Of a stretch of DNA of 64,000 nt, positions 1 through 64,000 are shown piece by piece. Position 1 is the stretch's first letter. Every line of letters starts with the position of its first letter. Under the pieces are notes generated by a model. It was given only the letters and a program-made list of their open reading frames with translations. It did no database searches and was not told where the DNA came from. The translations under genes were made by a program, and so were the position numbers. Location of the stretch: assembly GCA_041650295.1 (NCBI GenBank), contig JBAZLM010000004.1, positions 51,860 through 115,859 of the forward strand. The letters are read 5' to 3'. This DNA is from Candidatus Omnitrophota bacterium. GTDB taxonomy: Bacteria > Omnitrophota > Gorgyraeia > Gygaellales > Profunditerraquicolaceae.

Positions 1-2
1 CG

Positions 3-674
3 TATAAATATGATCACATTATTGTGCAGTCTAAAAAAACCGGCTATGATAGCTTTCCCATTGTTTCGGTGGTAGCTTTATTTATTGGTTTTATTTTTGC
101 TTTGCAAACCGCCTATTTTATGCAGCGCCTAGGTTCAGAGATGTATATTGCCAGTTTAGTTGCTTTATCTATTGTGCGTGAGTTAGGTCCGGTAATTACA
201 GCACTGGTTGTGGCTGGACGCGTGGGGGCTTCGCATACCGCAGAGTTAGGTTCAATGCAAGTTACTGAACAAATTGATGCTTTAGAAACTTTAGCGACAA
301 ATCCCATCAAGTATTTAGTGGTGCCACGTTTTGTAGCTTTGAGTATTATGTTGCCAGTACTTACTTTATTTGCCAATATTATTGGGATTATGGGAAGTTA
401 TATGATCTGTGTTTTTAAATTAGGAATTACCAGTAGTATGTATATGAACATAACTTTTACTTCGTTATTTTATAAAGATTTATTTACTGGATTATTTAAG
501 TCAGTAATTTTTGGAATGGTGATTGCTTTGGTGAGTTGTTATGAAGGTTTTAACGTTGAGGGCGGAGCCGAAGGGGTAGGTAAAGCTACAACTAGCAGTG
601 TGGTTATTTCTTTTCTTTTAATTATTGCGGCGGATTGTTTTATTACGGCATTGTTTTATTTTATTTTACCTTAA
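3..674 (+). CDS. mlaE: Phospholipid ABC transporter permease MlaE (Ttg2B family). The frame stays open to the window edge, so the 5' end is probably truncated.
   Basis: Multi-TM protein with the MlaE-like core. It is immediately followed by an MlaF-like ATPase and an MlaD-like MCE protein. No stop codon lies upstream in frame. Confidence 0.75.
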   Translation, partial: YKYDHIIVQSKKTGYDSFPIVSVVALFIGFIFALQTAYFMQRLGSEMYIASLVALSIVRELGPVITALVVAGRVGASHTAELGSMQVTEQIDALETLATNPIKYLVVPRFVALSIMLPVLTLFANIIGIMGSYMICVFKLGITSSMYMNITFTSLFYKDLFTGLFKSVIFGMVIALVSCYEGFNVEGGAEGVGKATTSSVVISFLLIIAADCFITALFYFILP

Positions 675-677
675 ACT

Positions 678-1439
678 ATGATTGAAATTAAAAATTTAGT
701 TAAAAAATTTAACAATCATGTAATTTTAAATGATTTAAGTTTAAATGTAAAGACCGGGGATACCTGTGTAATTATCGGCAGAAGTGGTTGCGGTAAATCG
801 GTTTTACTTAAACATATTGTAGGCTTGTTAAAGCCGGATAGTGGCAGTGTTTTAGTGGATGGAAAAGAAGTTGCTAATTTAGGAGAAAAAGAGCTCACGG
901 TTTTGCGTTCTAAGATTAGTTTAGTCTTTCAGGGTGGAGCGCTTTTTGATTCAATGAGTGTGGCGGAGAATGTGGGGTTTAGTCTTTTTGAACATACACA
1001 TCTTGAACATAAAGAAATTTTAAAACGTGTAGATGAAGCTTTATCATTAGTGGGACTAGGCGGGATTGATAATTTAATGCCTTCAGAGTTAAGTGGAGGA
1101 ATGAAAAAACGCGTGGCTTTGGCCCGAGCAATTTGTATTAAACCTGAAATTATTCTTTATGATGAGCCGACTACCGGAGTGGATCCGATTACTGCCGATA
1201 GCATTAACCGATTGATTCGTTCACTACATGATAAATTAAATGTTACTTCTTTGGTAGTTACGCATGATATGAAGAGTGCTTATCATATCGCCGATAAAGT
1301 TGCGATGATGTATAAAGGAAAAATAGTTTTAGAAGGTACCCCGAATCAGATTCAAGCTAGTCAAGATCCGGTGGTACACCAGTTTATTAACGGGCTCTCT
1401 AAAGGGCCGATCACTGATGCGGTTGATACTTTTAAATAG
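678..1439 (+). CDS. mlaF: ABC transporter ATP-binding protein MlaF
   Basis: Walker A GRSGCGKS, ABC signature LSGGMKKR and Walker B ILYDEPT are all present. Gene order is mlaE-mlaF-mlaD. Confidence 0.85.
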   Translation: MIEIKNLVKKFNNHVILNDLSLNVKTGDTCVIIGRSGCGKSVLLKHIVGLLKPDSGSVLVDGKEVANLGEKELTVLRSKISLVFQGGALFDSMSVAENVGFSLFEHTHLEHKEILKRVDEALSLVGLGGIDNLMPSELSGGMKKRVALARAICIKPEIILYDEPTTGVDPITADSINRLIRSLHDKLNVTSLVVTHDMKSAYHIADKVAMMYKGKIVLEGTPNQIQASQDPVVHQFINGLSKGPITDAVDTFK

Positions 1440-1450
1440 CGGAGGATTAA

Positions 1451-2065
1451 ATGATATTTGGAAAAACTAAATTAGAGTTGAAAGTGGGAATTTTTGTTTT
1501 TTTTGGATTAGCAGTTTTAGTTTTTTTCTTGCTTTCCATTGGCGGATTAAAAACTTGGAGCTCGGGGTACTATATTGATGTTAATTTTAATTTTGTAAAT
1601 GGCGTAAAAGTAGGTGCACCTGTACGTTTTGCCGGAGTGGACGTAGGAGAAGTAAAGAAAATTAAATTAAGTTATATTCCAGAAACTAACCGTTCTAATA
1701 TATGCTTAGTAGTTTGGGTTAGAGACGTAATTAAAATTCCGGTTGATTCTTCAGTTTGGGTGAATACTTTAGGTTTATTGGGTGAAAAATATGTCGAGAT
1801 AATACCGGGTAAAGATTACGCTAATTCATTGCAAGATAAGGGTTCTATGGTCGGAGTTGACCCTCTGCCAATTCATGAAATCTTTAATCGCGCCGAGAGT
1901 ATTTTACGTAATCTTGATGAAGGAGTTGCCCAGATCAGAAATAAAGAAGGTTCACTAGGTAAGCTTATTTATGATGATAAGATTTATAATGAATTGCAGG
2001 CTTTAGTTACAGATGTGCGTAAAAATCCTTGGAAGTTGTTAATTAAAACCAAAGAAGTTAAATAA
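1451..2065 (+). CDS. mlaD: MCE-domain protein MlaD (periplasmic substrate-binding component)
   Basis: N-terminal TM anchor followed by an MCE-like domain of about 200 aa. It follows mlaEF. SD GGAGGA lies upstream. Confidence 0.7.
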   Translation: MIFGKTKLELKVGIFVFFGLAVLVFFLLSIGGLKTWSSGYYIDVNFNFVNGVKVGAPVRFAGVDVGEVKKIKLSYIPETNRSNICLVVWVRDVIKIPVDSSVWVNTLGLLGEKYVEIIPGKDYANSLQDKGSMVGVDPLPIHEIFNRAESILRNLDEGVAQIRNKEGSLGKLIYDDKIYNELQALVTDVRKNPWKLLIKTKEVK

Positions 2066-2140
2066 TGAGTACCGCACCTTCTTTAATTTAAGAATAGAAG
2101 GTGTAGGGTTATGGGTTAATAGTTAAGGAGAAGGTGCGGG

Positions 2141-3541
2141 GTGAGAGTAAAGTCTGTTTTTAGTTGTTCCAATTGCGGATATCAATCGCCAAAATGGTTG
2201 GGTAAGTGTCCGGATTGTAATAGTTGGAATTCTTTTGTAGAAGAGGATTATGCTGCTCCCGCTTCTTCTGGGATAAAAGAAAGAGTTTCTTTATATAAAG
2301 ACGCACCTGTACTTTTAAAAGATGTAGTGGCTTGTGATGAAGATAGGATAAAAACTAATATTGTTGAGCTGGATCGGGTTTTAGGTGGTGGGATTGTTAA
2401 GGGTTCAGTAATTTTAATTGGTGGTGACCCTGGAGTTGGTAAGTCTACTATTTCGTTACAGGTTTCTAATCATTTAACTAAGCAAGGCATCGGCGTTCTT
2501 TATGTAAGCGGAGAAGAAAGCGTTGCGCAGACTAAATTACGCGCTAAACGTTTAGGTGAGGCCGGAACAGATAATCTTTATATTGTTAATCAAACGGATT
2601 TATCTTTAATCGTAGAGTATATAAAAAAATTAAAGCCGCAAGTTGTAATTATTGATTCAATTCAGGTAATTTTTGATTCTGGAATTAGTTCATCTCCAGG
2701 AAGTGTCAGTCAGGTTAGAGAATGTTCGGGGATTCTGACACAGCTCGCTAAAACTACCGGAACTTCAATTTTTATTATTGGCCATGTCACTAAAGAAGGT
2801 ACTTTAGCCGGTCCGCGGGTTTTAGAGCATATCGTAGATACAGTTTTATATTTTGAAGGCGATCGTTTTGCCATTTATCGGATCTTGCGGGCGGTAAAAA
2901 ATAGATTCGGTTCAACTAATGAAATTGGTGTATTTGAAATGGGATCGACTGGTCTATCGGAAGTTAAGAATCCGTCAGAGATTTTTCTCTCTGAGCGACC
3001 TAGTGATGTTTCCGGAACGATTGTTACTTCGATTCTAGAAGGCACACGTCCACTTTTGGTAGAGATTCAGTCGTTGGTTTCTCGCTCTAGCTTTGGCTAT
3101 GCACGTAGACGGGCGCAAGGTTTTGATTTTAATCGCTTGTCACTTTTGGTTGCTGTTTTAGAAAAGCGTATGGGCCTAGCTCTTGAGGCCGAAGATATTT
3201 TTATTAATGTTGCGGGTGGCATAAAAATTGAAGATCCCGCCGCAGATTTAGCAGTTTGTGCGGTAATTGCTTCAAGTTTTCGCGAGCAGGTAGTTTTACC
3301 TAAAACTGTAGTTTTAGGCGAAGTAGGATTAAGTGGTGAGATTCGCAGTATCTCTCAAGTGTTAACCCGCATTAATGAAGCAGAAAAGCTAGGTTTTAAA
3401 CATTGTATCTTGCCGAAAAATAGTGTTAAGAATATTAAATTGAAAAAATCAGAGATGGAGATTATTCCAGTTTCTACGTTGAAAGAGGCCCTAGACATTA
3501 TCTTAATATCATCTGCTAAATTGAATAGGGAAGGAGCATAA
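2141..3541 (+). CDS. radA: DNA repair protein RadA/Sms
   Basis: GTG start. N-terminal C4 zinc ribbon CSNCGYQSPKWLGKCPDCNSW, Walker A GDPGVGKST, the KNRFG motif and a Lon-protease-like C-terminal domain. Confidence 0.9.
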   Translation: MRVKSVFSCSNCGYQSPKWLGKCPDCNSWNSFVEEDYAAPASSGIKERVSLYKDAPVLLKDVVACDEDRIKTNIVELDRVLGGGIVKGSVILIGGDPGVGKSTISLQVSNHLTKQGIGVLYVSGEESVAQTKLRAKRLGEAGTDNLYIVNQTDLSLIVEYIKKLKPQVVIIDSIQVIFDSGISSSPGSVSQVRECSGILTQLAKTTGTSIFIIGHVTKEGTLAGPRVLEHIVDTVLYFEGDRFAIYRILRAVKNRFGSTNEIGVFEMGSTGLSEVKNPSEIFLSERPSDVSGTIVTSILEGTRPLLVEIQSLVSRSSFGYARRRAQGFDFNRLSLLVAVLEKRMGLALEAEDIFINVAGGIKIEDPAADLAVCAVIASSFREQVVLPKTVVLGEVGLSGEIRSISQVLTRINEAEKLGFKHCILPKNSVKNIKLKKSEMEIIPVSTLKEALDIILISSAKLNREGA

Positions 3542-4522
3542 ATGAATTTATTATTAGCACGGGTTTTATTTATCTTAGGTAGTATGGCGATTGGTTATCA
3601 GACAGTGGTGATTAATAGTTCTGGTTTAATTGGTATGGTGATTGGCGCGGCAATCGCCTTGCTGATGATTATGGCCGAAGCAGGATTACGTAAAGTTTCA
3701 GTGAGTGGATTATCGAGTGCGGTTTTTGGCTTAATCTTAGGTTTAATCATGGCTAAGTTGGTGGGGGATGCTTTTAGTATCGCACCTATCGATGCGTTAA
3801 TCCTTTCTAGAATTAGGGTGGGATTAACTTTAATTTTTTGCTATCTGGGTATGGTTATGGCTTTGCGCGGCAAAGATGAATTTAATATTATTATTCCTTA
3901 TGTGCGCCTGCGTAGACAAGATCAGGCTCAAGACGTAGTACTTTTAGATACTAGTGTAATTATAGACGGAAGAATTGTTGATCTTTGTAAGACACGTTTT
4001 TTAAGCGGAAAAATTATTATTCCAAAATTTGTTTTACGTGAATTACAGCAGATTGCTGACTCTACCGATCCGATTAAGCGCCAGAGGGGCAGACGAGGAC
4101 TAGAGATTCTGAATAACATTCAAAATGAACCGGGTATGGATATTACAATTCATGAACAAGATTTTACTGAGACTAGTGAAGTGGATGCTAAGTTAGTGTT
4201 GTTAGCTAAATTATTAGAGGCTAAAATTTTGACGGTTGATTTTAATTTAAATCGAGTGGCTAGCATTCAGGGAATTAAAGTTTTAAATATTAATGAGTTG
4301 GCCAACGCCTTAAAGCCGGTAGTTTTTCCTGGCGAAGAGATGCAGATTAAGTTAATCAAAGAAGGGAAAGAACATAATCAGGCAGTAGGTTACCTTGATG
4401 ATGGTACGATGGTGGTAGTGGAAGATGCACGCAGATTAATTGGCCAAGATGTTAAAGTAGCGGTAACTTCTGTATTGCAAACTCAAGCTGGTAGAATGAT
4501 CTTTACTAAAGTTGAGAAATAA
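3542..4522 (+). CDS. Membrane-anchored PIN/TRAM domain protein (YacL-like)
   Basis: Four predicted N-terminal TM helices, a PIN-like segment ([12 protein letters not shown]) and a C-terminal TRAM-like beta domain. It sits downstream of radA, as yacL does in Firmicutes. Confidence 0.6.
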
Positions 4523-4524
4523 TT

Positions 4525-5202
4525 ATGGTCAGTGCGATAGTCCTAGCCGCTGGGTTAGGTAAACGGCTTAAGAATAAATTAACTAAACCTCTAGTAAAGA
4601 TTGACCGTAAGCCAGCGATAATTTATTCCCTGGAAACTTTAAATCGGCATCCTAAAATTCGCGAGATTATTGTTGTAGTTGGTGCTAAAAATAAAGAGGC
4701 AATTAGTAAAGTTATTAGTAAGTGCTCTTTTAAAAAAATAAAAAGTTTTGTGTTGGGTGGTAGGCGTCGACAAGATTCAGTATATTGCGGCCTAAAAGCC
4801 GTGAGTGTAAAGAGTGATTTAGTTTTAATTCACGACTCGGCGCGACCGTTTGTAGATAGTAAATCCATCTCTAAAGTTATTCAGGCGGCTAAAAAATCCC
4901 AAGCTGCTATTTTAGGGGTGCCGGTTAAAGCAACTATCAAGCAAACTAAAAAAAATAGCCTGGTGGATAAAACATTAGATCGCAGTAATCTTTGGGAGAT
5001 TCAAACTCCTCAGGTTTTTAAAAAAGAGTTAATTTTTAAGGCTTATCAGAAATTTTCTAAAAGTAATGTCACTGATGATGCTTCTTTAGTGGAAAAGCTA
5101 GGTAAGAAAGTACAAATTGTTTTAGGTAGCTATAAAAATATTAAAATTACTACTGATGATGATCTTTTGTTAGGGCAGATAATTGCCAGGAGTAGAAGCT
5201 AA
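4525..5202 (+). CDS. ispD: 2-C-methyl-D-erythritol 4-phosphate cytidylyltransferase
   Basis: IspD N-terminal motif AIVLAAGLGKR. It overlaps ispF by one nucleotide (TAATG). Confidence 0.85.
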   Translation: MVSAIVLAAGLGKRLKNKLTKPLVKIDRKPAIIYSLETLNRHPKIREIIVVVGAKNKEAISKVISKCSFKKIKSFVLGGRRRQDSVYCGLKAVSVKSDLVLIHDSARPFVDSKSISKVIQAAKKSQAAILGVPVKATIKQTKKNSLVDKTLDRSNLWEIQTPQVFKKELIFKAYQKFSKSNVTDDASLVEKLGKKVQIVLGSYKNIKITTDDDLLLGQIIARSRS

Positions 5203-5684
5203 TGCAATATAAAGTGGGAATTGGTTATGATATTCACCGTTTAATTGAAGGCAGGCCATTATTTTTAGGGGCGATTGAAATTCCTTATATTAAAGGCCTT
5301 TTAGGTCATTCCGACGGAGATGCTTTAGTGCATGCGCTTTGCGATGCTTTATTGGGGGCATTAGCTCTAGGAGATATAGGAGAGCATTTTCCGGATACGG
5401 ATCCTAAATATCAAGGTATTGCTAGCTCTAAATTATTAGCCGTAGTTAAAGAGTTAGTGGATAAGAGTGGTTATAAAATTAATAATTTAGATGTGGTGGT
5501 GATTGCTCAGGAGCCAAATTTGAGTCCATTTAAAAAACAAATTAAAGAAAAGATTAGTTCACTTTTAAATCTTAGTGAAGAAATTATAAATATTAAAGCA
5601 AAAACTAATGAAGGATTGGGGGCAGTGGGGAATAAAGAGGCAATTGCCTGTTATGTGGTGGCGGCTTTAGTTAAGGGGGAATAA
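5202..5684 (+). CDS. ispF: 2-C-methyl-D-erythritol 2,4-cyclodiphosphate synthase
   Basis: IspF signature GIGYDIHRL...GHSDGD, about 160 aa. Confidence 0.9.
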
Positions 5685-5686
5685 TT

Positions 5687-6361
5687 ATGTTGATAAATAT
5701 ATTAATTTTATTACTAGTACTTTTTATAACCAAGTTATTATTAATTTCAGTAATTTTTTATGCGGATATCAGAGCGGCGCAAAAAAGAGATCCGGCGGCC
5801 AAAAGTTTCTTTGAGGTTATTTTGCTTTATCCAGGTTTACATGCTTTAATTTTTTATCGTTTTGCGCACCTTTTGTATAAAATGCATCTATTTTTCTTGG
5901 CGCGTTTTTTATCACAGGTGGCCAGGCTTTTTACGGGAATCGAGATTCATCCCGGAGCAAAAATTGGTAAACGATTTTTTATTGACCATGGATTTGGTGT
6001 GGTAATTGGAGAGACGGCGATAATTGGTAATGATGTTTTACTTTATCAAGGTGCAACTTTAGGTGGCACAGGAATTGTAAAAGGTAAACGACATCCTACT
6101 GTGGGTAATAATGTGGTCATTGGTGCCGGTGCAAAAGTTTTGGGTAATATTGTTATTGGAGATAGTTCTTATATTGGCGCTAATGCAGTGGTGATTAAAG
6201 ATGTACCACCAAATTCTACCGTCGTGGGAGTTCCAGGAAGAATTACTAAACAAGATGGCAAGAAGATGGATGTTAGTCTTGATCACGTGCATATCTTGGA
6301 TCCGATTATGCAGTCAATTGAAGAGCTGCAGGATAAAATAAAAAATTTAGAAAAGAAATAA
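5687..6361 (+). CDS. cysE: Serine O-acetyltransferase
   Basis: [13 protein letters not shown]-terminal motif and hexapeptide-repeat left-handed beta-helix ([21 protein letters not shown]...). The hydrophobic N-terminal extension may be a mis-called start. Confidence 0.8.
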
Positions 6362-6364
6362 GGT

Positions 6365-7774
6365 TTGTCGCTCATGCCTATTTTTATATATAACTCTCTA
6401 ACCAGAAAAAAGGATAAGTTTGTACCTGTTTGTGGCCATCAGGTGAAGATGTATACCTGTGGCGTTACGGTTTATGATGCCTGCCATATTGGACACGCCC
6501 GTAGTTTGTTTATCTTTAATTTAATCCGCAGATATTTAAAGTACCGTGGTTTTAAAGTAAGCTTTGTGCGCAATATCACCGATATCGACGATAAGATAAT
6601 TAATCGGGCTAATGAACTTAAAATTGATTGGAAAGAATTAGTGGTTAAATATATCGCAAGCTACAATCAAGATTTAGAGTTTTTAGGTGTAGAAAAAGGA
6701 GATTTTGAACCGCGAGCTACAGAAAATATTGCCGAGATGATTGGATATATACAAGAGCTAATTAAAAAAGGTTTTGCTTATGCTTGCGCCGGGGATGTAT
6801 ATTTTGATGTGCGTAAATTTAAAGAGTATGGCAAGTTAAGCGGACAAAGTATTGACGCGATGCATAGCGGGGTGCGTATTGAGCTAGCCGAATCAAAAAA
6901 TGATCCGCTGGATTTTGCGCTTTGGAAACGTTCTAAAGAAAATGAACCTTTTTGGCCTAGTCCTTGGGGCAATGGCCGGCCGGGTTGGCATATTGAGTGC
7001 TCTGTGATGTCACAAAAGTTTTTAAAAACGCAGACTTTAGATATTCACGCCGGAGGAAGAGACTTAATTTTTCCGCATCATGAAAATGAATTAGCACAAA
7101 GCGAAGCTTACTCGGGAAAATTGTTTGCTAAATATTGGATGCATCATGGACTGTTAACGATTAATGGTCAGAAGATGTCCAAATCTTTAGGTAATTTTAT
7201 TACGATTAAAGATTTTATGACTAAATATCACAATGCAGAGTTACTCAAATTTTTCTTTTCCACTGCGCATTACAGTCACTCTATAGATTATAGTGATGCT
7301 AAGATTCAAGAGTCCAAACAGGCTTTAGGGAGAATTAATATATTTATGGAGAAGGCCAACTTAGTTAAGCCTGGATTTGTGGCCAAATTCTTAAAATTAC
7401 TGCCTAAAGAAGTGGCATTATTAAAAACTAAATTTATTGCTGCCCTGGATGATGATTTTAATACCCCGGAAGCTTTAGCTTGCATTTTTGAACTAGTAAA
7501 TTTGGGGAATAAAAATATAAATAATAAAAATTTTGTTTATAGTACCAAAAATATATTAAATGAGATGTTAGAAATTTTAGGTATTAGCCTTAAATCTGTA
7601 AAGATTGATTCAGGAATGAGCGAAGAAGAGATAAAATTAAAAATTCAGAGTAGAGTCGATGCTAAAAAATCTAAAAATTATGCGTTAGCTGATCAAATTA
7701 GAAAAGAGTTAGAAGATAAAGGAGTGATTTTAGAAGATACTAAAGACGGTCCAACTTGGCGTAGGAAATTGTAA
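6365..7774 (+). CDS. cysS: Cysteine--tRNA ligase
   Basis: Class I aaRS with a HIGH-type motif (CHIGHARS), KMSKS (QKMSKSLGN) and zinc-binding Cys/His. The true start may be the ATG at 6374. Confidence 0.9.
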   Translation: MSLMPIFIYNSLTRKKDKFVPVCGHQVKMYTCGVTVYDACHIGHARSLFIFNLIRRYLKYRGFKVSFVRNITDIDDKIINRANELKIDWKELVVKYIASYNQDLEFLGVEKGDFEPRATENIAEMIGYIQELIKKGFAYACAGDVYFDVRKFKEYGKLSGQSIDAMHSGVRIELAESKNDPLDFALWKRSKENEPFWPSPWGNGRPGWHIECSVMSQKFLKTQTLDIHAGGRDLIFPHHENELAQSEAYSGKLFAKYWMHHGLLTINGQKMSKSLGNFITIKDFMTKYHNAELLKFFFSTAHYSHSIDYSDAKIQESKQALGRINIFMEKANLVKPGFVAKFLKLLPKEVALLKTKFIAALDDDFNTPEALACIFELVNLGNKNINNKNFVYSTKNILNEMLEILGISLKSVKIDSGMSEEEIKLKIQSRVDAKKSKNYALADQIRKELEDKGVILEDTKDGPTWRRKL

Positions 7775-7949
7775 CGTCTGATTTGGCTTTGTTTCGGAGC
7801 GCACGTTAAGAATCTTGCGCGGGCACGGTTGCCCCTTAGAAATGTCTCGGCAGAGCGCAAGATTCTGCTCGAGCGCAGATTTTCCACGCTGGGGAAAATC
7901 AAGCGGTGCGCGGAGAAACAAGACAAAGCAGACGACAAAGAAAGTTGAT

Positions 7950-8558
7950 ATGAAAGGTAAATTCATAACATTTGAGGGATCTGAGGGCTGCGGTAAAAGT
8001 ACGCAGTCTAAGTTGCTTTTTGAGTATCTAAAATCAAAAGGTAAGCAGGTTATTTATCTACGCGAACCTGGTGGTGTTAAAGTTAGTGAGCTGATTCGCG
8101 AAATATTACTTAATCCTAAAAGCAAGATCCCTGCGGCGGCAGAAACTTTACTTTATATGGCCGCTCGAGCTTGCGTGGTTGAAGAGATTATTAAGCCAGC
8201 GCTTAATGCTGGTAAAATTGTGGTTTGCGACCGCTTTATAGACTCTACGGTTGCTTATCAGGGGTATGGTCTAGGTGTAGATATAAAATTAATTAAATTG
8301 ATTGGTAATTTTGCTACTCAAGGAATTGCTCCGGATTTAACCATCTTTTTAGATTTACCGGTAAAAAGTGGGCTCAAGCATCGCGATAATTGCAAAGATC
8401 GCATTGAACAGCGTTGCGTGGGTTATCATGAAAAAGTAAGAAAAGGGTATTTAGCGATTGCCAAAAGCCAGCCCAGAAGAATAAAAATTGTAAAAGTGCA
8501 AAAAGATAAACTTACCACTCAAAGAAATGTTCGGGAGATTGTTGATGGGCTTTGCTAA
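7950..8558 (+). CDS. tmk: Thymidylate kinase
   Basis: P-loop FEGSEGCGKST and DRF motif (VVCDRFIDST). The ORF-track start at 7815 runs into a GC-rich structured intergenic region, so I took the ATG at 7950 instead. Confidence 0.85.
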   Translation: MKGKFITFEGSEGCGKSTQSKLLFEYLKSKGKQVIYLREPGGVKVSELIREILLNPKSKIPAAAETLLYMAARACVVEEIIKPALNAGKIVVCDRFIDSTVAYQGYGLGVDIKLIKLIGNFATQGIAPDLTIFLDLPVKSGLKHRDNCKDRIEQRCVGYHEKVRKGYLAIAKSQPRRIKIVKVQKDKLTTQRNVREIVDGLC

Positions 8559-9504
8559 TATTTTAGGACAAGTTAAACCATTGAGTATCATTAATGCTTA
8601 TATAGAGGGATCGGCTTTTTCCGGAGGATTTATCTTTAGTGGTCCTGAAGGAATTGGTAAGTTAATGACAGCCAAAATTATTGCGCAGAAATTAAATTGT
8701 ACTAGTAGTACGGATAAGCCCTGTGGGATTTGTGAAGCTTGTATAAAAATGGAAAAATTAAATCATCCGGATTTGCATCTTATTCAAAATGGCGATGCTC
8801 AGATAAAAATTGAAGATATTCGCCTGATTTTGCGGGAAGCTAGTTTTCGGCCCTATGAAGGGCAGATGAAGGTTTTTATTATTGATAATGCGCACAAGCT
8901 TAATATTGAAGCGGCCAATTCGTTACTTAAAATACTAGAGGAGCCACCCAAGCAATCATTAATTATTTTAATTACACATAAACCTCAGAGTATTATTAAA
9001 ACAATCTTGAGTCGCTGTAAAGTAATAAGGTTTGCTCCTCTAGAGAGGAGTAGTTTACAAAATATATTAACTAAAAATTATTTTTTGGATGCCTCAAGCG
9101 CTCATTTTGTTGCTTATTATGCTGAAGGAAGACTGGGTTTAGCTTTACGTCTGAAAGATTCTTTACAGTTAATGGAAAAGAATAAAATATTTGATGCTTT
9201 TGTGCTTTCGCAGAAACCGCTGGATCGCTCTTTGGCGACTCAGAATAAAGAACAGCTACGTTCAACACTAAATATTTTAGCTGCCTGGTTTAGGGATTTA
9301 TATTTACTTAAAGCCGGTTGTAGTGAAAATGAAATAATTAATTTGGATCGCAAGAATGATTTATTAAAATTGATTCCTAAGTTTTCATTTAAACAGCTGG
9401 ATGATATTGTATCCAGTATTTCGGAGAGTATGTTGTATTTAGAGAAGAATATTAATAGTAAATTACTTTTGCATAACTTAGGAGCTCAATTATGGAAGGG
9501 ATGA
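8527..9504 (+). CDS. holB: DNA polymerase III subunit delta-prime
   Basis: AAA+ clamp-loader fold with a degenerate P-loop (GPEGIGKLM) and zinc module CGICEAC. It follows tmk as in many genomes. Confidence 0.7.
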   Translation: MFGRLLMGFANILGQVKPLSIINAYIEGSAFSGGFIFSGPEGIGKLMTAKIIAQKLNCTSSTDKPCGICEACIKMEKLNHPDLHLIQNGDAQIKIEDIRLILREASFRPYEGQMKVFIIDNAHKLNIEAANSLLKILEEPPKQSLIILITHKPQSIIKTILSRCKVIRFAPLERSSLQNILTKNYFLDASSAHFVAYYAEGRLGLALRLKDSLQLMEKNKIFDAFVLSQKPLDRSLATQNKEQLRSTLNILAAWFRDLYLLKAGCSENEIINLDRKNDLLKLIPKFSFKQLDDIVSSISESMLYLEKNINSKLLLHNLGAQLWKG

Positions 9505-10289
9505 TTCTAGTTCAACTGCGCAATTCTGGCCTGGTGGCGCTTTATCAGGCCGGTAATTTAATTTTAAAAGCCGGAGATTGTGTGATTGTTGAACATGATC
9601 GAGGACTAGATTATGGGGCGGTGGTTTTACCAGGACATGCCCGTTGCTGTGCTACAGAAGAAGCTTCGAAAGAACCGCCTAAAAAAATAATTCGCTTGGC
9701 ACGCGAAAGTGATCTTAAGCAAATTGATGACAATGTGATTAAAGCCAAAGAAGCCTATAATGTTTGTGATAAAAAAATAGCTGAGCATAAATTAGATATG
9801 AAGCTAGTAAAAGCTGAGTATTCTTTTGATCGTTCTAAAATTTTATTTTATTTTACCTCTGATGGCCGGGTGGATTTTCGCAATTTAGTTAAAGATTTAG
9901 CTAAAATGTTTAAAGCACGTATTGAGTTAAGACAAATCGGAGTTAGGGATGAGGCTAGACTTTTTGGCGGGTATGGCTCTTGTGGTCGGGAGCTTTGCTG
10001 TAAGAAATTTTTGAAAGATTTCGAACCGGTAACTATTAAAATGGCCAAAGAAGAAGGTCTGCCTTTGAATCCTCCTAAAATTTCCGGATTATGTGGAAGA
10101 TTAATGTGTTGCCTTTCTTATGAATATGAAACTTATAAGATTCTTTCTAAAGGTTTACCGCATGAAGGTGAGCATATTGGTACACCTCAAGGTAAAGGTA
10201 AAGTTATTGGTGTAAATGTTTTTAAGAGAGTGGTTAATGTGGAGTTAGAAGAAGGTGGTTATTTAGAGGTAAGTTATAAAGAGAAATAA
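9492..10289 (+). CDS. PSP1 C-terminal domain protein (YaaT/RicT-like)
   Basis: Cys-rich PSP1-like C-terminal region (CGRELCC...CGRLMCC). It follows holB as yaaT does in Bacillus. Confidence 0.65.
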   Translation: MEGMILVQLRNSGLVALYQAGNLILKAGDCVIVEHDRGLDYGAVVLPGHARCCATEEASKEPPKKIIRLARESDLKQIDDNVIKAKEAYNVCDKKIAEHKLDMKLVKAEYSFDRSKILFYFTSDGRVDFRNLVKDLAKMFKARIELRQIGVRDEARLFGGYGSCGRELCCKKFLKDFEPVTIKMAKEEGLPLNPPKISGLCGRLMCCLSYEYETYKILSKGLPHEGEHIGTPQGKGKVIGVNVFKRVVNVELEEGGYLEVSYKEK

Positions 10290-10290
10290 T

Positions 10291-11823
10291 ATGGCAAATA
10301 AATTCTATATTACTACTCCGATTTATTATGTAAATGCTTCTCCGCATATTGGGCATTCTTATACCAATATTGCTGCGGATACTTTGGCACGCTATAACCG
10401 TAATTTTTTAGGAAAAGAGAATGTTTGGTTTCTGACTGGCACTGATGAGCATGGTCAAAAGATTAAAAAAGCTGCTGATGAAGCTAAACTTTCTACTTTA
10501 GAATTTGTAGATAAAGTGGTCGAGCAGTTTAAGGATTTATGGAAGAAGCTTGAGATATCTAATGATGATTTTATTCGCACGACTCAAGCCAGACATATTC
10601 AGTGTGTGCAAAAAGCTCTGCAGATAGTTTATGATCAAGGCGATATTTATGAGGCTAAATATGAGGGGTGTTACTGTACGCCTTGTGAAACCTTTTGGCC
10701 TAAGACGCAAATTGTGGATAATCTGTGTCCTGATTGTAAGCGCCCTTTAGAGAATATTAGCGAGACTAATTATTTTTTTAAATTATCAAAATATCAGGAT
10801 TGGTTAATTAAATATATTAAAGATACAGAAAAAAATCCTGAAAGGATTCATTATATTCAGCCGGCATCTCGACGTAATGAAGTTTTGAGTTTCTTAGAAA
10901 ATAATAAATTAGAGGATCTTTGTATATCTCGGCCGATTGAGCGCTTGAGTTGGGGAATTCCATTACCCTTTAGCCCTAAGCATGTAACTTATGTTTGGTT
11001 TGACGCTTTGATTAATTACATTAGTGCGGTTGGCCAGTTTGATGCCAACAATGTCTATCAATCTCGATGGTGGGAGAAAGATGTTAAGGTAGTGCACCTG
11101 GTGGGAAAAGATATTTTAAGACACCATGCAATTTATTGGCCGATTATGTTAAAAGCTTTAGGAATTAGACAACCGGATACTATCTTTGCGCACGGTTGGT
11201 GGATGATTAATGAAGATAAAATGTCAAAGTCGCGCGGAAATGCGGTTAATCCGATTGAGATGGTCGATAAATTTGGCATTGATGTTTATCGTTATTTTCT
11301 TTTGCGTGATGTGCCCTTTGGTTTAGATGGTAATTTTTCCGAAGAAGCGATTATTAAAAGATTTAATGGGGACCTGGCTAACGACTTGGGAAATCTTATC
11401 TATCGAACACTCACGATGGTAGAAAAGTATTATGCCGGAAAAATTCCGGATATAGATATCTATAGTACTGCTTATGATGGTCCAGGAGAGAATATTAAAG
11501 ATAAGCTTGCGCAGTTGCAAAAAGAAGTTTCTATCCCGCTGGCCTGGGGTAATGATTTCAGTTTAGCGTTAGAAAAAGTTTGGGAAGTTATTGGTTTAAC
11601 CAATAAGTATGTTGAAGAGACTAAGCCTTGGAATTTGGCAAAAGAAGGCAAGGATGAACAACTGAAAGCCTTTATTTGTTTATTGGTGCAAGCGATTAGA
11701 AAGATTGGTCAAGAAATTGCACCGTTTATGCCTAAAACAGCTGAATCGATAATTTTGCAGTTGGGTAGTAATCAGATTAAAAAAGGCAATCCTTTGTTCC
11801 CGCGCATTGAAATAAATAAGTAA
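10291..11823 (+). CDS. metG: Methionine--tRNA ligase
   Basis: HIGH motif (PHIGHSYT), KMSKS (DKMSKSRGN) and a zinc knuckle (CYCTPCE...CPDCK). Confidence 0.9.
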   Translation: MANKFYITTPIYYVNASPHIGHSYTNIAADTLARYNRNFLGKENVWFLTGTDEHGQKIKKAADEAKLSTLEFVDKVVEQFKDLWKKLEISNDDFIRTTQARHIQCVQKALQIVYDQGDIYEAKYEGCYCTPCETFWPKTQIVDNLCPDCKRPLENISETNYFFKLSKYQDWLIKYIKDTEKNPERIHYIQPASRRNEVLSFLENNKLEDLCISRPIERLSWGIPLPFSPKHVTYVWFDALINYISAVGQFDANNVYQSRWWEKDVKVVHLVGKDILRHHAIYWPIMLKALGIRQPDTIFAHGWWMINEDKMSKSRGNAVNPIEMVDKFGIDVYRYFLLRDVPFGLDGNFSEEAIIKRFNGDLANDLGNLIYRTLTMVEKYYAGKIPDIDIYSTAYDGPGENIKDKLAQLQKEVSIPLAWGNDFSLALEKVWEVIGLTNKYVEETKPWNLAKEGKDEQLKAFICLLVQAIRKIGQEIAPFMPKTAESIILQLGSNQIKKGNPLFPRIEINK

Positions 11824-11829
11824 CCTCCT

Positions 11830-12591
11830 ATGTTGATTGATTCGCATTGTCATCTCGATTTTACTGAATATGATTTGGATCGCCAGCAGGTTATTGGCCG
11901 CGCAGAAGCCGCCGGAGTAAATTATTTTATTAATATTGGCGCTACTTTAGCATCTTCCCAGGCCTCTTGCGTGTTAGCTAAACAATATGCACAAATTTAT
12001 GCTAGCGTAGGGGTACATCCGCATGATGCTGATACTTTTAATTTAGACGCAGAAAAAAAATTAAGAGCATTGGCTAAGTTTGACAAAGTAGTTGCTATTG
12101 GTGAAACAGGTTTAGACTATTATCGTAATTTATCTAGCCAGAAAAATCAAAAACAGGCGTTTATTCAGCAGATTGCCCTAGCTACAGAATTGAATTTACC
12201 GCTAGTCATTCACAGTCGTCAGGCTGAAGTTGATGTTTTAGAAATTTTAAAATTACATCAACCGTTGCGGGCGGTAATTCATTGTTTTTCCGGGAATGAA
12301 GTTTTTTTACGTGAATGCTTAGAGATGGGATTTTTTATCTCATTTACTTGCAATATTACTTATAAAAAAGCTCAAGGTTTAAGAGAGATGGTTAAATTGA
12401 CCCCGCTTGATCGATTAATGTTAGAGACTGATGCTCCCTATTTATCACCTGAAGGATTCCGCGGGAAACGTAATGAACCGATGCAGATAAAATTATTAGC
12501 GCAAGAAGTTAGTCTGATTAAACAGGTAAGTTTCGCAGAGATTGCTAAGATAACTACACAAAATGCCAAAAATTTCTTTAATTTACGATGA
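11830..12591 (+). CDS. tatD: TatD family metal-dependent hydrolase/DNase
   Basis: N-terminal DSHCHLD motif, about 253 aa. It follows metG (the metG-yabD arrangement). Confidence 0.85.
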   Translation: MLIDSHCHLDFTEYDLDRQQVIGRAEAAGVNYFINIGATLASSQASCVLAKQYAQIYASVGVHPHDADTFNLDAEKKLRALAKFDKVVAIGETGLDYYRNLSSQKNQKQAFIQQIALATELNLPLVIHSRQAEVDVLEILKLHQPLRAVIHCFSGNEVFLRECLEMGFFISFTCNITYKKAQGLREMVKLTPLDRLMLETDAPYLSPEGFRGKRNEPMQIKLLAQEVSLIKQVSFAEIAKITTQNAKNFFNLR

Positions 12592-13709
12592 GTGCTAAAG
12601 TTTCGATAGTTAAGTGTAATAGTTATGCGCCGGCGGTAGTGGAGCAGGCCCTAAGAGATACTTTAAAGATCTTAGGCGGGATTACTAGTTTTATTAAGCC
12701 GGGATCAAAAGTTTTAGTTAAACCAAATCTTTTAATGTCTAAGCCACCAGAGGCTGGAATTACTACGCATCCTGAGGTGGTCAGAGGGATGATTCATGTT
12801 TTAAAAGAGATTAATTGTCAAATTATCGTGGGGGATGGGCCCAGTGTCTGGGGTCAGTATATTGAAAATGTTGATCAGGTTTATGAGATTACAGGGATAA
12901 AAAGAGTTTGTCAGGAAGAGAAAGTGGAGCTGGTTACTTTTGATAAACGCAGGATGCGTCAAAAATTTCCGTTAACTGTTTGGCTAGATGAGTGCGACTA
13001 TTTAATTAATTTACCTAAATTTAAAACACACGAGTTTACATTATTAACGGGAGCGATTAAAAATCTTTTTGGGCTAGTATCGGGTACTTATAAAACGGAG
13101 TTGCATAAAAATTATTTTGAACCTGCGGAATTTGCTAAGATTCTTGTGGATATTTATCAAGAGACTAAACCAGCTTTAACGATTATTGATGGGATACTGG
13201 CGATGGAAGGTGATGGTCCGGCCACGAGTGGAAAAATCCGACAACTTAATTTATTATTGGGTGGGGCTGATTGCGTAGCTTTAGATACAGTAATGGCTAA
13301 AATTATGGGAATTACCGGCAAAGAGGTACTTTCGACAAAAGAAGCAGTCAGACGTAATTTAGGTGAGGGCCAATTAAGCAAAATTTTAGTTGAAGGGGAG
13401 TCTATAGATAAGCTAAATATTCGGCCGTTTATCTTACCGATGACTTCGGCTAAGATTACTAAGTTACCAGTAGTTATTAAGAAACTTTTAAAATCTTTGA
13501 TTAGATATTATCCATATTGTTTAAATTTGAAATGTATTCGCTGTGGACACTGTGTGAAAGTTTGCCCGAAGGGTTGCATAAAACTGAAAAACAGTGGTAT
13601 TAAAATAAATTATAAGCAATGTATTGCTTGTTTTTGCTGCCAGGAGGCCTGTCCTGAGGCAGCGATAAATGTAAAGAAAAGCTTGTTTGCCAAATTATTA
13701 GGCTTATAG
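12588..13709 (+). CDS. DUF362 domain protein fused to a 2x[4Fe-4S] ferredoxin domain
   Basis: The N-terminus matches the DUF362 pattern (VKPNLL...GITTHPEVV). The C-terminus carries two CxxCxxCxxxCP motifs (CIRCGHCVKVCP, CIACFCCQEACP). Confidence 0.7.
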   Translation: MSAKVSIVKCNSYAPAVVEQALRDTLKILGGITSFIKPGSKVLVKPNLLMSKPPEAGITTHPEVVRGMIHVLKEINCQIIVGDGPSVWGQYIENVDQVYEITGIKRVCQEEKVELVTFDKRRMRQKFPLTVWLDECDYLINLPKFKTHEFTLLTGAIKNLFGLVSGTYKTELHKNYFEPAEFAKILVDIYQETKPALTIIDGILAMEGDGPATSGKIRQLNLLLGGADCVALDTVMAKIMGITGKEVLSTKEAVRRNLGEGQLSKILVEGESIDKLNIRPFILPMTSAKITKLPVVIKKLLKSLIRYYPYCLNLKCIRCGHCVKVCPKGCIKLKNSGIKINYKQCIACFCCQEACPEAAINVKKSLFAKLLGL

Positions 13710-13798
13710 CTGTTTTTGCCTAAACCCGCTATTTTTTCTCTCAAAACCCCAAAAGTTCGTATTTAAGCCAGATATTGCAGTTTTATAAATATTTTGCT

Positions 13799-13826
13799 TT
13801 GATATTGATTTTTCCTTACCTATATT
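13799..13826 (+). promoter_or_regulatory. Candidate sigma70-type promoter for the giant gene
   Basis: TTGATA, a 16-nt spacer, then TATATT, about 50 nt upstream of the ATG at 13875. Confidence 0.3.
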
Positions 13827-13874
13827 GCATACTTTATATACGTAAATGGCTGATAACTAATAAACTCAAAAACT

Positions 13875-16800
13875 ATGAAATTTAAGTCTTCAAAACTATT
13901 TAAAATCATTGCTTTGTTGATCTGTTTTGTGCTGTGCTTTGAGCAATCTGGCTTTGCGCAAATTGCCGCTCAACTGGATATCTCAGGCAAGTTATCTGGC
14001 TTGGTTAATTCCATCGCCCAGGACAAATTTCGCCCCCTACATCTGCGTTATCTTCAGTATGATACTAAACTCAATAACTTTAAGCTTCTTCTGGATAAGG
14101 GTAGCTCTAAAGAACTCTCTAAACCTTTTATCGAGCAATCCACTAAAACATTACTAAACTACTTCTTAGCCGGAGTCACTTTACCTAATGACACCTTTTG
14201 GGTAAACCTAAGACCGGATTCTCCAGATAACGTCATTGACCCAGCTTTAGCTCAAACCGACATCGGTCGCATTATGCTAGAAGCTGACGTCCAGCTTAAA
14301 AAAGATACGGCTAGCTTTACTTCTCCCAACACCCCAGAAGGCAAACAATACTGGGATAAGCTCTATACTAAAGCCGGAGAACTCTTTGGCTCTCAAAACA
14401 TCACTATCCCCACCTTAACCCGTCCCTGGATAGTCCCCAACGAGATCATCATCCGTGAGACTATTGATAACGCCTATATCTATAAAGCTACCCTAAAAGT
14501 CATGTTGGAAGATGATTACTTAAAAGAAGGTAAAGGTATCGGCACCGGTATAGATTACTCCTTCAAAGATGAAAAATTAAAACAACTCAACCAATACTCA
14601 TCTGAACTTATCCGCCAGTTAATCATTCCCAAACTAACCAAAGAGATCAACACCTCAAAACGCTACGCTAACCTGCGTCAGGTATACTACTCGTTAATCT
14701 TAGCCCAATGGTTTAAACAGAGATTTGCTAACAACTCTGGAGCTTATTCCAAACTAATCAACCAGAAAAACCTCACTAACCTAACCTCTAAAACCAGCTG
14801 GAGCAAGGATACTTACTTCCAGCAATACCAAAAGTCCTTTAAAGACGGGGAATACAATATCAAAACCCCGGTATCTACCCCTTACGGCCAGGTGATCAGG
14901 AGCTATTTTTCGGGAGGGATCAGGCCTATACCGCAAATTCCTGCTCCTGGAGAAGTATCGCAAGATGGTTTAGTTACTTCAGTAAAAGGGGGAGAATTAT
15001 TTGCAACGGTTACCGGAAGCGATAAGCTGGCAGGGGTTAGCATCGATGATGGAGTAGTAAAAACTACTGATCAGGCTCAGCCATCAAATGGATTTAAAAT
15101 AGAGGATCAAACTACCCCTCCAAAAGTTGAGAATGGTATCTCCGTTAGAAGAGTTGATCTATCCAAATTACCAGTAGGAACGATTATTAAATATAGAATT
15201 TCAAATGATAATTGGAATTATACCTTAAGAGTCGAAGCTAATGGAAGAGTTAGTATCTGGTTGAGGGAAGATCAAGGAAGAATAACCGCGTCGATTAAAG
15301 CTATTGGGAGCAGAGTTCCTTCACTTACCCCGGGCGATGCATATGATGCAGATTTTTTCGGAGAAATAGAACCTGGCGTATTAGCCTATCAGCCGTATTT
15401 TAATCAAACTGATATAGCTGGCAGCAAGGTGCGAGAATTAGTATCCATCGGTGATTATCCTATTCAAGCTACTCCGGAAGACATTATGGTCTATTTGCCT
15501 GATGGAAAAACTCAATTGCCTCGAGAAAAGCCACGGGCATTGCAAGATAAATTTAAGCGTAAAGTCAAAGAGCTAAATGAATTTATTGTTCATCATGGTA
15601 TTCCCGGAGAAAACCCGTTGGAGGCTAACGGATTTGAATTTTTGGTAAAAAGCGGGATAACTAAGGTGGAGATCTTGGCAGAGCGTTTAGGAATGGATAA
15701 GGATAGCCTTGAGGAGATTCTTAGCGCGGTTGAAGAGCAAAAAGGATGGGACATTATTGAAAAGACGATTGATACTTCGACGTTTAGTTTTGCTTTTGAA
15801 AAATTGGCAAAACTACAGGCCGAAAAGAATCTTTATCCAAAACCGCAAAAAACAATTAAGGAAAAGGCCTATGAATTTAAAGATAAAGTTATCAAATTTG
15901 TAAAAGATGAAACTGGCGCGTTGCAGCTAACAGGCTATCGCCAAGATAAAAAATTTAATCAAAAAATTGCAATGGATAAAAAGCTAGCAGGTTTTTATGC
16001 GATTGCGGAAGACCTACTTGAACAACTCCAAAAATTTCCAGATAAACAAGATCTAGTAATTGAGCTTATTGAAAATAAATTTAATGCATTAGTTAGGGAA
16101 TTTCCAAAACAACGCATAGAATTAAATAATGCTAAGAATGAACTTGTTAATGAGCTTGCTATTAATTTGTCATCTGGGCAGCAAGAAAGCATATATTTAC
16201 ACGGTTATTATGAGATTTTAAAAAATATTCTAAATAAATTAATCCCTTGGACGGATGATTTAAAAAAGAAAAACCCTGATTCAGAGTTTATTTTTGTGGC
16301 CAGAGATGCCGGATATATCTATTCGGTATTTAATGCTTTAGGAAAATTAGGTAAGGAGAAAGCCGAAGGATTTGTATATTATTTAAGCCGCGCTTCTATG
16401 TCTGAAGATTTAATTCGCAACGGTCCTTATGATACTGCAAGACGCATGATTAATCAAGCCCACTCAGATACAAAAACCGATAACATTAATGAGCTAACCG
16501 GAAATATTAGAAAAGAATTTAAAGATTATTTAGAACAGGACGATAGGTCTTTTTTGGATGAAACATCCCGTAAGGAATATTTAGAGTTTAAGAATATGGT
16601 GATTAAAGTTAATAGTGAGCTTAAAGCTTTAGGCTATGATCAATTGCAGAAACTAGTTTTGGTTGAGACAGGATTTAAAGGTACGATGCCGTTTTTGATA
16701 AAATTTATTTTAGATTTAGATAAAACGGATGAACAGTTAGCTAATGAAGCAAAAGAAAACGGTGGACAGGAAAATATTCAAGTCGCTATTTTAGAACCTA

Positions 16801-19800
16801 GGGATATTCCTGCTTTTACCGATGGTGTTTATGGCTTAACTGCAGAACAAGCTGAAACTGAGATGAATAAATTTGAAGATTTTTGGGGAGGTCAAGCAGT
16901 AGAAACTCCTGAGAGTGTGGTGGATCTCTTAGAAAAAGAAGATATCTCTCACCCGATAGAGTTTAACTTAATTGATTCAAGGGTAGAAAGAAATAGCAAT
17001 CCTGTTGAGTTGTTAAAATATTTTGTTAATCAGCTAGTAGTTGGGTTAGAAACAATTGAATATTATAAAAAAACTAGAAAGGTTGATGTTGAAAAGCCAG
17101 TGAATAAGTCCTTAGCACAGTTATCTCCTATTGCTGCGACTAAAATTATTGGCTCTGCGCTTGACAAAGGTAATAATTCTTTAGATGGACTGATTGCAGA
17201 AACCCCGGATTATACGGGAAAATTAGTTCAGTTGCAAAATCCCAAACAGATGAGCGCTGGAAATTTTGACGGTACTAGCCATCTGCAATTTACTGATGAT
17301 CCTCAGGGAAAAGCGGGGCAGGTTTGGTTATTTAAAGGTTATCCTCGGCAGAAATGGCATCGCGCTTTAGTTGATGAATTTGTTTATCATATAGCGGAAA
17401 AGCTTGGTTTAAAAAGTGCAATACCGGTTTTTGCCGGGCGGATTAAAAATGGATATATGACCGAGTTTGGAATGTTTATGCGCTGGGAGGAGAACATTGG
17501 TTCTTTGTATGAAGTTTATAGAGGTGATTTTATCCAAAAATTAAGTGAGAATAAAGAAAATCTTAAAACAGTTTTAAGGGAACAGGTCCTAGATTGGCTA
17601 GTTTCACAGCATGATTCCCATTCTCGGAATTTTCTTATTGCTGACGATAAAGACAAAAGTCTTATTCCGATTGATTTTTCACAGGCATTTAAGTTTTTAG
17701 GCAAAGATGAGCTTTCGCTTGATTACAATCCTAATGGTGATGTTAATGGCTACAATAATGTTGCCTACATGCCGATCTATAATCTTATTTATCAAGCAAT
17801 AATTAATAAAGAGATTGATTTTACCCTAACTGAGGCCTGGGAAGTTGTGCAGGAGGTGTTAGAGCGCGTAGAAGAAATGGATACTGATGAATATATTCAG
17901 GCTTTAAAACCTTATGCTGAATTTAGATTTAAAATAATGAAGGATGCTAGTTGGAGTATTAGAAATAGCGATGAATTTTTAAAGTTAGCCCGGGAAAGAA
18001 AAGTTAATATGCGTAAAGATTTCGAAAAGTTTTATAAAAAGCTCGGTTTTTCTAGTGAGACTGATTATCGTTTTAGTTTGCTGGAAATCATGGAGAACCC
18101 CCTCCAAGAGAAGCAAGAATTTTATGTCGATCAATTTAATGCGCTCTGGATTTTTAATGAAAATCAAGATTTGGCTACCAAACCTTATAAGTCTTTAGCG
18201 GCAAAAACTTATCATCAATTTATGGGAAAAGTTTTAGATCGCAATAGTATCGTTTTAGAAACAACTTTTAAAGCTAAAGATGGTCGCATTCGCACTGGAA
18301 CGATGCAAAAAGTTTTTTATCAGGAGCCCTCAGCCAATAAACAATTAAAAGAATTGAATCTTGCGGATTTCAGAGATTGGAGCCAAAACCGGGTATCTAT
18401 AAAATTTTGGGGGCTGGAACCGCCAAAGATTAAGCAAGTTTTGGAAGAGATGGTGATTGATTGGTTATTTTCTAATTACAGCAGTACCGAATCAACCTGG
18501 TTTGAACATGGGTACGCTAAATTCTATTTAATTTGTTTAGATGATAAATCGGATTCTTTTAAAGATTTTCCCAATGACAGGCTTGAGGCGAAAAAGGATT
18601 CTGATGATAAAATAAAACCACCTTTTGCTTACAATTTAGTTAAATATTTAGCTCTCCAAAATCGTCTTTCTATGGATCTGATTGAAGAAATATTGAAAAA
18701 AATTGAAAGTATTCCGGATAACGAAGTTGAAGAACTAATTCGTCCGCTAGCCAAAAGTTATGTTGCTACTAACCCTGATAAGTTTAAGCGTCCGGAAGAT
18801 TTTATAAAAGCATTTTTATCTAGAAAAGACAATTTACGTAAGGATTTTAAAGAATTTTTTCATCAAAATTATTTATTAAATACACCGTTTAATTCTCAAG
18901 TACAAACTCATCAGGCGATGACAGATAAATATATTATTTCCTCAGATCTCTATCAACAGATACATAATGCCCGAGGTGATCAAACCGCGATTATTAAGCT
19001 AATTAACCAACGTTTTAATGAATTAGCCGAAAATTTATCCTGGGAGGAAGTGGAACCTCTAGCGCAAAAAAAGGAAGAGCTGATTATCCGGATCACTGGA
19101 CCGCCAGTTTTAACGAATCAAGATGTACAAATGGATTTACAAACTAATCCTATTGTGCGAGATCGGAAGTTTAAAGCTATGTCTAGACTGTTGGCTTCTT
19201 GGGTTTATTCTTTAAGAGAGCAAAAACCTGATTATTATCTGATTGGTTTAGCCCGTGACGGAGGATATATTCCTTTAATTGATCAATTATTTAATTATGC
19301 TGGAATAATTCCTAAAACTGGCTCTAGTGTTTATCATTTGAGCTGCCCCCGGATGTCAGGAGAGACGCAAAAGAAAATTTATAGCATGATGTATGAAATT
19401 ATTGCAAATGCATTAAAAAATGTTGAGCATAATGATATCCAAGGTTTATATGCGCAAATTCGTTTAGGATTTAATAAAGCAATGGCTGAGAATTCAAGTT
19501 TTTTAGTGATGGTTACAGAAATTCGGAAAGAATTGATAGGGCTTGGATTTGATCAAAAAAATAAAATTGTCATTACGGATACTGGATTTTTTGGAACAAT
19601 TGCTTTCTATATCAAATGTATTTTAGATATGGATAAAAGCCAAGCAAGATTGGAACAAGAATTAGTGGATAATCATGGTCATGAAAATATTGAAGTTGCC
19701 ATTTTACAACCTAGCAGTATAGAAAGTTTTAACAAAAGTTTATTTGGTTTTGATACAACGAGACTTACTCAAGATGATCAGGCTATCGCCAGAAAGTTAG

Positions 19801-22400
19801 AAACAATTTTTGGTTTGCGCAATGTTTTAGGAAATGAATTTGAGAGCAATAAAATTATGCATCCGGTAAAATTTAATGAAGACAATTGGCTGATCGAAGA
19901 TACTGATGCCAGCTCACAATTGGAATTATTTTACCAGCAGATCATGATTGCTCAAATGGTGGATGCATTTATTGCTAGAGAGGGGATTGATTACCCGGGG
20001 CAAGATACTTTGGCTGGTTTTGGTGGCATTGATTTAGACGAAAAGATTGCCGCCCAGGCATTTTTTGATCAACCGGATAATGGTGAGTTAAAAGTTATTA
20101 TTGACCGTTGGTTTAAAGAGTTAATCGCTAAAGATGGATATGTAGCATTTAAGAAATTATATGATGCTTGCGGCCGGTTAAGCTTTATTAAATTATTGCG
20201 TTTAAAATTTCCCCTGCTTTCCACTAACATAATTTTGACCCCGAATCAAGAATTTAAAAGACAATCTCTGTTGGTGCAGTATCTACTTAAACGACAAGGT
20301 ATTCTAACCAGCAGTGTCCCGGTAGCTAGAAAAAAAGACCCAAAGAGCTTACCTTTTGAAGCGGATAAAAAATTCAGTGGTGTGTTATTGGATGTTGATG
20401 GCACAATTACCATGCCCGGCGGAGAGATATCTGATGCGATCATCGAAAAAGTTGAGGAAATGATTACCCGTGGAAACAAGGTAGGAATAGTTACTGGCAG
20501 AAGAGCGCTATCCCCGGATGTTTTTGAGGAGGTAATTAAATTAAAGGTTAACCGACAGGCGTTAAATAATCTTTACATTTTTACCCAGGATGGGGCTCAA
20601 GGTTATAGTGTAGGTGATACTAATCTGCGATGGGAATTTAAAACCGGTTTAAATGAACGAAAAAAGATTTTAAAGAAGTTGGAGCGAAGCGAATTGGTTA
20701 AGTTCCATTGCCAAATTATTCCTGAATCAGCAAAATTAATTTTTAAAATGGATAATCATGACGATACGGACGATTTAATTTTAACTTTAAAGATTGCTTT
20801 AGTTGATTTAGGTTTGGATGCTAAATATTCTGTGGTGGATGCCGGGGCAAATGTGCATTTAATCGCTAGTCAAGCGGACAAAGGAGCGGCAGCCAAAAAA
20901 TTTAGCAATGTAACCGGTTTAGCTCAAGAAAATATATTAAAAATTGGAGACAACTATAATTTGGATGGCAATGATTATCCAATGTTGGCTTTGCCCGGAG
21001 GGGTGGGAGTCAATGATAGCGAGACTACGCTTTGGTTGCTAGATACCTATTTTAAAAATACTGTATTGACCCCAAATATACAATTATTTGCACTTACCGA
21101 TGAGGGGACTGATCCTTTAAGTAATTCTCTGCATTTTGTTAACAATAAAGACATTACGAGTGTAATTTTACCCAAAAACAAATTCGCTGCTTCGGTGGAC
21201 ATGTTAAAAGTGTTTGAAGAATCTTTGCAATACGAATTAGGTAAAGTTCCGCTTTTTTCTATTTTCGGTTCACTTTCTTATGCGCGTGATAAAGAAGGTA
21301 ATATTATTTGGGATACGATCGGTGATTTTGATATTAAGCTTTATACTGAAGAATTATTATGGAATGATGATATCACAGAGATAAAACTTAACTTTTTAAA
21401 TGCTCTTAAAAATCTGGGAATAAAAGTGGATATTCAGGGTAGTGATTCTCCATCTGGATCAGGGCGTGATCTGAGTTCATTAAACTGGGGTATTCTGGAC
21501 AAGCAGGGCAAAAAATATATAGTACATATTATTAATTTTAGAACTAAAGATCTACTTTCTAAAAATGACGCTTTTGTAAATATCCGCAGTAATTTATTTT
21601 ATGGAGATACGCAAGCTTTAAATAATGCGTTGAACATTGTTGGCATTGAAACGGCGGTTGAACAAGCTGCGGTTAGCTGCGAAAAAACGATCTCAATTAT
21701 AAGCAATGCGATAGCTAAAGTAGAAAATATTCGGTCAGAGAATGTGAAACTATTAAAGAGATTATACCAAATTGCTTATGTACAAGGTCGAGAAGCTGAT
21801 TTTTATTGGCTTTTAGAAAAATACCGGAAATTAAGTTTAGAATTTAATCAACAGGATTTAGCTGACGCTTGTAATGAGGGAATCTCTAAACTTATTATGA
21901 ATCCTGAAGAATTACGTGCACTGTTACGTGATAGACTTAAAGCAAATATTAAATTAGTTGATAGTAAATCTATGGCTACTGTTGCGATTCCTGGCGCCGC
22001 ATCGGATAAAGGTGGCGTTGACTTTCGCGGTCTGCCAATTGGCATCCAAAGTCAAAGGATGATTGGCGCATCAGCAGTATTGATTCCGTCTCCAAGGTTA
22101 GATCAAGAGTGGAGCCAGATTGAGCGCATGCTTAACCAAGGAATTATCCCTTCTATTGAAAGGCTGAAAGATTATCTCTCTTTATCTTGTAAGGGCGCAG
22201 ATTGTTCGGCTAGAGTTGATCAAACCTTAAGCGGAATTGCCAATATTCTTAGAATTGAAGAAGAGAGCTTAACCCCCACTGATGCAGCTTTAAAACAACT
22301 GTTAATTTTACTGGAATCTAATCAACCGGCGAATCAATTACAGTTAGCTTTAACCAAAATTCAAGCATCAGAAAAGATGCCGGAGTTAGCTATTCATTAA
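13875..22400 (+). CDS. Giant secreted multidomain protein (2841 aa) with a signal peptide, two paralogous internal domains, a PI3K/PI4K-like atypical kinase motif set, a HAD-superfamily phosphatase domain and a possible nucleotidyltransferase-like segment
   Basis: Single uninterrupted 8526-nt ORF. The N-terminus has a signal peptide (MKFKSSKLFKIIALLICFVLCFEQSGFAQ). The clearest domain is HAD, with motif I LLDVDGTIT, motif II S/T (VGIVTGR), motif III K (DKGAAAKKF) and motif IV GDNYNLDGNDYPML. A kinase-like region has WLFKG, a DSHSRN catalytic loop and IDFS. GS...DFD suggests an NTase fold. Paralogous segments share ARDAGY/ARDGGY and TGF(K/F)GT motifs. Confidence 0.85.
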   Translation: MKFKSSKLFKIIALLICFVLCFEQSGFAQIAAQLDISGKLSGLVNSIAQDKFRPLHLRYLQYDTKLNNFKLLLDKGSSKELSKPFIEQSTKTLLNYFLAGVTLPNDTFWVNLRPDSPDNVIDPALAQTDIGRIMLEADVQLKKDTASFTSPNTPEGKQYWDKLYTKAGELFGSQNITIPTLTRPWIVPNEIIIRETIDNAYIYKATLKVMLEDDYLKEGKGIGTGIDYSFKDEKLKQLNQYSSELIRQLIIPKLTKEINTSKRYANLRQVYYSLILAQWFKQRFANNSGAYSKLINQKNLTNLTSKTSWSKDTYFQQYQKSFKDGEYNIKTPVSTPYGQVIRSYFSGGIRPIPQIPAPGEVSQDGLVTSVKGGELFATVTGSDKLAGVSIDDGVVKTTDQAQPSNGFKIEDQTTPPKVENGISVRRVDLSKLPVGTIIKYRISNDNWNYTLRVEANGRVSIWLREDQGRITASIKAIGSRVPSLTPGDAYDADFFGEIEPGVLAYQPYFNQTDIAGSKVRELVSIGDYPIQATPEDIMVYLPDGKTQLPREKPRALQDKFKRKVKELNEFIVHHGIPGENPLEANGFEFLVKSGITKVEILAERLGMDKDSLEEILSAVEEQKGWDIIEKTIDTSTFSFAFEKLAKLQAEKNLYPKPQKTIKEKAYEFKDKVIKFVKDETGALQLTGYRQDKKFNQKIAMDKKLAGFYAIAEDLLEQLQKFPDKQDLVIELIENKFNALVREFPKQRIELNNAKNELVNELAINLSSGQQESIYLHGYYEILKNILNKLIPWTDDLKKKNPDSEFIFVARDAGYIYSVFNALGKLGKEKAEGFVYYLSRASMSEDLIRNGPYDTARRMINQAHSDTKTDNINELTGNIRKEFKDYLEQDDRSFLDETSRKEYLEFKNMVIKVNSELKALGYDQLQKLVLVETGFKGTMPFLIKFILDLDKTDEQLANEAKENGGQENIQVAILEPRDIPAFTDGVYGLTAEQAETEMNKFEDFWGGQAVETPESVVDLLEKEDISHPIEFNLIDSRVERNSNPVELLKYFVNQLVVGLETIEYYKKTRKVDVEKPVNKSLAQLSPIAATKIIGSALDKGNNSLDGLIAETPDYTGKLVQLQNPKQMSAGNFDGTSHLQFTDDPQGKAGQVWLFKGYPRQKWHRALVDEFVYHIAEKLGLKSAIPVFAGRIKNGYMTEFGMFMRWEENIGSLYEVYRGDFIQKLSENKENLKTVLREQVLDWLVSQHDSHSRNFLIADDKDKSLIPIDFSQAFKFLGKDELSLDYNPNGDVNGYNNVAYMPIYNLIYQAIINKEIDFTLTEAWEVVQEVLERVEEMDTDEYIQALKPYAEFRFKIMKDASWSIRNSDEFLKLARERKVNMRKDFEKFYKKLGFSSETDYRFSLLEIMENPLQEKQEFYVDQFNALWIFNENQDLATKPYKSLAAKTYHQFMGKVLDRNSIVLETTFKAKDGRIRTGTMQKVFYQEPSANKQLKELNLADFRDWSQNRVSIKFWGLEPPKIKQVLEEMVIDWLFSNYSSTESTWFEHGYAKFYLICLDDKSDSFKDFPNDRLEAKKDSDDKIKPPFAYNLVKYLALQNRLSMDLIEEILKKIESIPDNEVEELIRPLAKSYVATNPDKFKRPEDFIKAFLSRKDNLRKDFKEFFHQNYLLNTPFNSQVQTHQAMTDKYIISSDLYQQIHNARGDQTAIIKLINQRFNELAENLSWEEVEPLAQKKEELIIRITGPPVLTNQDVQMDLQTNPIVRDRKFKAMSRLLASWVYSLREQKPDYYLIGLARDGGYIPLIDQLFNYAGIIPKTGSSVYHLSCPRMSGETQKKIYSMMYEIIANALKNVEHNDIQGLYAQIRLGFNKAMAENSSFLVMVTEIRKELIGLGFDQKNKIVITDTGFFGTIAFYIKCILDMDKSQARLEQELVDNHGHENIEVAILQPSSIESFNKSLFGFDTTRLTQDDQAIARKLETIFGLRNVLGNEFESNKIMHPVKFNEDNWLIEDTDASSQLELFYQQIMIAQMVDAFIAREGIDYPGQDTLAGFGGIDLDEKIAAQAFFDQPDNGELKVIIDRWFKELIAKDGYVAFKKLYDACGRLSFIKLLRLKFPLLSTNIILTPNQEFKRQSLLVQYLLKRQGILTSSVPVARKKDPKSLPFEADKKFSGVLLDVDGTITMPGGEISDAIIEKVEEMITRGNKVGIVTGRRALSPDVFEEVIKLKVNRQALNNLYIFTQDGAQGYSVGDTNLRWEFKTGLNERKKILKKLERSELVKFHCQIIPESAKLIFKMDNHDDTDDLILTLKIALVDLGLDAKYSVVDAGANVHLIASQADKGAAAKKFSNVTGLAQENILKIGDNYNLDGNDYPMLALPGGVGVNDSETTLWLLDTYFKNTVLTPNIQLFALTDEGTDPLSNSLHFVNNKDITSVILPKNKFAASVDMLKVFEESLQYELGKVPLFSIFGSLSYARDKEGNIIWDTIGDFDIKLYTEELLWNDDITEIKLNFLNALKNLGIKVDIQGSDSPSGSGRDLSSLNWGILDKQGKKYIVHIINFRTKDLLSKNDAFVNIRSNLFYGDTQALNNALNIVGIETAVEQAAVSCEKTISIISNAIAKVENIRSENVKLLKRLYQIAYVQGREADFYWLLEKYRKLSLEFNQQDLADACNEGISKLIMNPEELRALLRDRLKANIKLVDSKSMATVAIPGAASDKGGVDFRGLPIGIQSQRMIGASAVLIPSPRLDQEWSQIERMLNQGIIPSIERLKDYLSLSCKGADCSARVDQTLSGIANILRIEEESLTPTDAALKQLLILLESNQPANQLQLALTKIQASEKMPELAIH

Positions 22401-22475
22401 ACAGGACGCTTATCCTTCCTAAAAGGTTATCAGCCAAGTCAGAAGGTGGTTAGTTTGAGCGCCCTGTTTTATTTT
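22400..22475 (+). terminator. Putative terminator region after the giant gene
   Basis: Imperfect inverted repeat AACAGGACGC...GCGCCCTGTT followed by TTTTATTTTAT. Confidence 0.3.
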
Positions 22476-22535
22476 ATAAATTTCTTTTGGTGATAATTTA
22501 TGCTAAAATCAATCAAGATTACCCACCGATAATTA

Positions 22536-23594
22536 TTGGTAAATAAAATAATGTATATCCGCACTATTGATTGGAAAAATAATAAAGTTAGATTAATTGA
22601 TCAGACCAAGCTGCCCGGAAAGTTAATTTATATCAATATTGATGATATAAAAGATCTTTGGCAGGCGATCAAAATAATGCAGGTGCGCGGGGCTCCGGCA
22701 TTAGGGGCAGCTGCGGCGTTGGGGGTGTATCTGGGGATAAAAGATTTCACTGGTCTGGACAGAAGCCAGTTTATTTTGAAATTAAATAAAGTTGCTCAAT
22801 ACATCGCTAGCTCTCGACCGACGGCTAGAAATTTATTTTACGGGATTGAAAGAGTGCAGGCAGTTGCTTTAAAAAATAAAAATCTTTCGGTAGATAAAAT
22901 TAAACAAGCTGTTCTGGCTGAGGCAAAAATGATTATGCAAGAAGATCGGCAAGCTTGTCGAAAGATTGGCTCCTATGGGGAAAAGTTATTAAAAGATAAG
23001 AGCAGGGTTTTAACGATTTGTAATGCCGGAATTTTAGCGACCATTGATTATGGCACGGCACTAGGAGTAATTTATACGGCTAAGCATAAAGGCAAAAAGA
23101 TAAAAGTTTACTCTTGTGAAACTCGACCCTTGCTTCAAGGGGCACGTTTATCTACTTGGGAGTTGTATAAACAAGGAATTGATGTCTCCATGATTGCGGA
23201 TAATACTGTCGCCACACTAATGGTACAGGGTGAGATTGATTTAGTAGTTACGGGAGCAGATCGGATTGCTGCTAACGGTGATGCCGCGAATAAAATTGGT
23301 ACTTTGAATTTAGCAATTCTGGCTAAATTTCACAAGATACCTTTTTTTATCGCTGCACCCAAAAGTACTTTTGATTTAAGTATAAAAAATGGCAAAAGAA
23401 TTAAAATCGAAATGCGTCAAAGCCAAGAGGTAACCAAGATGCTGTTAAAAAAAGATATTGCCCCAGCAAAAGCCAAAGTTTTAAATCCTGCTTTTGATGT
23501 AACTCCACACGAATTAATTAGTGGTTTGATTACAGATAAAGGAATTATTTATAAACCTTATTTAAAAAATATTAAAAAAATTTTAGGAAGTTAA
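22536..23594 (+). CDS. eIF-2B alpha/beta/delta-like isomerase, either S-methyl-5-thioribose-1-phosphate isomerase (MtnA) or ribose-1,5-bisphosphate isomerase
   Basis: MtnA/e2b2 family hallmarks (QTKLP, VRGAPALGAAAA, C-terminal GADRIAANGD). No other methionine-salvage genes are nearby. Confidence 0.7.
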   Translation: MVNKIMYIRTIDWKNNKVRLIDQTKLPGKLIYINIDDIKDLWQAIKIMQVRGAPALGAAAALGVYLGIKDFTGLDRSQFILKLNKVAQYIASSRPTARNLFYGIERVQAVALKNKNLSVDKIKQAVLAEAKMIMQEDRQACRKIGSYGEKLLKDKSRVLTICNAGILATIDYGTALGVIYTAKHKGKKIKVYSCETRPLLQGARLSTWELYKQGIDVSMIADNTVATLMVQGEIDLVVTGADRIAANGDAANKIGTLNLAILAKFHKIPFFIAAPKSTFDLSIKNGKRIKIEMRQSQEVTKMLLKKDIAPAKAKVLNPAFDVTPHELISGLITDKGIIYKPYLKNIKKILGS

Positions 23595-23596
23595 GA

Positions 23597-24490
23597 ATGC
23601 GATTAAATAAAGTTGGTGAATTTGGTTTAATAAAAAAATTTCAAGAAAAAATTAAAACTGATGCTTCAGTGATTAAAGGCAGCGGTGATGATTGTGCGGT
23701 TTTAAAGTTTGATCAAAATAATTATCAGCTATTAACTACAGATATGATTGTAGAAGGGGTAGACTTCAAGAAAGATGCCTTGCCTAATCTTATTGGTAGA
23801 AAAGCCTTAGCCATTTCAATTAGTGATATTGTCGCTTGTGGTGGTATCCCAAAACAGGTCGTGGTGGCGTTGGGTTTACCGAAAACAATTTTTCTTAAAA
23901 AAGTTGAGCAGATTGCCAAGGGCTTATTTGATCTGGCTAAAGCGTATAAAATTAATGTAGTGGGAGGGGATATTAGTGTCGCGAATCAATTAGTTATTAA
24001 TACCACTCTTTTAGGAGTTGTGGAGAAAAATAAGTTGTGTTTGCGCCAAGGAGCTAAAGTTGGCGATCTAATTATGGTTAGCGGAGAGTTTGGCGGTTCA
24101 ATTAAAGGTAAGCATTTAAAATTTACTCCTCGGCTAAAAGAGTCGCGTTATTTAGTTGATAATTTTAAAGTTAATGCAATGATTGATGTCTCTGACGGAC
24201 TAATTCAGGATTTAGGACACATCTTAGAGCAAAGTCAGGTGGGTGCAGTTATTTATGAGAGTCTGGTTCCCTTAAGTAAAATAGCAAAAAATATAGATGA
24301 TGCACTTTGTTCAGGCGAAGAGTTTGAGCTGCTTTTTACTGTTTCAAGGGATATGGCTAATAAAATTATTAAATCATTAAAATATAAATTTAACGTGATT
24401 GGCGAGATTATGCCAAAGTCCTTTGGCCTAAGAACGATTAATTTAAATAATAAATATTCTAAGCTTAAATTGGGGTATCGACATTTTTAA
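23597..24490 (+). CDS. thiL: Thiamine-monophosphate kinase
   Basis: AIR-synthase-related fold with DDCAVL...TTDMIVEGVDF N-terminal motifs. Confidence 0.8.
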   Translation: MRLNKVGEFGLIKKFQEKIKTDASVIKGSGDDCAVLKFDQNNYQLLTTDMIVEGVDFKKDALPNLIGRKALAISISDIVACGGIPKQVVVALGLPKTIFLKKVEQIAKGLFDLAKAYKINVVGGDISVANQLVINTTLLGVVEKNKLCLRQGAKVGDLIMVSGEFGGSIKGKHLKFTPRLKESRYLVDNFKVNAMIDVSDGLIQDLGHILEQSQVGAVIYESLVPLSKIAKNIDDALCSGEEFELLFTVSRDMANKIIKSLKYKFNVIGEIMPKSFGLRTINLNNKYSKLKLGYRHF

Positions 24491-24958
24491 ATGGAAAAAT
24501 TATCGCATAGCGTTAATCAAACATTAAAGATAGGCAAGCAACTTGGCCGTAAGTTGCAAGGTAGCGAAATTATTCTTTTGTCGGGTACTTTGGGCGCAGG
24601 TAAGACGGTTTTAGCTAAAGGGATTGCTCAGGGTTTGGGAATTAACAAGAACAATGTGATTAGTCCGACCTTTGTTTTGCTGCGGGTGCATAAAGGTAGA
24701 CATATTTTGCAGCATTTTGATCTTTACCGGGCTAAAACTACAGACGATATTTTTGGTTTGGGTTATGATGAGTATCTGTATTCTGCGGCGGTAACGGTGA
24801 TTGAATGGCCAGAACGTTTAAAATTTCTCTTGCCAAAGGAATTTATCAAGATTAAGCTGATCTCAAAAGCTAAAGATAAAAGATTACTAAAGTTCAGCGC
24901 CAAAGGAAAGAAACATAAGGAGTTATTAAATAAAATTTTTGAATCCCGCACCTTCTAA
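24491..24958 (+). CDS. tsaE: tRNA threonylcarbamoyladenosine biosynthesis protein TsaE
   Basis: P-loop LSGTLGAGKT, about 155 aa. Adjacent to tsaB. Confidence 0.8.
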   Translation: MEKLSHSVNQTLKIGKQLGRKLQGSEIILLSGTLGAGKTVLAKGIAQGLGINKNNVISPTFVLLRVHKGRHILQHFDLYRAKTTDDIFGLGYDEYLYSAAVTVIEWPERLKFLLPKEFIKIKLISKAKDKRLLKFSAKGKKHKELLNKIFESRTF

Positions 24959-25016
24959 TTTTTATTGTTTTTAGAAGTAATTGTGGGAATAGGTACAAAT
25001 AAAAAGAAGGTGCGGG

Positions 25017-25691
25017 ATGAAGATATTAGCGATTGATACGACTACTAAAATTCTTTGCTTAGGGTTATATATAGATGGTAAGGTCTATGAGTATAATCTT
25101 GAGGTGGGTAGGAATTTGTCGCAATTATTGGCGACAACTATTCAAAGAGTAGTCGCAGCAGCCAAAATTAAAATCTCAGAGATTGATTATTTTGCTTGTG
25201 GCTTAGGTCCGGGGTCTTTTACCGGGATGCGTATTGGTTTGGCTACGATTAAAGGGTTAAGTGTGATTAAGGATAAACCGGTTGTCGGAGTATCTTCATT
25301 AGATGTTTTGGCTTTAAATGCACCGGTTACAGAGCGCTTGATTGTTACGGCTTTAGATGCCAGAAGAGAATTAATTTATTGTAGTGCTTATCAATATGTA
25401 AAAGGCTTATTAAAGCGTAAAAGTGATTATTCGCTTTTGAATTTAAAAGAATTTTTACAAAAATTTAAAAGTAAAAGCATAATGTTGGGAGATGCGCTGG
25501 CTTTGTATGGTGATAAAATTTCGGCGCAAACTAAGGGAACTGTTTTGTTAGATAAAGATTACGGAAAACTTAATGCACATAATCTTGTTACTTTGGCTTT
25601 AGCGAAAATAAAAGCCAAGCAATTTAGCAGTGCATTAAACATAAAACCAATTTATTTATACCCTAAAGAATGCCAGATCAAAACCAGATAG
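25017..25691 (+). CDS. tsaB: tRNA threonylcarbamoyladenosine biosynthesis protein TsaB
   Basis: YeaZ-type N-terminus MKILAIDTTT, inactive Kae1 paralogue fold. Confidence 0.8.
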   Translation: MKILAIDTTTKILCLGLYIDGKVYEYNLEVGRNLSQLLATTIQRVVAAAKIKISEIDYFACGLGPGSFTGMRIGLATIKGLSVIKDKPVVGVSSLDVLALNAPVTERLIVTALDARRELIYCSAYQYVKGLLKRKSDYSLLNLKEFLQKFKSKSIMLGDALALYGDKISAQTKGTVLLDKDYGKLNAHNLVTLALAKIKAKQFSSALNIKPIYLYPKECQIKTR

Positions 25692-26794
25692 GTTACCGGC
25701 CGACCTGGGCCGAAGTTAACCTGAACAATCTAAAGTATAATTTTAAGCAAATTAAGTCGCTACTTAACCCCAAGACTAAAATTTTGGTTACGGTAAAGGC
25801 AGATGCTTATGGGCATGGATTAATTCCTGTCGCAAAGCAATTAGTTACTTCTGGTGTGGATTATTTGGGCGTTGCTTCCATTGATGAAGGAATTAAATTA
25901 AGAAAAGCCGGCATTCGGCTGCCGATTTTATTATTAGGTCTAATTCTTAAAAAAGATATTACTCCAGTTTTTGCTTATCGGCTTACGCCTACTGTTTGCG
26001 ATATGCAGACGGCTGTTGCGCTTAATACGAAAGCCGCTAGATTAAATAAAAAATTAGCATTACAAATCAAAGTAGATACGGGGATGGGCAGGATTGGAGT
26101 CTTGCATGATGATGCCTTTAAATTAGTTACAGATATTTATAAGTTAAAGCATATTGTTATTGACGGTATCTTTACCCATTTTGCTTTTGCGGATATTAAT
26201 CGTAAACTTACGGATCGCCAAATTAATTTATTTGAGCGATTAATTGATGATCTTAAGGCAGCAGGCATGACTATTCCTTTAGTGCATGCTGCTAATAGTA
26301 TCGGCTTAATTGATTATCGGGACAGTCATTTTACGATGGTTAGGCCAGGTTTAGTCATTTATGGTTTGTATCCTAAAGAGCAGTTAAGGATAAAATTAAA
26401 ACCGGTATTAAGTTTAAAAACGCAGATTATTTTTATTAAAAAAGTTTCTGCGGGAAGCAGAATAAGTTATGCCGGTACTTATATCACTAAGCAACCAACT
26501 TATATTGTTACTTTACCGATTGGTTACGGTGACGGTTATCCGCGCAATCTTTCTAATTTAGCTTATCTTTTAATTGGTGGACGAAGATTTCGCATCGCTG
26601 GACGGATTTGTATGGACCAGATTATGGTGGATGTGGGTAGTTTTAAGCCAAAGATTGGCGATGAAGTTATTTTGATTGGTACTCAAGGCAAACAAACTAT
26701 TACTACCGAAGAATTAGCTAAACTTTCTAAAACCATTTCTTATGAAATCGTCTGTGGTTTAGGCAGTCGCATTCCCCGTATTTATAAATCTTAA
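25670..26794 (+). CDS. alr: Alanine racemase
   Basis: PLP-binding motif VKADAYGHG and a C-terminal beta domain. Confidence 0.85.
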   Translation: MPDQNQIGYRPTWAEVNLNNLKYNFKQIKSLLNPKTKILVTVKADAYGHGLIPVAKQLVTSGVDYLGVASIDEGIKLRKAGIRLPILLLGLILKKDITPVFAYRLTPTVCDMQTAVALNTKAARLNKKLALQIKVDTGMGRIGVLHDDAFKLVTDIYKLKHIVIDGIFTHFAFADINRKLTDRQINLFERLIDDLKAAGMTIPLVHAANSIGLIDYRDSHFTMVRPGLVIYGLYPKEQLRIKLKPVLSLKTQIIFIKKVSAGSRISYAGTYITKQPTYIVTLPIGYGDGYPRNLSNLAYLLIGGRRFRIAGRICMDQIMVDVGSFKPKIGDEVILIGTQGKQTITTEELAKLSKTISYEIVCGLGSRIPRIYKS

Positions 26795-27891
26795 GGTAGT
26801 TTTGAAATTAAGTAAAGACTAGTGGATAAAACCACGATGTGGCTCAGGCAAGCAGCTAAAGAGGGCATTAAGAGGCCAGATTTTCCAATGGCTAGAAATA
26901 TTGCATCTAAAACATAATAAAAAAATCCTACCACAATAGAAACTCCAATTGCTGACATCCCGGTAGCACGTTTACGCATCATTAAAGAAAAAGGGATCCC
27001 TAATAAAATAATGATGATACTAGTAAATGGCGAGCAGAAGCGTTGATAAAGATCTACTTTTAAATTACGCACAATTCCGGTGGCCCCGCTTTTCGAGAGT
27101 CTCCAGATATAATCTTCCAATTGGTGAATATCCATCTGTTCCGGTTTTTGGCGCAGACTGGCCATAATTTTGGGAGTCTCCGGTATATCCATTATTTCTT
27201 CATCCAGATAAAGCGGCTCGTCAATAACTTGTCCGTTTTGGTCAAAGCCATAAGTAATGCTTTGGTAAAATCTCCAAAGTCCGTCTTTATAAACGCCTTT
27301 GGTAGCAATTATTTTTTTAACGATATTTTGATGTCGATCGTGTTCTAATATGGTAATGCCTTCCATGGTATTTGTTTCTGGTGAGAATCGATTAATAAAA
27401 AATAATCTATTTTTTAAGCCATACATGGATAAGTTAGTAATTGCTTGACCAAGCTTAAGTCTGTTTTTTGCAGAGCCTTGTTCGATTTGCACTTTTATTT
27501 TTTGATTTTCTGCTAAAGATGAAGGAACAAATCGATCACCTACCCAAAAAACGGCAAAGCTGATCACTAGGCCAAAGATCAAAGCATTACGCGCAATTTC
27601 ATAGATACTTAGCCCGCTTGAACGCATAGCAATGATTTCGTTATTGTGATTAAGCCGTCCAAATGTATAAACGGTGCTTAAAAGACAAGCAAAGGGAGAG
27701 ACCTGCACAAACATTACCGGTAGATATGATAAATAATAGCGGATTAAAAGGACCAGGGTAGTTTTGTGCCTGATTACTTCGTCAAGATTGGAAAGTAGAT
27801 CAATAACCACATAAAGAAATAAAAAAAGAAAGATACAGGATAAGAATATTAAAAGTATTGATTTGAGGATATAGCGATCTAAGATGCGCAT
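26791..27891 (-). CDS. lptG: LPS export ABC permease of the LptF/LptG (YjgP/YjgQ) family, probably LptG
   Basis: Six-TM YjgP/YjgQ architecture with a periplasmic beta-jellyroll insert. It is the second gene of a tandem pair on the minus strand. Confidence 0.7.
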   Translation of the reverse strand: MRILDRYILKSILLIFLSCIFLFLFLYVVIDLLSNLDEVIRHKTTLVLLIRYYLSYLPVMFVQVSPFACLLSTVYTFGRLNHNNEIIAMRSSGLSIYEIARNALIFGLVISFAVFWVGDRFVPSSLAENQKIKVQIEQGSAKNRLKLGQAITNLSMYGLKNRLFFINRFSPETNTMEGITILEHDRHQNIVKKIIATKGVYKDGLWRFYQSITYGFDQNGQVIDEPLYLDEEIMDIPETPKIMASLRQKPEQMDIHQLEDYIWRLSKSGATGIVRNLKVDLYQRFCSPFTSIIIILLGIPFSLMMRKRATGMSAIGVSIVVGFFYYVLDAIFLAIGKSGLLMPSLAACLSHIVVLSTSLYLISKLP

Positions 27892-28982
27892 AATTTATAA
27901 GTTAAGACTCCGCCGACACTGGTAAATAAAATATTAGGTATCCAAAGCGCTAAAGCCGCTGGCAACGCTCCTTCCATGGCTAGGGCCACAAAGCCAATAT
28001 ATAGCGGATAATAGCAGACGATAATTAAGACTGCGATTCCGATATTAATAGATTTTTCGCGTCTGCGGGTAATAATTCCTAACGAAGAACCTAAAAGCAT
28101 AAATACAAAACAACTAAAAGCTAGCGCCAGTTTTTCATGGATTTTGGTAATTAAAGGGGCAGGAGTTATTCCTTCACTTTTGAGTTTTTTTGCCTCTTTT
28201 TTCAATTCTTTGATAGTCATCTCTTTATATTTTTTATCAACGATCTTATTTTGCATCTGCGCCATATCTAAATTCATAAAATAAGTGCGGAAATTAAGTT
28301 TATAAAAATTTGTGGGATTTTCTGGGTCCGGTTCGTCACTGGTACCGTCAATAAGTTTTAATTTAATGGAATTTTTATCTGGGATAGTAATAAATTCTCC
28401 AGCTTTGGCAATAATCGTGCGGGTAGGCCTATCTTCTCCCTGAGGTTCATAGATGCGGATGTTATTAAGTCGGTTTTTTTTCTGGTCTACATTGTAAATA
28501 AAAAGAATATATTTTTGAAATGAATCAATAAAAACTCCCTCTTCAAATGCGGCGGTAGGATTTTTGATCCCCATCTCTTGTAAAACTTTGCGATAAGCAA
28601 AATGAGAGTATGAAGCTGCTTGATCATTAAATACAGCTAAGCCCATACTTAAAACTAGACCAATCATTAATAAGGGTAAAATTAATCTAAATAAGTTTAC
28701 ACCACTTGATCTAATAGCGATTATTTCATTATCTCCCGAAAGCCTGCCAAAAGCTAGTAAGATGGCGACCAAAATTGATATTGGTAGAGTATAAGTAACG
28801 ATATAGGGAGTTAAATAAAGAAAAATTTGTACAACGCTAAAAAAATCCACTCCTTTATTAATAACTAAGTCAGCGATACGTTTTAAATTACCAATTAAGA
28901 CCATTAAAAAAGTGAGAGTTCCTAGGCAAAGTAGGAGTGGGCCGATAAATTCTCTTAAGATGTAATTGCGCAGTATCTTCAT
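27879..28982 (-). CDS. lptF: LPS export ABC permease of the LptF/LptG family, probably LptF
   Basis: Paralogue of the downstream gene with the same YjgP/YjgQ topology. It is first in the pair. Confidence 0.7.
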   Translation of the reverse strand: MKILRNYILREFIGPLLLCLGTLTFLMVLIGNLKRIADLVINKGVDFFSVVQIFLYLTPYIVTYTLPISILVAILLAFGRLSGDNEIIAIRSSGVNLFRLILPLLMIGLVLSMGLAVFNDQAASYSHFAYRKVLQEMGIKNPTAAFEEGVFIDSFQKYILFIYNVDQKKNRLNNIRIYEPQGEDRPTRTIIAKAGEFITIPDKNSIKLKLIDGTSDEPDPENPTNFYKLNFRTYFMNLDMAQMQNKIVDKKYKEMTIKELKKEAKKLKSEGITPAPLITKIHEKLALAFSCFVFMLLGSSLGIITRRREKSINIGIAVLIIVCYYPLYIGFVALAMEGALPAALALWIPNILFTSVGGVLTYKLCAS

Positions 28983-29075
28983 AGTTGAGTATCCTGTCCC
29001 GCCTCAAATTATTCGGCGGGATAACTTCGCACAAATAACTTACGTTCACCGCTGTTGCGTAAGTTATGCGCTTAG

Positions 29076-29801
29076 TTAATTGGCTAGCGTCATTAATAAA
29101 ACTATTTTAGCTCCGGCAGCTTTTAAACATTTGGCTGCTTCACTAGAAGTAGCCCCGGTAGTAAATACATCATCAATTAAAAGTAAATTTTTATCTTTAA
29201 TTAATTCCGGTCGCTTAATTGAAAAACTTCCGGCGACATTTTTGCGACGTTGCTCTGGATTGAGTTCGGTTTGAGTCTTTGTGGGTTTATTACGAATTAA
29301 AGCTTGGTTAATCATTTCTTTGTTAAATTCTTTAGCAATTTCTTGACTCAAAATCTCTGCTTGATTGAATTCTCTTTCTCTTTGTCGGCTTTTATGCAAA
29401 GGTATAGGGATAATACAATCCAAGTGTTGGATCGGCAGAGAGTAATCTTTAATAAAGGTCTTCATAATTAAGCCTAAGTGTTTTCCTAAATAATCCTTAT
29501 GTTTATATTTAAATTCATGCACTAGTTGTTTAATCGAACCGGTATAGCGGCAAGGGCTAAATGCTCGATCAAAATAAAACTGCTCCTTGTGGCAGCTAAA
29601 ACAGGTGTTTTCTAAAATAGCTTTAGCATCCAGATGCCGGCCACATCTTAAGCAAAAAGGAGGATGATTTCTTTCAATTTTATCCCAACAGGCAAAACAA
29701 AGTGGATCTTGTTCTCTAGTTGTTTTTAGCTTGTCTTTACAAACCAAACAGCAGTTTGGATAAATTAAATCTTTGAATCCTTTAAACAAACCACTTAACA
29801 T
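29076..29801 (-). CDS. comF: ComF-family phosphoribosyltransferase-domain protein
   Basis: N-terminal double zinc ribbon (CLVC...CFAC; CLRCGRHLD...CFSC) and a C-terminal PRTase motif LLLIDDVFTTGAT. Confidence 0.75.
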   Translation of the reverse strand: MLSGLFKGFKDLIYPNCCLVCKDKLKTTREQDPLCFACWDKIERNHPPFCLRCGRHLDAKAILENTCFSCHKEQFYFDRAFSPCRYTGSIKQLVHEFKYKHKDYLGKHLGLIMKTFIKDYSLPIQHLDCIIPIPLHKSRQREREFNQAEILSQEIAKEFNKEMINQALIRNKPTKTQTELNPEQRRKNVAGSFSIKRPELIKDKNLLLIDDVFTTGATSSEAAKCLKAAGAKIVLLMTLAN

Positions 29802-29841
29802 AAAGATATAATATCAATGAAAACTAGCTTTGTCAAAGTAA

Positions 29842-29870
29842 TTGACAGTCGTCTCTATCGATAGTAGAAT
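29842..29870 (+). promoter_or_regulatory. Near-consensus sigma70-type promoter for pyrE, giving a leaderless or very short-leader transcript
   Basis: TTGACA, a 17-nt spacer, then TAGAAT. The ATG lies only 7 nt downstream and has no SD. Confidence 0.45.
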
Positions 29871-29877
29871 TAACCTT

Positions 29878-30438
29878 ATGGAAAACTTAAAACCCACAGA
29901 ATTGAAAGCGGAATTATTTAAATTATTAAATCAAGAAGCTCTGAAGCGAGGAAAGTTTGTTCTTTCTTCGGGCAAAGAGAGTAATTATTACTTAGATGGC
30001 CGAGTGATTACTTTAACTCCTCAGGGTGCTTATTTAGTAGCTAATATTATGTTGGATATGATTAAAAATGAATCTTTGGATGCTATCGGCGGGCCTACTT
30101 TGGGGGCTGATCCGATTGTTGGAGCGATTGCGGCGATAAGTTATATTAATCAGCATTCGATTAAAACTTTTATTGTGCGCAAACAAGCCAAAGAGCATGG
30201 CATGAGCCGGCAAGTGGAAGGTCCAGAGTTAAAGAAAGGCCAGCGGGTAATTTTAGTTGATGATGTGGCTACTTCTGGTAAAGCTATTTTGGAAGCCAAA
30301 CAGGCATTAGACAAAATTGGTGTGATTGCTGATAAAGCCATTGTGATTGTGGATCGTAATCAAGGGGCGCTAGAAAATTTAGCTAAAGTTGGTTTGCAAT
30401 TAGAATCAATCTTTAAAATTACGGAATTTGGCCTCTAG
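29878..30438 (+). CDS. pyrE: Orotate phosphoribosyltransferase
   Basis: PRTase motif VILVDDVATSGKA. The ORF-track TTG start at 29842 coincides with the -35 box, so I preferred the ATG at 29878. Confidence 0.8.
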   Translation: MENLKPTELKAELFKLLNQEALKRGKFVLSSGKESNYYLDGRVITLTPQGAYLVANIMLDMIKNESLDAIGGPTLGADPIVGAIAAISYINQHSIKTFIVRKQAKEHGMSRQVEGPELKKGQRVILVDDVATSGKAILEAKQALDKIGVIADKAIVIVDRNQGALENLAKVGLQLESIFKITEFGL

Positions 30439-31682
30439 TGAAAAAAAATAAAATTATTGTGGTAGGCGGTGGGCCATCAGGAATGATGGCGGCAATCCGG
30501 GCGCAAACTTTGGGCCAGGATGTTACGCTTTTAGAAAGAAAGAGTACCCTCGGTAATAAGCTCCTGCTTAGTGGTAAAGGTCGTTGTAATCTCACCAACA
30601 CAGAAGAGTTCTCAGATTTTTTAAAACGTTTTTCTAAAAGTGGTGATTTTTTAAGAGATGCTTTTAAGAAATTCTTTGTTGCTGAATTGATTGCTTTTTT
30701 CCAAGAGCGCGGTTTAGAAACAAAAGTAGAGCGTCAATTGCGTGTTTTTCCTCAAACGGATCGTTCCAGTAGTGTTTTAGATGTATTAAAGAGAGAGATG
30801 GATAAGCTGGGGGTAAAAATTATTTATAACAGTAAAGTAATTGATGTTTTTGTTAAGGAAGGTAAAGCTAAAGGCGTGCGTTTAGAAAATAGGGTGGATA
30901 TGGTCGCTGATCGGGTAATTTTAGCTACCGGAGGAGCAAGCTACAGTTTTACTGGTAGTGATGCTTCGGGGATCAATATGGTTAAAAAGTATGGCCACAG
31001 TATTGTTCCTTTACAGGCAGGCTTAATTCCAATAGATGTAAAAGAGAATTATCCCAAAAAATTAGAGGGACTTACTTTACGCAATATTAAATTAAAATTT
31101 TCTGATGGGAAAAAAGAAATTGTTTCAGAGGTAGGAGAAGCGATTTTTACGGCAACCGGAATTTCAGGGCCGCTAGTGATTACTTTAAGTGGTAGAGTGA
31201 TTGATCTTTTGGGGGTGAATAAAAAAGTTTATGTTGAGATAGACTTAAAACCGGCATTAACTGTAGAACAATTGGATGCACGCTTGCTTAGAGAATTTAA
31301 AGCTAATTCCAAAAAAGGAATTAAGAATTTATTAAAAGAATTATTGCCACTACGCTTAATAAAACTTTTTATTGAGGTAGTCGGAATTGATTTACTTAAA
31401 AAAGGTAGCCAGATTACGCAAGTGGAGAGACAGAGGATTGTGGCTTTACTTAAAGGTTTTCGGATGGAGGTCTCTGGGCCGCGGCCGCTAGAAGAAGCAA
31501 TGGTTACCCGCGGTGGGATTAGTTTAAAAGATGTGGATCCGCGCACGATGGAGTCGCGCTTGGTTAAAGGGTTATATTTTTGCGGCGAGATGATTGATGT
31601 TGATGCGGATACCGGCGGGTTTAATCTTCAAGCAGCTTTCTCAACTGGTTATTTAGCTGGCGATAGTGCGGCAAGTGATTAG
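30438..31682 (+). CDS. HI0933-like FAD-dependent flavoprotein (aminoacetone oxidase family)
   Basis: GTG start overlapping the pyrE stop. Rossmann motif IIVVGGGPSGMMAA and a HI0933-like C-terminal region. Confidence 0.7.
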   Translation: MKKNKIIVVGGGPSGMMAAIRAQTLGQDVTLLERKSTLGNKLLLSGKGRCNLTNTEEFSDFLKRFSKSGDFLRDAFKKFFVAELIAFFQERGLETKVERQLRVFPQTDRSSSVLDVLKREMDKLGVKIIYNSKVIDVFVKEGKAKGVRLENRVDMVADRVILATGGASYSFTGSDASGINMVKKYGHSIVPLQAGLIPIDVKENYPKKLEGLTLRNIKLKFSDGKKEIVSEVGEAIFTATGISGPLVITLSGRVIDLLGVNKKVYVEIDLKPALTVEQLDARLLREFKANSKKGIKNLLKELLPLRLIKLFIEVVGIDLLKKGSQITQVERQRIVALLKGFRMEVSGPRPLEEAMVTRGGISLKDVDPRTMESRLVKGLYFCGEMIDVDADTGGFNLQAAFSTGYLAGDSAASD

Positions 31683-31901
31683 CGGATTCTATCTTGGATA
31701 TTACCAAATCACCTGTTACGCTTTATAAATTTTACCTTTCGCTTCCGGCGCTCAAACTTTTCGCCGTGTGCTGCGGCTTACGTCTCGCTACGGCTTTCTT
31801 CCTTACGCTAGATGGACACCGCCTTCGCTCGACGTAATTCCTTGCACACCGTTGGCGAAAACTTTGAACGCGCCTCCAGCAAAAGGTAAAATATAATTAA
31901 G

Positions 31902-33242
31902 ATGATAAAAATATATTTAGCTTCGCAATCAAAAGCTAGAAAGAAGTTATTAGAGAGATTCGGTTTAAAGTTTCAGGTTTTTCCTTCCCGTGTTCAAGAG
32001 GTACAATCCCGTGGTAAATTAACCTTTGAGCAGTTAGTTAAGCACAACGCTAAAATAAAAGCTAAAGATGTAGCCGCAAAAATAAAAGAAGGAATTATTA
32101 TTGCTGCAGATACTATTTGCGTGCAGGATGGCAAAATTTTTGGCAAACCCAAAGATATGCAAGATGCCTGCAGCATGCTTAAAAAATTATCGACTAAACC
32201 GCAGTGGCTTTACTCTGGTTTAGTGGTAGTAAAAAAAGAGAAAACTCAGACGCGCATTTGTCTGGCATCTGAAAAAACCAAAGTTTATATGCACAGATTA
32301 ACTGACCAACAAGTTAATAATTATTTTAAACATGTATCTCCATTAGATAAGGCGGGAAGTTTTGATATATCAGGTAAAGGGGCAACATTTATTAAAAAAG
32401 TAGACGGTTGTTATTATAATGTGATTGGTTTGCCTTTGGCTAAGCTCTATCAAATTTTTAAGAAGCTTGGACTTTTTATGATTATTTTTTCAGTATTCAT
32501 TATTAACGGTTGTTCTACTGAATATAATTTGGTAACTAAGCAAGAGGAAAAATATTACTATAGTACAGATAAAGAAGTTTCGATGGGTCAGTCAATTGAT
32601 CGGCAAGTTCAGAAACAGTTAAAATTTACCAATGATCCTTTAGAAAAAAAACGAGTTGAAGATATTGGGAAAAAAATTGCTGCGGTAAGTGATCGTAAAG
32701 AAATTGATTATTATTTTCAAGTTTTAGATGACGATACGGTTAATGCGGTTTCTTTACCGGGTGGCTATATTTATGTAAATACTGGATTATTAGAAAAAAT
32801 TTCTAATGATGATGAACTGGCTTGTGTTTTAGCGCATGAGGTAGGTCATATTGTAGCTCGACATAGTATAAAAAAATTGCAAGCCATGCAAAGTTATTCT
32901 ATTCTTAGATTGTTAGTGGCGGTAGCTCCTGGCACTGGGGAGGTGGGTACAGCTGCCGATGTTGCTTTTAATCAATTTCTTTTAGGTTATAGTCGGGAAG
33001 ATGAATTACTAGCTGATCAATTGGGTGCTCGTTATGCGAAATTAGCCGGTTATGATCCGCATGGGATGATTGATTTTCTAAATAAATTACAAGAGATAAA
33101 TCGTAGAATGCCTTTGCAGGAACGTACATATTATAAAACTCACCCCTATGTACCTGATCGCGTTAGAGTAGTTAAGCAGGAGATTGGAGAGGCAATTGAT
33201 TTTGGGGATTACATAAATATCGAGCAGAAGGTGCATGAATAA
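31902..33242 (+). CDS. maf: In-frame fusion of Maf (nucleotide pyrophosphatase) with a signal-anchored M48 family zinc metallopeptidase
   Basis: Residues 1-190 carry Maf motifs (LASQS, ADTIC, GLPL). There is no stop before a lipoprotein-like signal MIIFSVFIINGC. The remainder has HEVGH and the downstream REDELLADQLG...AGYDP motif of M48 (BepA/Oma1-like). Confidence 0.7.
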   Translation: MIKIYLASQSKARKKLLERFGLKFQVFPSRVQEVQSRGKLTFEQLVKHNAKIKAKDVAAKIKEGIIIAADTICVQDGKIFGKPKDMQDACSMLKKLSTKPQWLYSGLVVVKKEKTQTRICLASEKTKVYMHRLTDQQVNNYFKHVSPLDKAGSFDISGKGATFIKKVDGCYYNVIGLPLAKLYQIFKKLGLFMIIFSVFIINGCSTEYNLVTKQEEKYYYSTDKEVSMGQSIDRQVQKQLKFTNDPLEKKRVEDIGKKIAAVSDRKEIDYYFQVLDDDTVNAVSLPGGYIYVNTGLLEKISNDDELACVLAHEVGHIVARHSIKKLQAMQSYSILRLLVAVAPGTGEVGTAADVAFNQFLLGYSREDELLADQLGARYAKLAGYDPHGMIDFLNKLQEINRRMPLQERTYYKTHPYVPDRVRVVKQEIGEAIDFGDYINIEQKVHE

Positions 33243-34356
33243 GATTTTCTGTTTCTTTATATTAATCTTATTTAGTTTAGGGATAGCTCATAGTGCTATA
33301 CAAGAAAATATGAATAATCATTTAAAAGATTTAAATCAACTTAACTTAGATAATCCTTTTGGTGTGCTAGAGTTTTTGCATTGGAATCATTGTTGGAATA
33401 ATTATGAGTATTCTAAAAAGTGTGATCTTGAAAAAACCATAACTTTAATGCAAAGTGCTGGGGTGGGCTGGGTAAGGGTAGATTTTTTATGGGAAGATAT
33501 CGAGCCTGTGCAAGGCGATTTTAAATTTGCAAAGTATGATGCGATCGTTAAATTGCTTAAAGAAAAAGGTATGTATATTCTAGGTGTTTTGCAATATAAC
33601 ACTAGCTGGTCTTCTGGTTGCGGGGAATGGAATTGTCCTCCTAAAGATAATGCATTATTTGTAAATTATGCTAGCAAGGTTATTCAACGCTATAAGGAAG
33701 AGGTTAAATATTGGGAAGTTTGGAATGAACCAGATTCGGCTACCTATTGGAAAGATCAAGATGGTTTAAAGTCCTATTGTTTATTATTAAAAGATGTTTA
33801 TCTGGCAGCTAAACAAATTGATCCGCAATGTAAGATTTTAAATGGAGGGATTGCAAGCGGATTGGGAAGTATCAATCATTTGTATGATAACGGGGCTAAA
33901 GATTATTTCGATATATTAAACGTACATTTTTTTCAAAATCCTTTAAATAAAATGGCGATTAAAGCTGTGGCTAGTTATCCAAAATTAGTGCATAAAATTA
34001 TGCAGCGTAATGGTGACGGTGATAAAAAAATTTGGATTACTGAGATTGGTTCTCCGGGAGTTAAAAGAGGATTAACAGCGAATAATTGGTGGATGGGTAA
34101 AAATCCCACAGAAACTCAGCAATGCCAGTGGGTAAAGGCAGTGTATACTGAACTTTTAAAGAATCCAAATGTAGATAAGATTTTCTGGGCTTTTTTCCGC
34201 GATACCCGGGCACATTGGGATACCGGAGTAGATTATTTTGGATTAGTGCGCAAAGATTTTTCTAAAAAACCTGCATTTTACGCCTACCAGAAGTGTTTTA
34301 ATCAATGGTTAGTCGAGTATAAGAAAAGTGTCTCTAGAGAGAAGATTAGAAGATAA
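33235..34356 (+). CDS. Secreted clan GH-A glycoside hydrolase (family 5/39-like)
   Basis: Signal peptide, then an acid/base motif VWNEPD and a nucleophile motif IWITEIGSPG. Confidence 0.6.
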   Translation: MNKIFCFFILILFSLGIAHSAIQENMNNHLKDLNQLNLDNPFGVLEFLHWNHCWNNYEYSKKCDLEKTITLMQSAGVGWVRVDFLWEDIEPVQGDFKFAKYDAIVKLLKEKGMYILGVLQYNTSWSSGCGEWNCPPKDNALFVNYASKVIQRYKEEVKYWEVWNEPDSATYWKDQDGLKSYCLLLKDVYLAAKQIDPQCKILNGGIASGLGSINHLYDNGAKDYFDILNVHFFQNPLNKMAIKAVASYPKLVHKIMQRNGDGDKKIWITEIGSPGVKRGLTANNWWMGKNPTETQQCQWVKAVYTELLKNPNVDKIFWAFFRDTRAHWDTGVDYFGLVRKDFSKKPAFYAYQKCFNQWLVEYKKSVSREKIRR

Positions 34357-34362
34357 CTTTTG

Positions 34363-34443
34363 TGCGGGAGGAGGGAGTTGAACCCTCAAGGATTTCTCCA
34401 CACGCTTCTGAGACGTGCGCGTATGCCATTCCGCCACTCCCGC
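34363..34443 (-). tRNA. tRNA-Leu(CAG)
   Basis: Hand-folded from the reverse complement. Acceptor stem is GCGGGAG/CTCCCGC. The D arm resembles E. coli tRNA-Leu (TGGCGGAAT-GG). Anticodon stem is CACGT/GCGTG with loop CTCAGAA. There is an extra arm and a T-loop GGTTCAACTCC. No CCA is encoded. Confidence 0.8.
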
Positions 34444-34567
34444 AATCAGTATTCAAGTATAACTTAGCCAGATTAGCCTGTCAATTAGTTATCAAATTCC
34501 CCGATAAATAAATTGCTGTTGGGTTTCTTTACTGTTATAATATTGGTTCATTAACCAGGAGAATAAC

Positions 34568-35524
34568 GTGTTTTTAGAGCATTTTAAGATTACTACTTTA
34601 GCCATGGCTCAGATATTTATTTTGGGAGCTTTGGGTTATATTTTAGTGAAGAAAAATATACTTTCGCATACGGGTTTGGATGCTTTGAGTCGCTTAGTCA
34701 TCCAGATTGTTTTTCCAGCGTTAATTATCACTCAGTTATTGCATAATTTCAGTTTTACTCTGTATCCGAACTGGTGGATCTTTCCGGTAATTAGCATACT
34801 GATTACTGCGGTTAGTTTAGCTTTAGGAATACTTTTACTCAAGTTTATAAAATTAAAGAATAATAAACTACAGTTTTTAAGCTTAGTGGGTTTTCAAAAT
34901 TCTGGATATCTACCGTTAGCTTTGGCGGCGGCGATTTTTTCTGGTCAGGATTTAAGTAACATTTTTATTTAAATATTTTTATTTTTATTAGGTTTTGATC
35001 TGGTCGCTTGGTCGTTGGGGATATATCTGTTAACTTATGAAAAAGAGTCTAGGTTTAAGTTGCAGCATATTTTCAGTCCCCCGGTAATTGCTAGCTTGTC
35101 TACTTTGATTTTTATTGCTCTTGGATTAAATAAAATTGTTCCTAGCGTTTTATTTAAGCCCGTAGAGATGATCGGAAATTGTACTTTGCCTTTAGCATTA
35201 ATGGTTGTAGGGGGGAATATTGCTTTAGTTGAGTTAAAGAATATCAATAAGAAGGTTTTATCTGTTTTTCTTTTCGGCAAATTAATTATTCTGCCGGCAT
35301 TAGGTTTATGGATAGTACTTAAATTGGCGCTGCCGCAGTTATTTGGCTTCTTAATTATCATGCAATTGGCGATGCCTTCGGCTACTTCTTTATCGGTAAT
35401 TGTGCGCCGTTATAATCGAGAAGATGCTTTAATTAGTCAGGGAATATTTTTTAGCCATATTATTAGTTTAATTACTATTCCGCTATTTTTAGGTTTATAT
35501 TTATCGCTGGTTGTGCTAAAATGA
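34568..35524 (+). pseudogene. AEC (auxin efflux carrier/MleP-like) family permease interrupted by one in-frame TAA at 34970-34972
   Basis: ORFs 34568..34972 and 35015..35524 are in the same frame. Translation across the TAA is continuous membrane protein (...LSNIFI*IFLFLLGFDLVAWSLGIYLL...). Combined length of about 318 aa is typical of AEC transporters. Confidence 0.6.
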
Positions 35525-35973
35525 GTAAATCGATTATCACCAATCGCAAGGCTTACCGGGATTATGAAGTATTAGAGGCTTTTGAGTGCGGAATTGAACT
35601 TAAAGGCTCAGAGGTAAAGTCTTTACGCGACGGTAAAATTAATTTAGATGACAGTTTTGCCCGTGCAGAACAAGATGAGTTATTTTTGTATAATGCACAT
35701 ATAAGTCCTTATGCACAGGCTAGTTATTTAAATGTTGAGCCAAATCGACCACGTAAGTTGCTTTTACATAAGGGGCAGATTTTAAGGGTTATTGGTAAGC
35801 TTACCCAAAAAGGTTTAGCCTTAATTCCTTTAAAACTTTATTTTAATGACCGAGGTTTTGTAAAAGTAGAATTAGCGTTGGGTAAAGGTAAAAAACTTTA
35901 CGATAAACGAGTAACGATTAAGCGCAGAGAAACTGATCTTGAAATGCGCCGGGCAATAAAGAATAGAAGGTGA
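35521..35973 (+). CDS. smpB: SsrA-binding protein SmpB
   Basis: SmpB N-terminal motif NRKAYRDYEVLE...GIELKGSEVKS and a basic C-terminal tail. Immediately upstream of tmRNA. Confidence 0.9.
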   Translation: MSKSIITNRKAYRDYEVLEAFECGIELKGSEVKSLRDGKINLDDSFARAEQDELFLYNAHISPYAQASYLNVEPNRPRKLLLHKGQILRVIGKLTQKGLALIPLKLYFNDRGFVKVELALGKGKKLYDKRVTIKRRETDLEMRRAIKNRR

Positions 35974-35979
35974 TTTTTT

Positions 35980-36381
35980 GGGGGTGAAAGGGTTCGACTT
36001 GAGATGGTCGGATAAGAGTAGCATGCCGCGGATGTAAGGTTAGCCGCGTTAAAAATCCTTGCACAATCTAAACGCAAACACAAACGTGTTCAACCGTTTA
36101 GCACCAAAGGCAGCAATGCCTTTGATGCCTGCGGGCGTACAAGCCTTAGCGTTTAATTAAACGTTAAGCCTCTAGCCGTTTTTGCCTACGAAACGGATTA
36201 GGGCCTTAGTAGGATAGCTTCGTCAGGTTAGCCTTTGTGGATGAAGCGAGATTTTAAAGGCTGCTCCTTGCAAATCCTGTCTGTAGAAGTTGCAAGGTTA
36301 AGACAAATTACAAGGCTAAGCATGTAGTGACTTTTATTTGATTACTTAAGGACCCCGGTTCAATTCCGGGCACCTCCACCA
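35980..36381 (+). ncRNA. ssrA: tmRNA (ssrA)
   Basis: The 5' GGGGGUG pairs with the 3' CACCUCC including the G3:U wobble. The 3' tRNA-like domain is GGACCCCGGUUCAAUUCCGGGCACCUCCACCA with encoded CCA. It lies 7 nt after the smpB stop. An internal ORF-like tag frame runs 36074-36160. Confidence 0.85.
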
Positions 36382-36403
36382 TCCTGTACTGTGTACAGGA
36401 TTT
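36382..36403 (+). terminator. Hairpin immediately after the tmRNA 3' end
   Basis: TCCTGTAC-TGT-GTACAGGA perfect 8-bp stem followed by TTTCG. Confidence 0.4.
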
Positions 36404-36529
36404 CGCTGGTAGAAAATTGTTGTGCTCAAAATTTACGACAAGTAAATTTTTGGTGGATGTCGCAACGAGCGTGGCGAGGCGACAAGCCGAGCAGCGAGTG
36501 CGACGCCACACAAATATCAACACATACTT

Positions 36530-37612
36530 ATGATTAAAAAAATTTATATTTTATTTTTTCTAGTAACATTATTAATCTCCGGCTGTGCTACTATTCCTAC
36601 CGGTGAAAATATTGCCTCTTATTCTATCGCCGGACAAACTTATTATCCTTTAGTGAGTTTATGTGATCTGCGCGGGGTAGCGATGCAGTATGATCCGCTA
36701 ATACGTACAGTTTATTTAAATAAAGAAAATAAATCAGTAAATTTAAGAGCCGGAGATAGTTTAATTTTAGTAAATGATAATATTATGCATTTGAACTCTC
36801 CGGTAGATCTTTATCAGGGAACAATTGTAGTGCCACGTCAGTTTAAAGAACAGGTTTTTGATTTACTATTTAAGCCAGTAGTTGGCCCGCATCGTCGGGT
36901 TGGAGTGGGTAAGATTCGTTTGAGTAAAGTGGTGATTGATGCTGGGCATGGTGGCAATGATCCTGGAGCAATTGGTAAGAGTGGTTTGCGAGAAAAGGAT
37001 GTAAATTTAGATATTGCTAAAAGATTAAATGAACTTTTACGCTCAGAAGGGGTAGCTACGGTGTTAACTCGCTCTAGTGATAAATTTATTCCACTATCCA
37101 CGCGGGTGGGTATCGCTAATAAATCAGGAGCGGATTTATTTATTTCGGTGCATGCTAATGCTGCGCGTTCGCGAGCTTTAAATGGTTTTGAAGTTTATTA
37201 TGTTGCCCCGAGTGTTAGTGACGCTAAACGGGCGGCTTTAACTGCCAGAATTGTTTCTTTAAATTTAAAAAATGCGACCTTTGCTAGTAACTCTGGTGAT
37301 CTGCGCACAATTCTTTGGGATATGATTTATGCTAATAGCCGAGCAGAGTCTATAGAATTATCTAAGACGCTATGTAAAATTATGGATGCTAGTATTGATG
37401 CTAATATTTTAGGGGTAAAGAATGCTCGTTTCCAAGTTTTAAAAGGAATTAGAATGCCGGGAATATTGATAGAAGTAGGATTTGTTTCTAATTTAAACGA
37501 AGAAAGATTATTAAAAACCAGCACATATCGTCAAAAATTAGCCGAAGGCATAGTAGAAGGCCTAAGGGATTATTCACAAGATATGGCCTTAGTGGAGTTA
37601 ACTTCAAGATGA
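36530..37612 (+). CDS. amiC: N-acetylmuramoyl-L-alanine amidase (Amidase_3, AmiC-like) lipoprotein
   Basis: Lipobox LLISGC. Catalytic domain motif VVIDAGHGGNDPGAIG...VHANA. Confidence 0.8.
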   Translation: MIKKIYILFFLVTLLISGCATIPTGENIASYSIAGQTYYPLVSLCDLRGVAMQYDPLIRTVYLNKENKSVNLRAGDSLILVNDNIMHLNSPVDLYQGTIVVPRQFKEQVFDLLFKPVVGPHRRVGVGKIRLSKVVIDAGHGGNDPGAIGKSGLREKDVNLDIAKRLNELLRSEGVATVLTRSSDKFIPLSTRVGIANKSGADLFISVHANAARSRALNGFEVYYVAPSVSDAKRAALTARIVSLNLKNATFASNSGDLRTILWDMIYANSRAESIELSKTLCKIMDASIDANILGVKNARFQVLKGIRMPGILIEVGFVSNLNEERLLKTSTYRQKLAEGIVEGLRDYSQDMALVELTSR

Positions 37613-38400
37613 GCTCGATTGGAATTTTTGATTCAGGTGTAGGGGGACTAACCGTAGCTAAAGAAATTATTCGTCAACTGCCTAACGAAAATATCGTTTA
37701 TTTTGGTGATACGGCGCGGGTTCCTTACGGAATTAAATCTCGGCAAACCGTAATTCGTTTTTCTATTGAAAATATTTTATTTTTGTTAAAGCAAGATGTA
37801 AAGCTTATCTGTGTTGCTTGTAATACTGCTTCTAGTTTTGCGTTGCCGGTAATTAAAAATCATTTTCGTGCGCCGATTATTGGCGTAATTACTCCGGGAG
37901 TAAGAGAAGCCGTGTATGCTTCACAAAATAAACGTATTGGTGTAATTGGTACCAAGGGTACGGTAAAGAGTCGTACTTATGAAAATGAAATTAAATTATT
38001 GGATCCTAAAGCTAAGGTGACTGCAGTAGCCTGCCCATTATTTGTGCCTTTTGTTGAGGAGGGATGGTTAACTGGAGAAGTAGTTTTAAGTGTGGCTAGA
38101 ACTTATTTAAAGCCGCTTAAAGATGCCAAAGTAGATACGGTTATTTTGGGATGTACACATTATCCTTTACTTAAACCGGTTATTCAGGAAGTTTTAGGAA
38201 AGAACGTTACTTTAATTGATTCAGCTAAACAAGTAGCTTTTGAAATTAAGAAAATTTTGGCTAGTGAAGATATGATCAATCGCGGTAAAGGTGGAAAGCA
38301 TAAATTTTATGTGAGCGATAATCCTGAATGGTTTAGTTCTTTAGCCCAGAGATTTATGGGTAGAAAATTAAGTAATGTAAAAAAAGTAGACCCCGTATAA
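37609..38400 (+). CDS. murI: Glutamate racemase
   Basis: IGIFDSGVGGLTV N-terminal motif and CNTAS, GCTHYP motifs. Confidence 0.9.
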   Translation: MSSIGIFDSGVGGLTVAKEIIRQLPNENIVYFGDTARVPYGIKSRQTVIRFSIENILFLLKQDVKLICVACNTASSFALPVIKNHFRAPIIGVITPGVREAVYASQNKRIGVIGTKGTVKSRTYENEIKLLDPKAKVTAVACPLFVPFVEEGWLTGEVVLSVARTYLKPLKDAKVDTVILGCTHYPLLKPVIQEVLGKNVTLIDSAKQVAFEIKKILASEDMINRGKGGKHKFYVSDNPEWFSSLAQRFMGRKLSNVKKVDPV

Positions 38401-38445
38401 AAATTTATGGGGATATTAAATATTAAGTTTTTGACGGGGTGAATA

Positions 38446-38802
38446 ATGTATAGTTTAAGGGTAGAAGGTAATTTTAGTTCAGCGCATAATTTAAGAGGAT
38501 ATAAAGGAAAGTGTGAAGATTTGCACGGCCATAATTGGCGTGTAGGTATTGAAGTTAAATCTGAAAAGCTAGATAATATTGGATTAGTGGTTGATTTTAA
38601 ATATTTAAAGAAAAAATTAAGCGTAGTTCTAGAGAAGATGGATCATAAATATTTAAATAATTTAGTTTATTTTAAGAAAATTAACCCGACTAGTGAAAAT
38701 ATAGCAAAATATATTTATCGAGAATTAATCAAGCAAATTCCTTTACTTAGTTCGGTTACCGTTTGGGAAAATCCTACAAGTAGTGCTACTTATGAAGAAT
38801 AA
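38446..38802 (+). CDS. queD: 6-carboxy-5,6,7,8-tetrahydropterin synthase
   Basis: CEDLHGHNW motif, about 118 aa. First gene of queDCEF. Confidence 0.85.
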   Translation: MYSLRVEGNFSSAHNLRGYKGKCEDLHGHNWRVGIEVKSEKLDNIGLVVDFKYLKKKLSVVLEKMDHKYLNNLVYFKKINPTSENIAKYIYRELIKQIPLLSSVTVWENPTSSATYEE

Positions 38803-39454
38803 AAAGATTAAGCAGGCGGTAGTGCTTTTATCGGGAGGATTAGATTCAGCTACTGTTTTACATTTAGCTAGGTCTAAAGGGTATCGATGTTTTTGTTTAA
38901 TCTTTGATTATGGCCAGATTCATAAAAAAGAAACGGCTTCAGCGGTAAAAATAGCGAAAAATAGTGAAGCAGCTTATGGGATTTCAAAGATTAGTTTGCC
39001 TTGGAAAGGGTCAGCGCTTTTAGATAAAAAGATTAAAGTTGCTAAAAAAATTACTAAAGGAATTCCGGATACATATGTGCCGGCGCGTAATATTATATTT
39101 TTAAGTTTTGCTTTAGCGTTTGCCGAAACGATAAAAGCTCAGGCAATTTTTATTGGGGCACATGCGCAAGATTATTCGGGTTATCCGGATTGCCGTCCGG
39201 AGTTTTTTAAGTCGTTTATTAAGATGGCCAAATCTGGAACGGTGGGTGGGAAAAAAATAAAAATTCTGGCTCCTTTATTAAATATGAAGAAAGCGCAGAT
39301 TATAAAATTAGGCCAAAGATTAAAAGTGCCTTTTGGCCTAACTTGGTCATGTTATCGGGGGGAGAAAAATCCTTGTGGTAAATGCGACAGTTGTTATTAT
39401 CGCGCTAAAGGCTTTAAAGAGGCTGGTTTAATTGACCCAGCAATAAAAAGATGA
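38783..39454 (+). CDS. queC: 7-cyano-7-deazaguanine synthase
   Basis: PP-loop VVLLSGGLDSAT and a C-terminal zinc cluster CGKCDSC. Confidence 0.85.
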   Translation: MLLMKNKKIKQAVVLLSGGLDSATVLHLARSKGYRCFCLIFDYGQIHKKETASAVKIAKNSEAAYGISKISLPWKGSALLDKKIKVAKKITKGIPDTYVPARNIIFLSFALAFAETIKAQAIFIGAHAQDYSGYPDCRPEFFKSFIKMAKSGTVGGKKIKILAPLLNMKKAQIIKLGQRLKVPFGLTWSCYRGEKNPCGKCDSCYYRAKGFKEAGLIDPAIKR

Positions 39455-40122
39455 AAGCTAAAATTGCTGAGATTTTTGAAAGCGTACAAGGTGAAGGTTT
39501 GTATTTAGGAGAAAAGCAGATCTTTGTACGTTTTTTTAATTGCAATTTGAGCTGTACTTATTGCGATACTAAGCTGGATCGGTTTATGGAGTATGAACCT
39601 AAGGAGCTTTTTGATGAGATTATGCTCTATCGCGATAAGTATCATTCGATCTCTTTTACCGGAGGGGAACCGCTTTTATACAAAAATTTCTTAAAAGAGA
39701 TATTTGTGTTGACTAAAAAATTTGGTCATAAACATTATCTTGAAACTAACGGAACGTTGTTTTTTGAATTAGAAGAACTAATTAATGATATAGATATTGT
39801 GGCTATGGATTTAAAGTTTCCTAGTTCTAGCGGAATGGGTAATCTTTGGAATCTACATCGTAAATTTTTAAAAATTGCGATTAAGAAAGAAGTTTTTCTT
39901 AAGGCGATTATTTGCCAGGCTACTGCTCAGCAGGATTTGATGCAGGCGATTGAATTAATTAGGGAAGTAAGTCCGTCAAGTATCTTAGTTTTACAGCCTA
40001 ATAGCTATGAAAACCAAGGTGTTTTAAATGAAAAATTAGCGCAATTTAAAGATATTGCTAGTCGCAATAAAGTTACGGTTTGCGTGATACCGCAGATTCA
40101 TAAATTAGTGGGGTTAAAATGA
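39451..40122 (+). CDS. queE: 7-carboxy-7-deazaguanine synthase (radical SAM)
   Basis: ESVQGEG...FVRFFNCNLSCTYCDT radical-SAM motif. Confidence 0.85.
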   Translation: MKAKIAEIFESVQGEGLYLGEKQIFVRFFNCNLSCTYCDTKLDRFMEYEPKELFDEIMLYRDKYHSISFTGGEPLLYKNFLKEIFVLTKKFGHKHYLETNGTLFFELEELINDIDIVAMDLKFPSSSGMGNLWNLHRKFLKIAIKKEVFLKAIICQATAQQDLMQAIELIREVSPSSILVLQPNSYENQGVLNEKLAQFKDIASRNKVTVCVIPQIHKLVGLK

Positions 40123-40511
40123 AGAAATCAAGTTATGAGGGATTGCAAAAAAATGTTGCTAAGCTTAAAACTCCGGAGATTGAAGTTTGGCTTAATCAAT
40201 ACGCTAATAAAGTTTATACGATTAATTTGGATATTCCGGAGTTTACTTGCATTTGTCCAAAAACCGGATTACCCGATTTTGCGACTATTCGTATTGAATA
40301 TTCTCCGGCAAAATTTTGCGTGGAGCTGAAATCTTTTAAAATGTATACGATATTTTTCCGCAATGTAGGAATTTTTCATGAGCATTTAATTAATAAGATG
40401 TTGGAGGATTTTGTTTTTGTGGTAAAACCGCGTTGGTTTAAAATTACGGGAGTTTTTAACCCGCGGGGTGGGATTACTACTACTGTTAGTCGGGAGTATA
40501 AAACTAAATGA
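40119..40511 (+). CDS. queF: NADPH-dependent 7-cyano-7-deazaguanine reductase (type I)
   Basis: EFTCICPKTGLPDFA and the IEY...KS(F)K signature. Confidence 0.85.
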   Translation: MKKSSYEGLQKNVAKLKTPEIEVWLNQYANKVYTINLDIPEFTCICPKTGLPDFATIRIEYSPAKFCVELKSFKMYTIFFRNVGIFHEHLINKMLEDFVFVVKPRWFKITGVFNPRGGITTTVSREYKTK

Positions 40512-41329
40512 GAGAGATTAAAGCTGAACAGATAAAGCAAGCAGTTATGGAATTAGTACGTAAAGCTAATTTTATTTTACGCAGCGATGTTTTAATGGCT
40601 TTAAAATGCGCTTATAAAATTGAAAAGAACAAAAGAGCAAAAACAATTCTTAAAGCGATATTAGAAAATGCAACTTTTGCTAAAAAAGAAAGTTTAGCAA
40701 TTTGTCAAGATACAGGACTACCGGTAGTTTTTGTAGAAGTTGGTCAGGATCTTAAAGTTACAGGAGATTTAAAGAAAGCAATTAACCAGGGTATTGAAAA
40801 AGGGTATAAAAAATATTCCTTAAGAAATTCTATTGTAGCTGATCCACTGATCAGAGGCAGTTCTAAGTTTTCACCGTCTGTGATGCATTTGGATATAGTT
40901 AAAGGGAGCAAAATAAAATTAACGGTTTTACCTAAAGGTTTTGGTTGTGAAAATAAATCGCAATTAAAAATGTTTAGGCCCACCGCTAGCATAGAGGAGA
41001 TTAAAAAATTTATTGTGGAAGCAGTAAAAGCTGCTGGACCTGATGCTTGTCCGCCGTATGTAGTAGGAGTAGGAATTGGTGGCACGGCAGATTATGCCGG
41101 AGTTTTAGCGAAAAAAGCATTGTTAAGCCGGCTGCAGAGTAAAAGTTCAAGGTTAGAAAATGATTTATTAAAAGAAATTAATAAAACGGCGATTGGACCG
41201 ATGGGTTTAGGGGGCAAGACTACGGCATTAGCAGTGAAGATTCAGAAATATCCTACACATATTGCCGGGCTTGCGGTGAATGTAAATATTAGTTGCCATG
41301 CCTTAAGAAGCGCCTCTGTAATTTTATGA
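40508..41329 (+). CDS. fumA: Class I Fe-S hydro-lyase alpha subunit (fumarate hydratase or L(+)-tartrate dehydratase alpha)
   Basis: ICQDTGLPVVFVEVG motif with a Cys ligand set. Confidence 0.8.
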   Translation: MREIKAEQIKQAVMELVRKANFILRSDVLMALKCAYKIEKNKRAKTILKAILENATFAKKESLAICQDTGLPVVFVEVGQDLKVTGDLKKAINQGIEKGYKKYSLRNSIVADPLIRGSSKFSPSVMHLDIVKGSKIKLTVLPKGFGCENKSQLKMFRPTASIEEIKKFIVEAVKAAGPDACPPYVVGVGIGGTADYAGVLAKKALLSRLQSKSSRLENDLLKEINKTAIGPMGLGGKTTALAVKIQKYPTHIAGLAVNVNISCHALRSASVIL

Positions 41330-41820
41330 AAAATTTAGCGCAATTAAAAGTTAGAAGTGAAATTAAATTTAGCGGAATAATTTATACTGCCCGGGATCAG
41401 GCGCATAAACGTTTGGTTGAGGCAATTAAAGTGGGTAAGCGTTTGCCATTTGAAATTAAGAAAGCGATTATTTATTATTGCGGACCAACGCAGACTCCTA
41501 AAGGTAAAATAATTGGTGCCTGTGGTCCGACGACAAGTGCACGGATGGATGAGTTTACACCACTTTTATTATCTAAGGGCCTAGCGGCAATGATCGGTAA
41601 AGGCGCACGTTCCGTGGAAGTTAAGCAGGCAATAAAAAAATATAAGGGAGTTTATTTTTTAACGTATGCTGGTTGTGGAGCGCTTTTAAGTAAATATATT
41701 AAGAGTGTTAAAATTATTGCTTATCCTGATTTAGGTCCGGAAGCGATTATGCAGTTAGTGGTAAAAGATTTTCCTTTGATAGTTGCATTAGATGCTAAGG
41801 GAGGAGATATTTATGGCTAG
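41326..41820 (+). CDS. fumB: Class I Fe-S hydro-lyase beta subunit
   Basis: ATGA overlap with the alpha subunit. Conserved beta-subunit core ([19 protein letters not shown]). Confidence 0.75.
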
Positions 41821-42532
41821 GCTTGATGCACGGGGAGTGGATAAAATAAGAAAAGTTAATATCACCAGAAATTATCTTAAGTTTCCTGAAGGTTCTTGTT
41901 TGGTAGAATTTGGTAATACGAAAGTGATTTGTACAGCTTCAGTGGAAGAGTCGGTTCCTGCGTTTTTAAGAAATTCTGGAACTGGCTGGGTGAGTGCTGA
42001 ATATGGCATGTTACCTAGATCTTGTGGAACACGTATTCAACGAGGAAAAGATTCTGGCCGCACTTATGAAATTCAGCGTTTAATTGGTCGCTCGCTTAGG
42101 GCGGTTTGTGATATGAAACAAATTGGCGAGCGTACGATTTGGCTGGATTGTGATGTTATTCAAGGCGATGGAGGCACGCGCACAGCTTCAATTACCGGAA
42201 GTTTTATTGCTTTAGTGGATGCTTTGCAGAAATTAAAAAAAGACGGAAAAATTACTAAAGTTCCTATTGCTGATTATGTGGCGGCGATTAGTGTGGGGAT
42301 TTTAGACGGGCAGTTACTTTTAGATTTATGTTATGAAGAGGATTCTAAAGCAGAAGTAGATATGAATGTAATTATGACTGGTGCTGGTGAATATATTGAA
42401 GTGCAAGGAAATGCCGAACGCAAGCCTTTCTCAAAAGAAAAGATGGACAATATGTTGGATTTTGCTAAAAAAGGAATCGAAGAACTTTTTAGTATACAAA
42501 GAAAATTAGTGGGGGATATTTTAGGTAAATGA
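41813..42532 (+). CDS. rph: Ribonuclease PH
   Basis: Strong SD GGGAGGAG, 7 nt before the ATG. RNase PH motifs RLIGRSLR and [18 protein letters not shown]. Confidence 0.85.
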
Positions 42533-43128
42533 AATTAGTAGTCGCAACTAAAAATAAAAAAAAGTTACAAGAAATAAAAGATATTTTAAAAAAACAAAAA
42601 TTAACTTTATTATCGCTTGCAGCTTATAAAAATTCTCCCAAAGTAATTGAAAATGGAAAGACTTTTAAGGAGAATGCTATAAAGAAAGCGGTAAAGCTAG
42701 CGCGTTTCACCGGCGAGTTTTGTTTAGGTGAAGATTCGGGATTATGTGTTGATGTTTTAAATGGCGCTCCAGGGATTTATTCAGCGCGTTTTTCTGGTAA
42801 AGAGAAAAGTGATTTAAAAAATAATTTAAAACTTTTAAGTTTACTTAAAACTGTGCCTTTAGCGAAAAGAAAAGCGCATTATTTTTGTGCGGTCGCCTTA
42901 GCGGATAAAAATGGATTAGTAGGGGTAGTTGAAGGACGGTGCGCTGGACGTATTGCTTTTACTGCGCAAGGGAGTGCGGGTTTTGGATATGATCCCTTGT
43001 TTTATATTCCAAAATATAAGAAGACGTTTGCGCAGTTGGGTGAGAAGATTAAACATAAGATGAGTCATCGTTATTTTGCTTTAAAAAAAGCTAAGCAGAT
43101 AATACAGAAATATATTGTAAATAGGTAA
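42529..43128 (+). CDS. rdgB: dITP/XTP pyrophosphatase (RdgB/Ham1 family)
   Basis: [18 protein letters not shown] and FGYDPLF motifs. rph-rdgB adjacency. Confidence 0.85.
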
Positions 43129-43284
43129 TCTGTTGATATAATCAAAGCTCTTTAAGATAAGATTTTTGTAGGGATGTGATGGGGCGTGCCCCGTTACAAA
43201 CCAGAAGCTTAAAAAATTAAAGAGATAGATGTGGTGGGGGCGTGCCCCGTTGCATCTAAGAATCTTTAATTATAATAGATGCAA

Positions 43285-43359
43285 CGGGGCGTGGCTCAGT
43301 TTGGCTAGAGCGCCTGCTTTGGGAGCAGGAGGTCACAGGTTCAAGTCCTGTCGCCCCGA
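43285..43359 (+). tRNA. tRNA-Pro(TGG)
   Basis: Hand-folded. Acceptor is CGGGGCG/CGCCCCG. Anticodon stem is CCTGC/GCAGG with loop TTTGGGA. T arm is ACAGG-TTCAAGT-CCTGT. Discriminator is A and no CCA is encoded. Confidence 0.8.
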
Positions 43360-43373
43360 CAAAAATAATCAAT

Positions 43374-43447
43374 GCGCCTGTAGCTCAATTGGATAGAGCA
43401 CCTGCCTTCTAAGCCGGTTGTTGGCCGTTCGATTCGGCCCAGGCGCA
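43374..43447 (+). tRNA. tRNA-Arg(TCT)
   Basis: Acceptor is GCGCCTG/CAGGCGC. The D arm is nearly identical to E. coli argU. Anticodon loop is CTTCTAA with one U:C mismatch in the stem. T arm is GGCCG-TTCGATT-CGGCC. Confidence 0.7.
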
Positions 43448-43640
43448 TTAGAATTAGAGGGCCTACTTGCTCGCTGCGCTCGCAAGTACTGCGCTAGATA
43501 AAAGATTAGAGGTGATTGTTCGGCCCAGGCGCATTAAAATAAATAAAAGTGCTTGCCCTTGCTCGCTGTGCTCGCAAGGATTTCGCCGAATAAAAGATTT
43601 AAGGTGCTCAATTCTGCCCAGGCGCATTAAAATTTTAACC
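43430..43640 (+). repeat. Two degenerate tandem units of about 95 nt, each ending with a copy of the tRNA-Arg 3' end (GGCCCAGGCGCATTA) and each containing a GCTCGC-type hairpin
   Basis: The 3' end copy is GTTCGATTCGGCCCAGGCGCATTA in the tRNA, TGTTCGGCCCAGGCGCATTA in unit 1 and TTCTGCCCAGGCGCATTA in unit 2. The hairpin CTTGCTCGCTGYGCTCGCAAG is followed by ATAAAAGATT in both units. The two units are about 80% identical. Confidence 0.7.
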
Positions 43641-43655
43641 AAAATTAATAAGTTT

Positions 43656-44873
43656 ATGAAAAATTGGCAAAAAATATTTAAAATAGTTGTTATAGTAGTT
43701 ATATTGTTTAGTTTGTTTTATGTATTTTTAATGCTAGAAGCTAAGCATTTAATTATTAAAGTAATCTCAGATGGTAGTGGTCGCAAAACTACGATTGACA
43801 AGCTAGAAATCAAGCCTCCGTTAAATTTAGAGATAAAAAATTTAGAGATTCAAGGCGTGTTTAAGGCCAGCTACATTTATTTATCACCTAGTATTCCCAA
43901 TCTTTTAAGAGGCAGAGTAGCATTAAATAAAGTAAGAATTTTTAATCCCCAGCTTACTTATCAGCGTATTCCACCTCCGGTTATTGTACAAGATAGTACT
44001 GCAGTAGTAGAGTTTCCTCAGGCTGAGGTAGCTGTGCCGGTTGTAACGGCACCTGCTCCTGTTAGCCAGGATAATAAAGTTTTTCCTATAATTATAAAAA
44101 GCTTAAAGGTAAAATCTGGTTTATTAAATTTTATCGATTCTACAGCAACTGCCGGTAGCATTAAAATTATAATTAAAGACATCCAATTTTATATTACAAA
44201 TTTATCTACAGTTAATATTAATGCTGTTAGTAACTTTAATTTAAGGGCAAGTATCTCTTGGAATACCGGAGAGCCGGATGGTAGATTATTTTTGCAGGGC
44301 TGGGCAAATTTTGGCAAGAAAGATGTTTTAGCTAAATTAAAGATTGAAGATATCGACGCGATTGTTTTTTATCCATATTATTCAACCTGGGTTAATTTAG
44401 AAAAAGCGCGGATTGATAAAGCTAAACTTAATTTCAGCAGCGATATTAAAGGCGTGAATAATAATGTGGATGCGGTTTGTCATTTAGAGTTAATTGATAT
44501 GGTGCGCAAAGTGCGGCCTCCGCAGGAACCGCAGCAAAAAGCAGAGAGACTAACTGATGCAGTATTAGATATGTTCAAATCGATGAATCAGGGAAAAGTA
44601 ATTTTAGATTTTACTTTACATACAAAAATGGATCAACCAGCTTTTGGTTTTGCTAATATTAAATCTGCTTTTGAAGGAAAAATTATGGAAGGCAAGGCAA
44701 GGGCTGGATTGCGGCCGCAAGATATGCTATTATGGCCTGGTAAGTTAGTGCAAAGTGGGGTAAAGAGCGGAATAGATCTTTCTAATGCGGTAGTGGATGG
44801 CGCAGTAGCTTTAGGTAATGGAATAAAAAAGTTTTTTGAAAGAACAATAAATACTCCGGCTTCGGAGAATTAA
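43656..44873 (+). CDS. Membrane-anchored AsmA/DUF748-like protein
   Basis: One N-terminal TM then a beta-rich periplasmic region with the repeating pattern typical of AsmA-like proteins. The ORF-track start at 43467 extends through the tRNA-derived repeats and was rejected. Confidence 0.5.
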   Translation: MKNWQKIFKIVVIVVILFSLFYVFLMLEAKHLIIKVISDGSGRKTTIDKLEIKPPLNLEIKNLEIQGVFKASYIYLSPSIPNLLRGRVALNKVRIFNPQLTYQRIPPPVIVQDSTAVVEFPQAEVAVPVVTAPAPVSQDNKVFPIIIKSLKVKSGLLNFIDSTATAGSIKIIIKDIQFYITNLSTVNINAVSNFNLRASISWNTGEPDGRLFLQGWANFGKKDVLAKLKIEDIDAIVFYPYYSTWVNLEKARIDKAKLNFSSDIKGVNNNVDAVCHLELIDMVRKVRPPQEPQQKAERLTDAVLDMFKSMNQGKVILDFTLHTKMDQPAFGFANIKSAFEGKIMEGKARAGLRPQDMLLWPGKLVQSGVKSGIDLSNAVVDGAVALGNGIKKFFERTINTPASEN

Positions 44874-44881
44874 TTTTATTT

Positions 44882-45046
44882 TTAATTTATGGTGGCTGTA
44901 GCTCAACTTTAGCGAGCAGACAACTTACGGCAGCGTGAGCAACGTAAGTTGTAGGCGAAGCCGTCTGCGAGCTAATCCCGTGTTTACGAGAAAATTCCAG
45001 AGAATTTTCGAGTGGTTTAACACGGGAGAAAGAGTATTAATTGTTC
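44882..45046 (+). repeat. Degenerate duplicate of the tRNA-His 5' half (27-nt direct repeat TTAATTTATGGTGGCTGTAGCTCAACT at 44882-44908 and 45047-45073) followed by a 138-nt hairpin-rich insert
   Basis: Identical 27-mers, the second of which begins the intact tRNA-His. The insert contains ACAACTTACG-N13-CGTAAGTTGT and CCCGTGTT...AACACGGG inverted repeats. Confidence 0.7.
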
Positions 45047-45055
45047 TTAATTTAT

Positions 45056-45133
45056 GGTGGCTGTAGCTCAACTGGTTAGAGCTTCTGATTGTGGTTCAGA
45101 AGGTTGCGGGATCGTGCCCCGTCAGCCACCCCA
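45056..45133 (+). tRNA. tRNA-His(GTG) with genome-encoded G-1 and CCA
   Basis: Very close to E. coli tRNA-His (GGTGGCTGTAGCTCA...). Anticodon stem is TCTGA/TCAGA with loop TTGTGGT. The 3' end is AGCCACCCCA. Confidence 0.85.
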
Positions 45134-45168
45134 GTTTTTTAGCTTGTTTTTATTTAAAGGAGATAGTG

Positions 45169-45897
45169 ATGAAAATTAAAATATTAGTAGTTTTGTTTTT
45201 TGTGGCGTTTTTGAGCGCCAATAGCTATGGGCAGGATGAAAAGGATAAGATAAATAAAAATTTAACTAATCTGCCAGCTACTGCAGCAGCCAGTATTATT
45301 ACTTGTACCGGTGGTCAATATTTGGTTAACGGTAAATGTGAATGTCGTAATAATTTTTATTGGAATGAGCGCCTAAAGCAGTGTCGCCCGATAAGAACCT
45401 GTCCCCCGGGTCAGCATTTAGATCGCGATAAAGATGATTGTGTTGCGAATTGTACAGGCGGTCAGATTATTATTAATGGTAAATGTGAATGTAGGAATAA
45501 TTTTTATTGGAATGAACGTTTAAAACAGTGTCGCCCAGTTAGAACTTGTCCTCCCGGTCAGCATTTAGATCGCGATAAAGATGATTGTGTTGCTGATTGT
45601 ACTGGCGGCCAGATTCTGGTTAATGGTCAATGTCAATGTCGCAATAATTTCTATTGGAATGAGCGCCTAAAGCAGTGTCGCCCGATAAGAACCTGTCCCC
45701 CAGGCCAGGATTTTAATAGGGAACTTGATGACTGCCGTAGTGCTTCCGGCAATGTCGTTCGTCCTCCGGTTCCTCTAGAAAAAAAGCCTTTAGTTGCTAG
45801 TGGCGCAAGACAGATGCCATCGAATCCTTTAGAAAAAGCTGTATTAGTTTCTGAAGATGTTAATCGTCCGCCAGATCCATTGGAAAGAAATCGTTAA
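45169..45897 (+). CDS. Secreted cysteine-rich tandem-repeat protein (three 49-aa repeats with six Cys each, plus a Pro-rich tail)
   Basis: SD AAAGGAGATAG. Signal peptide MKIKILVVLFFVAFLSANSYGQ. Repeat is CTGGQ(Y/I)LVNGKCECRNNFYWNERLKQCRP(I/V)RTCPPGQHLDRDKDDCVA(N/D). The ORF-track start at 45091 overlaps tRNA-His and was rejected. Confidence 0.75.
   Translation: MKIKILVVLFFVAFLSANSYGQDEKDKINKNLTNLPATAAASIITCTGGQYLVNGKCECRNNFYWNERLKQCRPIRTCPPGQHLDRDKDDCVANCTGGQIIINGKCECRNNFYWNERLKQCRPVRTCPPGQHLDRDKDDCVADCTGGQILVNGQCQCRNNFYWNERLKQCRPIRTCPPGQDFNRELDDCRSASGNVVRPPVPLEKKPLVASGARQMPSNPLEKAVLVSEDVNRPPDPLERNR
45304..45744 (+). repeat. Three tandem 147-bp coding repeats within the cysteine-rich protein gene
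   Basis: Units at 45304-45450, 45451-45597 and 45598-45744. Units 1 and 2 are nearly identical at nucleotide level over about 100 nt. Unit 3 diverges at its 3' end. Confidence 0.85.
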
Positions 45898-45965
45898 TAA
45901 GTATTTTTTTAACAACCTGTTTTATTAAATATCAAGATTATTGATTTGTATAAAGGAGGTAACTA

Positions 45966-46640
45966 ATGAAAAAATTATTTGTGTTGTTTATAGCGTTGGC
46001 GATTGTTGGTTGTGCCTCTACCGAACAGGTACCTAATGTTCGTCAGTCAGGATTTTTAGGTGATTACTCAAATTTACATAAAGGCAGAAGTGGGCAGGCG
46101 GAGTTTGTCTATCGTGATTTAAATGCAGATTTTGGTAAGTATCAAAAAATTATTATTGATCCGGTGCAACTTTGGGCAGCTCAAGACGAAGATTCTACTT
46201 TGAGCAAACTTTCTCGTGAAGATCAACAGCTACTGGTAGATTATCTCTTTGTGGCACTTACGGATTCACTAAAAAGAGACTATATTATTGTTAATACCCC
46301 AGGTCCAGATGTAATGCGGATGCGTTGTGCGATTACCGAAGCTCGCGCTGAAAACCAAGTTAGGGACTTGGTTTCCACAGTTTGTCCTTATGGCCTAGGA
46401 ATTAGCTATGCCAAGCGTATTATTACCGGAACCCATAGTGGCGTTGGTGTTGTGAGCATAGAAGGAGAAGTGGTGGATAGTATTACCGGCCAGCGTTTAG
46501 GTGCAGTAATGGATCGACGTGCCGGTACAAAATCAATCTCTGGAAAATTTACTCGCTGGGGAGATGTGCAGGATGCCTTTAATTTTTGGGCACGTCGGAT
46601 TCAGACTAATCTAGCATTATTGCGTGCGCATCAAGTTTGA
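45966..46640 (+). CDS. Putative lipoprotein (possibly DUF3313-like)
   Basis: Lipobox LAIVGC after a typical signal. SD AAGGAGG. Confidence 0.5.
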   Translation: MKKLFVLFIALAIVGCASTEQVPNVRQSGFLGDYSNLHKGRSGQAEFVYRDLNADFGKYQKIIIDPVQLWAAQDEDSTLSKLSREDQQLLVDYLFVALTDSLKRDYIIVNTPGPDVMRMRCAITEARAENQVRDLVSTVCPYGLGISYAKRIITGTHSGVGVVSIEGEVVDSITGQRLGAVMDRRAGTKSISGKFTRWGDVQDAFNFWARRIQTNLALLRAHQV

Positions 46641-46673
46641 GATTTAATAATCCTATCGTTTTAGAGCATTAAA

Positions 46674-47381
46674 TTGAAGAGTATAGATAAGCACATCTCA
46701 TTTATTTTTCTAATTTTAATTCTGTTTTTATCTGGCTGTGCGACAGAATTAAATAGTAGAGAAATAATTTTATCTACGCAAGTTCAAAGTAAGCCCCAGG
46801 GTACTTTAAAAAATCCTATTATTGATAGTAATATTTCATTAGCGCAAGCATTAAAGAAATATGCGCCGCCTGAATTTAAAAGAAGACAAAAGTTAATTAA
46901 TTTAATTTACTATTCTTTTGACGGAAAAGTTCATCAAGGACAATTACTAATTGATGAGCGGTTGATAGGAGACATCCAAGAAGTATTTCGTGTGGCCTTA
47001 GAAAATAAATTTCCAATTTATTCAGTTATTCCAATCTCAAGTGAAAAATTTTTTAAAGATGGTAAATTTAATGAAGATGATCAATCAATGATGGCCAATA
47101 ATACTTCGGCGTTTAATTATCGAACAGCTGCGGGCAGCAAAAAACTTTCTAAACACGCTTTTGGTTTTGCTATTGATATTAATCCGGTGCAAAACCCCTA
47201 TATTAAAGGAGAGGTTGTCTTACCTCCTCAGGCTGTTTATGATATAAATCAACCCGGGACATTGGGACCGGATTCCATAATTGTAAAAACCTTTATACGT
47301 TTAGGATGGACCTGGGGAGGTAATTGGAAGTCTTTAAAAGATTATCAGCATTTTGAAAAAGTATTAGATACCGATATTTAG
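46674..47381 (+). CDS. Peptidase M15 family (VanY / LD-carboxypeptidase-like) lipoprotein
   Basis: TTG start. Lipobox LFLSGC. Zinc-site motifs SKHAFGFAID and GGNW...DYQHFE. Confidence 0.65.
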   Translation: MKSIDKHISFIFLILILFLSGCATELNSREIILSTQVQSKPQGTLKNPIIDSNISLAQALKKYAPPEFKRRQKLINLIYYSFDGKVHQGQLLIDERLIGDIQEVFRVALENKFPIYSVIPISSEKFFKDGKFNEDDQSMMANNTSAFNYRTAAGSKKLSKHAFGFAIDINPVQNPYIKGEVVLPPQAVYDINQPGTLGPDSIIVKTFIRLGWTWGGNWKSLKDYQHFEKVLDTDI

Positions 47382-47394
47382 AGGAGGTTGACTG

Positions 47395-50300
47395 ATGGCT
47401 AGAAGAAGCGATATTCATAAAATTTTAATTATTGGCTCTGGCCCGATTATTATTGGCCAGGCTTGTGAGTTTGATTATTCCGGTACCCAGGCCTGTAAAG
47501 CATTGCGTGAAGAAGGGTATGAAATTATCTTAGTGAATTCTAATCCGGCTACGATTATGACTGATCCGGGGATCGCCGATCATACTTATATTGAGCCGTT
47601 GACGGTTGAGAGCGTGACTAAAATTATCATTAAAGAAAAACCGGATGCGCTTTTGCCAAATTTAGGCGGTCAAACTGGATTAAATCTTGCTTCGGCATTA
47701 CATAAAGCTGGGGTCTTAAAAAAATATAATGTAAAGATTATCGGGGTACAGGCAGATGCGATTGAGCGTGGCGAGGATCGCGAGGCTTTTAAGGATGAGA
47801 TGAAAAAACTGGGGATTCCTGTGCCGCTCTCTAAGATCTGTCTTTCTGAAGACGAGGCATTAAAAGTTGCTAAGGAGTTAGGTTATCCGGTGGTGGTGCG
47901 TCCGGCTTATACGATGGGCGGTACCGGAGGCGGGATTGCTTATAATGTTGAAGATTTATTGATTTTATCGCGCCGAGGTCTTAATGCTAGTTTGATTCAT
48001 CAGATTTTACTTGAAGAAGCGGTAGTGGGATGGGAGGAATTAGAGCTTGAGGTTGTGCGTGATGAAAAGAATCGCATGATTACAGTTTGTTTTATTGAAA
48101 ATATTGATGCGATGGGGGTGCACACCGGAGATAGTTTTTGTGTTGCTCCGATGTTAACTGTTCCGCAAGAACTACAGAAGAGAATGCAAAATTTTTCGTA
48201 TAAAATTGTAGAGGCGATCGGAGTAATCGGGGGTACCAATGTGCAGTTTGCGCATAACCCTAAAGATGATCGCTTAGTGGTTATTGAAATTAATCCGCGC
48301 ACTTCACGTTCTTCGGCGCTGGCTTCCAAAGCAACAGGGTTTCCCATTGCTCGTGTTTCTACGAAATTGGCGGCAGGATTAAATCTCGATGAAATTCCTT
48401 ATTGGCGAAAAAATACTTTAGATCAATATGAGCCTTGGGGAGAATATGTGGTGGTTAAATTTGCGCGCTGGGCATTTGAAAAATTCACTCAAGCCAAAGA
48501 TATTTTAGGGACACAAATGAAGGCAGTTGGCGAAGTAATGAGTATTGGCAAGACTTTTAAAGAAACATTTCAGAAATCTATCCGTTCCCTTGAGTCTGGT
48601 CGTTATGGCTTAGGATTTGCTAAAGATTTTAATAGCTTATCTTTGGATGAATTAAAATCTAAGTTGGCATATCCTTCTAGTGAGCGGGTTTTTCTGATGT
48701 ATGAGGCATTACGAAAAGGAATGAGCGTTGAAGAGTTACATAAGCTTACCTATATCGGTGTTTATTTTATTACACAAATGCAAGAGTTGGTAAAATTTGA
48801 AGAAGAGTTGATTAAAACTGGCTGGAAAAATATCTCTGAGCAAAATTTACGTCAAGCCAAGGAATGGGGATTTAGTGATAAATATCTAGCCAAGATATTT
48901 AAAGTAAAAGAATTAGAAATAAGGACGCAACGTAAAAAAATTGTCGGCAATGCGCGTTTTGAACCGGTTCCGGTAAGCGGGGTAAAAAATGCTGCGTATT
49001 ATTATTCGACGTATTCGCCAGGTAAAGATCAGGTTGCGGTTTCAAATAAAAAGAAAATTCTTATTTTAGGAAGTGGTCCTAATCGGATTGGTCAAGGAAT
49101 CGAATTTGATTATACCTGTGTACATGCAGCATTTGCTTTGCGTGATGCAGGAATTGAAACAATAATGGTTAATTGTAATCCTGAAACGGTATCGACAGAT
49201 TATGATACTTCGGATAAGCTATATTTTGAACCTTTGACCGTAGAGGATGTATTAACAATTTGGGAAAAAGAAAAACCAGATGGAGCGATTGTGCAGTTTG
49301 GCGGTCAAACTCCCTTAAACATAGCTGCTGAACTTGAAGAGAATGGAGTTAAAATTTTAGGTACTAGTCCGCGTAGTATTGCTTTTGCGGAGGACCGCGA
49401 ATTATTCCGACAGAAGATGATTGAATTAGGTATCCGTCAGACTGAAGGGGCAACTGCCTTTTCTTTAGAAGAGGCAATTAAAATTGCCAATCGCATCGGT
49501 TATCCAGTGATGGTGCGGCCTTCATTTGTTTTAGGTGGTCGGGGAATGGAGGTTATTTACGATGAACAGATGCTGACAAAATATGCTAAGGAGGCGATTA
49601 AAGTTAGTCCTGAATATCCGATGCTTATCGATCGATTTTTAGACAACGCGGTTGAGTGTGAGGTGGATGCGCTTTGTGACGGAGAAGATGTATTTGTGGC
49701 TTCGGTGATGGAACATATCGAACATGCCGGAATTCATTCAGGTGACTCTGCCTGTACGATTCCGCCGCGTACGATTAAGCCAGAGCACCTTAAAATTATT
49801 GATGACTGGACTAAAAGCATTGCCAAGGAATTAAAAGTAATCGGGTTGATTAATATTCAATTTGCTATTTGTGAAGATAAAGTTTATATCCTAGAAGCTA
49901 ATCCGCGGGCATCTCGCACGGTGCCCTTGGTGGCTAAGACGATGGGGATTGCGCTTTCTCGGGTGGCTACGCAATTAATGTTAGGAAAAAAAATTAGCGA
50001 TTTTGCGGAACTGATTCCTCGTAAACTTCCTTATGTTATCGTTAAAGAAGCGGTATTTCCTTTTAATATGTTTCCTGAAGTTGATCCGGTGTTAGGCCCG
50101 GAGATGCGCGCCACCGGAGAGGTGATGGGGATCGATCAGGATTTCGGATTAGCTTTTTTTAAAGCCGAAGAGTCAGCCGGAGCAAGGTTACCGTTAGAGG
50201 GGAGTGTTTTAATTACGGTAACGGACAAAGATAAATCGCAAGTTTTACCTTTAGCGGATAAATTATCAAAATTAGGTTTTAAAATTTTGGCTACTGAAAA

Positions 50301-50613
50301 CACGCAACGTTTTTTAAAAGAGAATAAGGTTAATTCGGTTTTGGTTAAGAAGTTGCATGAGGGCAGACCAAATATTTCCGATGCCATTAAGAATAAAGAG
50401 ATAAATTTAATTATTAACACTCCGATTGGTAGAAAGAGTATTTATGATGATAGCTATATCCGCATGTTGGCGATTCAGTATAAAATCCCTTATGTAACTA
50501 CTCTTGAGGCTGCCCGGGCTACGGTTGCCGGAATTGATGCGGTAAAAACTAAAGAAAGTCAACCTAAGTCGCTACAAGAGTATCATCAGCTGTTAAAGCA
50601 GGTAAATGAATAA
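47395..50613 (+). CDS. carB: Carbamoyl-phosphate synthase large subunit
   Basis: 1072 aa with duplicated ATP-grasp halves and an MGS-like C-terminus. Canonical N-terminus KILIIGSGPIIIGQACEFDYSGTQA. Confidence 0.95.
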   Translation: MARRSDIHKILIIGSGPIIIGQACEFDYSGTQACKALREEGYEIILVNSNPATIMTDPGIADHTYIEPLTVESVTKIIIKEKPDALLPNLGGQTGLNLASALHKAGVLKKYNVKIIGVQADAIERGEDREAFKDEMKKLGIPVPLSKICLSEDEALKVAKELGYPVVVRPAYTMGGTGGGIAYNVEDLLILSRRGLNASLIHQILLEEAVVGWEELELEVVRDEKNRMITVCFIENIDAMGVHTGDSFCVAPMLTVPQELQKRMQNFSYKIVEAIGVIGGTNVQFAHNPKDDRLVVIEINPRTSRSSALASKATGFPIARVSTKLAAGLNLDEIPYWRKNTLDQYEPWGEYVVVKFARWAFEKFTQAKDILGTQMKAVGEVMSIGKTFKETFQKSIRSLESGRYGLGFAKDFNSLSLDELKSKLAYPSSERVFLMYEALRKGMSVEELHKLTYIGVYFITQMQELVKFEEELIKTGWKNISEQNLRQAKEWGFSDKYLAKIFKVKELEIRTQRKKIVGNARFEPVPVSGVKNAAYYYSTYSPGKDQVAVSNKKKILILGSGPNRIGQGIEFDYTCVHAAFALRDAGIETIMVNCNPETVSTDYDTSDKLYFEPLTVEDVLTIWEKEKPDGAIVQFGGQTPLNIAAELEENGVKILGTSPRSIAFAEDRELFRQKMIELGIRQTEGATAFSLEEAIKIANRIGYPVMVRPSFVLGGRGMEVIYDEQMLTKYAKEAIKVSPEYPMLIDRFLDNAVECEVDALCDGEDVFVASVMEHIEHAGIHSGDSACTIPPRTIKPEHLKIIDDWTKSIAKELKVIGLINIQFAICEDKVYILEANPRASRTVPLVAKTMGIALSRVATQLMLGKKISDFAELIPRKLPYVIVKEAVFPFNMFPEVDPVLGPEMRATGEVMGIDQDFGLAFFKAEESAGARLPLEGSVLITVTDKDKSQVLPLADKLSKLGFKILATENTQRFLKENKVNSVLVKKLHEGRPNISDAIKNKEINLIINTPIGRKSIYDDSYIRMLAIQYKIPYVTTLEAARATVAGIDAVKTKESQPKSLQEYHQLLKQVNE

Positions 50614-50647
50614 ATTATTTTTTTAACACTAACTATCAATATTAAGT

Positions 50648-51277
50648 ATGGATGAGTTTTTAATAAATAATAAAAAAAAGTTTAGAAAACTTGTAGTTCA
50701 TATTAAAAACTTACGAAAGTGCCGTAAATGTAAAAAGATGCATCTTCCGGTGGTTAGCGGTGGAGCAGTGGTTAGTAATGTTTTATTGGTTGGCCAGGCT
50801 CCGGGAGATAAAGAGCCAAAGTTAGGCCGACCATTTGCTTGGACAGCAGGGAAAACTCTTTTTGGTTGGTTTGAGGAAGCTGCAGGGATTACGGAAGAAA
50901 AGTTTCGTGCTTCTATATATATGGCTGCAGTTTGTCGATGTTTTCCAGGAAAAAATCCGCAAGGTGGAGATCGGGTTCCAACACCGCAAGAGATATTGAA
51001 TTGTTCAGCTTGGCTTAATCGTGAACTAATTATCTTAAAGCCAAGATTAGTTATCCCGGTGGGGAAGTTAGCGATTGCACAATTTATTTCTTTAGAGAAG
51101 TTAGATCAGATTATTGGTAAAAAATTTATAGTAACTAAAAACGGATGCTCTTTTGATCTAATTCCTTTACCACATCCTTCAGGGGCTTCCCCTTGGCATC
51201 GTAAAGAACCAGGGAAAAGTTTATTAAAAAAGGCAATGAAACTAATTGCCAGGCACTCAGCGTTAAATTTAAAGTAG
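50648..51277 (+). CDS. Uracil-DNA glycosylase superfamily protein (family 4/5-like)
   Basis: Motif A-like GQAPGDKE and C-terminal HPS motif (LPHPSGAS). N-terminal Cys cluster CRKCKK. Confidence 0.65.
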   Translation: MDEFLINNKKKFRKLVVHIKNLRKCRKCKKMHLPVVSGGAVVSNVLLVGQAPGDKEPKLGRPFAWTAGKTLFGWFEEAAGITEEKFRASIYMAAVCRCFPGKNPQGGDRVPTPQEILNCSAWLNRELIILKPRLVIPVGKLAIAQFISLEKLDQIIGKKFIVTKNGCSFDLIPLPHPSGASPWHRKEPGKSLLKKAMKLIARHSALNLK

Positions 51278-51285
51278 GTGATATT

Positions 51286-51489
51286 ATGGATTTTCAATTA
51301 AAATCTGAGTTTATCGAGTTAGATAATCTACTTAAAACGTTAGAGTTGGTGGTTAATGGTGCGCAGGCTAAACAAGTTATTTTGGCCGGCGAAGTTAAGG
51401 TCAATGGCCAGGTAGAAAGTCGGATTCGGCGTAAGCTGCGTTTAGGCGATCAGGTTGAGTTTGGAGAAAATTTAATCAAGATTATTTAG
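51286..51489 (+). CDS. S4-domain RNA-binding protein (YbcJ/RqcP-like)
   Basis: 67-aa S4-like fold (VNGQVESRIRRKLRLGDQV). Confidence 0.6.
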   Translation: MDFQLKSEFIELDNLLKTLELVVNGAQAKQVILAGEVKVNGQVESRIRRKLRLGDQVEFGENLIKII

Positions 51490-51513
51490 TAAATTATTTA
51501 GAGCAAAGATAAA

Positions 51514-52275
51514 ATGAAGATAATTAGAAGATTTTTTTTGGTATTGGGGGTATTTTTTCTAGCTGTAGTTATTTTACTGGTGAGCACATTTGTAATTATT
51601 AAACGGCTTAAGATTAAAGATATCGTTGAGCAACAAATTGAGCAAAGTTTAGGGATTGACGTAAATATTGAGGAGATAGCATTTTCTCCTTTATTAGCAC
51701 ATATTTCGGCTAAAGGTATAACTGTAATGAACCCTGAAAATTTTGCTGAGCCAGAGTTAGCTTATATTGAAGCGATTCATTTGTTAATTGATCCTATTGA
51801 AATTTTAGTAAGCAAAAAACCTAATATTTATGTTTTAGCGCTAAATCTTAAACGTTTAAATATTATAAAGAATAAAGAAGGAAAGGTTAACATTAAAGAA
51901 CTTATCCCGATTAAAAATGATAATAAAGTTGTGGAAGATAAAACTCCGTTTTATTTTGATATGTTAGTGTTAAGCGTCGGTCAAGTGCGGCTTGCTGATT
52001 ATAGTGGAGAAAAAATTAAAGAGCATATTTATCCGATTGGGATAAAAGATGCTACGTTTATCATGCTTAAAGATGAGCAAGATGTAGTTAGATTAATTGT
52101 CTCTAAGGCAATTGAAAATACAGATATTGGTAAAATTATTAATTTAAAAATTATTCCAGTAGTTTCTCAAATTAATGATACTTTTAATTCTGCCTGGGGA
52201 ACGGCTAAAGTAGGAGCAAAAAGCATTTGGGGGATTGTGGCTTTGCCTTATAATTTAGTGTTTGGTAAAAATTAG
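51514..52275 (+). CDS. Membrane-anchored hypothetical protein (AsmA/DUF748-like N-terminus)
   Basis: Single N-terminal TM followed by a beta-rich domain. Pattern similar to the 43656..44873 protein. Confidence 0.4.
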   Translation: MKIIRRFFLVLGVFFLAVVILLVSTFVIIKRLKIKDIVEQQIEQSLGIDVNIEEIAFSPLLAHISAKGITVMNPENFAEPELAYIEAIHLLIDPIEILVSKKPNIYVLALNLKRLNIIKNKEGKVNIKELIPIKNDNKVVEDKTPFYFDMLVLSVGQVRLADYSGEKIKEHIYPIGIKDATFIMLKDEQDVVRLIVSKAIENTDIGKIINLKIIPVVSQINDTFNSAWGTAKVGAKSIWGIVALPYNLVFGKN

Positions 52276-52327
52276 GTATATTTTTTAATAGGAATATTAT
52301 TGATATATCTAAGCATTCAGCTTATAA

Positions 52328-52819
52328 TTGACCAAGGTGGATAAAAAATCATTAGTTAGTCGCATAAAAAGGTTAGTAAAATTAATTTATCTTAAGTTTT
52401 TTAGGATAAATGATACTCCGGCTAAGATTGCTTTAGGTTTTGGATTAGGTGTTTTTATCGGAGTTATGCCGGCGGTGGGGCCAGTTATTGCATTATTTTT
52501 GGCTTTTTTATTGCGTATAAATCGTGCTAGCGCACTTTTAGGTAGTATTTTATCTAATACCTGGGTGGGGTTTCTGGTGCTTTTATTTGCAATCAAAACC
52601 GGTTCTTTAGTATTAGGAGTTAATTATCAAGACGTATATTTTAATTGGAATCAATTATTTAAAGATTTTAAGTGGGAAAGATTTTTTGAAGCTTCGATAT
52701 TAAAAGTTTTAGTTCCCATTGGCGTTGGTTATTTAATAATTTCATTAATTTTCGCAGTTGTAGCAACTTTGTTAGTTTATATAATTGTAAAGGTAATTGG
52801 AGTTAAGAAAAATATTTGA
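52328..52819 (+). CDS. DUF2062 family membrane protein
   Basis: Conserved DUF2062 core (PAKIALGFGLGVFIGVMP...). A paralogue lies at 55439..55876. Confidence 0.6.
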   Translation: MTKVDKKSLVSRIKRLVKLIYLKFFRINDTPAKIALGFGLGVFIGVMPAVGPVIALFLAFLLRINRASALLGSILSNTWVGFLVLLFAIKTGSLVLGVNYQDVYFNWNQLFKDFKWERFFEASILKVLVPIGVGYLIISLIFAVVATLLVYIIVKVIGVKKNI

Positions 52820-52855
52820 TTTTAAAGTAGTTGAAATCTTAAGTTTATTATAAAT

Positions 52856-53740
52856 ATGAAAAAAAATCTTTCCGCGCATTATTTAAAAATTCAACGTGTA
52901 CTTTGGATAGTTTTATTTTTGAATTGGGCAGTAGCATTGTCTAAAATTATTTTCGGTTTAGTTAGTCGTTCCTCCAGTATGACTGCTGACGGATTTCATT
53001 CTTTTTCGGATGGAGCGTCAAATATTGTGGGTTTGGTAGGAGTGGCTATTGCTTCTCATCCCAAAGATGCGGACCATCCTTATGGACATAAAAAGTTTGA
53101 GACATTTTTTTCGTTAGGTATTGCTTTTATGTTGGGTTTAGTTTGTTTTGAATTATTGCAAGAAGGTTTTCGTAGATTAACTAGCCCTAGAATTCCGGAT
53201 GTTACTATTTATAGTTTTGTGGTGATGATTGTAACTATAATTGTTAATATTATGGTTATGCATTATGAGCGCACCAAAGGAAGAGAGCTATCTAGCGATA
53301 TTTTAGTTTCAGATGCAATGCATACTAAAGCAGATATTCTTACCTCATGCTCAGTTATTATCTCTTTGTTTGCGGTAAAATTGGGCTTTCCTGTTTTAGA
53401 TGCAATTACGACTTTGTTAATTGCATTATTTATTGCGCATGCTGCCTATGAAATCATTAAAGCTGGTAGTCGTACACTTTGTGATGAAACGGTGATTAAG
53501 GATACTAGTAAAATTGAGCAGTTGGTTTTAAGTGTAAGTGGGGTCCAGGTATGCCATCGGATACGTTCTCGGGGTCGTCCGGATGATGTATATTTAGATT
53601 TACATGTGCATTTGGATGCAAAATTATCTTTGGAGAAAGTGCATAAGATTAGCCATGATATCGAGCGTAAAATTAAAGAAAATTTTTCAGAAGTAAGTGA
53701 CGTGATTGTGCATGTAGAGCCAATCGTCAATAATGTTTAA
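52856..53740 (+). CDS. Cation diffusion facilitator (CDF) family metal efflux transporter
   Basis: Six TM, with a HSFSDG motif in TM2 and H/D-rich C-terminal cytoplasmic domain. Confidence 0.8.
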   Translation: MKKNLSAHYLKIQRVLWIVLFLNWAVALSKIIFGLVSRSSSMTADGFHSFSDGASNIVGLVGVAIASHPKDADHPYGHKKFETFFSLGIAFMLGLVCFELLQEGFRRLTSPRIPDVTIYSFVVMIVTIIVNIMVMHYERTKGRELSSDILVSDAMHTKADILTSCSVIISLFAVKLGFPVLDAITTLLIALFIAHAAYEIIKAGSRTLCDETVIKDTSKIEQLVLSVSGVQVCHRIRSRGRPDDVYLDLHVHLDAKLSLEKVHKISHDIERKIKENFSEVSDVIVHVEPIVNNV

Positions 53741-53758
53741 TCTTAAAAAGGAGGAGTA

Positions 53759-54337
53759 ATGGGTAAGTCAATTAAAGGAAGTAAAACTGAGGGTAATCTT
53801 TTGAAGTCATTTGCCGGAGAGTCTCAGGCACGCAATCGTTATACTTATTTTGCTTCAGTAGCTAAAAAAGAAGGATTTGAACAAATCTCGCGTATTTTTT
53901 TAGAAACTGCAGAGAATGAAAAGGAACATGCCAAAGTTTTTTTTAAGTATCTTGAAGGTGGGGATTTAGAAATTACCGCAAGTTATCCTGCTGGGGCGTT
54001 AAAAGATACTAAAGCTAATCTTGAAGAAGCGGCGGCAGGGGAAAATATGGAATGGACAGTCCTTTATCAGGATTTTGCTCTGACTGCTAAAAATGAGGGC
54101 TTTGCTGATGTGGCTAAGTCATTTGAGCAGATCGCAAAAGTAGAAAGATTTCATGAAGCACGTTATCGTAAGTTAATTAGTAATATTGCTAGTCAAGAAG
54201 TATTTAAAAAGAAGGCGCCGGTGAAATGGCATTGTATTAATTGTGGTTATGTCTTTGAAGGTGCTCAAGCCCCAGAACAATGCCCGGCCTGTAAGCATCC
54301 CCAGGCATTTTATGAAGTATTAGCAGAAAATTATTAA
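53759..54337 (+). CDS. rbr: Rubrerythrin (ferritin-like diiron domain plus C-terminal rubredoxin-like CxxC...CxxC)
   Basis: SD AAAGGAGGAG. ExxH diiron motifs. C-terminal CINCGY...CPACKHP. Confidence 0.85.
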   Translation: MGKSIKGSKTEGNLLKSFAGESQARNRYTYFASVAKKEGFEQISRIFLETAENEKEHAKVFFKYLEGGDLEITASYPAGALKDTKANLEEAAAGENMEWTVLYQDFALTAKNEGFADVAKSFEQIAKVERFHEARYRKLISNIASQEVFKKKAPVKWHCINCGYVFEGAQAPEQCPACKHPQAFYEVLAENY

Positions 54338-54371
54338 AAAGCCATTTTAGGTATAAAAATAGGGGGTAAAG

Positions 54372-54770
54372 ATGTCGGAATTTAAAGATTTATTGCAAAG
54401 TGCGGATTGGAAAACTGAGAAACATGTCCCGGTTATCCAGTTGCCACCAGTGATTAAAAAAGGAGAGTTTTTTAAGATAGCAGCAACTGTGGGTAAAGAG
54501 ATTGCTCATCCGAATAAAACCGAACACCATATCCGCTGGATAGAAATTTATTTTTTACCGGAAGGTGAAAAATTTGTGCTGCAAATTGGTAAAGCGGAGT
54601 TTTCTGCGCACGGAGAATCGCCCAAAGGTCCGGATACTAGTTCAATATATACTCATCCACAGGTAGAATTTAATTTTAAGACGGAAAAATCAGGAATTGT
54701 TTATGCTACTAGTTATTGTAATATACACGGTTTATGGCAAAGTGCTCAAGCAGTAAAAATAGCGGAATAA
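54372..54770 (+). CDS. sor: Superoxide reductase (neelaredoxin/desulfoferrodoxin centre II type)
   Basis: KHVPVI, HPNKTEHHIRWIE and CNIHGLW ligand motifs. Confidence 0.8.
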   Translation: MSEFKDLLQSADWKTEKHVPVIQLPPVIKKGEFFKIAATVGKEIAHPNKTEHHIRWIEIYFLPEGEKFVLQIGKAEFSAHGESPKGPDTSSIYTHPQVEFNFKTEKSGIVYATSYCNIHGLWQSAQAVKIAE

Positions 54771-54792
54771 TCGCAAAAAAAGAGAGGATTTA

Positions 54793-55449
54793 ATGCGTAG
54801 ATTTATATGGATATTGTTAACTGTGTTTTTTATTTTAGTAGCATTAATTATTTTTCTCTTTTCTCAATATCGTTTTAACAGTGCTTTAAATCAAACGCGT
54901 CAACGTTTGATGTTGATTGCTACGAATGCAGCGATTTCTATTGATGCTGATCAATTACAGAAAATTCCTTTACTCCAAAGTAGCGAAGGCACACCAGAGT
55001 ATATGGTTGTTTATAATAAACTGGTTAAAATTAAAGAAGCTAATCCTTCGTTTGTTAAGTATGCTTATATTATGACTACTACAGATCAGCCATATATTTT
55101 GCAATATATAGCTGATGCTGATCCTACACCACAGATTATTACCGCTAGATGTCCGACTTCTTTACCTGGTGATAAGTATGATGCTAGTTTATCTCCTGAA
55201 CTATTACGTGCTTATGATGGGCCGACTGCTGAGAAAAAGATTACTACTGATGTTTGGGGGACATTTATCTCTGGATATGCGCCGATTCGTGATCTTAATG
55301 GTAAGTCGGTGGCGATATTAGGGGTAGATAGTGATGCCACAGCGCTACAGGCTATGCAAAAAGATTTAAAAGTGACTGGGACAGTAGTATTAATTGCCGG
55401 TGTAGTATTTCTCCTCTCATTTCTAACCTTAATTAAATTTGAAATTTAA
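54793..55449 (+). CDS. Membrane protein with a periplasmic sensor-like (Cache-like) domain between two TM helices and no output domain
   Basis: TM at each end with about 170 aa of mixed alpha/beta between them (pattern of extracytoplasmic sensor domains). Confidence 0.4.
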   Translation: MRRFIWILLTVFFILVALIIFLFSQYRFNSALNQTRQRLMLIATNAAISIDADQLQKIPLLQSSEGTPEYMVVYNKLVKIKEANPSFVKYAYIMTTTDQPYILQYIADADPTPQIITARCPTSLPGDKYDASLSPELLRAYDGPTAEKKITTDVWGTFISGYAPIRDLNGKSVAILGVDSDATALQAMQKDLKVTGTVVLIAGVVFLLSFLTLIKFEI

Positions 55450-55876
55450 AAAAATTTTTCAAAAACTAGTTCTTGAACATAATACTGCGTATGAGATTGC
55501 CCTGGGGGCAGGGATTGGGGCATTTATTTGTGTATTACCAGTTTATGGATTTCATACTATTTTAGTTATTGTTGCTGCATTTCTTGTCCGACCGGCTAAT
55601 AAAATAGCTATTTTCTTAGGAACTAATTTATCATTACCTCCTACAGTGCCATTTATTACTTGGACTAGCTATGAGATTGGACGATTTATTTTAAAAGGAA
55701 ATTTTGCACCTTTGGGTTGGGATTTTTTTAAAGACCTTTGCTGGCAGAAGATTCTTAGCTACTATTGGCCTTTATTCTTGGGTAGTTTAGTTTTAGGGGT
55801 AATTTGCGCAGTAGTAGTTTATGGTATAACATATTTTGTGGTTAAAAAAATAAAAGAAAAAAATTTGCATGTCTGA
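55439..55876 (+). CDS. DUF2062 family membrane protein (paralogue)
   Basis: Shares the IALGAGIGAFICVLP core with 52328..52819. Confidence 0.6.
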   Translation: MKFKKIFQKLVLEHNTAYEIALGAGIGAFICVLPVYGFHTILVIVAAFLVRPANKIAIFLGTNLSLPPTVPFITWTSYEIGRFILKGNFAPLGWDFFKDLCWQKILSYYWPLFLGSLVLGVICAVVVYGITYFVVKKIKEKNLHV

Positions 55877-56516
55877 AGAAGTAATTATTCGTAAATTTGA
55901 GCCTGGCGATAGAGAATCAGTCAGGCAGATCTCTCGGGATACTGCTTTGATGGGAGAGTCGGCTATATTATTTTTTGACGGGCCAGAGGTTATTAGCGAT
56001 GCCTTTAGTCTATATTTCACAGATTACGAACCAGGTTCTTGTTTTGTGGCAGAAGTTAATGGCCAGGTAGTTGGTTATTTAATGGGAGCAGTAAAGAAGG
56101 TCACTGCTGAAGAAGTGTTTAATAAAAAAATTGCCTTACCTTTATTAATTAAAGCTTTAAAAAGCGGAATTTTTCTAAAACTAAAGAATTTAATCTTTGT
56201 GGGTAGTTGTTTATTAGATTTATTAAAGAATGGTATAAAGACACCAAATTTTGCAAAAGAATATCCGGCTACTTTTCATATTAATATTAGGACAGGATTT
56301 CGTGGGCAAAATATTGGCACACGCTTAATTAATGCTTATTTAAGTTATTTAAAGACAAGGGGGGCCTTGGGTGTACATCTGGCAACTATGTCCGATCAAG
56401 CCGCCAATTTCTTTTTTCTCCAAGGCTTTAAATTACTCTATAAGGGTAAGCGGTCATATTTTAAAGGTGTTTTACATCGAGACGTTCCGCTTTATATCTT
56501 CGGTAAACTGCTGTAA
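55869..56516 (+). CDS. GNAT family N-acetyltransferase
   Basis: Acetyl-CoA binding motif (RGQNIGTRLIN). Confidence 0.65.
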   Translation: MSEEVIIRKFEPGDRESVRQISRDTALMGESAILFFDGPEVISDAFSLYFTDYEPGSCFVAEVNGQVVGYLMGAVKKVTAEEVFNKKIALPLLIKALKSGIFLKLKNLIFVGSCLLDLLKNGIKTPNFAKEYPATFHINIRTGFRGQNIGTRLINAYLSYLKTRGALGVHLATMSDQAANFFFLQGFKLLYKGKRSYFKGVLHRDVPLYIFGKLL

Positions 56517-56591
56517 AAATTCTCTTACTGCTTAAAAATAATTATTAAAATAATACTTGAATATTTATAAGAAAAGCGTTATATTCTTAAT

Positions 56592-57245
56592 ATGAACGCA
56601 AATTCATTAATTGAAGATAAATTCATGCTAGATAAGGCATCTACCTCATTAAGCCGGCGTCAAAGAGATAGGTTGTTGCGTCAAGCTGATATTTTAAAAG
56701 CTGCGGAGCATGTTTTTGCTTTGAAGGGGTATTATGAGGCGACAATGCAGGATATCGCTAAAGAGGCTCAATATGCTACGGGAACGGTTTATTTGTATTT
56801 TAAAGATAAAGATGCACTTTATCTGTCACTAGTTGAGTCCAAGTATAAAGATCTTTTATCTATTTTAAAGGAAGAAACGTCTAAAACGCAGAGTGTTAGA
56901 GTTAAGCTTGAGATATTAATTCGCGAGAAGTTATCGTTTTTTGAGCGCAATCGGGATTTTTTTAGGATATTTATCTCAGAGAGAAATAAGAGTGTAGGTA
57001 GGTTTCATAAATTGGCTGTAGTTAGTCAACATCGTGAATTTATTGCGCAGTTAATTGGCTTGGCGCAAGAAGAGCATATTTTGAGAAAGGAGTATCCTTG
57101 TGAAAAAATTGCAGAGATCTTTATTTCCATATTAATGTCAGTTGTTTTTAATTGGTTAAAGGATGAAAATAAAAGAGAAAAAGATCTAACTCGGATGTCT
57201 GGCTTTGTTTTAAATATGTTTATTAACGGAGCAGGGAAAAATTGA
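56592..57245 (+). CDS. TetR/AcrR family transcriptional regulator
   Basis: N-terminal HTH (FALKGYYEATMQDIAKEAQYATGTVYLYF). It precedes the efflux operon. Confidence 0.8.
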   Translation: MNANSLIEDKFMLDKASTSLSRRQRDRLLRQADILKAAEHVFALKGYYEATMQDIAKEAQYATGTVYLYFKDKDALYLSLVESKYKDLLSILKEETSKTQSVRVKLEILIREKLSFFERNRDFFRIFISERNKSVGRFHKLAVVSQHREFIAQLIGLAQEEHILRKEYPCEKIAEIFISILMSVVFNWLKDENKREKDLTRMSGFVLNMFINGAGKN

Positions 57246-58537
57246 TGAAATTAAAAGTGAGATTATTATTTATTAAATTATCTTTTGTATTAATTATTTT
57301 AAATTTATTTTTAACTGGTCGACTCTACGCTGATCAGATGCTTACTTGGGGTGATTGTATTAAAGAGGCGGCAAAAAATCACCCTGATTTAATTGCTGCC
57401 GGAGAAATTATCAAACAATCTGAGGCTTCTAAACAACAAACGGCTAGTGGATTGTTTCCTCAGGTGGATGCACAAGTTAGTGGTTCCACTGCGCAAAGTT
57501 CTGCAAGTGCAGGTAATAGTAGTAAAGCTGATGCATATGGTTATGGAGTAACTGGATCTCAGTTATTATTTGATGGTGTTAAAACTATAAATAATGTTAA
57601 AGCAGCACAGCAAAATATTGTTGCTTCACAACAAAGTTTTAAATTCACCTCAACTACGGTTAGATATAAATTGCGTACAGCTTTTGTAAATTTATTAACG
57701 GCCCAAGAGATGTTGCGGATTGCTCAAGAGATTTTTAATATTCGTCGGGGAAATTTAGAGTTAATTGTTTTACGTTATGAATCTGGGCTAGAACATAAAG
57801 GGGCATTATTAACTGCCGAAGCGGATTTAGCGGATGCACAATACGGAATTGATCAGAACAAACGGGCAGTAGTGGTAGCCCAACAAGAGTTAACTAAAGA
57901 GTTAGGAAGAAAAGAATTAATCTCTATGACTGTACAGGGTGATTTTAAGGTTAAGGACGAAGTTTTAGTAAAACCAGACTTTGAAGCATTGGCTAAGAAA
58001 AATCCGTCTTTAGCGCAGTTAATCGCGCAGAAAAATTCCGCTGAATTTAGTTTAAAATCTGCCTATGGAAATTTTGCTCCTCAATTAACTGGATTAGCGG
58101 GGGCTAGTAAAGCTGGTGACCATTGGACCCCGCGCGGTAATAATTGGAATTTAGGGCTGAATTTATCCTTACCTTTATTTGAAGGAGGCTTAAGAACTGC
58201 GCAAGTAGCTCAAGCTAGGGCTTTGGTTAATCAATTAAAGGAAAATGAGCGTAGTGCTTTAGATGGAATAATCTTTACTTTGCAACAAAGTTGGGCACTT
58301 TTACAGGACGCGATAGAAAATGTTAATGTACAATATTTAGCGCTTAAGGCAACCGAAGAGCGTTCTAAGATTGCTCAAGCTCAATATTCAATTGGATTTA
58401 TTGCTTTTGATAACTGGATAATTATTGAAGATAATTTAGTTAAAGCTAAAAGAAGTTATTTAAATGCACAAGAAGCGGCATTATTGGCCGAAGCCAAATG
58501 GATTCAAGCCAAAGGGGAGGTTTTAGAATATGAATAA
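57242..58537 (+). CDS. TolC-like outer membrane efflux protein
   Basis: Signal peptide then two tandem OEP repeats. Confidence 0.75.
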   Translation: MMKLKVRLLFIKLSFVLIILNLFLTGRLYADQMLTWGDCIKEAAKNHPDLIAAGEIIKQSEASKQQTASGLFPQVDAQVSGSTAQSSASAGNSSKADAYGYGVTGSQLLFDGVKTINNVKAAQQNIVASQQSFKFTSTTVRYKLRTAFVNLLTAQEMLRIAQEIFNIRRGNLELIVLRYESGLEHKGALLTAEADLADAQYGIDQNKRAVVVAQQELTKELGRKELISMTVQGDFKVKDEVLVKPDFEALAKKNPSLAQLIAQKNSAEFSLKSAYGNFAPQLTGLAGASKAGDHWTPRGNNWNLGLNLSLPLFEGGLRTAQVAQARALVNQLKENERSALDGIIFTLQQSWALLQDAIENVNVQYLALKATEERSKIAQAQYSIGFIAFDNWIIIEDNLVKAKRSYLNAQEAALLAEAKWIQAKGEVLEYE

Positions 58538-59504
58538 AAAATTAAAGATTGGTTTAATTATGGTTGTAGTTTTAATTGTAGGGGTATTTATTTTTTTAAA
58601 ATTAAAACCAAAAACAGATACTAGCATGATGGTTAAAGAAATTTATCCGACAGTTGGTACAATTCAAACGATAATTTCTACTACGGGAACAGTTTTACCG
58701 AAGAATCGTTTAGAGGTAAGACCTCCGGTGGGAGGCCGGGTGGAAAGTATTTTAGTTAAAGAGGGTCAAAAAGTAAAAGCTGGAGAGATCTTAGCTTGGA
58801 TGAGTTCAACTGAAAGAGCGGCTCTTTTAGATGCGGCGCGTGGCCAGGGTGAAGATAAATTAAAATATTGGCAGGAAGCTTACAAGCCGATTGCATTATT
58901 ATCATCAATAGATGCTGAGGTAATTGTTTCTACTACTCAGCCGGGCCAGACCGTAACAATTGCAGATGCGGTGGTTGTGCTCTCAGATGAGTTAATTGCT
59001 AGAGCTCAAGTCGATGAAACTGATATCGGAAAGATTAAGCTAGGTCAAAAAGCGCTGATTATCTTGGATGCTTATCCAGATACAAAGATTAATGCAATAG
59101 TTCAACATATTTATTATGAATCTAAAACAATAAATAATGTGACGATCTATGAAGTAGATTTAGTGCCAGAATCCATTCCGGAATTTTTTCGTTCAGGGAT
59201 GAACGCAACCATAGATTTTGTTGAGAAACGAAAAGAGGGAATTTTGATGGTACCGGTAGAAGCAGTTTATCGAAATAAAGAAAAGCGTTTTGTATTGATA
59301 AAGAATAATAATCAAGTGCAACCAATTATGCAAAATGTAGAAACAGGGATAACTGATGATAAGAATATTGAAATTACAGACGGGGTTACGGATAAAGATG
59401 TTTTACTTTTAAAAAGTAAAAAATTTGTATTACCAAAAAGTGATATGGGTAATAGTCCGTTTACGCCATTTGGTCAGAAAAAAAAGGATGATAAAGCGAA
59501 ATAG
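58530..59504 (+). CDS. Periplasmic adaptor (HlyD/MacA-type membrane fusion protein)
   Basis: N-terminal TM, a lipoyl/coiled-coil region and a beta-barrel. Confidence 0.75.
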   Translation: MNKKLKIGLIMVVVLIVGVFIFLKLKPKTDTSMMVKEIYPTVGTIQTIISTTGTVLPKNRLEVRPPVGGRVESILVKEGQKVKAGEILAWMSSTERAALLDAARGQGEDKLKYWQEAYKPIALLSSIDAEVIVSTTQPGQTVTIADAVVVLSDELIARAQVDETDIGKIKLGQKALIILDAYPDTKINAIVQHIYYESKTINNVTIYEVDLVPESIPEFFRSGMNATIDFVEKRKEGILMVPVEAVYRNKEKRFVLIKNNNQVQPIMQNVETGITDDKNIEITDGVTDKDVLLLKSKKFVLPKSDMGNSPFTPFGQKKKDDKAK

Positions 59505-59513
59505 GTTAAGATT

Positions 59514-61487
59514 ATGATTGAATTAAAGAATATATCTAAAACATATCAAATGGGTAAAGTTGAGGTTAAAGCTTTATCTAACGTTTCCTTAAAGATCGAT
59601 AGTGGTGAGTTTGTGGCGATTATGGGGGCCTCTGGAAGCGGTAAGTCTACATTGATGCATGTTTTAGGATTATTGGATCGGCCAGACTCCGGGTCATATT
59701 ATCTTGGCGATAAAGATCTGACCAATCTTTCTGATGAAGAGTTGGCCACTTTGCGCAATCGGATTATTGGTTTTGTTTTTCAGCAGTTTCATTTATTACC
59801 GCGTATGACAGCTTTAGAAAATGCGGAACTGCCTTTAGTTTATGCTGGGAAAAGGCATTTAAAAGAAAGAGCAAAGCAAGAATTAACTGATGTTGGTTTA
59901 GAGGATAGAATGTTACACCGACCTAATGAAATGTCGGGAGGTCAACAACAAAGAGTGGCGATTGCTCGTTCTTTGGTTAATGAGCCTTTTATTATTTTTG
60001 CAGATGAGCCGACAGGAAACCTTGATTCAAAAAGTAAGATTGAAATAATTTCAATCTTACAAAAACTTAATCAAAAAGGCAAAACTATTGTTATCGTTAC
60101 CCATGAGCCGGAGATTGCTGTATTCTGCCGTCGCATTATTCAGATGCGTGATGGGGTAATTATCTCTGATGAGCGTAAACAAGCAGAGGTAAAAACATCA
60201 GAGATAACTTCTATAGAAAATAATTTAGTTAATAATATTTTGTCTAAGCCTCATAAAGTTTCCGGAGAAACTAAATTTTTAGATTATCTGCGCCAGGCAG
60301 TTTCGGCAATGTTGGGACATAAGATGCGCTCAATTTTGTCGATTCTGGGGATATTAATTGGAGTAGCTGCGGTTATTGCGATGTTAGCTTTAGGCCAAGG
60401 TGCTAAAGATGCTATAGAGAAGCAACTAGCTTCTTTGGGTTCTAATCTTTTAGTAGTTAGGCCAGGGTCATCGAAATTGCGCGGGGTTGCTATGCAAAGC
60501 GGAACAGTTACGCGTTTTACTTTGGCTGATGTTGTGGCAATCGGCAAATTAACAGATGTAATCGATCGTGCTAGTCCATCAGTTACCGGGCGCGGCCAGA
60601 TGGTCTATGGTAATAATAATTGGAATACAATGGTTGAAGGAGTAGGTATTGACTACGAGACAATCCGTGCAGCTACTCCTGCTGTGGGCAGGTTTTTTAG
60701 CGAACATGAATTAAGGCTAAGAGAAAAAGTTATTTTATTGGGAACTACTGTTGTTAAAGAATTATTTGGCGAAGAAGATCCCATTGGTCAGACCATAAAA
60801 GTTAATTTGTTAAATTTTAAAGTGATTGGAATTTTACCAGTAAAGGGAGCCAATACATTTCATGATCAAGATGATGTGGCGGTTATTCCGATTACTACAG
60901 CGATGTTTAGAGTTTTTGGAAAAGAGTATGTAGATACAATTTATGTAGAGGCAAAAGGTCCAGAGTATATTGATGCTGCACAAGTAGCAATATCAAATTT
61001 AATTATCAAGTTGCATCGTATTAGCCCTAAAGATGTTGAAAATTCTTTTCAAATTCGTAATATGGCGGATATTAAAGCAACATTGGAGACTACGACTAAG
61101 ACGATGTCGTTATTATTGGGAGTAATTGCGGCGATCTCGCTTTTAGTCGGTGGTATTGGAATTATGAATATTATGCTAGTTTCGGTAACCGAACGTACTC
61201 GGGAAATTGGTTTGCGTAAGGCTATCGGTGCTACGAATAAAGATATCATGGTGCAGTTTTTAATCGAGGCGATGTTGATGGCTTTTCTAGGTGGTATATT
61301 TGGAGTAACCTTAGGCTGGTCTGTAGCGGCGTTAATTACGGTTTTTGCTGGTTGGTCAGTAAATGTTTCTTTATTTTCAGTAGTTCTTTCTACTTCTTTT
61401 TCACTTTTTGTGGGGATAGCTTTTGGACTTTGGCCGGCCAAAAAAGCTGCTGCCTTGGATCCTATCGAAGCCTTGCGTTACGAATAA
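59514..61487 (+). CDS. macB: MacB-type ABC transporter (fused ATPase and FtsX-like permease)
   Basis: Walker A GASGSGKST, signature LSGGQQQRVA and four C-terminal TM of FtsX type. Confidence 0.85.
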   Translation: MIELKNISKTYQMGKVEVKALSNVSLKIDSGEFVAIMGASGSGKSTLMHVLGLLDRPDSGSYYLGDKDLTNLSDEELATLRNRIIGFVFQQFHLLPRMTALENAELPLVYAGKRHLKERAKQELTDVGLEDRMLHRPNEMSGGQQQRVAIARSLVNEPFIIFADEPTGNLDSKSKIEIISILQKLNQKGKTIVIVTHEPEIAVFCRRIIQMRDGVIISDERKQAEVKTSEITSIENNLVNNILSKPHKVSGETKFLDYLRQAVSAMLGHKMRSILSILGILIGVAAVIAMLALGQGAKDAIEKQLASLGSNLLVVRPGSSKLRGVAMQSGTVTRFTLADVVAIGKLTDVIDRASPSVTGRGQMVYGNNNWNTMVEGVGIDYETIRAATPAVGRFFSEHELRLREKVILLGTTVVKELFGEEDPIGQTIKVNLLNFKVIGILPVKGANTFHDQDDVAVIPITTAMFRVFGKEYVDTIYVEAKGPEYIDAAQVAISNLIIKLHRISPKDVENSFQIRNMADIKATLETTTKTMSLLLGVIAAISLLVGGIGIMNIMLVSVTERTREIGLRKAIGATNKDIMVQFLIEAMLMAFLGGIFGVTLGWSVAALITVFAGWSVNVSLFSVVLSTSFSLFVGIAFGLWPAKKAAALDPIEALRYE

Positions 61488-61493
61488 TAAAAT

Positions 61494-62612
61494 ATGAAGG
61501 TATTAATTCAATTTGAAAATAAGCCCCGGTTATTTCAGAATCCGGAGTTTATTATCTCTTGTTTTGATCTGGTAACTTTTAGACAGAGTTTTCAGGAGAT
61601 AGAAGCGGTTTTAGCCAAAGGTTATTATTTAGCTGGTTTTTTCTCTTATGAAGCCGGTTATTGTTTTGAGAAAAAGTTAAATAAGAATAAGCTTTTTGAT
61701 TTTCCGCTGATATATTTTGGCGTTTATAAAAAACCGCAGCTAAAGAAAATTAGCATTGCCAAACATTCCACTTTATCGGTTCCCCAGGATTTACAATTAA
61801 ATATAACGCGTAAACAATACAGTTTAGATATTGATACCATTCGCGCCTACATTGCTAAGGGTGATGTTTATCAAATTACCTATTGTATTAAACTGCTCTT
61901 TAAATATTTTGCTGATCCGCTAACTATTTATTATCAGCTTTTAAAAGCTCAGCCTGTGCCTTATCCGGCATATATTCAAACTGATAAATTTCAGATACTT
62001 TCTTTGTCGCCGGAGTTATTTATTAAAAAAAATGTTGCTCATTTAATTACTAAGCCAATGAAAGGGACCTGGCCGCGTGGTGGCAATATTCTAAAAGATC
62101 TAATCTCTCCACTACGTCTTAAATATGATGGTAAAAACCGGGCAGAAAATGTGATGATTGCTGATCTTTTGCGTAATGATTTAGGTCGGATGGGGGCAAA
62201 TATTAAAGCTCCTACACTTTTTGAGGTGGCCAAATATAAAACGCTTTGTCAGATGACTTCTACGGTTACGGCTAAAATTGATAAGGATATCTCAATTTAT
62301 AAATTATTCTCTTCAGTGTTTCCTTCCGGGTCAGTGACCGGGGCGCCTAAAATTCGCGCGATGCAGATTATTGATAAGTTAGAAAGTGAAGAACGTAAAA
62401 TTTATACCGGGGCAATTGGTTATATTACTCCAGATAAGGATATGTTTTTTAATATTCCCATTCGCACATTGTTAATACAAGATCAGCAAGTGGAGATGGG
62501 TATTGGTGGAGGGATCGTTTGGGATTCTACCGCTGATGGTGAGTGGGATGAAGGGTTACTTAAAGCAAAATTTTTAACTAATTTAGCAAAAACACCTTTT
62601 TTGCCAAAATAA
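61494..62612 (+). CDS. pabB: Chorismate-binding enzyme (aminodeoxychorismate synthase component I-like, short form)
   Basis: Motifs GDVYQITY, SPELF and SGSVTGAPKIRAMQII; only 372 aa. Confidence 0.6.
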   Translation: MKVLIQFENKPRLFQNPEFIISCFDLVTFRQSFQEIEAVLAKGYYLAGFFSYEAGYCFEKKLNKNKLFDFPLIYFGVYKKPQLKKISIAKHSTLSVPQDLQLNITRKQYSLDIDTIRAYIAKGDVYQITYCIKLLFKYFADPLTIYYQLLKAQPVPYPAYIQTDKFQILSLSPELFIKKNVAHLITKPMKGTWPRGGNILKDLISPLRLKYDGKNRAENVMIADLLRNDLGRMGANIKAPTLFEVAKYKTLCQMTSTVTAKIDKDISIYKLFSSVFPSGSVTGAPKIRAMQIIDKLESEERKIYTGAIGYITPDKDMFFNIPIRTLLIQDQQVEMGIGGGIVWDSTADGEWDEGLLKAKFLTNLAKTPFLPK

Positions 62613-62639
62613 GCGTACTTATTTTACCGTTAATTAAGG

Positions 62640-62667
62640 TTGACAGAGGCAAAATTAGGGGTATAAT
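62640..62667 (+). promoter_or_regulatory. Near-consensus sigma70-type promoter upstream of the DEAD-box helicase leader
   Basis: TTGACA, a 16-nt spacer, then TATAAT. Confidence 0.5.
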
Positions 62668-62692
62668 ATACCAAAGATTAGCGAATTTAACA

Positions 62693-62729
62693 CCGCCAAG
62701 GACCACTACTAACCTTTGCGGTTTTTTTT
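62693..62729 (+). terminator. Intrinsic terminator-like hairpin plus T8 run, about 25 nt downstream of the promoter
   Basis: CCGCCAAGG-N11-CCTTTGCGG (9-bp stem, one C:U mismatch) followed by TTTTTTTT. Confidence 0.5.
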
Positions 62730-62901
62730 ATGTGTTCTAGGGAGGTGTATTATTAAAAAAGTAAAGACTTCGCTTAAAGGAAGAAAATGCAAATTTTTGC
62801 ATTGTAAAAATATATTAAGTATTTATAATCACGATGCCTATTGCCATATTCATCTTGGCGTAATGGCCTATCGTGATAAACCTAAGGTAAAAGCATCATG
62901 A
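62716..62901 (+). CDS. Questionable small Cys/His-rich ORF (61 aa) in the helicase leader
   Basis: No in-frame ATG. The TTG start lies inside the terminator stem. A perfect SD GGGAGGTG sits 5 nt before in-frame ATT codons. C-x4-C...C-H-x-H pattern. Its stop overlaps the helicase start (ATGATG). Confidence 0.25.
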   Translation: MRFFLCVLGRCIIKKVKTSLKGRKCKFLHCKNILSIYNHDAYCHIHLGVMAYRDKPKVKAS

Positions 62902-64000
62902 TGAATAAACCAATTGCACCAAATAATAATGTTACTCAGCCAGCTGTGGCTAATTTTTATGGATTAGGGATTGCGCCAAAAATTTTAGATATTCTTGAGC
63001 GTATGAAATTTAAAGTGCCGACGCCGATTCAATTAAAAGCAATTCCATTAGCTTTAGAGGGAAAAGATATTGTGGGGATTGCTCAAACCGGAACCGGGAA
63101 AACTCATTCTTTTGCGATTCCGATGGTGCAACGTTTAGTGCAAAAAAAAGGAGTGGGTTTAGTCTTAGCTCCCACCAGAGAATTAGCCATTCAGATTGAT
63201 GAAGCTTTTCAAGAGATCGCCCGGGCCTTTGGAATGAAGACTGCTTGTTTGATTGGCGGAGCACCGATGTCGCCACAAGTACAAGCATTGCGTCGCGATC
63301 CACAAATTGTAATTGCCACTCCAGGAAGATTATTAGATCATATGTCACAATGGAATTTTATTCCGGATAATGTGACGATGTTAGTTTTAGATGAAGCCGA
63401 TCGTATGCTGGATATGGGGTTTGCTCCGCAAATTGATAAAATTTTCCGTTTTATCCCTAAAGATCGCCAGACGATGTTATTTTCCGCAACCATGCCTAAG
63501 GAAATTATGAACATTGCCACTGGGCAGATGAAATTACCTTTGAGTGTGGAGATTGCTCCTTCGGGTACGACCGCTGAGCGCGTTACTCAGGAGTTGTTTA
63601 TTGTCAAAAAAGAAGCTAAAACCATGTTGCTTAAAAAATTGTTGGCACAATATCACGGCACGGTTTTATTATTTTCTCGCACTAAACATAATGCCAAGAA
63701 AATTGTTAAATCAATTCGGGATATGAATTATACTGCAGCCGAAATTCATTCTAATCGTTCATTGAGTCAGCGCAGAGATGCTTTAGAGGGTTTTAAATCC
63801 GGTCGCTATCGAGTGTTAGTGGCTACCGATATTGCTTCACGTGGCATTGATGTAACGGGTATTGAATTAGTGCTTAATTATGATTTACCGGAAGATGCAG
63901 AGAATTACGTGCATCGTATTGGTCGTACAGCGCGTGCCGGACATAAAGGACATGCGATTTCATTTGCTACTCCGGATCAGGGGCACGATGTGCGCGATAT
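62898..64000 (+). CDS. DEAD-box ATP-dependent RNA helicase (3' end outside the window)
   Basis: Not in the ORF track because there is no stop within the window. Translation carries Q-motif, AQTGTGKT, PTRELA, DEAD, SAT and HRIGRTAR motifs. Confidence 0.85.
   Translation, partial: MMNKPIAPNNNVTQPAVANFYGLGIAPKILDILERMKFKVPTPIQLKAIPLALEGKDIVGIAQTGTGKTHSFAIPMVQRLVQKKGVGLVLAPTRELAIQIDEAFQEIARAFGMKTACLIGGAPMSPQVQALRRDPQIVIATPGRLLDHMSQWNFIPDNVTMLVLDEADRMLDMGFAPQIDKIFRFIPKDRQTMLFSATMPKEIMNIATGQMKLPLSVEIAPSGTTAERVTQELFIVKKEAKTMLLKKLLAQYHGTVLLFSRTKHNAKKIVKSIRDMNYTAAEIHSNRSLSQRRDALEGFKSGRYRVLVATDIASRGIDVTGIELVLNYDLPEDAENYVHRIGRTARAGHKGHAISFATPDQGHDVRD

What the first reader, a model, noticed from the sequence alone, without database searches (positions are those of the whole stretch)
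20370..21010. Complete HAD-superfamily phosphatase domain embedded near the C-terminal third of the giant protein
Motif I is LLDVDGTIT (DxDGT). A conserved Thr/Ser segment is VGIVTGR. Motif III has a Lys in DKGAAAKKF. Motif IV is GDNYNLDGNDYPML (GDxxNDxxM). This is the Cof/SPP-like arrangement with a cap insertion. A kinase-like and a phosphatase-like domain on one secreted polypeptide is unusual.
Basis: seen in the sequence. Interest (0 to 1): 0.5.

Follow-up and report, generated by a model that had tools for sequence, protein, structure and literature searches.

The report
HAD phosphatase module in giant protein
The flagged stretch is a real, apparently intact HAD-type phosphatase domain, but it is one of several interchangeable enzyme modules in a long Omnitrophota protein, which is common in that phylum and already auto-annotated as a HAD-IIB hydrolase.

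Summary
Window 20322-21044 (aa 2150-2390 of the 2841-aa ORF 13875-22400) is a full-length HAD-IIB domain. It scores 58.6 bits against TIGR01484 (cutoff 41.8) and 31.9 bits against PF08282 (cutoff 20.9). The AlphaFold model has pLDDT 90, and its best PDB matches are HAD-IIB enzymes.

- Motif IV is GDx6ND (GDNYNLDGND), the phosphomannomutase / alpha-phosphoglucomutase type, not GDxxND.
- The domain fails the curated Cof and SPP subfamily cutoffs.

The identical protein is in NCBI as [quoted passage not shown].

This HAD subfamily is rare: 64 representatives among 1.84 billion proteins. It occurs mostly inside other long proteins; those with a source name are mostly Omnitrophota. There it is usually followed by a SLOG domain, not a kinase.

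The host protein belongs to a large multi-copy Omnitrophota family (at least 582 genomic loci). Members share only a signal-peptide-like N-terminus plus a roughly 280-aa domain with no known fold, and a roughly 140-aa C-terminal domain. The middle is shuffled enzyme cargo.

The "kinase" is only weakly supported, and its tandem copy has lost the catalytic motifs. The HAD finding itself is ordinary. The bookended family around it is the more interesting lead.

The parts
13875..22400 (+). Giant ORF of 2841 aa. It is identical to an NCBI protein named 'HAD-IIB family hydrolase [Candidatus Omnitrophota bacterium]'.
   Evidence: P0001: 100% identity, 100% coverage
13875..13961 (+). Signal-peptide-like N-terminus (MKFKSSKLFK-IIALLICFVLCF-EQSGFA|Q). 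It is the only strongly hydrophobic segment in the protein and is conserved across the family.
   Evidence: Kyte-Doolittle scan; family alignment. Cleavage and export are inferred, not tested.
13962..14984 (+). Conserved N-terminal 'bookend' domain (aa ~30-370), shared at 51-74% identity (best local alignment) by 119 other long proteins. No Pfam or NCBIfam match and no fold match in the PDB.
15942..17084 (+). Module A1 (aa 690-1070; ARDAGY...ETGFKGT). Function unknown. It is duplicated as A2.
   Evidence: 28.6% identity over 364 aa, E=3e-34; no Pfam or PDB match
17097..18074 (+). Module K1 (aa 1075-1400), probably a protein-kinase-like fold. It carries WLFK (K1154), HDSHSRN (1246-1252) and IDFS (1266-1269).
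   Evidence: All Pfam matches are below the curated cutoffs.
18087..18944 (+). Module K2 (aa 1405-1690), a diverged copy of K1 that lacks the Lys (WIFN) and the catalytic loop (SNYSSTEST). Probably a pseudokinase.
   Evidence: 23.6% identity, E=6e-5; alignment
18852..20024 (+). Module A2 (aa 1660-2050; ARDGGY...DTGFFGT), a copy of A1.
20322..21044 (+). HAD-IIB domain (aa 2150-2390), the feature the finding describes. Motifs I-IV are intact. The C2B-type cap spans about aa 2239-2331.
21060..21929 (+). Module with the invariant pattern G-S...D-x-D (FGSLSY...GDFDIK), possibly a nucleotidyltransferase-like fold. Unassigned.
   Evidence: alignment A4; no Pfam or PDB match
21972..22397 (+). Conserved C-terminal 'bookend' domain (aa ~2700-2841; GGVDFRGLPI...), always at the extreme C-terminus in the 119 relatives.
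   Evidence: no family match

Best explanation
Window 20322-21044 encodes a genuine HAD-IIB phosphoryl-transfer domain that appears catalytically complete. Its parts, inferred from established HAD chemistry, are:
- Asp2173, the nucleophile that forms the aspartyl-phosphate intermediate.
- Asp2175, the general acid/base.
- Thr2207 and Lys2336, which bind the phosphoryl group.
- Asp2359 and Asn2366-Asp2367, which hold the Mg2+.
- A large alpha/beta C2B cap that closes over the site.

It belongs to a small divergent subfamily with a phosphomannomutase-type motif IV (IG[D/N]x5GNDYPML). That subfamily occurs almost only as an internal module of long multi-domain proteins; those with a source name are mostly Omnitrophota.

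Here it is one of at least six cargo modules (A1, K1, K2, A2, HAD, NT-like). They sit between an N-terminal signal-like sequence plus a domain of novel fold, and a C-terminal domain. These two ends define a large multi-copy Omnitrophota family.

The most likely activity is Mg2+-dependent hydrolysis of a small phosphorylated metabolite, either a sugar phosphate or a nucleotide-derived molecule, acting independently of the kinase-like module.

Shown: domain identity, fold, motif integrity, family architecture and module shuffling.
Inferred: catalysis, substrate class and export.
For: Domain identity:
- TIGR01484 scores 58.6 bits (cutoff 41.8) at full length, and PF08282 scores 31.9 bits (cutoff 20.9).
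- The AF2 model has pLDDT 90.1 and pTM 0.87, with a Rossmann-like core plus an alpha/beta cap.
- Foldseek top hits are all HAD-IIB enzymes: 4bnd, ISN1, PH1421, YidA and PMMs, with TMq 0.6-0.76 and E down to 2e-13.
- The subfamily profile matches 4bnd at E=5e-16 with an ungapped motif IV.

Motif conservation:
- D2173, D2175, K2336, G2358, G2365, N2366 and D2367 are invariant in the 14-sequence subfamily alignment.

Distribution:
- There are only 64 representatives at E<1e-3 among 1.84e9 proteins. The closest are segments of proteins of 745-4408 aa named Omnitrophota. Some of them carry the same N- or C-terminal bookends.
- All 119 best relatives of the whole protein share only aa 1-370 and the last ~140 aa.
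- At least 582 genomic loci encode the N-terminal domain. The records kept are almost all Omnitrophota MAGs, with several copies per genome.

Module independence:
- The closest HAD relatives pair with SLOG, HEAT or CofD domains, not with the K or A modules.
- Proteins carrying K-A modules lack the HAD domain.
Against: - No biochemical data exist.
- The query departs from its subfamily at two semi-conserved positions. The hinge Asn is Asp (D2239). A cap Arg, present in 7 of 14 members and in 4bnd, is Glu (E2285). Substrate specificity, or even activity, may therefore have drifted.
- Four of the closest relatives have Asn instead of the first motif IV Asp, so loss of activity does happen in this clade.
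- The same protein holds a clearly degenerate module (K2).
- No close ortholog was found to test purifying selection.
- Export was not tested with a signal-peptide predictor.
Confidence: 0.7

Rival explanations
1. The domain is a phosphohexomutase (alpha-PGM / PMM-like) rather than a phosphatase. It would interconvert sugar 1-phosphate and 6-phosphate through a bisphosphate intermediate.
For: The best sequence-profile and fold match in the PDB is the L. lactis PMM-like alpha-phosphoglucomutase 4bnd, and PMMs rank high. Motif IV has the same GDx5GND(Y/H) spacing as these mutases (the PMM motif is recalled from memory). Distant relatives found with the profile carry PF03332 (PMM) hits.
Against: PF03332 does not match the query at E<1. 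The cap Arg that aligns with an Arg of 4bnd is Glu in the query. From memory, the equivalent Arg in PMM binds the distal phosphate. Motif II is TGR, as in Cof-type phosphatases. ISN1, a hydrolase, matches the fold equally well.
Confidence: 0.15
2. The domain is a catalytically dead or purely ligand-binding module, serving as a pseudoenzyme or scaffold within the cargo array.
For: Four close relatives replace the first motif IV Asp with Asn. The query carries non-consensus residues at the hinge and cap. The neighbouring K2 module is a degenerate copy. There are no orthologs to show constraint.
Against: Every canonical catalytic residue is present in the query: both motif I Asp, the motif II Thr, the motif III Lys, and both motif IV acidic positions. 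The model is confident through the active-site strands.
Confidence: 0.1
3. The HAD domain and the kinase-like K1 domain form a dedicated opposing kinase/phosphatase pair acting on one substrate. This is the reading the first reader implied.
For: Both occur on one polypeptide. K1 keeps Lys, DxHxxN and Asp motifs typical of PI3/4-kinase, HipA and ABC1-like kinases.
Against: The two modules are not linked in evolution. K-A units occur in P0002, P0003, P0004, P0006 and P0030 without HAD. The nearest HAD relatives sit next to SLOG domains and give no BLAST match to K1 or A1. The two modules are about 770 residues apart, with K2 and A2 between them. The kinase assignment is below all curated thresholds. 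From general HAD knowledge, large C2B caps go with small-molecule substrates rather than protein substrates.
Confidence: 0.1
4. The motifs are a chance resemblance in a long low-GC ORF.
For: None beyond the short length of the individual motifs.
Against: Full-length profile matches at E=1e-15 to 1e-18, a confident HAD fold and conserved homologs.
Confidence: 0.01

Closest known systems
HAD-IIB hydrolases of the PMM / atypical alpha-phosphoglucomutase branch (L. lactis APGM, PDB 4BND; eukaryotic PMM1/2)
   Same: Same fold and cap type. Best profile match (E=5e-16) and best Foldseek match. Identical spacing in motif IV (GDx5GNDYP) and a DxD motif I.
   Different: Only 14-19% identity in the structural alignments. 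The PF03332 model does not hit the query. Motif II is TGR rather than the GGSD of PMM (from memory). The cap Arg aligned with an Arg of 4BND is Glu. The domain is embedded in a 2841-aa protein rather than standing alone.
Cof-type HAD-IIB sugar phosphatases (E. coli YidA 1RKQ, YbiV, BT4131) and SPP / phosphoglycolate phosphatase-like PH1421
   Same: HAD-IIB architecture, motifs I-III, and the NGA-type hinge region. Significant sequence and fold matches.
   Different: Fails the curated Cof (42 vs 137 bits) and SPP (41 vs 107 bits) cutoffs. Has a 4-residue insertion in motif IV relative to YidA.
ISN1 IMP-specific 5'-nucleotidase (P. falciparum 6RM*, yeast 8JB3)
   Same: Highest TM-scores to the model (TMq 0.72-0.76) and a profile match at E=3e-9. 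A nucleotide-type substrate would fit the HAD-SLOG pairing seen in the closest relatives.
   Different: ISN1 is a 370-440 aa allosteric oligomeric enzyme with extra N-terminal elements. Identity is 12-14%. The query itself has no SLOG neighbour.
Multi-enzyme long and giant proteins of Omnitrophota (West-Roberts et al. 2023 bioRxiv 10.1101/2023.11.21.568195; 2026 preprint 10.64898/2026.06.07.730766)
   Same: Same phylum. Same habit of stringing HAD, methyltransferase, HATPase, GNAT, kinase and HEAT domains on one polypeptide with N-terminal signal or TM features.
   Different: Those studies treat proteins of 10 kaa and above, or 30 kaa and above. The family here is 1.5-5 kaa and has no internal TM helices. 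It is defined by conserved N- and C-terminal domains, which I did not find described in the passages of those papers that I searched or read.
MARTX toxins and polymorphic toxin systems (analogy only, from general knowledge)
   Same: Conserved terminal regions flank a variable, recombining array of enzymatic effector modules.
   Different: No RTX repeats, cysteine protease domain or type I secretion signal were detected. No sequence or fold relationship was shown. Delivery into another cell is pure inference.

Membership tests
HAD superfamily | Motif I DxDx(T/V) at the end of strand 1 | tested here: met
   LLDVDGT, D2173/D2175/T2177. Both Asp are invariant in subfamily alignment A1.
HAD superfamily | Motif II Ser/Thr and motif III Lys | tested here: met
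   T2207 in VGIVTGR. K2336 in DKG is invariant.
HAD superfamily | Motif IV acidic residues (DD / GDxxxD type) | tested here: met
   G2358-D2359 ... N2366-D2367. N-D is invariant. The first Asp is present in the query but is Asn in 4 of 14 relatives.
HAD superfamily | Rossmann-like core fold | tested here: met
   AF2 model with pLDDT 90. 130 Foldseek PDB matches at E<=0.001; all 50 listed are HAD-IIB-type enzymes (phosphatases, phosphomannomutases, IMP nucleotidases).
HAD-IIB (TIGR01484) | Score above the curated cutoff, with a C2 cap inserted between motifs II and III | tested here: met
   58.6 bits vs 41.8, covering profile positions 2-216 of 221. An alpha/beta insert of about 90 residues lies between motifs II and III in the model.
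Cof subfamily (TIGR00099) / SPP subfamily (TIGR01482) / S6PP (PF05116) | Score above the curated subfamily cutoff | tested here: not met
   42.1 vs 137; 41.1 vs 107.15; 16.5 vs 20.3.
Eukaryotic-type phosphomannomutase (PF03332) | Match to the PMM profile | tested here: not met
   No PF03332 hit at E<=1 for the domain or the whole protein. Only the motif IV spacing and fold similarity are shared.
Protein-kinase-like fold kinases (HipA_C, PI3_PI4_kinase, ABC1), for module K1 | Score above the curated cutoff | tested here: not met
   HipA_C 22.4 vs 30.5; PI3_PI4_kinase 14.2 vs 27.1. No PDB sequence match.
Protein-kinase-like fold kinases, for module K1 | ATP-binding Lys, catalytic DxHxxN loop and metal-binding Asp | tested here: met
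   WLFK1154, H-D1247-S-H-S-R-N1252 and I-D1267-F-S are conserved in 5 of 6 family members and lost in K2. This is motif reading only; the fold was not modelled.
Sec-exported protein | Cleavable N-terminal signal peptide | not testable with these tools
   Only a hydropathy scan and visual n/h/c-region reading were possible. No SignalP or DeepTMHMM was available.
MARTX-like effector-delivery toxin | Terminal repeat regions, autoprocessing protease, dedicated secretion system | not tested
   No Pfam or NCBIfam hit of these kinds in the protein. Neighbouring genes are housekeeping.

The most novel reading that the evidence does not exclude
The HAD domain is one payload of a previously undescribed Omnitrophota-wide family of modular proteins. 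In this family a Sec-type signal plus a novel-fold N-terminal domain and a conserved C-terminal domain flank a freely shuffled array of cofactor-dependent enzymes: HAD, kinase-like, methyltransferase, GNAT, HATPase, metallophosphoesterase and GGDEF, among others.

Most of these enzymes need ATP, SAM, acetyl-CoA or GTP, which are not available outside a cell. The family would therefore be a MARTX-like system that delivers multi-effector cargo into host or prey cells of these ultra-small, probably parasitic bacteria.
Probability: 0.2. Interest if true: 0.8.

Novelty: new member of a known kind. Interest (0 to 1): 0.35.

Why it matters
The HAD domain matters little on its own. It is a correctly spotted, already auto-annotated HAD-IIB domain in a phylum known for multi-enzyme long proteins.

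What could matter is the frame around it. Hundreds of Omnitrophota genes, several per genome, share the same unannotated N- and C-terminal domains and differ in a shuffled enzymatic middle.

If these proteins are exported, they would be a ready-made catalogue of candidate effectors for an uncultured, probably host-dependent phylum. The divergent HAD subfamily, often paired with SLOG domains, would point to manipulation of nucleotide or sugar-phosphate pools.

Tried and rejected
Searches that found nothing:
- Pfam and NCBIfam scans of every other segment of the giant protein gave nothing above threshold.
- PDB sequence searches with K1 alone and with profiles of the K, A and NT-like modules gave no significant hits.
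- Member-wise Pfam scans of the A and NT-like alignments gave no consistent family.
- A SLOG profile built from the relatives found no SLOG domain in the query.
- The AFDB library was not available.
- The word-indexed protein search with the HAD domain alone returned only three stand-alone proteins of about 300 aa. With the subfamily profile it returned only 10 stand-alone proteins of about 250-350 aa, two of which were among those three. It evidently misses interior segments of long proteins.
- The metagenome scan for close HAD orthologs found none.
- The context of the stand-alone homolog P0122 was uninformative.
- A literature search for a description of the bookended family or of Omnitrophota effectors found nothing relevant.

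Ideas rejected:
- Chance motif match.
- Membership of the Cof or SPP subfamilies.
- An obligate kinase-phosphatase pair.
Full report
**1. The observation**

They lie at aa 2166-2379 of a single 2841-aa ORF, window 13875-22400 on the + strand.

Profile searches confirm a full-length HAD-IIB domain:
- NCBIfam TIGR01484 matches aa 2170-2375 over profile positions 2-216 of 221, with 58.6 bits against a curated cutoff of 41.8 (E=8.8e-16).
- The excised segment alone gives 66.1 bits.
- Pfam Hydrolase_3 (PF08282) gives 31.9 bits against a cutoff of 20.9.

One detail is inexact. Aligned to E. coli YidA, motif IV carries a 4-residue insertion (IGDnynldGNDypML against IGDQE----NDIAMI). The motif is therefore GDx6ND, not GDxxND.

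**2. What kind of HAD domain it is**

The curated subfamily models are not met: Cof 42.1 vs 137 bits, SPP 41.1 vs 107, S6PP 16.5 vs 20.3. "HAD-IIB" is right, but "Cof/SPP" is only the general arrangement.

An exhaustive HMMER search of 1.84 billion representative proteins found only 64 with E<1e-3. The nearest hits (36-45% identity) are themselves internal segments of proteins of 1337-3593 aa. There is also a stand-alone form of about 300 aa at 32-33% identity.

Alignment of 14 members (A1) defines the subfamily signature:
- (L/V)(L/F)DxDGT
- G(I/V)x(T/S)GR
- (E/Q)NGA
- (N/D/S)KG
- IG(D/N)x5GNDYPML

Positions D2173, D2175, K2336, G2358, G2365, N2366 and D2367 are invariant.

An AlphaFold model built on this alignment is confident (pLDDT 90.1, pTM 0.87). 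It shows a Rossmann-like core with an alpha/beta cap of about 90 residues inserted between motifs II and III.

Foldseek against the PDB returns only HAD-IIB enzymes at the top (E to 2e-13, TMq 0.6-0.76):
- the Lactococcus lactis [quoted passage not shown] (4BND)
- the Plasmodium and yeast IMP-specific nucleotidase ISN1
- PH1421
- YidA
- several phosphomannomutases

The subfamily profile searched against PDB sequences ranks 4BND first (E=5e-16). Motif IV aligns without a gap there (iGdqgqkdGNDYpmL against FGDMTQPGGNDYPVV). More distant stand-alone relatives carry precomputed PF03332 (PMM) hits.

So the domain belongs to the PMM / alpha-PGM-like corner of HAD-IIB, although PF03332 itself does not hit it.

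**3. Integrity and likely chemistry**

All canonical catalytic positions are present in the query. Two semi-conserved positions differ from the subfamily:
- The hinge Asn is Asp (D2239).
- A cap Arg is Glu (E2285). This Arg is present in 7 of 14 members and aligns with an Arg of 4BND.

From memory, the equivalent Arg in PMM helps bind the second phosphate of the bisphosphate intermediate. Its loss argues mildly for a hydrolase rather than a mutase.

Four of the closest relatives have Asn for the first motif IV Asp, so inactivation does occur in this clade. The query itself keeps Asp.

From established HAD knowledge, large C2B caps accompany small-molecule substrates rather than protein substrates.

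I therefore favour a Mg2+-dependent small-molecule phosphatase (confidence 0.7). The mutase and pseudoenzyme readings are minority rivals.

**4. The protein around it**

The identical sequence exists in NCBI as [quoted passage not shown] on a 201-kb contig. The name comes from the only domain that any library recognises.

The flanking genes are ordinary chromosomal housekeeping genes. Upstream are tmk, holB, PSP1, metG, tatD and DUF362. Downstream are an IF-2B-family gene (mtnA-like), an AIR-synthase-related gene (thiL-like), tsaE and a TsaD-family gene (tsaB-like).

Only the first ~30 residues are strongly hydrophobic. They read as a signal peptide: a Lys-rich n-region, a 12-15 residue h-region, then EQSGFA|Q. 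No predictor was available, so export is an inference.

The 119 best homologs (1.5-4.9 kaa) align to the query only at aa 1-~370 (51-74% identity) and at the last ~140 residues. In every case these regions sit at the extreme N- and C-termini. The N-terminal hydrophobic segment is itself conserved: LLLCFxLxFEQSGFAQ.

Between these bookends the relatives carry many different Pfam domains:
- HATPase_c
- metallophosphoesterase
- MidA and other methyltransferases
- GNAT
- ABC1 with peptidase M48
- HEAT repeats
- GGDEF
- Nudix
- HD

The 80 records kept are almost all named Omnitrophota, or are auto-named "Planctomycetales" MAGs. Up to four loci per genome appear among those top 80 alone. Subsets sit at conserved positions: 23 of 80 loci are downstream of an rsmI-like gene and 21 of 80 downstream of glmS.

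**5. The other modules and the kinase claim**

The query contains an internal duplication arranged as A1-K1-K2-A2:
- A1 and A2 share 28.6% identity over 364 aa (E=3e-34).
- K1 and K2 share 23.6% identity (E=6e-5).

K-A units recur in P0002, P0003, P0004, P0006 and P0030.

The K family keeps three motifs:
- WxFK
- DWL(F/V)SxxDxHxxNF
- ID(K/F)

Members weakly match three protein-kinase-like Pfam families over the catalytic loop:
- HipA_C: 4 of 6 members, best E=1e-4.
- PI3_PI4_kinase: 4 of 6 members, best E=1.2e-3.
- ABC1: 3 of 6 members.

All of these are below curated cutoffs, and nothing matches in the PDB by sequence.

K1 has all three motifs. K2 has lost the Lys and the catalytic loop, so it is probably a pseudokinase. 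"Kinase-like" is thus plausible but not established.

The segment after the HAD domain has an invariant G-S...D-x-D pattern suggestive of a nucleotidyltransferase, but no match anywhere. The A modules are unassigned.

**6. Are the kinase and phosphatase a pair?**

The evidence says they are independent cargo:
- Of the six nearest homologs embedded in long proteins, five (P0124, P0125, P0126, P0127, P0129) have the HAD domain followed within about 40-150 residues by a SLOG domain (PF18306 or PF18171). The sixth (P0128) ends shortly after the HAD domain. The named ones are Omnitrophota.
- Other relatives pair the HAD domain with HEAT repeats or CofD.
- A BLAST of K1, A1 and the NT-like module against all 62 HAD-subfamily proteins found nothing.
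- The query has no SLOG domain.

The HAD-SLOG pairing and the ISN1 fold match hint at nucleotide-derived substrates for the subfamily, but this is only a lead.

**7. Comparison with the literature**

Multi-enzyme long proteins with signal peptides or TM segments are a documented hallmark of Omnitrophota. HAD domains are listed among the most frequent domains in them:
- West-Roberts et al. 2023 list HAD_2 among the top 20 domains.
- A 2026 preprint counts PF13419 in 74 long proteins. It places it in a "Module 1" together with methyltransferase, HATPase, GNAT and HD domains.

A HAD domain next to a kinase-like domain is therefore not unusual in this phylum.

Those works deal with proteins of 10 kaa and above, or 20-30 kaa and above. 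I did not find in them, or in Seymour et al. 2023, any description of the 1.5-5 kaa family defined by the conserved N- and C-terminal domains.

**8. Verdict**

The finding is correct and ordinary: a new, divergent member of the known HAD-IIB kind, already named as such by automatic annotation.

The more interesting result is the bookended, cargo-shuffling family that hosts it. The most novel reading I cannot exclude is a MARTX-like multi-effector delivery family (probability about 0.2). It rests on two things. One is the signal-like N-terminus. The other is that most cargo enzymes need intracellular cofactors. Nothing here tests delivery.

Noticed in passing
window 13875-14984 and 21972-22397 (and 119 related proteins P0002-P0120): All close relatives of the giant protein share only a signal-like N-terminus plus a ~340-aa region, and a ~140-aa C-terminal domain (GGIDFRxLPI...ADILRLEEE...LVLLES). 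Neither has any Pfam, NCBIfam or PDB match. The middle is variable enzyme cargo. At least 582 loci occur in GTDB genomes, and the records kept are almost all Omnitrophota.
   Followed up: partly
window 14000-15000 and 22000-22500: The DNA coding for the N-terminal bookend has GC 0.41-0.43 and negative GC skew (-0.29, -0.14), against about 0.36 and +0.2 in the rest of the window. The C-terminal bookend region is also GC-richer (0.40) with skew near zero. This may reflect constraint or concerted evolution among paralogs.
   Followed up: no
window 15942-20024: Duplicated modules sit in a mirror arrangement, A1-K1-K2-A2. K2 has lost the Lys and the DxHxxN catalytic loop that K1 and the homologs keep, so it is probably a pseudokinase.
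   Followed up: partly
P0124 2125-2552, P0125 287-699, P0126 2659-3088, P0127 797-1208, P0129 288-742: In the closest relatives, the same HAD subfamily is followed by a SLOG domain (PF18306 or PF18171) within about 40-150 residues. This recurrent HAD-SLOG pair hints at nucleotide-derived ligands. The query lacks the SLOG domain.
   Followed up: partly
window 21060-21929: The module after the HAD domain has an invariant G-S ... D-x-D pattern (FGSLSY...GDFDIK). It is shared with P0005 and P0116 and is possibly a nucleotidyltransferase fold. No database match.
   Followed up: partly
loci L001-L080, upstream 3 kb: Family members sit at recurrent chromosomal positions: 23 of 80 are downstream of an rsmI-like methyltransferase gene and 21 of 80 downstream of glmS. 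Stable orthologous slots seem more likely than mobile elements.
   Followed up: partly
model m520e041eb5f1 (aa 28-405): The best, non-significant Foldseek match of the N-terminal domain is NheA, a ClyA-type pore-forming toxin component (E=0.11, TM 0.11-0.13). The domain is built of long helices plus two beta-hairpins. This is a lead only.
   Followed up: no
P0133 (4003 aa): A 27%-identical member of the HAD subfamily sits in a long protein labelled Candidatus Woesearchaeota archaeon. This could be mis-binning or cross-domain sharing of cargo modules.
   Followed up: no
whole window 1-64000: Nearly all ORFs are on the + strand and GC skew is positive throughout, so the window lies on one replichore with strong gene-strand bias. 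The ORF at 47395-50613 (1072 aa) was not examined.
   Followed up: no

Follow-up and report, generated by a model that had tools for sequence, protein, structure and literature searches.

A Maf-M48 fusion gene in the Omnitrophota with a putative lipoprotein signal inside the polypeptide

A Maf nucleotide pyrophosphatase and an M48 metallopeptidase are encoded by a single gene in a large clade of Omnitrophota. We are practically certain that this is a real fused gene, and that it goes back to two genes that once stood side by side in an operon, maf and a gene encoding an M48 lipoprotein protease. The segment where the two halves meet looks like a cleavable lipoprotein signal, although it lies about 190 residues into the polypeptide. 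The window we analyzed is a stretch of 64,000 nucleotides from a Candidatus Omnitrophota bacterium. Its ORF listing has one ORF of 446 amino acids plus stop across the whole fusion (Table 1). Pfam Maf (PF02545) matches residues 3-188 over profile positions 1-186 of 187 (E 1.5e-52, 178.4 bits against a cut-off of 27). The NCBIfam model TIGR00172 scores 161.1 bits, with a cut-off of 117.15. Pfam Peptidase_M48 (PF01435) matches residues 246-426 (E 1.4e-33, 116.7 bits, cut-off 20.3). Its HEVGH motif is at residues 312-316 (32835-32849) and the third zinc ligand, Glu368, is at 33003-33005. The Maf of B. subtilis has 189 amino acids, of which residues 5-182 align to 4-186 of the window ORF. Since this alignment reaches residue 186, the Maf half is complete and there is no linker before the hydrophobic segment. 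The junction, 32427-32540, translates as GLPLAKLYQIFKKLGLFMIIFSVFIINGCSTEYNLVTK. The original prediction read this as an in-frame fusion, and it is a genuine one: there is neither a stop nor a change of frame in the junction.

Table 1. Features of the fused gene and its surroundings, in window coordinates
Feature	Position	Strand	Basis or remark
Whole fused ORF: Maf, internal lipoprotein signal (putative), M48 peptidase	31902..33242	+	ORF list, Pfam, homologues, translation
Maf nucleotide pyrophosphatase domain, aa 1-188	31902..32465	+	Pfam 178 bits, TIGR00172 161 bits, residue conservation
Ile185 codon ATT, 9 residues after GLP, not a canonical start	32454..32456	+	58-sequence comparison
Lys187-Lys188, basic end of Maf's last helix, putative n-region of the internal signal	32460..32465	+	homologue comparison
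Hydrophobic h-region LGLFMIIFSVFIING, 15 uncharged residues, aa 189-203	32466..32510	+	homologue comparison
Internal ATG, Met193, named in the original prediction	32478..32480	+	not conserved, no SD-like sequence upstream
Lipobox I-N-G-C, Cys204 at 32511-32513	32502..32513	+	homologue comparison
Predicted mature M48 lipoprotein protease, aa 204-446	32511..33239	+	Pfam, residue conservation, PDB matches
Secreted glycoside-hydrolase-like gene, GAAGGTG SD	33235..34356	+	8-nt overlap with the stop of the fusion; next gene after it in at least 40 related species

The distribution of the fusion was examined in two ways. The homologue set consists of the 120 best clusters, at 71-85% identity, from a database of 5.8 billion proteins (NCBI, JGI, ENA and Logan assemblies). 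At least 120 clusters have both PF02545 and PF01435, with lengths of 432-464 amino acids. The locus survey took one genome per GTDB species and found 58 loci. Both domains are in one ORF in 57 of the 58 Omnitrophota species genomes, and none of these 57 has an intervening stop. The original prediction named a stop codon or frameshift between the two genes, seen in reads, as what would count against it; across these orthologues the genes are joined. It also called the architecture unusual. That is not so within the Omnitrophota, where it is fixed in a large clade and several homologues already have the NCBI product name "Maf and M48 domain-containing protein". A fused orthologue from a 50% clustering, P0122, is only 40% identical to the window protein, and its gene order (Pribosyltran - fusion - Mem_trans - SmpB) is that of the window.

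Both halves are predicted to be active because their catalytic motifs are intact and conserved. The Maf signature S-R-E-K-D-K corresponds in YhdE to Ser10, Arg13, Glu33, Lys52, Asp70 and Lys82 (Tchigvintsev et al., PMC3899018). It is complete in the window protein (S10, R13, E33, K53, D70, K82), and among the 120 homologues it is kept in every one that covers those columns, with Thr for S10 in one. The window protein shares this full signature and Thr71 with the YhdE-type Mafs, but it does not have the triad of the YhdE subfamily, R12-T71-Q153 (PMC3899018). The fused family has A-T-Q in place of R-T-Q, and the window has A12-T71-S157. S157 is near-unique to the window, the residue being Gln in 118 of 120 homologues. 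The R12A mutant of YhdE is still active (PMC3899018). In the M48 half the HExxH motif (H312-E313-x-x-H316) and E368 are invariant in all 120 homologues. This pattern of conservation indicates that both enzymes are under purifying selection.

The best PDB matches of the M48 half are 3C37 (1e-37) and the protease domain of BepA (1e-19). The equivalog models for BepA (NF052400, 117.9 bits against 570) and LoiP (NF052399, 53 against 365) stay far below their cut-offs. Only the protease domain matches these profiles, and the window protein has no C-terminal TPR. LoiP (YggG) and YcaL of E. coli are SPase II lipoproteins and BepA is periplasmic. Like these three and 3C37, the window protein belongs to the M48 fold family, has HExxH and a distal Glu, and is predicted here to be exported. 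It differs from LoiP, YcaL and BepA in having a cytoplasmic enzyme ahead of its signal, which none of those does. That Maf tolerates a C-terminal fusion is known from ASMTL, a eukaryotic Maf-methyltransferase fusion (PMC3899018). However, the partner in ASMTL is a cytoplasmic enzyme, while the partner here is a protease that would be exported by means of a signal peptide.

The ancestral arrangement is seen in a locus where the fusion has not happened. In L066, L067 and L068 the order is maf, a spacer, an M48 lipoprotein gene and DUF192. The maf product is 192 amino acids long and ends in …MLRQFGIHAL*, the M48 gene product has 272-275 amino acids, and the spacer between them is 5-11 nt and contains a GAGG SD. 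The unfused M48 lipoproteins begin with MTRFFRGLGLGAALWACGGC… or MTARLSLACCFLPVILLLSGC…, so they have their own Met and basic n-region. Identity to the corresponding half of the window protein is 44% for these Mafs and 41% for the M48 proteins. Upstream, these loci share LptF/G, ComF-like and Pribosyltran genes with the window. The orthologues are separate, adjacent and co-oriented in all three loci, which is the arrangement looked for in a Rosetta-stone type fusion of operon genes. Since separate adjacent orthologues occur in a syntenic locus, we argue that the two genes were joined when the maf stop and the 5-11 nt spacer were lost. The window locus is orthologous to the unfused ones and has a predicted M48 lipoprotein with the same type of motif after the Cys, but it is without the stop, the spacer and the SD. 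The protease's own Met and basic n-region are gone too, and in the predicted signal Maf's basic tail (…L-x-x-[M/I]-[FL]-K-K-[LF]-G…) takes the place of the n-region. Whether orthologues are fused or separate was a check proposed with the original prediction. They are fused in the window's clade and are separate adjacent genes in other Omnitrophota. The prediction also offered an alternative in which the upstream stop was lost and the protease is translated independently from the ATG at 32478. The lost stop stands, given the unfused neighbours; the independent start is unlikely, as argued below. The nearest standalone M48 homologues outside this cluster (P0130, P0126 and P0272) are not beside maf and say nothing about the origin.

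M48 is not the only partner this Maf has acquired. A survey of architectures seeded with the Maf-DUF192 protein P0220 found three forms of the orthologous Omnitrophota Maf: standalone, Maf-M48 and Maf-DUF192 (at least 19 clusters). The standalone form is 192-193 amino acids long and ends in …GLPLAKLAxMLKKFGVHAL*. In the Maf-DUF192 proteins (P0220, P0284-P0300) the MLKKFG tail is followed by an h-region and then a cleavage motif. They share the Maf orthologue, the logic of the junction and the source cluster with the Maf-M48 proteins. They differ in their partner, in being recent and scattered in the Maf tree, and in their junctions, which mostly have SPase-I-type (AXA-like) motifs ending in …CHA or …VQA rather than a lipobox. 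P0284 has kept the M48 lipobox signal ahead of DUF192, and its Maf domain shares 96% identity with the one in a Maf-M48 protein. Maf-DUF192 arose from the same maf-M48-DUF192 cluster by loss of the M48 body (L069). Standalone and fused Mafs are up to 88% identical, and pairwise identities between architectures are 88-96%. Such high identity across architectures implies that fusion was recent and recurrent in that part of the phylum. A neighbor-joining tree of the Maf domain, only a rough guide given its short branches and lack of support values, shows the architectures intermingled. Our claim of recurrence is based on the pairwise identities rather than the tree. The window's clade is uniformly fused, and no standalone Maf of the set is more than 50% identical to it. 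Going by these identities, the fusion is old and fixed there. The Maf part can also be lost. In one genome, L052, a natural deletion has removed Maf residues ~19-186, and an intact M48 reads from the maf start codon (MRKEVYLASTSEAGRRLFKKIGIKIF…LSGCATEYN).

The junction itself was compared across the 120 homologues. G203 and C204 are invariant, and the residues after Cys204, S-T-E-Y-N-L, are essentially so. The eight residues ahead of the hydrophobic stretch, the n-region, have a net charge of +2 to +4 in 117 of 120. The uncharged stretch is free to vary in sequence, and its length ranges from 12 to 24 residues, with a mode at 15 and a second group at 20. The core of a PS51257-type lipobox, {DERK}(6)-[LIVMFWSTAG](2)-[LIVMFYSTAGCQ]-[AGS]-C with a basic n-region ahead of it, fits 111 of 120 junctions. 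The window's own lipobox, INGC, has Asn at position -2, which is outside the PROSITE pattern and the common lipobox sets. Most homologues have S, A or T there; Asn is found in 4 of 120 clusters, including P0001, which is identical to the window protein. An ordinary lipoprotein has its Cys near the N-terminus (~15-35), but here a complete Maf domain precedes it and it is residue 204. The window also encodes three lipoproteins of the ordinary kind, with very similar signals at their N-termini (36530, 45966 and 46674), so the lipoprotein pathway appears to be in use. An AlphaFold2 model of the full protein, from a 67-sequence alignment, has a mean pLDDT of 69 and falls below 50 at residues 195-219. 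Its Maf helix 179-188 is almost continuous with a hydrophobic helix at 192-199, and at this low confidence the junction is uninformative on topology.

A permanent transmembrane helix would normally be longer than 13-15 residues. The G-C pair is invariant, 111 of 120 junctions match the PS51257 core, and the uncharged stretch mostly has 13-15 amino acids; for these reasons we argue that the segment resembles a cleavable signal rather than a permanent anchor. It seems to evolve as SPase II signal peptides do. The original prediction described it as similar to a lipoprotein signal, with Maf in the cytoplasm and M48 in the periplasm. The homologues support that likeness, and the topology is supported as a predicted one. 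The prediction went on to treat the segment as a TM anchor, and there an SPase II-type signal is the better fit.

We propose the following route for the fused protein. Translation would begin at the maf ATG (31902), and the Maf domain would fold in the cytoplasm. The internal hydrophobic segment, residues 189-203, would engage SRP/Sec as an N-in/C-out signal, and the M48 domain would be translocated to the periplasm. Lgt would lipidate the invariant Cys204 and LspA would cut before it. One ORF would then yield, 1:1, a mature M48 lipoprotein and a Maf with the spent signal peptide as a 15-residue membrane tail at its C-terminus. This hydrophobic tail may hold Maf at the membrane, or it may be trimmed by signal-peptide peptidases to release Maf. 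We infer the export, lipidation and cleavage, as well as the fate of Maf, from comparison of sequences. It is likely that the internal signal exports M48 from the full-length polypeptide. That LspA cleavage separates the two halves is somewhat less sure, but we favor it. Two observations favor the view that cleavage still operates: a canonical lipobox has been kept over deep divergence, and the DUF192 fusions keep SPase-I-type motifs. The whole chain of fusion, export, lipidation and cleavage seems to us a reasonable bet. A broader reading sees in the ORF a naturally occurring bacterial 'polyprotein', which the lipoprotein machinery would resolve and which would recur in Omnitrophota with M48 and with DUF192 (through SPase I). 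Maf would be left tail-anchored in the inner membrane. Its basic C-terminal tail would be pre-adapted as an n-region, which would be why stop-loss deletions give viable fusions. We put the chances of this broader reading at about even.

Other explanations of the locus have to be weighed. It could be an artefact or a pseudogene in this MAG only, produced by a sequencing or assembly indel or by a recent inactivating mutation. A T6 homopolymer does sit at the junction (32485-32490), the neighboring Mem_trans gene of the same MAG has an in-frame TAA within it, and the window's Maf has a Q157S change of its own. However, more than 170 homologues, divergent in sequence and assembled independently of one another, show the same in-frame fusion, and this excludes an indel error in the T6 run. 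Junction sequences differ among these assemblies, no remnant of the spacer is seen at the junction, and both halves are strongly conserved. An artefact is hardly credible in the face of this conservation, which effectively refutes it. Another scenario is that the locus makes two proteins. Internal initiation at ATG 32478, at the near-cognate ATT 32454 or at an 'MLKK' ATG elsewhere would then be the main source of M48, and the read-through fusion would be a minor or tolerated by-product. Met193, the start suggested in the original prediction, does not suit this role. The position is S, L, F, I or T in close homologues, and Met is confined to the window and a few relatives. A start there would give MIIFSVFIINGC, a signal peptide without a charged or basic n-region. 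The prediction called for a search for an internal RBS, and no SD-like sequence of 4 nt or more was found 3-13 nt upstream of this ATG. The SD test is uninformative in any case since maf's own start is without an SD in 44 of 56 genomes. The position of Ile185 deserves more attention. In 58 sequences (57 related loci and the window) its codon is ATG in 33, GTG in 1, ATT in 15, ATC in 5, ATA in 2, AGC in 1 and TTA in 1. The ATG and GTG codons are in favor of internal initiation, since in the 'M-L-K-K' context a start here would give M-L-K-K-h-region-lipobox, a textbook signal peptide. In alignments with standalone M48 homologues, their Met1-3 falls on residues 187-193 of the window protein, and some species have purine-rich AGR-AAR codons 11-12 nt upstream. 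Most species have no SD-like sequence of at least 4 nt ahead of this I/M codon, but genes of this lineage are often SD-less, so that is not decisive, and leaderless-like or SD-independent initiation is conceivable. Against this, the MLKKFG tail is also present in standalone Mafs that have no downstream fusion, which makes its Met a Maf residue rather than a dedicated start. The window's clade uses ATT, ATC and ATA interchangeably, so no single near-cognate start is under selection. In seven species the interval from GLP to the h-region lacks a canonical start in frame. The GAGG SD of the unfused spacers was lost in the fusions, and L052 deleted the Met at the MLKK position yet kept its M48. 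With no stop codon in between, translation from the maf start has to yield the fusion in any event. Independent translation of the protease in the window's clade is therefore unlikely, and the fusion is very probably its only source there. We consider internal initiation as the main source of M48 improbable.

The remaining rival accepts the fusion and differs on what happens to it. The segment could be a permanent type II signal-anchor in an uncleaved bitopic protein, a single inner-membrane protein with Maf in the cytoplasm, M48 in the periplasm and possibly coupled activities. The conserved fusion and the logic of the topology fit this equally well. The nearly continuous helices of the AlphaFold2 model agree with it, as does the suboptimal Asn at -2 of the window's lipobox. 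However, a canonical lipobox is invariant in a lineage whose members are down to 40% identical, and the unfused orthologues, which are ordinary lipoproteins, have the identical lipobox. In most members the uncharged stretch is short for a stable TM helix, and the h-region evolves as freely as that of a signal peptide. A specific coupling of Maf to M48 is also hard to reconcile with a partner that can be exchanged for DUF192 and with fusions that are recurrent and recent. We find a bitopic protein doubtful on balance, though less so than internal initiation, and we retain the cleaved lipoprotein as the preferred reading.

The gene after the fusion, which is glycoside-hydrolase-like, is probably in the same operon because of its 8-nt overlap and its conserved order in at least 40 species. 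Some side observations were made around the fusion. The Mem_trans gene beside it has a TAA inside its frame in this MAG. The Arg codons (AGR versus CGN) upstream of the internal Met position are only mildly different, by eye, between species with ATG and species with Ile at that position. The GC-rich region at 31683-31901, upstream of the fusion, folds as a long palindrome. Rfam gave no match for it even with the threshold relaxed to E<=1, and neither the rest of the window nor the loci contain a second copy. We regard it as an insertion between genes that does not belong to the finding.

The combination of Maf and M48 is already catalogued under its NCBI name, so this is not a new protein family. 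A literature search for a Maf-M48 fusion found no paper, and in a search for natural cases of internal lipoprotein signals only a citation of engineered internalized signals came up. Hayashi et al. reportedly showed in 1985 (J Biol Chem 260:5753) that engineered 'internalized' prolipoprotein signal sequences are modified and processed in E. coli and B. subtilis. Those constructs resemble the window protein in having an SPase II signal behind an N-terminal extension. They differ in that the arrangement here is natural, fixed in a lineage and preceded by a folded enzyme of 190 amino acids. We know of no case where LspA has been shown to process a natural substrate with such a domain at its N-terminus. 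The reading of the junction as a natural internal lipoprotein signal, conserved, ~190 residues into the polypeptide and partly made of a cytoplasmic enzyme's C-terminal helix, appears to be new. So do its descent from a conserved maf-M48-DUF192 cluster and its recurrence with a second partner.

There is a practical consequence for annotation. Predictors of signal peptides and lipoproteins that look only at the N-terminus miss the exported half of such fusions, and the label 'septum formation protein Maf' conceals the protease half. Maf has long been linked to division arrest. If the protein is processed as we propose, the handling of internal signals by Sec/SRP, Lgt and LspA could be studied on a natural case. 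A signal peptidase would here serve to resolve a polyprotein, and the fusion would offer a route to a membrane-tethered Maf.

Maf has a further fusion partner in the Omnitrophota. A second family, Maf-DUF192, has members of 324-336 aa in at least 19 protein clusters. From its sequence the junction in this family appears to resemble an SPase I signal (…FLLSGVCHA/GAVPPQVCH), and two members retain the M48-type lipobox in its place. No DUF192 homologue was found within about 3 kb of the fusion in the window's clade. There is also a natural deletion variant of the Maf-M48 fusion. Its M48 lipoprotein is read from the start codon of maf, and roughly 18 N-terminal residues of Maf serve as an extended n-region. 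Upstream of this variant, an XRE-like regulator gene takes the place of the HI0933-like gene.

Features in the window and in related loci
Feature	Location	Strand	Remarks
Very large ORF	13875-22400	+	2841 aa
Imperfect palindrome	31729-31893		~165 nt, GC-richer; between HI0933-like gene and maf
Secreted glycoside-hydrolase-like gene	33235-34356		weak GH10/42/39 matches
tRNA-Leu(CAG)	34362-34443	minus	between glycoside-hydrolase-like gene and Mem_trans
Mem_trans gene (auxin-efflux-carrier family)	34568-35524		one in-frame TAA at 34970-34972
smpB, then tmRNA gene immediately after	35521-36381
Deletion variant of fusion	L052:402-1316		Maf residues ~19-186 absent
Maf-DUF192 members	L060:2169-3149; L069:4001-4987		also clusters P0220, P0284-P0300

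The palindrome upstream of maf has an MFE of -69 kcal/mol. It gave 0 Rfam matches at E<=1 and has no second copy within the window. In other species, unrelated insertions (hairpins or inverted repeats) occupy this intergenic site, and the site resembles a hotspot for elements of the MITE/REP type.

The glycoside-hydrolase-like gene and the end of the fusion, stop codon included, share 8 nt, and the gene is found downstream of the fusion in at least 40 related species. Further downstream, the Mem_trans gene reads …NIFI(stop)IFLFLLGF… around its TAA, and the halves on either side correspond to positions 4-119 and 196-342 of the Pfam profile. The gene could have become a pseudogene or be truly split, or the stop could be a sequencing error. 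The tmRNA tag is ANTNVFNRLAPKAAMPLMPAGVQALAFN.

Near-identical fusions occur on contigs labelled 'Candidatus Pacebacteria', 'uncultured Planctomycetales' or 'Candidatus Methanoperedens' (related loci L015 and L001/L002, others, and cluster P0012). These contigs are probably mis-binned or mislabelled Omnitrophota.

Within the window's fusion, Maf Ser157 (codon at 32370-32372) is the counterpart of YhdE Gln153, a base-recognition position. Gln is found here in 118 of the 120 homologues from the best fused Maf-M48 clusters. The serine could be a sequencing error, or it could mark a change in specificity.

Follow-up and report, generated by a model that had tools for sequence, protein, structure and literature searches.

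The window analyzed here, a stretch of 64,000 nucleotides (64 kb) from a Candidatus Omnitrophota genome, contains a tRNA operon whose parts up to the DUF748 gene lie on the + strand. A TTGATATAAT/TTGATATACT motif immediately 3' of the rdgB stop codon is kept in related loci. The promoter-like site of the operon (TTGTAA and TATAAT at a spacing of 16, with an upstream TG; 43115..43142) scores 10/12 in a promoter scan, and the operon's first gene is tRNA-Pro(UGG) (43285..43359; found by ARAGORN, and by the Rfam tRNA model with 68.7 bits). It is followed by tRNA-Arg(UCU) (43374..43447; Rfam tRNA, 62.5 bits), which is intron-less and does not encode its CCA. Directly behind this gene lie two tandem units, unit 1 (type A, 86 nt, 43448..43533) and unit 2 (type B, 93 nt, 43534..43626), which a profile of their family finds with nhmmer E-values of 8e-23 and 1.4e-19, respectively. 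The next segment (43627..43655), delimited by comparison of filled and empty sites, is the native trailer of the tRNA and at the same time the short leader, lacking a Shine-Dalgarno sequence, before the DUF748 start codon; in unit-free genomes this sequence directly follows the tRNA (L011 versus L010, L020 versus L023, L003 versus L004). The DUF748 gene (43656..44873; Pfam DUF748) encodes an AsmA-like membrane protein whose sequence matches a 405-amino-acid Omnitrophota protein at NCBI with 100% identity. Farther on in the same operon, a second type of insert (138 nt, 44909-45046) precedes tRNA-His and is bounded by a 27-nt tRNA-His duplication.

Each unit ends in a copy of the tRNA-Arg tail. 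The sequence GCCCAGGCGCATTA has exactly three matches in the window, all on the + strand, at 43437, 43523 and 43616 (chance expectation 0.30; none of 100 shuffles reached three). The first is the 3' end of tRNA-Arg(UCU) at 43374-43447, and the other two bear out the observation of an earlier note, made from the letters of this DNA, that this 3' end recurs twice downstream. The 15-mer given in that note, GGCCCAGGCGCATTA, matches the first two copies without any change, whereas the third starts with a T (TGCCC...); its unit length of roughly 95 nt comes close to the measured start-to-start distances of 86 nt and then 93 nt. The segment shared with the tRNA consists of TTCGGCCCAGGCGCA plus TTA, i.e. 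tRNA positions 59-73 (master copy at 43433-43447) and three trailer bases. Its left edge is the T-loop and its right edge the discriminator, so that a copy spans the end of the T-loop, the 3' strands of the T-stem and of the acceptor stem, and the discriminator. Throughout the family described below, the tail copy always corresponds to positions 59-73.

Unit 1 opens with an AU-rich trailer (43448-43458), followed by GGGCC (43459-43463), the hairpin P1 (43464-43488), the conserved linker CTGCGCTAGATAAAAGATTAGAG (43489-43511), GTGATTG (43512-43518) and the copy of tRNA nucleotides 59-73 (43519-43533). Unit 2 is only 71% identical to it and consists of an AU-rich trailer (43534-43548), a GTGCTTG that resembles an acceptor 5' strand (43549-43555), the hairpin P1' (43557-43579), the linker ATTTCGCCGAATAAAAGATTTAAG (43580-43603), GTGCTCAA (43604-43611) and the tail copy TTCTGCCCAGGCGCA (43612-43626), which has a G-to-U change within its T-stem part. 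The earlier note had correctly assigned a hairpin and a motif to each unit: the hairpin CTTGCTCGCTG(C/T)GCTCGCAAG matches at 43466 and 43558 and nowhere else in the window within three mismatches, and ATAAAAGATT occurs twice, at 43498 and 43590. The hairpin is imperfect: its outer stem, of 7 bp in unit 1 and 6 bp in unit 2, is followed by a 2x2 internal loop of TC/TC and then by two G-C pairs that close a loop of 3 nt. Elsewhere in the 64-kb window the unit motif is absent; there are only two copies, both at one site, and no terminal inverted repeats were found in the units.

Of about 55 related Omnitrophota loci, about 25 have homologous units directly 3' of tRNA-Arg (L003, L008, L009, L011-L013, L015, L017, L020, L024, L025, L040-L051, L053 and L055), while other loci with identical gene order have none. 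Copy number turns over, from 0 to at least three in tandem, and even the closest relatives have no unit, at least two, or fused units. The module comprises a short AU-rich trailer, the hairpin, an A-rich linker of ~25 nt with the conserved pattern ..CUGCGCUAGAUAAAAG..UAAGGUGCUU.. and, at the tRNA-Arg site, the copy of tRNA positions 59-73. L017, L047 and L048 have units in tandem whose trailers are nearly identical, and the L040 unit derives, by a 36-nt deletion, from a unit like that of L011. The tail copy matches the local tRNA in both cases that are informative on this point: in L008 it ends in a discriminator G, as does the local tRNA, and in L046 it has CCTGC (a CCUGC T-stem) next to tRNA-Arg(CCG) instead of tRNA-Arg(UCU). 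Terminal units that lack the tRNA-like end are found in L013, L024, L025, L040 and L049, and units that have lost the tRNA copy still conserve GTGCTTG. As about two thirds of the related genomes have no units, and several terminal units have no tRNA-like end, the module, and above all its 3' mimic, is dispensable.

Related sequences are not confined to this position. Diverged bodies lie in inverted orientation in tRNA-Pro/tRNA-Arg spacers (L014, L049), ahead of tRNA-Leu (L042), and, with no tRNA, upstream of rph (L024). Related bodies at the ends of tRNA-Leu and tRNA-Pro have duplications of the tRNA 5' end (9-19 nt) at their borders, and simpler partial copies of T-arm plus acceptor occur in L026 and L027. 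Taken together, the duplications measure 9-27 nt, with limits that are set by tRNA landmarks and a length that is not fixed.

The units form a family that is under purifying selection and is inherited vertically. With the tRNA copy excluded, type-A bodies are 82-89% identical to unit 1 of the window across genomes, and type-B bodies (L009, L012) are 80-83% identical to unit 2. At the 4-fold degenerate sites of the adjacent DUF748 gene, identity is 32-48% for a random expectation of 30%, i.e. these sites are saturated. Distances between units correlate with those between DUF748 genes (Mantel test, 13 loci, r=0.515, p=0.0002). The hairpin P1 is 94.6% paired in the family and covaries: both-sided changes affect four of its nine pairs (15 cells), and none of 500 shuffles had as many. 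Its loop is hypervariable and differs in nearly every genome. That divergence tracks the host and the hairpin loop is hypervariable indicates that the units have resided at the locus for a long time, rather than having been inserted recently.

RNAalifold predicts P1 and, in addition, an acceptor-like helix of 7 bp, GUGCUUG/CAGGCGC. RNAfold pairs GUGCUUG with CAGGCGC in unit 2 as well, and in unit 1 the predicted helix has a mismatch (GUGAUUG). The helix is nearly invariant and for this reason has no covariation support in the family alignment. The fold stability of single units is unexceptional (z about 0 to +1.5), and Rfam at E<=10 over 42800-45300 returned no match for the units, which also have no T-arm. 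Of the 13 units whose 3' copy is intact, 11 retain the 5' GGGCC, whereas it has degenerated in all four old truncated units (Fisher p=0.006). A complementarity between AAGGUGCUC and nucleotides 22-29 of tRNA-Arg was regarded as chance, since it is not kept beside tRNA-Arg(CCG) or tRNA-Leu.

A scan for promoter- and terminator-like sites found none in the units. In 13 related loci, the gap between tRNA-Arg and the ATG is 7-35 nt. As the spacer in these other genomes is too short for a promoter, it appears that tRNA-Pro, tRNA-Arg, the units and DUF748 are co-transcribed from the tRNA-Pro promoter. Inspected by eye as a promoter, Shine-Dalgarno sequence, IHF site or boxA, the linker fits none of these, and a pattern search for boxA gave only noise. 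A long open reading frame that runs from TTG 43467 through both units into DUF748 was set aside, as its frame is not conserved in relatives.

The explanation that we favor, with moderate confidence, is that the units are a selected, co-transcribed spacer RNA that is vertically inherited and excised at its tails, and that they are not scars. Such an RNA is best read as starting with a hairpin, continuing in an A-rich linker and ending in a mimic of the acceptor stem; by analogy to the rtT RNA of E. coli, it is probably excised by the enzymes that process tRNA 3' ends. The tail copy would pair either with the GUGCUUG just upstream, as a 7-bp acceptor mimic with G.U pairs (P2), or with the 5' GGGCC (P0, GGGCC/GGCCC), and either pairing would recreate a tRNA 3' processing site. 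The enzymes that trim tRNA-Arg behind the discriminator could then also cut behind each unit, which would free it as an RNA of 86-93 nt and leave the DUF748 mRNA with the same short leader that it has in unit-free genomes. We infer cleavage at the tail copies, as well as any benefit to the cell, from these features. The copies of 15-18 nt may double as direct repeats, so that unequal or intramolecular recombination would gain units or precisely drop them, and gene conversion may hold the tail copy similar to the adjoining tRNA. An RNA role bound to one orientation at tRNA-Arg does not explain the inverted bodies (L014, L049) or those in L042 and L024, which count as evidence against it.

The earlier note had taken the tail copies for relic att scars, left by serial integration and excision of integrase elements that target the tRNA-Arg 3' end, with the hairpin as a former arm site. 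It was correct in that the tail segment, from T-loop to discriminator, covers the stretch that forms the identity block in tRNA att sites of the T-loop type; the attB of Ms6, for example, sits in the T-loop of tRNA-Ala (PMC1762012). The locus does have three direct repeats of nucleotides 59-73 that start in the T-loop. The last copy is followed by the native trailer and the tRNA itself by new sequence, as integration would produce, and relatives have other selfish DNA at the locus (GIY-YIG ORFs, and a group I intron that carries a homing endonuclease). However, neither an integrase nor a remnant of one is present between 22.5 and 62.6 kb of the window, where the ORFs are housekeeping genes (the note, too, had stated that no integrase remains), or in the tRNA-Pro..DUF748 intervals of related loci, or at this site in about 55 loci, where the interval from tRNA-Arg to DUF748 never exceeds about 210 nt. 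Searches of IMG/VR, the INPHARED phages and the PLSDB plasmids gave no match to the unit core or the tRNA-Arg 3' end, which leaves the scars without a viral or plasmid sequence that carries either. Clean excision of integrative elements leaves no scar, and independent deletions would leave remnants of unequal extent, whereas the unit boundaries are the same everywhere. Inert relics would be decayed, but the units are 80-89% conserved, have compensatory stem changes and diverge congruently with their hosts. Att sites with a T-loop crossover and CIMEs share with our locus the direct repeats from T-loop to 3' end and the distal position of the native trailer; here, however, the repeats are separated by only ~70 nt instead of kilobases, there is no integrase, foreign gene, or viral or plasmid counterpart, and what lies between the repeats is kept by purifying selection and passed on together with the host genome. 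The note had stated that its reading would be refuted if the motif were found nowhere else in the genome and the units were transcribed only as part of the downstream gene's leader; this is largely the situation, as the motif is confined to this site in the 64-kb window and the spacer with the units is apparently co-transcribed with DUF748. We consider integrase scars largely refuted and highly improbable. The alternative that the note mentioned, small RNAs that mimic a tRNA 3' end, is close to the explanation favored here.

Of the other explanations, it appears unlikely that the units are a mobile element, small and non-autonomous, in which a ~70-bp hairpin module is inserted site-specifically at or into the ends of tRNA genes by an enzyme acting in trans. 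The tail copies would then be att-like target duplications, and conservation would reflect the needs of movement. This would account for the patchy distribution even in the closest relatives, for the fit of the terminal copy to the local tRNA in both informative cases (including the Arg(CCG) case of L046, in another gene context), for related bodies in both orientations and at tRNA-Leu and tRNA-Pro ends between 9-19 nt duplications of tRNA 5' ends, and for the second insert at 44909-45046 with its 27-nt flanking duplication of tRNA-His. But unit divergence follows the host and the loop is hypervariable, the 64 kb hold two copies only, at one site, no candidate mobilizing gene is linked to the units, and the viral and plasmid collections contain none of them. 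Moreover, the duplications, 9 to 27 nt long and delimited by tRNA landmarks, are unlike those made by transposases, and precise loss via the flanking direct repeats explains the patchiness equally well. A dispersed repeat of the MITE or REP type was rejected in view of the two copies in 64 kb, the lack of terminal inverted repeats and the lack of a fixed-length duplication. The units could also be a cis-regulatory 5'-UTR element that acts on translation or stability of the DUF748 mRNA, with an incidental tRNA-like end. In most loci they do lie immediately upstream of the DUF748 start, and the conserved linker contains a Shine-Dalgarno-like UAAGG. Yet the unit of L046 lies ahead of a carB-like gene, in L042, L014 and L049 related bodies lie ahead of tRNA genes, most relatives express DUF748 although they have no unit, the unit is not at a constant distance from the start codon, copy number ranges from 0 to at least three, and the in-frame ORF extension over the units is peculiar to the window (66 codons, compared to 2-31 in most others), making such an element quite unlikely. 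Decayed tandem duplicates of tRNA-Arg, i.e. pseudogenes of which only the ends were kept, would explain why the 3' 15 nt are tRNA-derived, why GTGCTTG looks like the acceptor 5' strand, GCGCCTG, after two C-to-T changes and the TGCGC of the linker like the tRNA 5' end, and why L026 and L027 contain partial copies of T-arm and acceptor. This origin is nevertheless very improbable: similarity between the unit body and the interior of tRNA-Arg(UCU) or tRNA-Arg(CCG) was not significant in 19 of 20 comparisons (p = 0.1-0.7), neither ARAGORN nor Rfam, even at E<=10, finds a tRNA in the units, the same body adjoins different tRNAs, and pseudogenes would not be expected to keep 80-89% identity. A decayed tRNA-Arg body that had been traced by eye (TGCGC..TAG..ATA..AAGCT..GGTGC) failed a shuffle test.

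For a co-transcribed spacer RNA, the closest parallel is the tyrT-tyrV operon of E. coli, where the distal repeats, known since the late 1970s, comprise a 178-bp unit present about 3.14 times and are associated with rtT RNA (rttR) and tpr. To our knowledge, these repeats are still an isolated curiosity, with little understanding of their origin and purpose. In E. coli K-12, we find that the last 19 nt of tRNA-Tyr recur six times at a spacing of 178 nt downstream of tyrV, and that the annotated sRNA rttR ends exactly at one of these tail copies. That one repeat unit of the tyrT operon encodes rtT RNA is stated in PMC3318445, with reference to Bosl and Kersten (1991). Both systems have tandem units directly behind the last tRNA of the operon, and in both the units end in a copy that runs from the T-loop to the 3' end (nucleotides 58-76 in E. 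coli, checked in K-12, and 59-73 here). Both also have an upstream stretch that is complementary to the T-stem/acceptor junction of the copy and leaves a 7-nt 3' tail (GGGGAAGGAT in E. coli, GGGCC in the Omnitrophota unit). There is no sequence homology, as local alignment does no better than same-orientation shuffles. The Omnitrophota units are half as long (86-93 versus 178 nt), do not encode CCA, and have no conserved small ORF in place of tpr. Among themselves, the repeats of E. coli share about 95% identity, and they are limited to enterobacteria, whereas the Omnitrophota units fall into two diverged subtypes (71% identical), each kept across many deeply diverged genomes, with related bodies also at other tRNAs and in inverted orientation. 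A second parallel is provided by plant mitochondria, in which tRNA-like elements and acceptor-stem-like stem-loops have been proposed to direct RNase Z and RNase P at mRNA ends (PMC1920247). Like these t-elements, the units are partial tRNA mimics beside mRNAs, in a spacer that is, in our case, presumably transcribed. The t-elements have a T-arm motif (GGTTCRANYCC) and a cloverleaf-like fold, whereas the units have kept only the 3' strands of T-stem and acceptor stem.

A tyrT-like design, with units that end in the T-loop-to-3'-end segment of the preceding tRNA, is thus found in a distant, uncultivated phylum with unrelated sequence. Together with the purifying selection, the covarying hairpin and an inheritance in step with the host, this suggests that selection has arrived repeatedly at a "tRNA-tail mimic" in operon spacers, rather than that recombination has produced it by accident. 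Should the enzymes that process tRNA 3' ends indeed excise the units, bacteria would have an equivalent of mitochondrial tRNA punctuation and of t-elements, and the units would be a source of abundant small RNAs. For the annotation of genomic islands, the locus is a caution that a duplicated tRNA 3' end is not always an integration scar.

A hammerhead-like reading of the 5' inserts of tRNA-His and tRNA-Arg (..AAUGAG-stem-CGAAUU..) was dismissed, as core positions fail. We think it rather unlikely, yet conceivable, that the inserts found upstream of tRNA-Pro, the 138-nt insert ahead of tRNA-His and the units themselves are one phenomenon, in which structured modules inside partial tRNA-arm copies populate the tRNA operons of Omnitrophota. 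The copies would then be of the T-arm plus acceptor 3' strand downstream of a tRNA, and of the acceptor 5' strand plus D-arm upstream. Such modules might be natural mimics, of the acceptor stem or "external guide"-like, by which RNase P and RNase Z are brought to tRNA-mRNA co-transcripts and punctuate them, or they might be mini-elements of a previously undescribed kind that target tRNA loops and duplicate tRNA ends.

In the window, rph and rdgB are followed by tRNA-Pro(UGG) (43285-43359), tRNA-Arg(UCU) (43374-43447), the gene for a 405-aa DUF748 protein (43656-44873) and tRNA-His. The sequence GCCCAGGCGCATTA from the 3' end of tRNA-Arg occurs at 43437, 43523 and 43616, and at no other site within two mismatches in the window (chance expectation 0.3), and the hairpin CTTGCTCGCTG(C/T)GCTCGCAAG is found only at 43466 and 43558, confirming the statement of an earlier note that the tRNA-Arg 3' end recurs twice downstream, together with a hairpin. 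The note's description of the repeats is correct overall, except that the third copy begins with TGCCC, not GGCCC. The tRNA-end repeats are spaced by 86 and 93 nt, and the repeat finder detects a 49-nt block, 82% identical, that is common to the two units closed by the copies (unit 1, 43448-43533; unit 2, 43534-43626). The segment shared by tRNA and units extends from T59 to A73 (tRNA numbering), comprising the last two T-loop bases, the 3' strands of T-stem and acceptor stem and the discriminator, and continues into three trailer bases, TTA; no CCA is encoded. The repeat feature is real and non-random. The units match no Rfam family, and no dispersed copies exist elsewhere in the 64 kb window, so a dispersed-repeat reading was rejected within this available sequence. 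Also rejected were an ORF through both units, found in the window alone, as a meaningful gene, and, on testing, the unit body (the unit minus its tRNA-end copy) as a decayed tRNA.

A Candidatus Omnitrophota MAG encodes a protein 100% identical to the window's DUF748 protein, whose homologues in this phylum number in the hundreds. For comparison, we retrieved 39 loci from species-representative genomes with an alignment of DUF748 homologues, 12 metagenome loci with a DNA pattern taken from the unit core, and six further loci from look-ups of the four closest DUF748 relatives (L001-L057). The order rph-rdgB-tRNA-Pro-tRNA-Arg-DUF748-tRNA-His is kept across related loci, with hugely variable spacer lengths. 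Units are absent in 13 loci, where the DUF748 ATG lies only 7-35 nt after the tRNA-Arg end; many other loci have a gap of 83-125 nt, corresponding to one unit, or a longer one. Two units are present in the window, L012, L017 and L048/L055, and at least three in L047. Among the window's closest relatives (DUF748 identity 73-79%), units are absent, present in at least two copies, or fused.

The inserts behind tRNA-Arg can all be aligned with each other (alignments A2 and A3) and fall into two subtypes. Type A, to which unit 1 belongs, reads GGGCC-UA-hairpin-UACUGCGCURGAUAAAAG..UAAGGUGCUUG-UUCGGCCCAGGCGCA, and type B, represented by unit 2, L009 and the second unit of L012, reads GUGCUUGCC-hairpin-GAUUUCGCYGRAUAAAAG..GGUGCUCAAUUCUGCCCAGGCGCA. 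Unit 1 is 82-89% identical to type-A units of other genomes but only 71% to unit 2, which in turn is 80-83% identical to other type-B units. As 4-fold degenerate sites of DUF748 are only 32-48% identical between the window and these genomes (composition-based random expectation 30%), neutral sites are saturated, and a 60-nt non-coding body that nevertheless retains 80-89% identity must be constrained. The hairpin stem is paired in 94.6% of cells and shows double changes in 4/9 pairs, for example C-G to U-A (eight sequences) and CUUG/CAAG to CCCCG/CGGGG (L012), a level of covariation attained by 0/500 shuffles, while its loop differs in almost all genomes. Distances between unit bodies correlate with DUF748 protein distances (Mantel r=0.515, p=0.0002, 13 loci). 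Body conservation, hairpin covariation, variable loop and Mantel correlation together speak against both recent insertions and inert relics; judged from these comparisons, the units are an old, host-inherited element under purifying selection that has been lost repeatedly.

The left edge of the tRNA-end copy is position 59 in every case, and its right edge the discriminator, at times with one to three bases more. The copy follows differences in the local tRNA: in L008 tRNA and copy alike have a G discriminator, and in L046, where the unit sits between tRNA-Arg(CCG) and a carB-like gene, it ends in UUCCUGCCAGGCGCA, identical to the sequence of its own tRNA-Arg(CCG). The copies thus appear to be kept like the adjoining tRNA, most simply through gene conversion. 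Comparison of filled and empty sites (L011/L010, L020/L023, L003/L004) places the native trailer after the last copy and novel sequence after the real tRNA. Tandem units of one genome are alike even in their trailers in L017, L047 and L048, which indicates local amplification, and the L040 unit is an L011-like unit minus 36 nt, the deletion taking out the copy. Given also the varying unit numbers among relatives, the 15-18-nt copies behave as direct repeats permitting gain and precise loss of units. Unrelated short inserts in L026 (~100-145), L027 (3925-3990) and L051 (minus strand, after a type-A unit) also end 3' in a tRNA-Arg 3'-end copy, and in each case the complement of the copy's T-stem strand comes before it, for example GGCCGAATCCCT...AGGGATTCGGCC-CAGGCGCA in L027; hence the tail-copy design arose repeatedly at this site.

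At 43115-43142 the window has a promoter-like site, TTGTAA-16-TATAAT plus an upstream TG, whose -10 region is kept directly behind rdgB in relatives. Since the window scan found no promoter-like or terminator-like site inside the units, and a DUF748 promoter would have no room in unit-free genomes, we infer that tRNA-Pro, tRNA-Arg, the units and DUF748 form a single precursor. The DUF748 gene is flanked by tRNA-Arg and tRNA-His, and in many genomes it has a leader of 7-35 nt without Shine-Dalgarno sequence, which would imply that tRNA processing generates the mRNA 5' end from a tRNA-mRNA(-tRNA) co-transcript. The window has a terminator-like hairpin at 44854-44867 and, just 3' of the operon promoter, a boxA-like AGCTCTTTAAGAT (43146-43158) that is not kept in most related leaders; the boxA of E. 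coli rrn operons is TGCTCTTTAACAA.

These features suggest a model in which the precursor would be cleaved after the tRNA-Arg discriminator and again after each unit, since every unit ends in the same 15 nt held in a helix, either an acceptor-like GUGCUUG/CAGGCGC predicted by RNAalifold or a GGGCC/GGCCC pairing. This would release one RNA of 86-93 nt per unit, composed of a hairpin on the 5' side, a single-stranded linker rich in A and a structured 3' end, and the mRNA would keep its native 29-nt leader. Selection on the linker sequence hints that a factor binds it or that it pairs with a partner. A functional analogue of such end formation is provided by plant mitochondrial t-elements and acceptor-stem-mimicking stem-loops, which are proposed to direct RNase P/Z (PMC1920247).

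The closest parallel in organization is the tyrT operon of E. coli K-12, where positions 58-76 of tRNA-Tyr, its final 19 nt, are found six times: in tyrT, the tyrT-tyrV spacer, tyrV, and three more times downstream at 178-nt spacing. These 178-nt units are 95% identical among themselves, and the annotated sRNA rttR ends at the exact last base of one tRNA-Tyr copy. One repeat unit of the operon is reported to encode rtT RNA (PMC3318445, citing Bosl and Kersten 1991). The tyrT unit contains GGGGAAGGAT, complementary to AUCCUUCCCC of its copy, much as type-A units carry a 5'-side GGGCC complementary to GGCCC of their own copy, and in both cases 7 nt remain as a 3' tail; the two systems share no sequence homology. 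GGGCC is kept in 11/13 Omnitrophota units with intact copy, but degenerate in 4/4 old copy-less units (p=0.006). In our reading the units add a new, selected form to a known but little-understood class of tRNA-operon repeats. Whether they are specifically a spacer module of the tyrT/rtT kind, under selection and co-transcribed, we consider about evenly balanced. Their interest is moderate, and would be greater if the processing model or a mini-element model were true.

The earlier note had read the repeats as relic att scars left by integrase elements. The repeated segment indeed covers the same stretch as the identity block in att sites of the T-loop type, such as that of Ms6 (PMC1762012), and the note's remark that no integrase remains holds, as no recombinase gene is encoded at 22.5-62.6 kb of the window. 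The relatives' larger tRNA-Pro..DUF748 intervals also contain no integrase, encoding instead a sigma factor, lipoproteins, a response regulator and an intron-encoded PD-(D/E)XK endonuclease. IMG/VR contains no exact match to either the unit core or the 21-mer of the tRNA-Arg 3' end, and the whole region matches nothing meaningful among INPHARED phages or PLSDB plasmids. As the units are moreover old, conserved, covarying and host-congruent, unlike inert relics, there is little room for relic att sites, and we are highly confident that the units are not integrase scars. A second explanation, a site-specific mini-element with target duplication, is kept alive by more diverged body relatives in other places: inverted in tRNA-Pro/tRNA-Arg spacers (L014, L049), before tRNA-Leu(CAG) and bordered by an 11-nt duplicate of the tRNA-Leu 5' end (L042), and upstream of rph, where no tRNA is close by (L024). 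The window operon itself has two further insert types bordered by duplicated tRNA ends, before tRNA-Pro and before tRNA-His. We regard the mini-element explanation as rather unlikely. The same observations also motivate a still less likely reading in which the units and the inserts before tRNA-Pro and tRNA-His would all be one phenomenon.

The inserts before tRNA-Pro are two ~56-nt units in the operon leader (43181-43223 and 43237-43279) that mirror the tRNA-Arg finding: each begins with a copy of the tRNA-Pro 5' end, GGGGCGTG, joined to its own complement in the palindrome GGGGCGTGCCCC. In a perfect 15-nt inverted repeat (43244-43258/43276-43290), the 3' arm takes in the first 6 nt of tRNA-Pro. 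Similar leader units occur in L031, L012, L042 and L057. Before tRNA-His, 27 nt comprising its leader and nt 1-18 are duplicated (44882-44908 and 45047-45073), separated by a 138-nt insert (44909-45046) with a very stable fold (z=-4.25, 0/200 shuffles) and no Rfam match. By eye, similar inserts follow duplicated tRNA-Arg 5' ends or lie in the tRNA-Pro/tRNA-Arg spacer in L005, L006, L030, L049 and L057.

The tRNA-Arg(UCU) gene is intron-less in the window; in many relatives an insert of ~210 nt or more splits its anticodon between positions 34 and 35 (L001 3736-3950; L028, L005, L006, L015, L017, L020, L045, L050), and these split genes are overlooked by ARAGORN. The inserts have group I intron core motifs with a weak Rfam Intron_gpI match (17.6 bits, E=0.025), and some contain a ~124-150-aa ORF that by eye resembles PD-(D/E)XK homing endonucleases. 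Small ORFs, by eye GIY-YIG nuclease-like, lie immediately upstream of tRNA-Pro in L005 (~3040-3300), L024 (~3300-3690), there behind a duplicated 5' part of tRNA-Pro, and L031 (~3040-3200), and L053 has a weak HNH_3-domain ORF after DUF748. Selfish DNA seems to be drawn to this tRNA cluster. On the contig of L048, a 534-aa large serine recombinase (Resolvase, Recombinase and Zn_ribbon_recom domains) is encoded at L055/L056 2626-2907, ~1.2 kb downstream from DUF748 and tRNA-His, with tRNA-His between it and the tRNA-Arg repeats; the L048/L055 genome has two tandem type-A units. Elsewhere, the window encodes a 2841-aa ORF (13875-22400), a tmRNA (35980-36381) with an unusually long 28-residue tag, ANTNVFNRLAPKAAMPLMPAGVQALAFN, and a secreted cysteine-rich protein (45091-45897) with three near-identical ~47-aa repeats matching TNFR_c6.

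Follow-up and report, generated by a model that had tools for sequence, protein, structure and literature searches.

A palindromic repeat family of Omnitrophota associated with a partial duplication of tRNA-His

Introduction

Why does the 5' part of a tRNA-His gene stand twice in close succession in an Omnitrophota genome, and what is the hairpin-rich DNA that separates the two copies? The question is raised by the window analyzed here, i.e., the whole stretch of 64,000 nt taken from contig JBAZLM010000004.1 of a Candidatus Omnitrophota bacterium (GCA_041650295.1). Two answers had been offered in an earlier note on this DNA, namely the scar of an insertion or recombination at the 5' end of a tRNA gene, and a small structured RNA that had co-opted a tRNA leader. 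The phylum is known almost only from metagenomes, and the DNA between the copies belongs to a structured repeat family, hereafter E, that has not been described there.

Results

The tRNA-His locus of the window

The 27-nt sequence TTAATTTATGGTGGCTGTAGCTCAACT occurs exactly twice in the window, at 44882-44908 and 45047-45073, with the spacing of 165 nt that had been reported for it; by chance no such repeat is expected, even with three mismatches tolerated. Allowing two mismatches lengthens it to 33 nt (44876-44908 and 45041-45073). The upstream copy is a partial tRNA-His on the forward strand (44876-44908) made of 15 nt of leader, G-1 (44891) and nt 1-17 (44892-44908), and it stops in the D-loop, directly 5' of G18. 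The downstream copy comprises a second leader (45041-45055) and a genomically encoded G-1 (45056) and reads, as had been noticed, into an intact tRNA-His(GTG) at 45057-45133 on the same strand, called by ARAGORN and matched by the Rfam tRNA model with 58.4 bits. Between the two lies the E core of this locus, 119 nt long (44909-45027). The approximately 10 nt that follow the first repeat copy (TTAGCGAGC...) had been taken for a degenerate D-arm; they are instead the conserved 5' end of E, whose consensus is TTAAYGAG. On the other side, E is followed by GAAAGAG (45028-45034, forward strand), a probable decayed remnant of tRNA-His nt 18-25 (GGTTAGAG) that would mark the far side of the insertion site; it matches at only five of eight positions, and the assignment is made by analogy with other tRNA-linked E copies, which have tRNA sequence 3' of E. 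The order of the locus is leader and tRNA-His nt 1-17, then E, then a few nt from His 18-24, then leader and His 1-76; the complete tRNA-His, which has its own leader, comes 29 nt downstream of the E core.

The upstream neighbor is a 405-aa ORF of the DUF748 family (43656-44873, forward strand; Pfam PF05359) with 261 homologues, the named ones being annotated as Omnitrophota and one protein of an Omnitrophota MAG being 100% identical. The order RNase PH, Ham1, tRNA-Pro, tRNA-Arg(TCT), DUF748 and tRNA-His is kept in 41 genome loci and several metagenome contigs. No ORF of at least 50 aa was found between the two 27-nt repeats and no promoter-like site between E and tRNA-His, one being present upstream of tRNA-Pro. 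A blastn search of a plasmid collection matched only the tRNA genes themselves.

Structure of the inserted element

Both inverted repeats reported for the insert (ACAACTTACG/CGTAAGTTGT and CCCGTGTT/AACACGGG) are present, and the folding that the earlier note had proposed as a check gives z = -4.2 and -4.8 for the two strands relative to shuffled sequence, i.e., a much better fold. The sequence between the 27-nt repeats is not tRNA-like. The E core opens with TTAAYGAG; a long hairpin built around AACTTAYGG/ACRTAAGTT follows, and a second hairpin, TCCCG...CGGGA, closes it. Specifically, domain 1 (44909-44975, forward strand) is a long imperfect hairpin, defined by compensatory changes and the covariance model, with helix S1 (TTAGC/GCTAA), a GA/GA internal loop, helix S2 (GCAGAC/GUCUGC) and helix S3 (AACTTACG/CGTAAGTT) with the cap GC-GTGA-GC, plus a small side hairpin (GGC GAA GCC). 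Hairpin 2 (44976-45027, forward strand) reads TCCCGTGTT-TAC...GTG-AACACGGGA around GAAAATTC-CAGA-GAATTTTC; its outer stem, TCCCG/CGGGA, is conserved throughout the family and its interior is variable.

The covariance models R1 and R2 score the window copy at 148 and 118 bits (E-values of about 1e-20 to 1e-26), and all helices of domain 1 show compensatory changes. Among three sequences, 96% of the proposed pairs are formed as against 35-41% in slid controls, with double changes in 13 of 44 pairs; among 150 sequences, 92.4% of the model pairs are formed as against 28-44% in slid controls, with double changes in 38 of 41 pairs. Concerning known RNAs, a search of the insert and the whole window against Rfam 15 returned only tRNAs and tmRNA and no match for E; a YrlA match at chance level (15 bits, E-value = 2.8) overlaps the tRNA.

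Other origins of these structures were considered and rejected. The 5' end of E is not the rest of the D-arm, as it would be in a tRNA-derived RNA: its GAGC bases sit in helix S2, which covaries freely. A hammerhead-type three-way junction was dismissed on the side hairpin, S4, which is missing from most family members. Finally, duplication of a TTAA target as the origin of S1 disagrees with the way in which this helix varies, i.e., as a complement and not as a direct repeat (TTAGC/GCTAA, TAAGT/ACTTA).

Distribution of the element

A covariance model built from the copies at the tRNA-His site detected first 22 and later 26 copies in 50 sources (49 related Omnitrophota loci and the window), located upstream of tRNA-His, in the spacer between tRNA-Pro and tRNA-Arg, inside the intervening sequence of tRNA-Arg and, in the window, between protein genes. 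The last of these is a second, shorter copy (28986-29079, reverse strand; 65.9 bits, E-value = 9e-11, filters off), which has neither a tRNA nor a flanking duplication. Beside it stand two reverse-strand ORFs of 241 aa (29076-29801) and 367 aa (27879-28982), which from their sequences we take to encode putative ComF-like and LptF/G-like proteins, respectively.

In a metagenome collection, a loose DNA pattern for the central hairpin matched at least 119 contigs with at least 122 copies. The covariance model found 150 further copies on 558 kb of these contigs, with up to eight per 11.5-kb contig, a density that is biased upward because the contigs had been picked for carrying at least one copy. 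The strict pattern GTCTGCGA...AGAGAA had no match in metagenome and viral collections because it demanded too much. Most metagenome copies adjoin protein genes, and they frequently stand immediately next to a Shine-Dalgarno sequence or behind a terminator; with respect to the flanking ORFs, 35 are antisense-like and 18 sense-like. All copies at the Pro-Arg-His locus and in the window (26/26) lie on the sense strand of the neighboring genes; they are outweighed by the mixed orientation in the metagenomes, and a strictly sense-oriented RNA element was rejected on this ground. Additionally, matches on opposite strands overlap, the right flanks of some copies are the reverse complement of domain 1, and many copies form inverted composite arrays of domain 1, hairpin 2 and inverted domain 1.

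Exact flanking repeats of at least 13 nt accompany 11 of the 122 copies among the matches listed, nearly all of them visibly tRNA-linked; in a mismatched-pair control such repeats never exceeded 11 nt. Copies away from tRNAs show no clear target consensus. Their exact direct repeats of at least 8 nt are not above this control, and in this comparison of exact repeats of at least 8 nt we found neither a short target-site duplication nor its combination with the terminal inverted repeats that marks a MITE; no parent element was seen in the sequence analyzed. No mobilizing enzyme, such as a transposase, was identified, and a tblastn search of 1 Mb of sequence with an approximate IS608-TnpA-like query, which is a weak test, gave no match. 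No literature on the E family, or on such duplications for small repeats, was found.

E is an undescribed, very abundant palindromic repeat family of Omnitrophota. Since it occurs in both orientations, builds inverted composite arrays and has no Rfam match, it is a REP/BIME-like extragenic palindrome family rather than a strand-specific RNA gene; apart from its mixed orientation, its presence at the orthologous tRNA-His site is patchy even in close relatives.

Geometry of the tRNA-linked copies

tRNA sequence directly adjoins about 20 of the 122 metagenome copies among the matches listed and the majority of those at the Pro-Arg-His locus. In the sense geometry (a), which involves the D-loop, a leader plus nt 1-17 is followed by E, by nt 18-24 and then by filler, leader and the complete tRNA. 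At tRNA-His, the junction ...CTCAAnT/TTAAYGAG (the slash marks the point of insertion) falls between nt 17 and 18 in the window, in L031 and, two times over in tandem, in L017; the same nt 17/18 junction is found at tRNA-Arg(TCT) in L011, L012, L014, L017, L024, L027, L032 and L132. L048 (His) and L021 (Arg) have this layout with a fragment ending in ...GTAGC, which may reflect a later 5-nt deletion, and a variant ending at about nt 11 is present at tRNA-Glu in L114 and L164. In the antisense geometry (b), which involves the T-loop at nt 56/57, the trailer plus nt 76-57 is followed by E, by nt 56 to ~50 and then by the trailer and the complete tRNA, in antisense. Its junction, ..GGAATC/E/GAACC.., was observed at Gln(CTG), Gln(TTG), Val, Arg(CCG), Arg(CCT) and others, an antisense case at Gly(TCC) in L072 being messier than the rest. 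In geometry c, E directly follows the 3' end of a complete tRNA (Pro, Thr); specifically, it starts 0-1 nt past tRNA-Pro in eight loci and fills the tRNA-tRNA spacers exactly.

In geometries a and b, contiguous tRNA sequence stands on both sides of E. The GGATAG(A) found 3' of E in all tRNA-Arg-linked copies is tRNA-Arg nt 18-24, the corresponding sequence in copy L032-4197 is GGTTAGTGC, and antisense copies continue with GAACC.. of the T-arm. In every case the partial copy stops 4-9 nt past E, at about the foot of the arm hairpin, whereas the outer end of the duplication is variable, reaching 4-45 nt beyond the tRNA. No duplication accompanies E in L011 and L041, where it lies between the last exon nt of tRNA-Arg and the first nt of its intervening sequence, so the duplication is not an automatic product of E insertion. 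Many tRNA-Arg-linked copies share a diverged leader pair (TATATG vs TTAATG); part of the recurrence at tRNA-Arg is therefore vertical inheritance and not repeated insertion. The intervening sequence of tRNA-Arg in the relatives is a probable group I intron, and no Rfam model matched it. E itself has neither an ORF nor an Rfam intron match that would place it among group I introns or homing endonucleases.

The tRNA-His site in related genomes

Most relatives have only 7-24 nt between the DUF748 stop codon and tRNA-His, and this short spacer is the ancestral empty state. The site is empty in L003/L004, L049, L006 and about 20 others, is occupied by E in the window and L031, carries an HNH cassette alone in L001, L011, L012 and others, and in L048 has E nested in such a cassette. 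A structured segment of the window type was detected upstream of tRNA-His in three other loci. L048, the closest relative (79% DUF748 identity), has a shorter tRNA-His fragment, with E downstream of the HNH endonuclease; L031 (52% identity) shares the window junction CTCAACT/TTAGCGAG; and the L032 copy is 5'-truncated. The 5' fragment always has the sequence of the resident tRNA, with G6 in the window and A6 in L031. Two E subfamilies are represented at tRNA-His, one with the side hairpin S4 (window, L048, L031) and one without it (L017) that resembles the tRNA-Arg-linked copies, which argues for a site preference rather than a single inherited accident.

The earlier note had named two observations that would undo its reading, a second functional tRNA in the same arrangement in related genomes, which would leave only a diverged pseudogene, and a collapsed repeat in the assembly. 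The relatives have the same arrangement with no second functional tRNA. L031 and L017 are NCBI genome assemblies and L048 is a Logan assembly, from different samples and sources, and as these independent assemblies agree on the architecture, it is not an assembly artefact. Contig breaks are frequent at these loci (L003 begins within the tRNA-Arg repeats, and L017, which has two tandem units at tRNA-His, stops within a second unit), and the number of tandem units in the window could have been collapsed by short-read assembly. Downstream of tRNA-His, L003/L004 have an island with a large serine recombinase and L006 an island with other cargo.

Other partial tRNA copies

A partial copy of at least 13 nt lies within 700 nt of 29 of the 156 intact tRNAs scanned (about one in five), in a sample that is biased because its loci had been chosen for DUF748 or E. 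At their inner ends, the partial copies abut E in 11 cases and, in at least five, another hairpin unit, which ends in ..GATAAAAGnTnTAAGGTGCTTG; two units with this ending follow tRNA-Arg in the window (43449-43630). A TCCGCC..GGCGG hairpin also abuts partial copies, and the same hairpin begins a GIY-YIG-type cassette. In at least 10 genomes an HNH cassette stands after nt 37 of tRNA-His, in the same layout of partial and intact copy as with E; the HNH and GIY-YIG cassettes at tRNA-His in the relatives are insertions separate from E. The remaining inserts are mostly hairpin-like in appearance; in L033 the duplication may be nearly bare. Among the partial tRNA copies inspected, nearly all have a hairpin-forming insert or an endonuclease cassette directly next to them.

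Discussion

Origin of the locus

At the locus studied here, E is inserted at nt 17/18 of tRNA-His, and the whole is a tandem duplication that reaches from the leader to about nt 24 and carries E in its first copy. The tRNA-His site is polymorphic among relatives, and elsewhere E occurs with no such duplication. The duplication is seen only where plain insertion would destroy an essential single-copy tRNA, which implies that it was either made in the same event or selected afterwards. Taken as a whole, we put a probability of roughly 75% on the reading that the window core is a REP/BIME-like E copy in the D-loop of a truncated tRNA-His, that E prefers or survives in tRNA arm loops, and that the duplication is coupled to insertion or selected. 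We also considered gene conversion between tRNA-Arg and tRNA-His by way of the D-arm sequence that they share, and rejected it, as the chimeric acceptor stem that it predicts was not observed.

The tRNA operons themselves could be the reason for E, if it were a functional ncRNA module acting as a processing or stability element, or an sRNA freed by RNase P and RNase Z, with the tRNA 5' fragment as part of the transcript. The uniform sense orientation at the Pro-Arg-DUF748-His locus and in the window, the exact fit into the spacers after tRNA-Pro, the agreement of the 5' fragment with the resident tRNA of each genome and the very strong covariation all speak for such a module. Covariation would be equally expected, however, of a hairpin that is used as single-stranded DNA, and the metagenome copies, mostly away from tRNAs and with antisense-like orientation in excess, the inverted composite arrays and the absence of E from the same site in close relatives, together with the copy of L032, which is 5'-truncated, leave this explanation only a slim chance. 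The same mixed orientation and distance from tRNAs contradict the small RNA with a co-opted tRNA leader that had been proposed for the insert, although the sense-only copies at the Pro-Arg-His locus and in the window leave some room for an RNA-level role there.

The other proposal of the earlier note divides in two: an insertion or recombination at the 5' part of a tRNA gene, unusual when compared with integrase events, is borne out, whereas an integrase scar is not. If the locus derived from a tRNA-targeted integrative element, as its scar or as a miniature remnant, the 27-nt repeats would have to be the attL/attR cores of a tyrosine or serine recombinase that uses the tRNA 5' end. Direct repeats of partial tRNA around foreign DNA do recall tRNA-linked islands (PMC9897764), and tRNA-His is a hot spot, with islands downstream of it in L003/L004 and L006. 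Those islands, however, lie 3' of tRNA-His and not at the E site, an integrase is absent, the insert has 119-138 nt with no ORF, E is present hundreds of times without long flanking repeats, and contiguous tRNA on both sides of E with an outer boundary of 4-45 nt is unlike a fixed att core; we consider a scar of this kind very improbable. Least credible of all is an assembly artefact, or a plain decaying tRNA pseudogene left by duplication without insertion. Short-read metagenome assemblies can mis-join repeats, and contigs are often interrupted here, as in L003 and L017, but the same junction recurs in the independent assemblies L031, L017 and L048, the insert fits the family model at the E-values given above, and the DNA between the repeats does not resemble a tRNA.

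Proposed mechanism and significance

The preference of E for arm loops, together with pairing that is kept in both orientations, suggests that it is recognized or inserted as folded single-stranded DNA. In the route that we prefer, the arm hairpin would be nicked at its foot, 4-9 nt beyond the point of insertion, and strand-displacement synthesis would then run a variable distance into the outer flank; the outcome would be a tandem duplication with E in the truncated copy. The model is drawn from junction geometry only, i.e., from the near-constant inner and the variable outer boundary. Alternatively, E could enter one copy of a transient tandem duplication, with trimming thereafter. Direct repeats, once in place, allow precise loss, which explains the patchy distribution, as well as tandem amplification of the kind seen in L017, L032 and L086. 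A bolder version would have E, at least one other hairpin repeat family and the two endonuclease cassettes all insert into tRNA arm loops folded as single-stranded DNA, with the insertion mechanism itself making the compensating duplication by hairpin-foot nicking and displacement synthesis; to this speculation we allow a small but real chance.

As no promoter-like site separates it from tRNA-His, E probably forms part of one transcript with DUF748 and tRNA-His, from which RNase P would remove it in maturing the tRNA. By analogy with REPs, the released E may serve as a 3' stabilizing hairpin for the upstream mRNA; a function of E is required by no evidence.

As a single locus the duplication is of modest interest, and the recurrent pattern of arm loops and duplications over many tRNAs and element kinds matters more. 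Arm-loop junctions with a near-constant inner end suggest a specific mechanism or a strong selective filter, either of which would let selfish DNA colonize essential genes without killing the host. If insertion into single-stranded loops is true, it would amount to a self-rescuing invasion of essential single-copy genes, undescribed for bacterial repeats. Concerning annotation, repeats of the E type break assemblies, create spurious tRNA fragments and can mislead the prediction of RNA genes.

Comparison with known systems

REP/BIME sequences are repetitive extragenic palindromes of enterobacteria and pseudomonads, and their REPIN doublets are mobilized by RAYT transposases. Like E, they are short imperfect palindromes in high copy number, intergenic and in both orientations, arranged in inverted mosaic arrays around a linker hairpin, with stems kept by compensatory change and with transcription within operons. 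E is larger (90-140 nt), has two domains with tandem GA internal loops and starts with TTAAYGAG, in contrast to the GTAG of REPs; no RAYT-type gene was found for it with the approximate IS608 TnpA query (tblastn, 1 Mb). We know of no recurrent link of REPs with tRNA arm loops and partial tRNA duplications such as E has.

The palindromic elements of Rickettsia (RPE) land inside functional genes, including RNA genes. They resemble E as small palindromic repeats placed where the host molecule tolerates them, but an RPE stays in the functional gene product, whereas the tRNA copy disrupted by E is non-functional and an intact duplicate stands alongside.

Islands and prophages targeted to tRNAs duplicate their att sites, as stated where PMC9897764 cites Williams (2002) and Reiter (1989). 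They share with the E locus one complete and one partial tRNA copy in direct orientation around foreign DNA. They are, however, kb-sized, encode an integrase, almost always duplicate the 3' part and have a fixed att core, whereas E has 119 nt and no gene, duplicates the 5' part (sense) or the 3' part (antisense), and leaves a partial copy that extends 4-9 nt past the insert.

The tyrT operon of E. coli contains 178-bp tandem repeats that carry the 3' end of tRNA-Tyr (rtT RNA). These repeats, tandem and tRNA-adjacent like the Omnitrophota units and likewise each composed of a terminal tRNA segment and unrelated structured sequence, come closest to the units 3' of tRNA-Arg in the window and to the two tandem units of L017; they have no sequence relation to E and do not belong to a dispersed repeat family. 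Finally, E is without an ORF and stands at hundreds of non-tRNA sites, unlike the free-standing homing-endonuclease cassettes (HNH, GIY-YIG) at tRNA-His in the relatives, which nevertheless share its layout of partial 5' copy, insert, leader and intact tRNA.

Hairpin Repeats and tRNA Fragments in the Window

The window contains a second, compact copy of the hairpin-forming element E, located at 28,986-29,079 on the minus strand and scoring 65.9 bits with the covariance model. It lies between two minus-strand protein ORFs at 29,076-29,801 and 27,879-28,982, which we take from their sequences to be putatively ComF-like and LptF/G-like, respectively. Neither a tRNA nor a flanking duplication accompanies this copy. 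It ends 3 nt short of the start codon of the downstream ORF, and an AGGA in its 3′ flank could be a candidate ribosome-binding site.

Around the copy of E located upstream of tRNA-His, the 3′ end of the DUF748 ORF contains a stretch of 17 nt (44,840-44,856) with 94% complementarity to 45,032-45,048 (GAGTATTAATTGTTCTT), just past the element. Pairing of the two segments in a transcript could form a long-range stem enclosing both the tRNA fragment and E; the DNA here is AT-rich, and the complementarity may be a matter of chance. Complementary segments and hairpins also occur upstream of tRNA-Pro (43,175-43,290), where a 15-nt segment at 43,244-43,258 is a perfect complement of the tRNA-Pro leader and the first 6 nt of the gene (43,276-43,290). 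Two GGGGCGTGCCCC hairpins, similar to the tRNA-Pro 5′ end, lie upstream of this segment. In a transcript, this arrangement could keep the 5′ end of tRNA-Pro sequestered; alternatively, it may have arisen through another rearrangement.

Downstream of tRNA-Arg(TCT), two tandem units of approximately 90 nt were identified at 43,449-43,630. Each of them combines a hairpin (CTTGCTCGCTGCGCTCGCAAG) and the motif CTAGATAAAAGATTTAAGGTG with a duplicate of the 3′ part of tRNA-Arg, starting at the T-loop (TTCGGCCCAGGCGCA plus trailer). The same unit is also present after tRNA-Arg in the related loci L003, L009, L014 and L017, while related units adjoin other tRNAs in L065 and L142. These units are a second hairpin repeat family, distinct from E, and their layout is the mirror image of that of E at tRNA-His. 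A third kind of repeat, this one built on a tRNA 5′ fragment, is found in L090 (approximately 930-1,131, oriented), where at least four tandem units of about 49 nt come after a copy of E that itself follows tRNA-Pro. Each unit starts with ATGCGCCTGT, namely the leader and first 8 nt of tRNA-Arg, and continues into a hairpin (CCTTCGACTTCGCTCAGGAC). Additionally, a tmRNA was detected in the window at 35,980-36,381 (173 bits against the Rfam tmRNA model); its predicted tag peptide (ANTNVFNRLAPKAAMPLMPAGVQALAFN) is unusually long, at 28 residues.

Cassettes and Interrupted tRNA Genes in Related Loci

The spacer between DUF748 and tRNA-His bears a cassette of approximately 560-590 nt in L001, L011, L012, L016, L023, L025, L033, L034, L035, L047, L048, L050 and L051. 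It starts with a tRNA-His 5′ half ending just past the anticodon (nt ~37), followed by a near-consensus TTGACA/TATAAT promoter and a Cys-rich ORF of about 150 aa, which in the L048 copy has a weak match to Pfam HNH_3; downstream, a short leader precedes an intact tRNA-His. Decay of the 5′ half varies among loci, and an extra D-loop hairpin is found within it in L011, L034, L035 and L051. L015 has a different cassette at the same gene (4,237-4,624), in which a tRNA-His 5′ fragment extending as far as nt 12 is accompanied by a pair of GC-rich hairpins (TCCGCCAG..CTGGCGGA-like) and by a small ORF whose C-terminus looks GIY-YIG-like by eye, again with an intact tRNA-His after it. The GC-rich hairpin of this type also adjoins 28-nt tRNA-Pro 5′ fragments in L022, L031 and L041.

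The DNA 3′ of tRNA-His differs among genomes, encoding a methyltransferase, a large serine recombinase, DUF2924, HTH_17 and a type I restriction subunit in L003/L004 (1,490-5,400), and an HTH protein, a DNA methylase and a UvrD-like helicase in L006 (5,316-9,221). The 3′ side therefore also appears to be a hot spot of island integration.

Finally, tRNA-Arg(TCT) carries an intervening sequence in L006 (approximately 3,316-3,946) and also in L007, L011, L012, L021, L023, L025, L027-L030, L034, L035, L050 and L051. These interrupted genes were missed by ARAGORN. The intervening sequence is 330-620 nt long, often with a PD-(D/E)XK_5 ORF inside, and did not match the Rfam group I model. It breaks the gene in the anticodon loop, at nt 34/35; the exon closes with U and the last nucleotide of the insert is G, an arrangement shared with group I introns.
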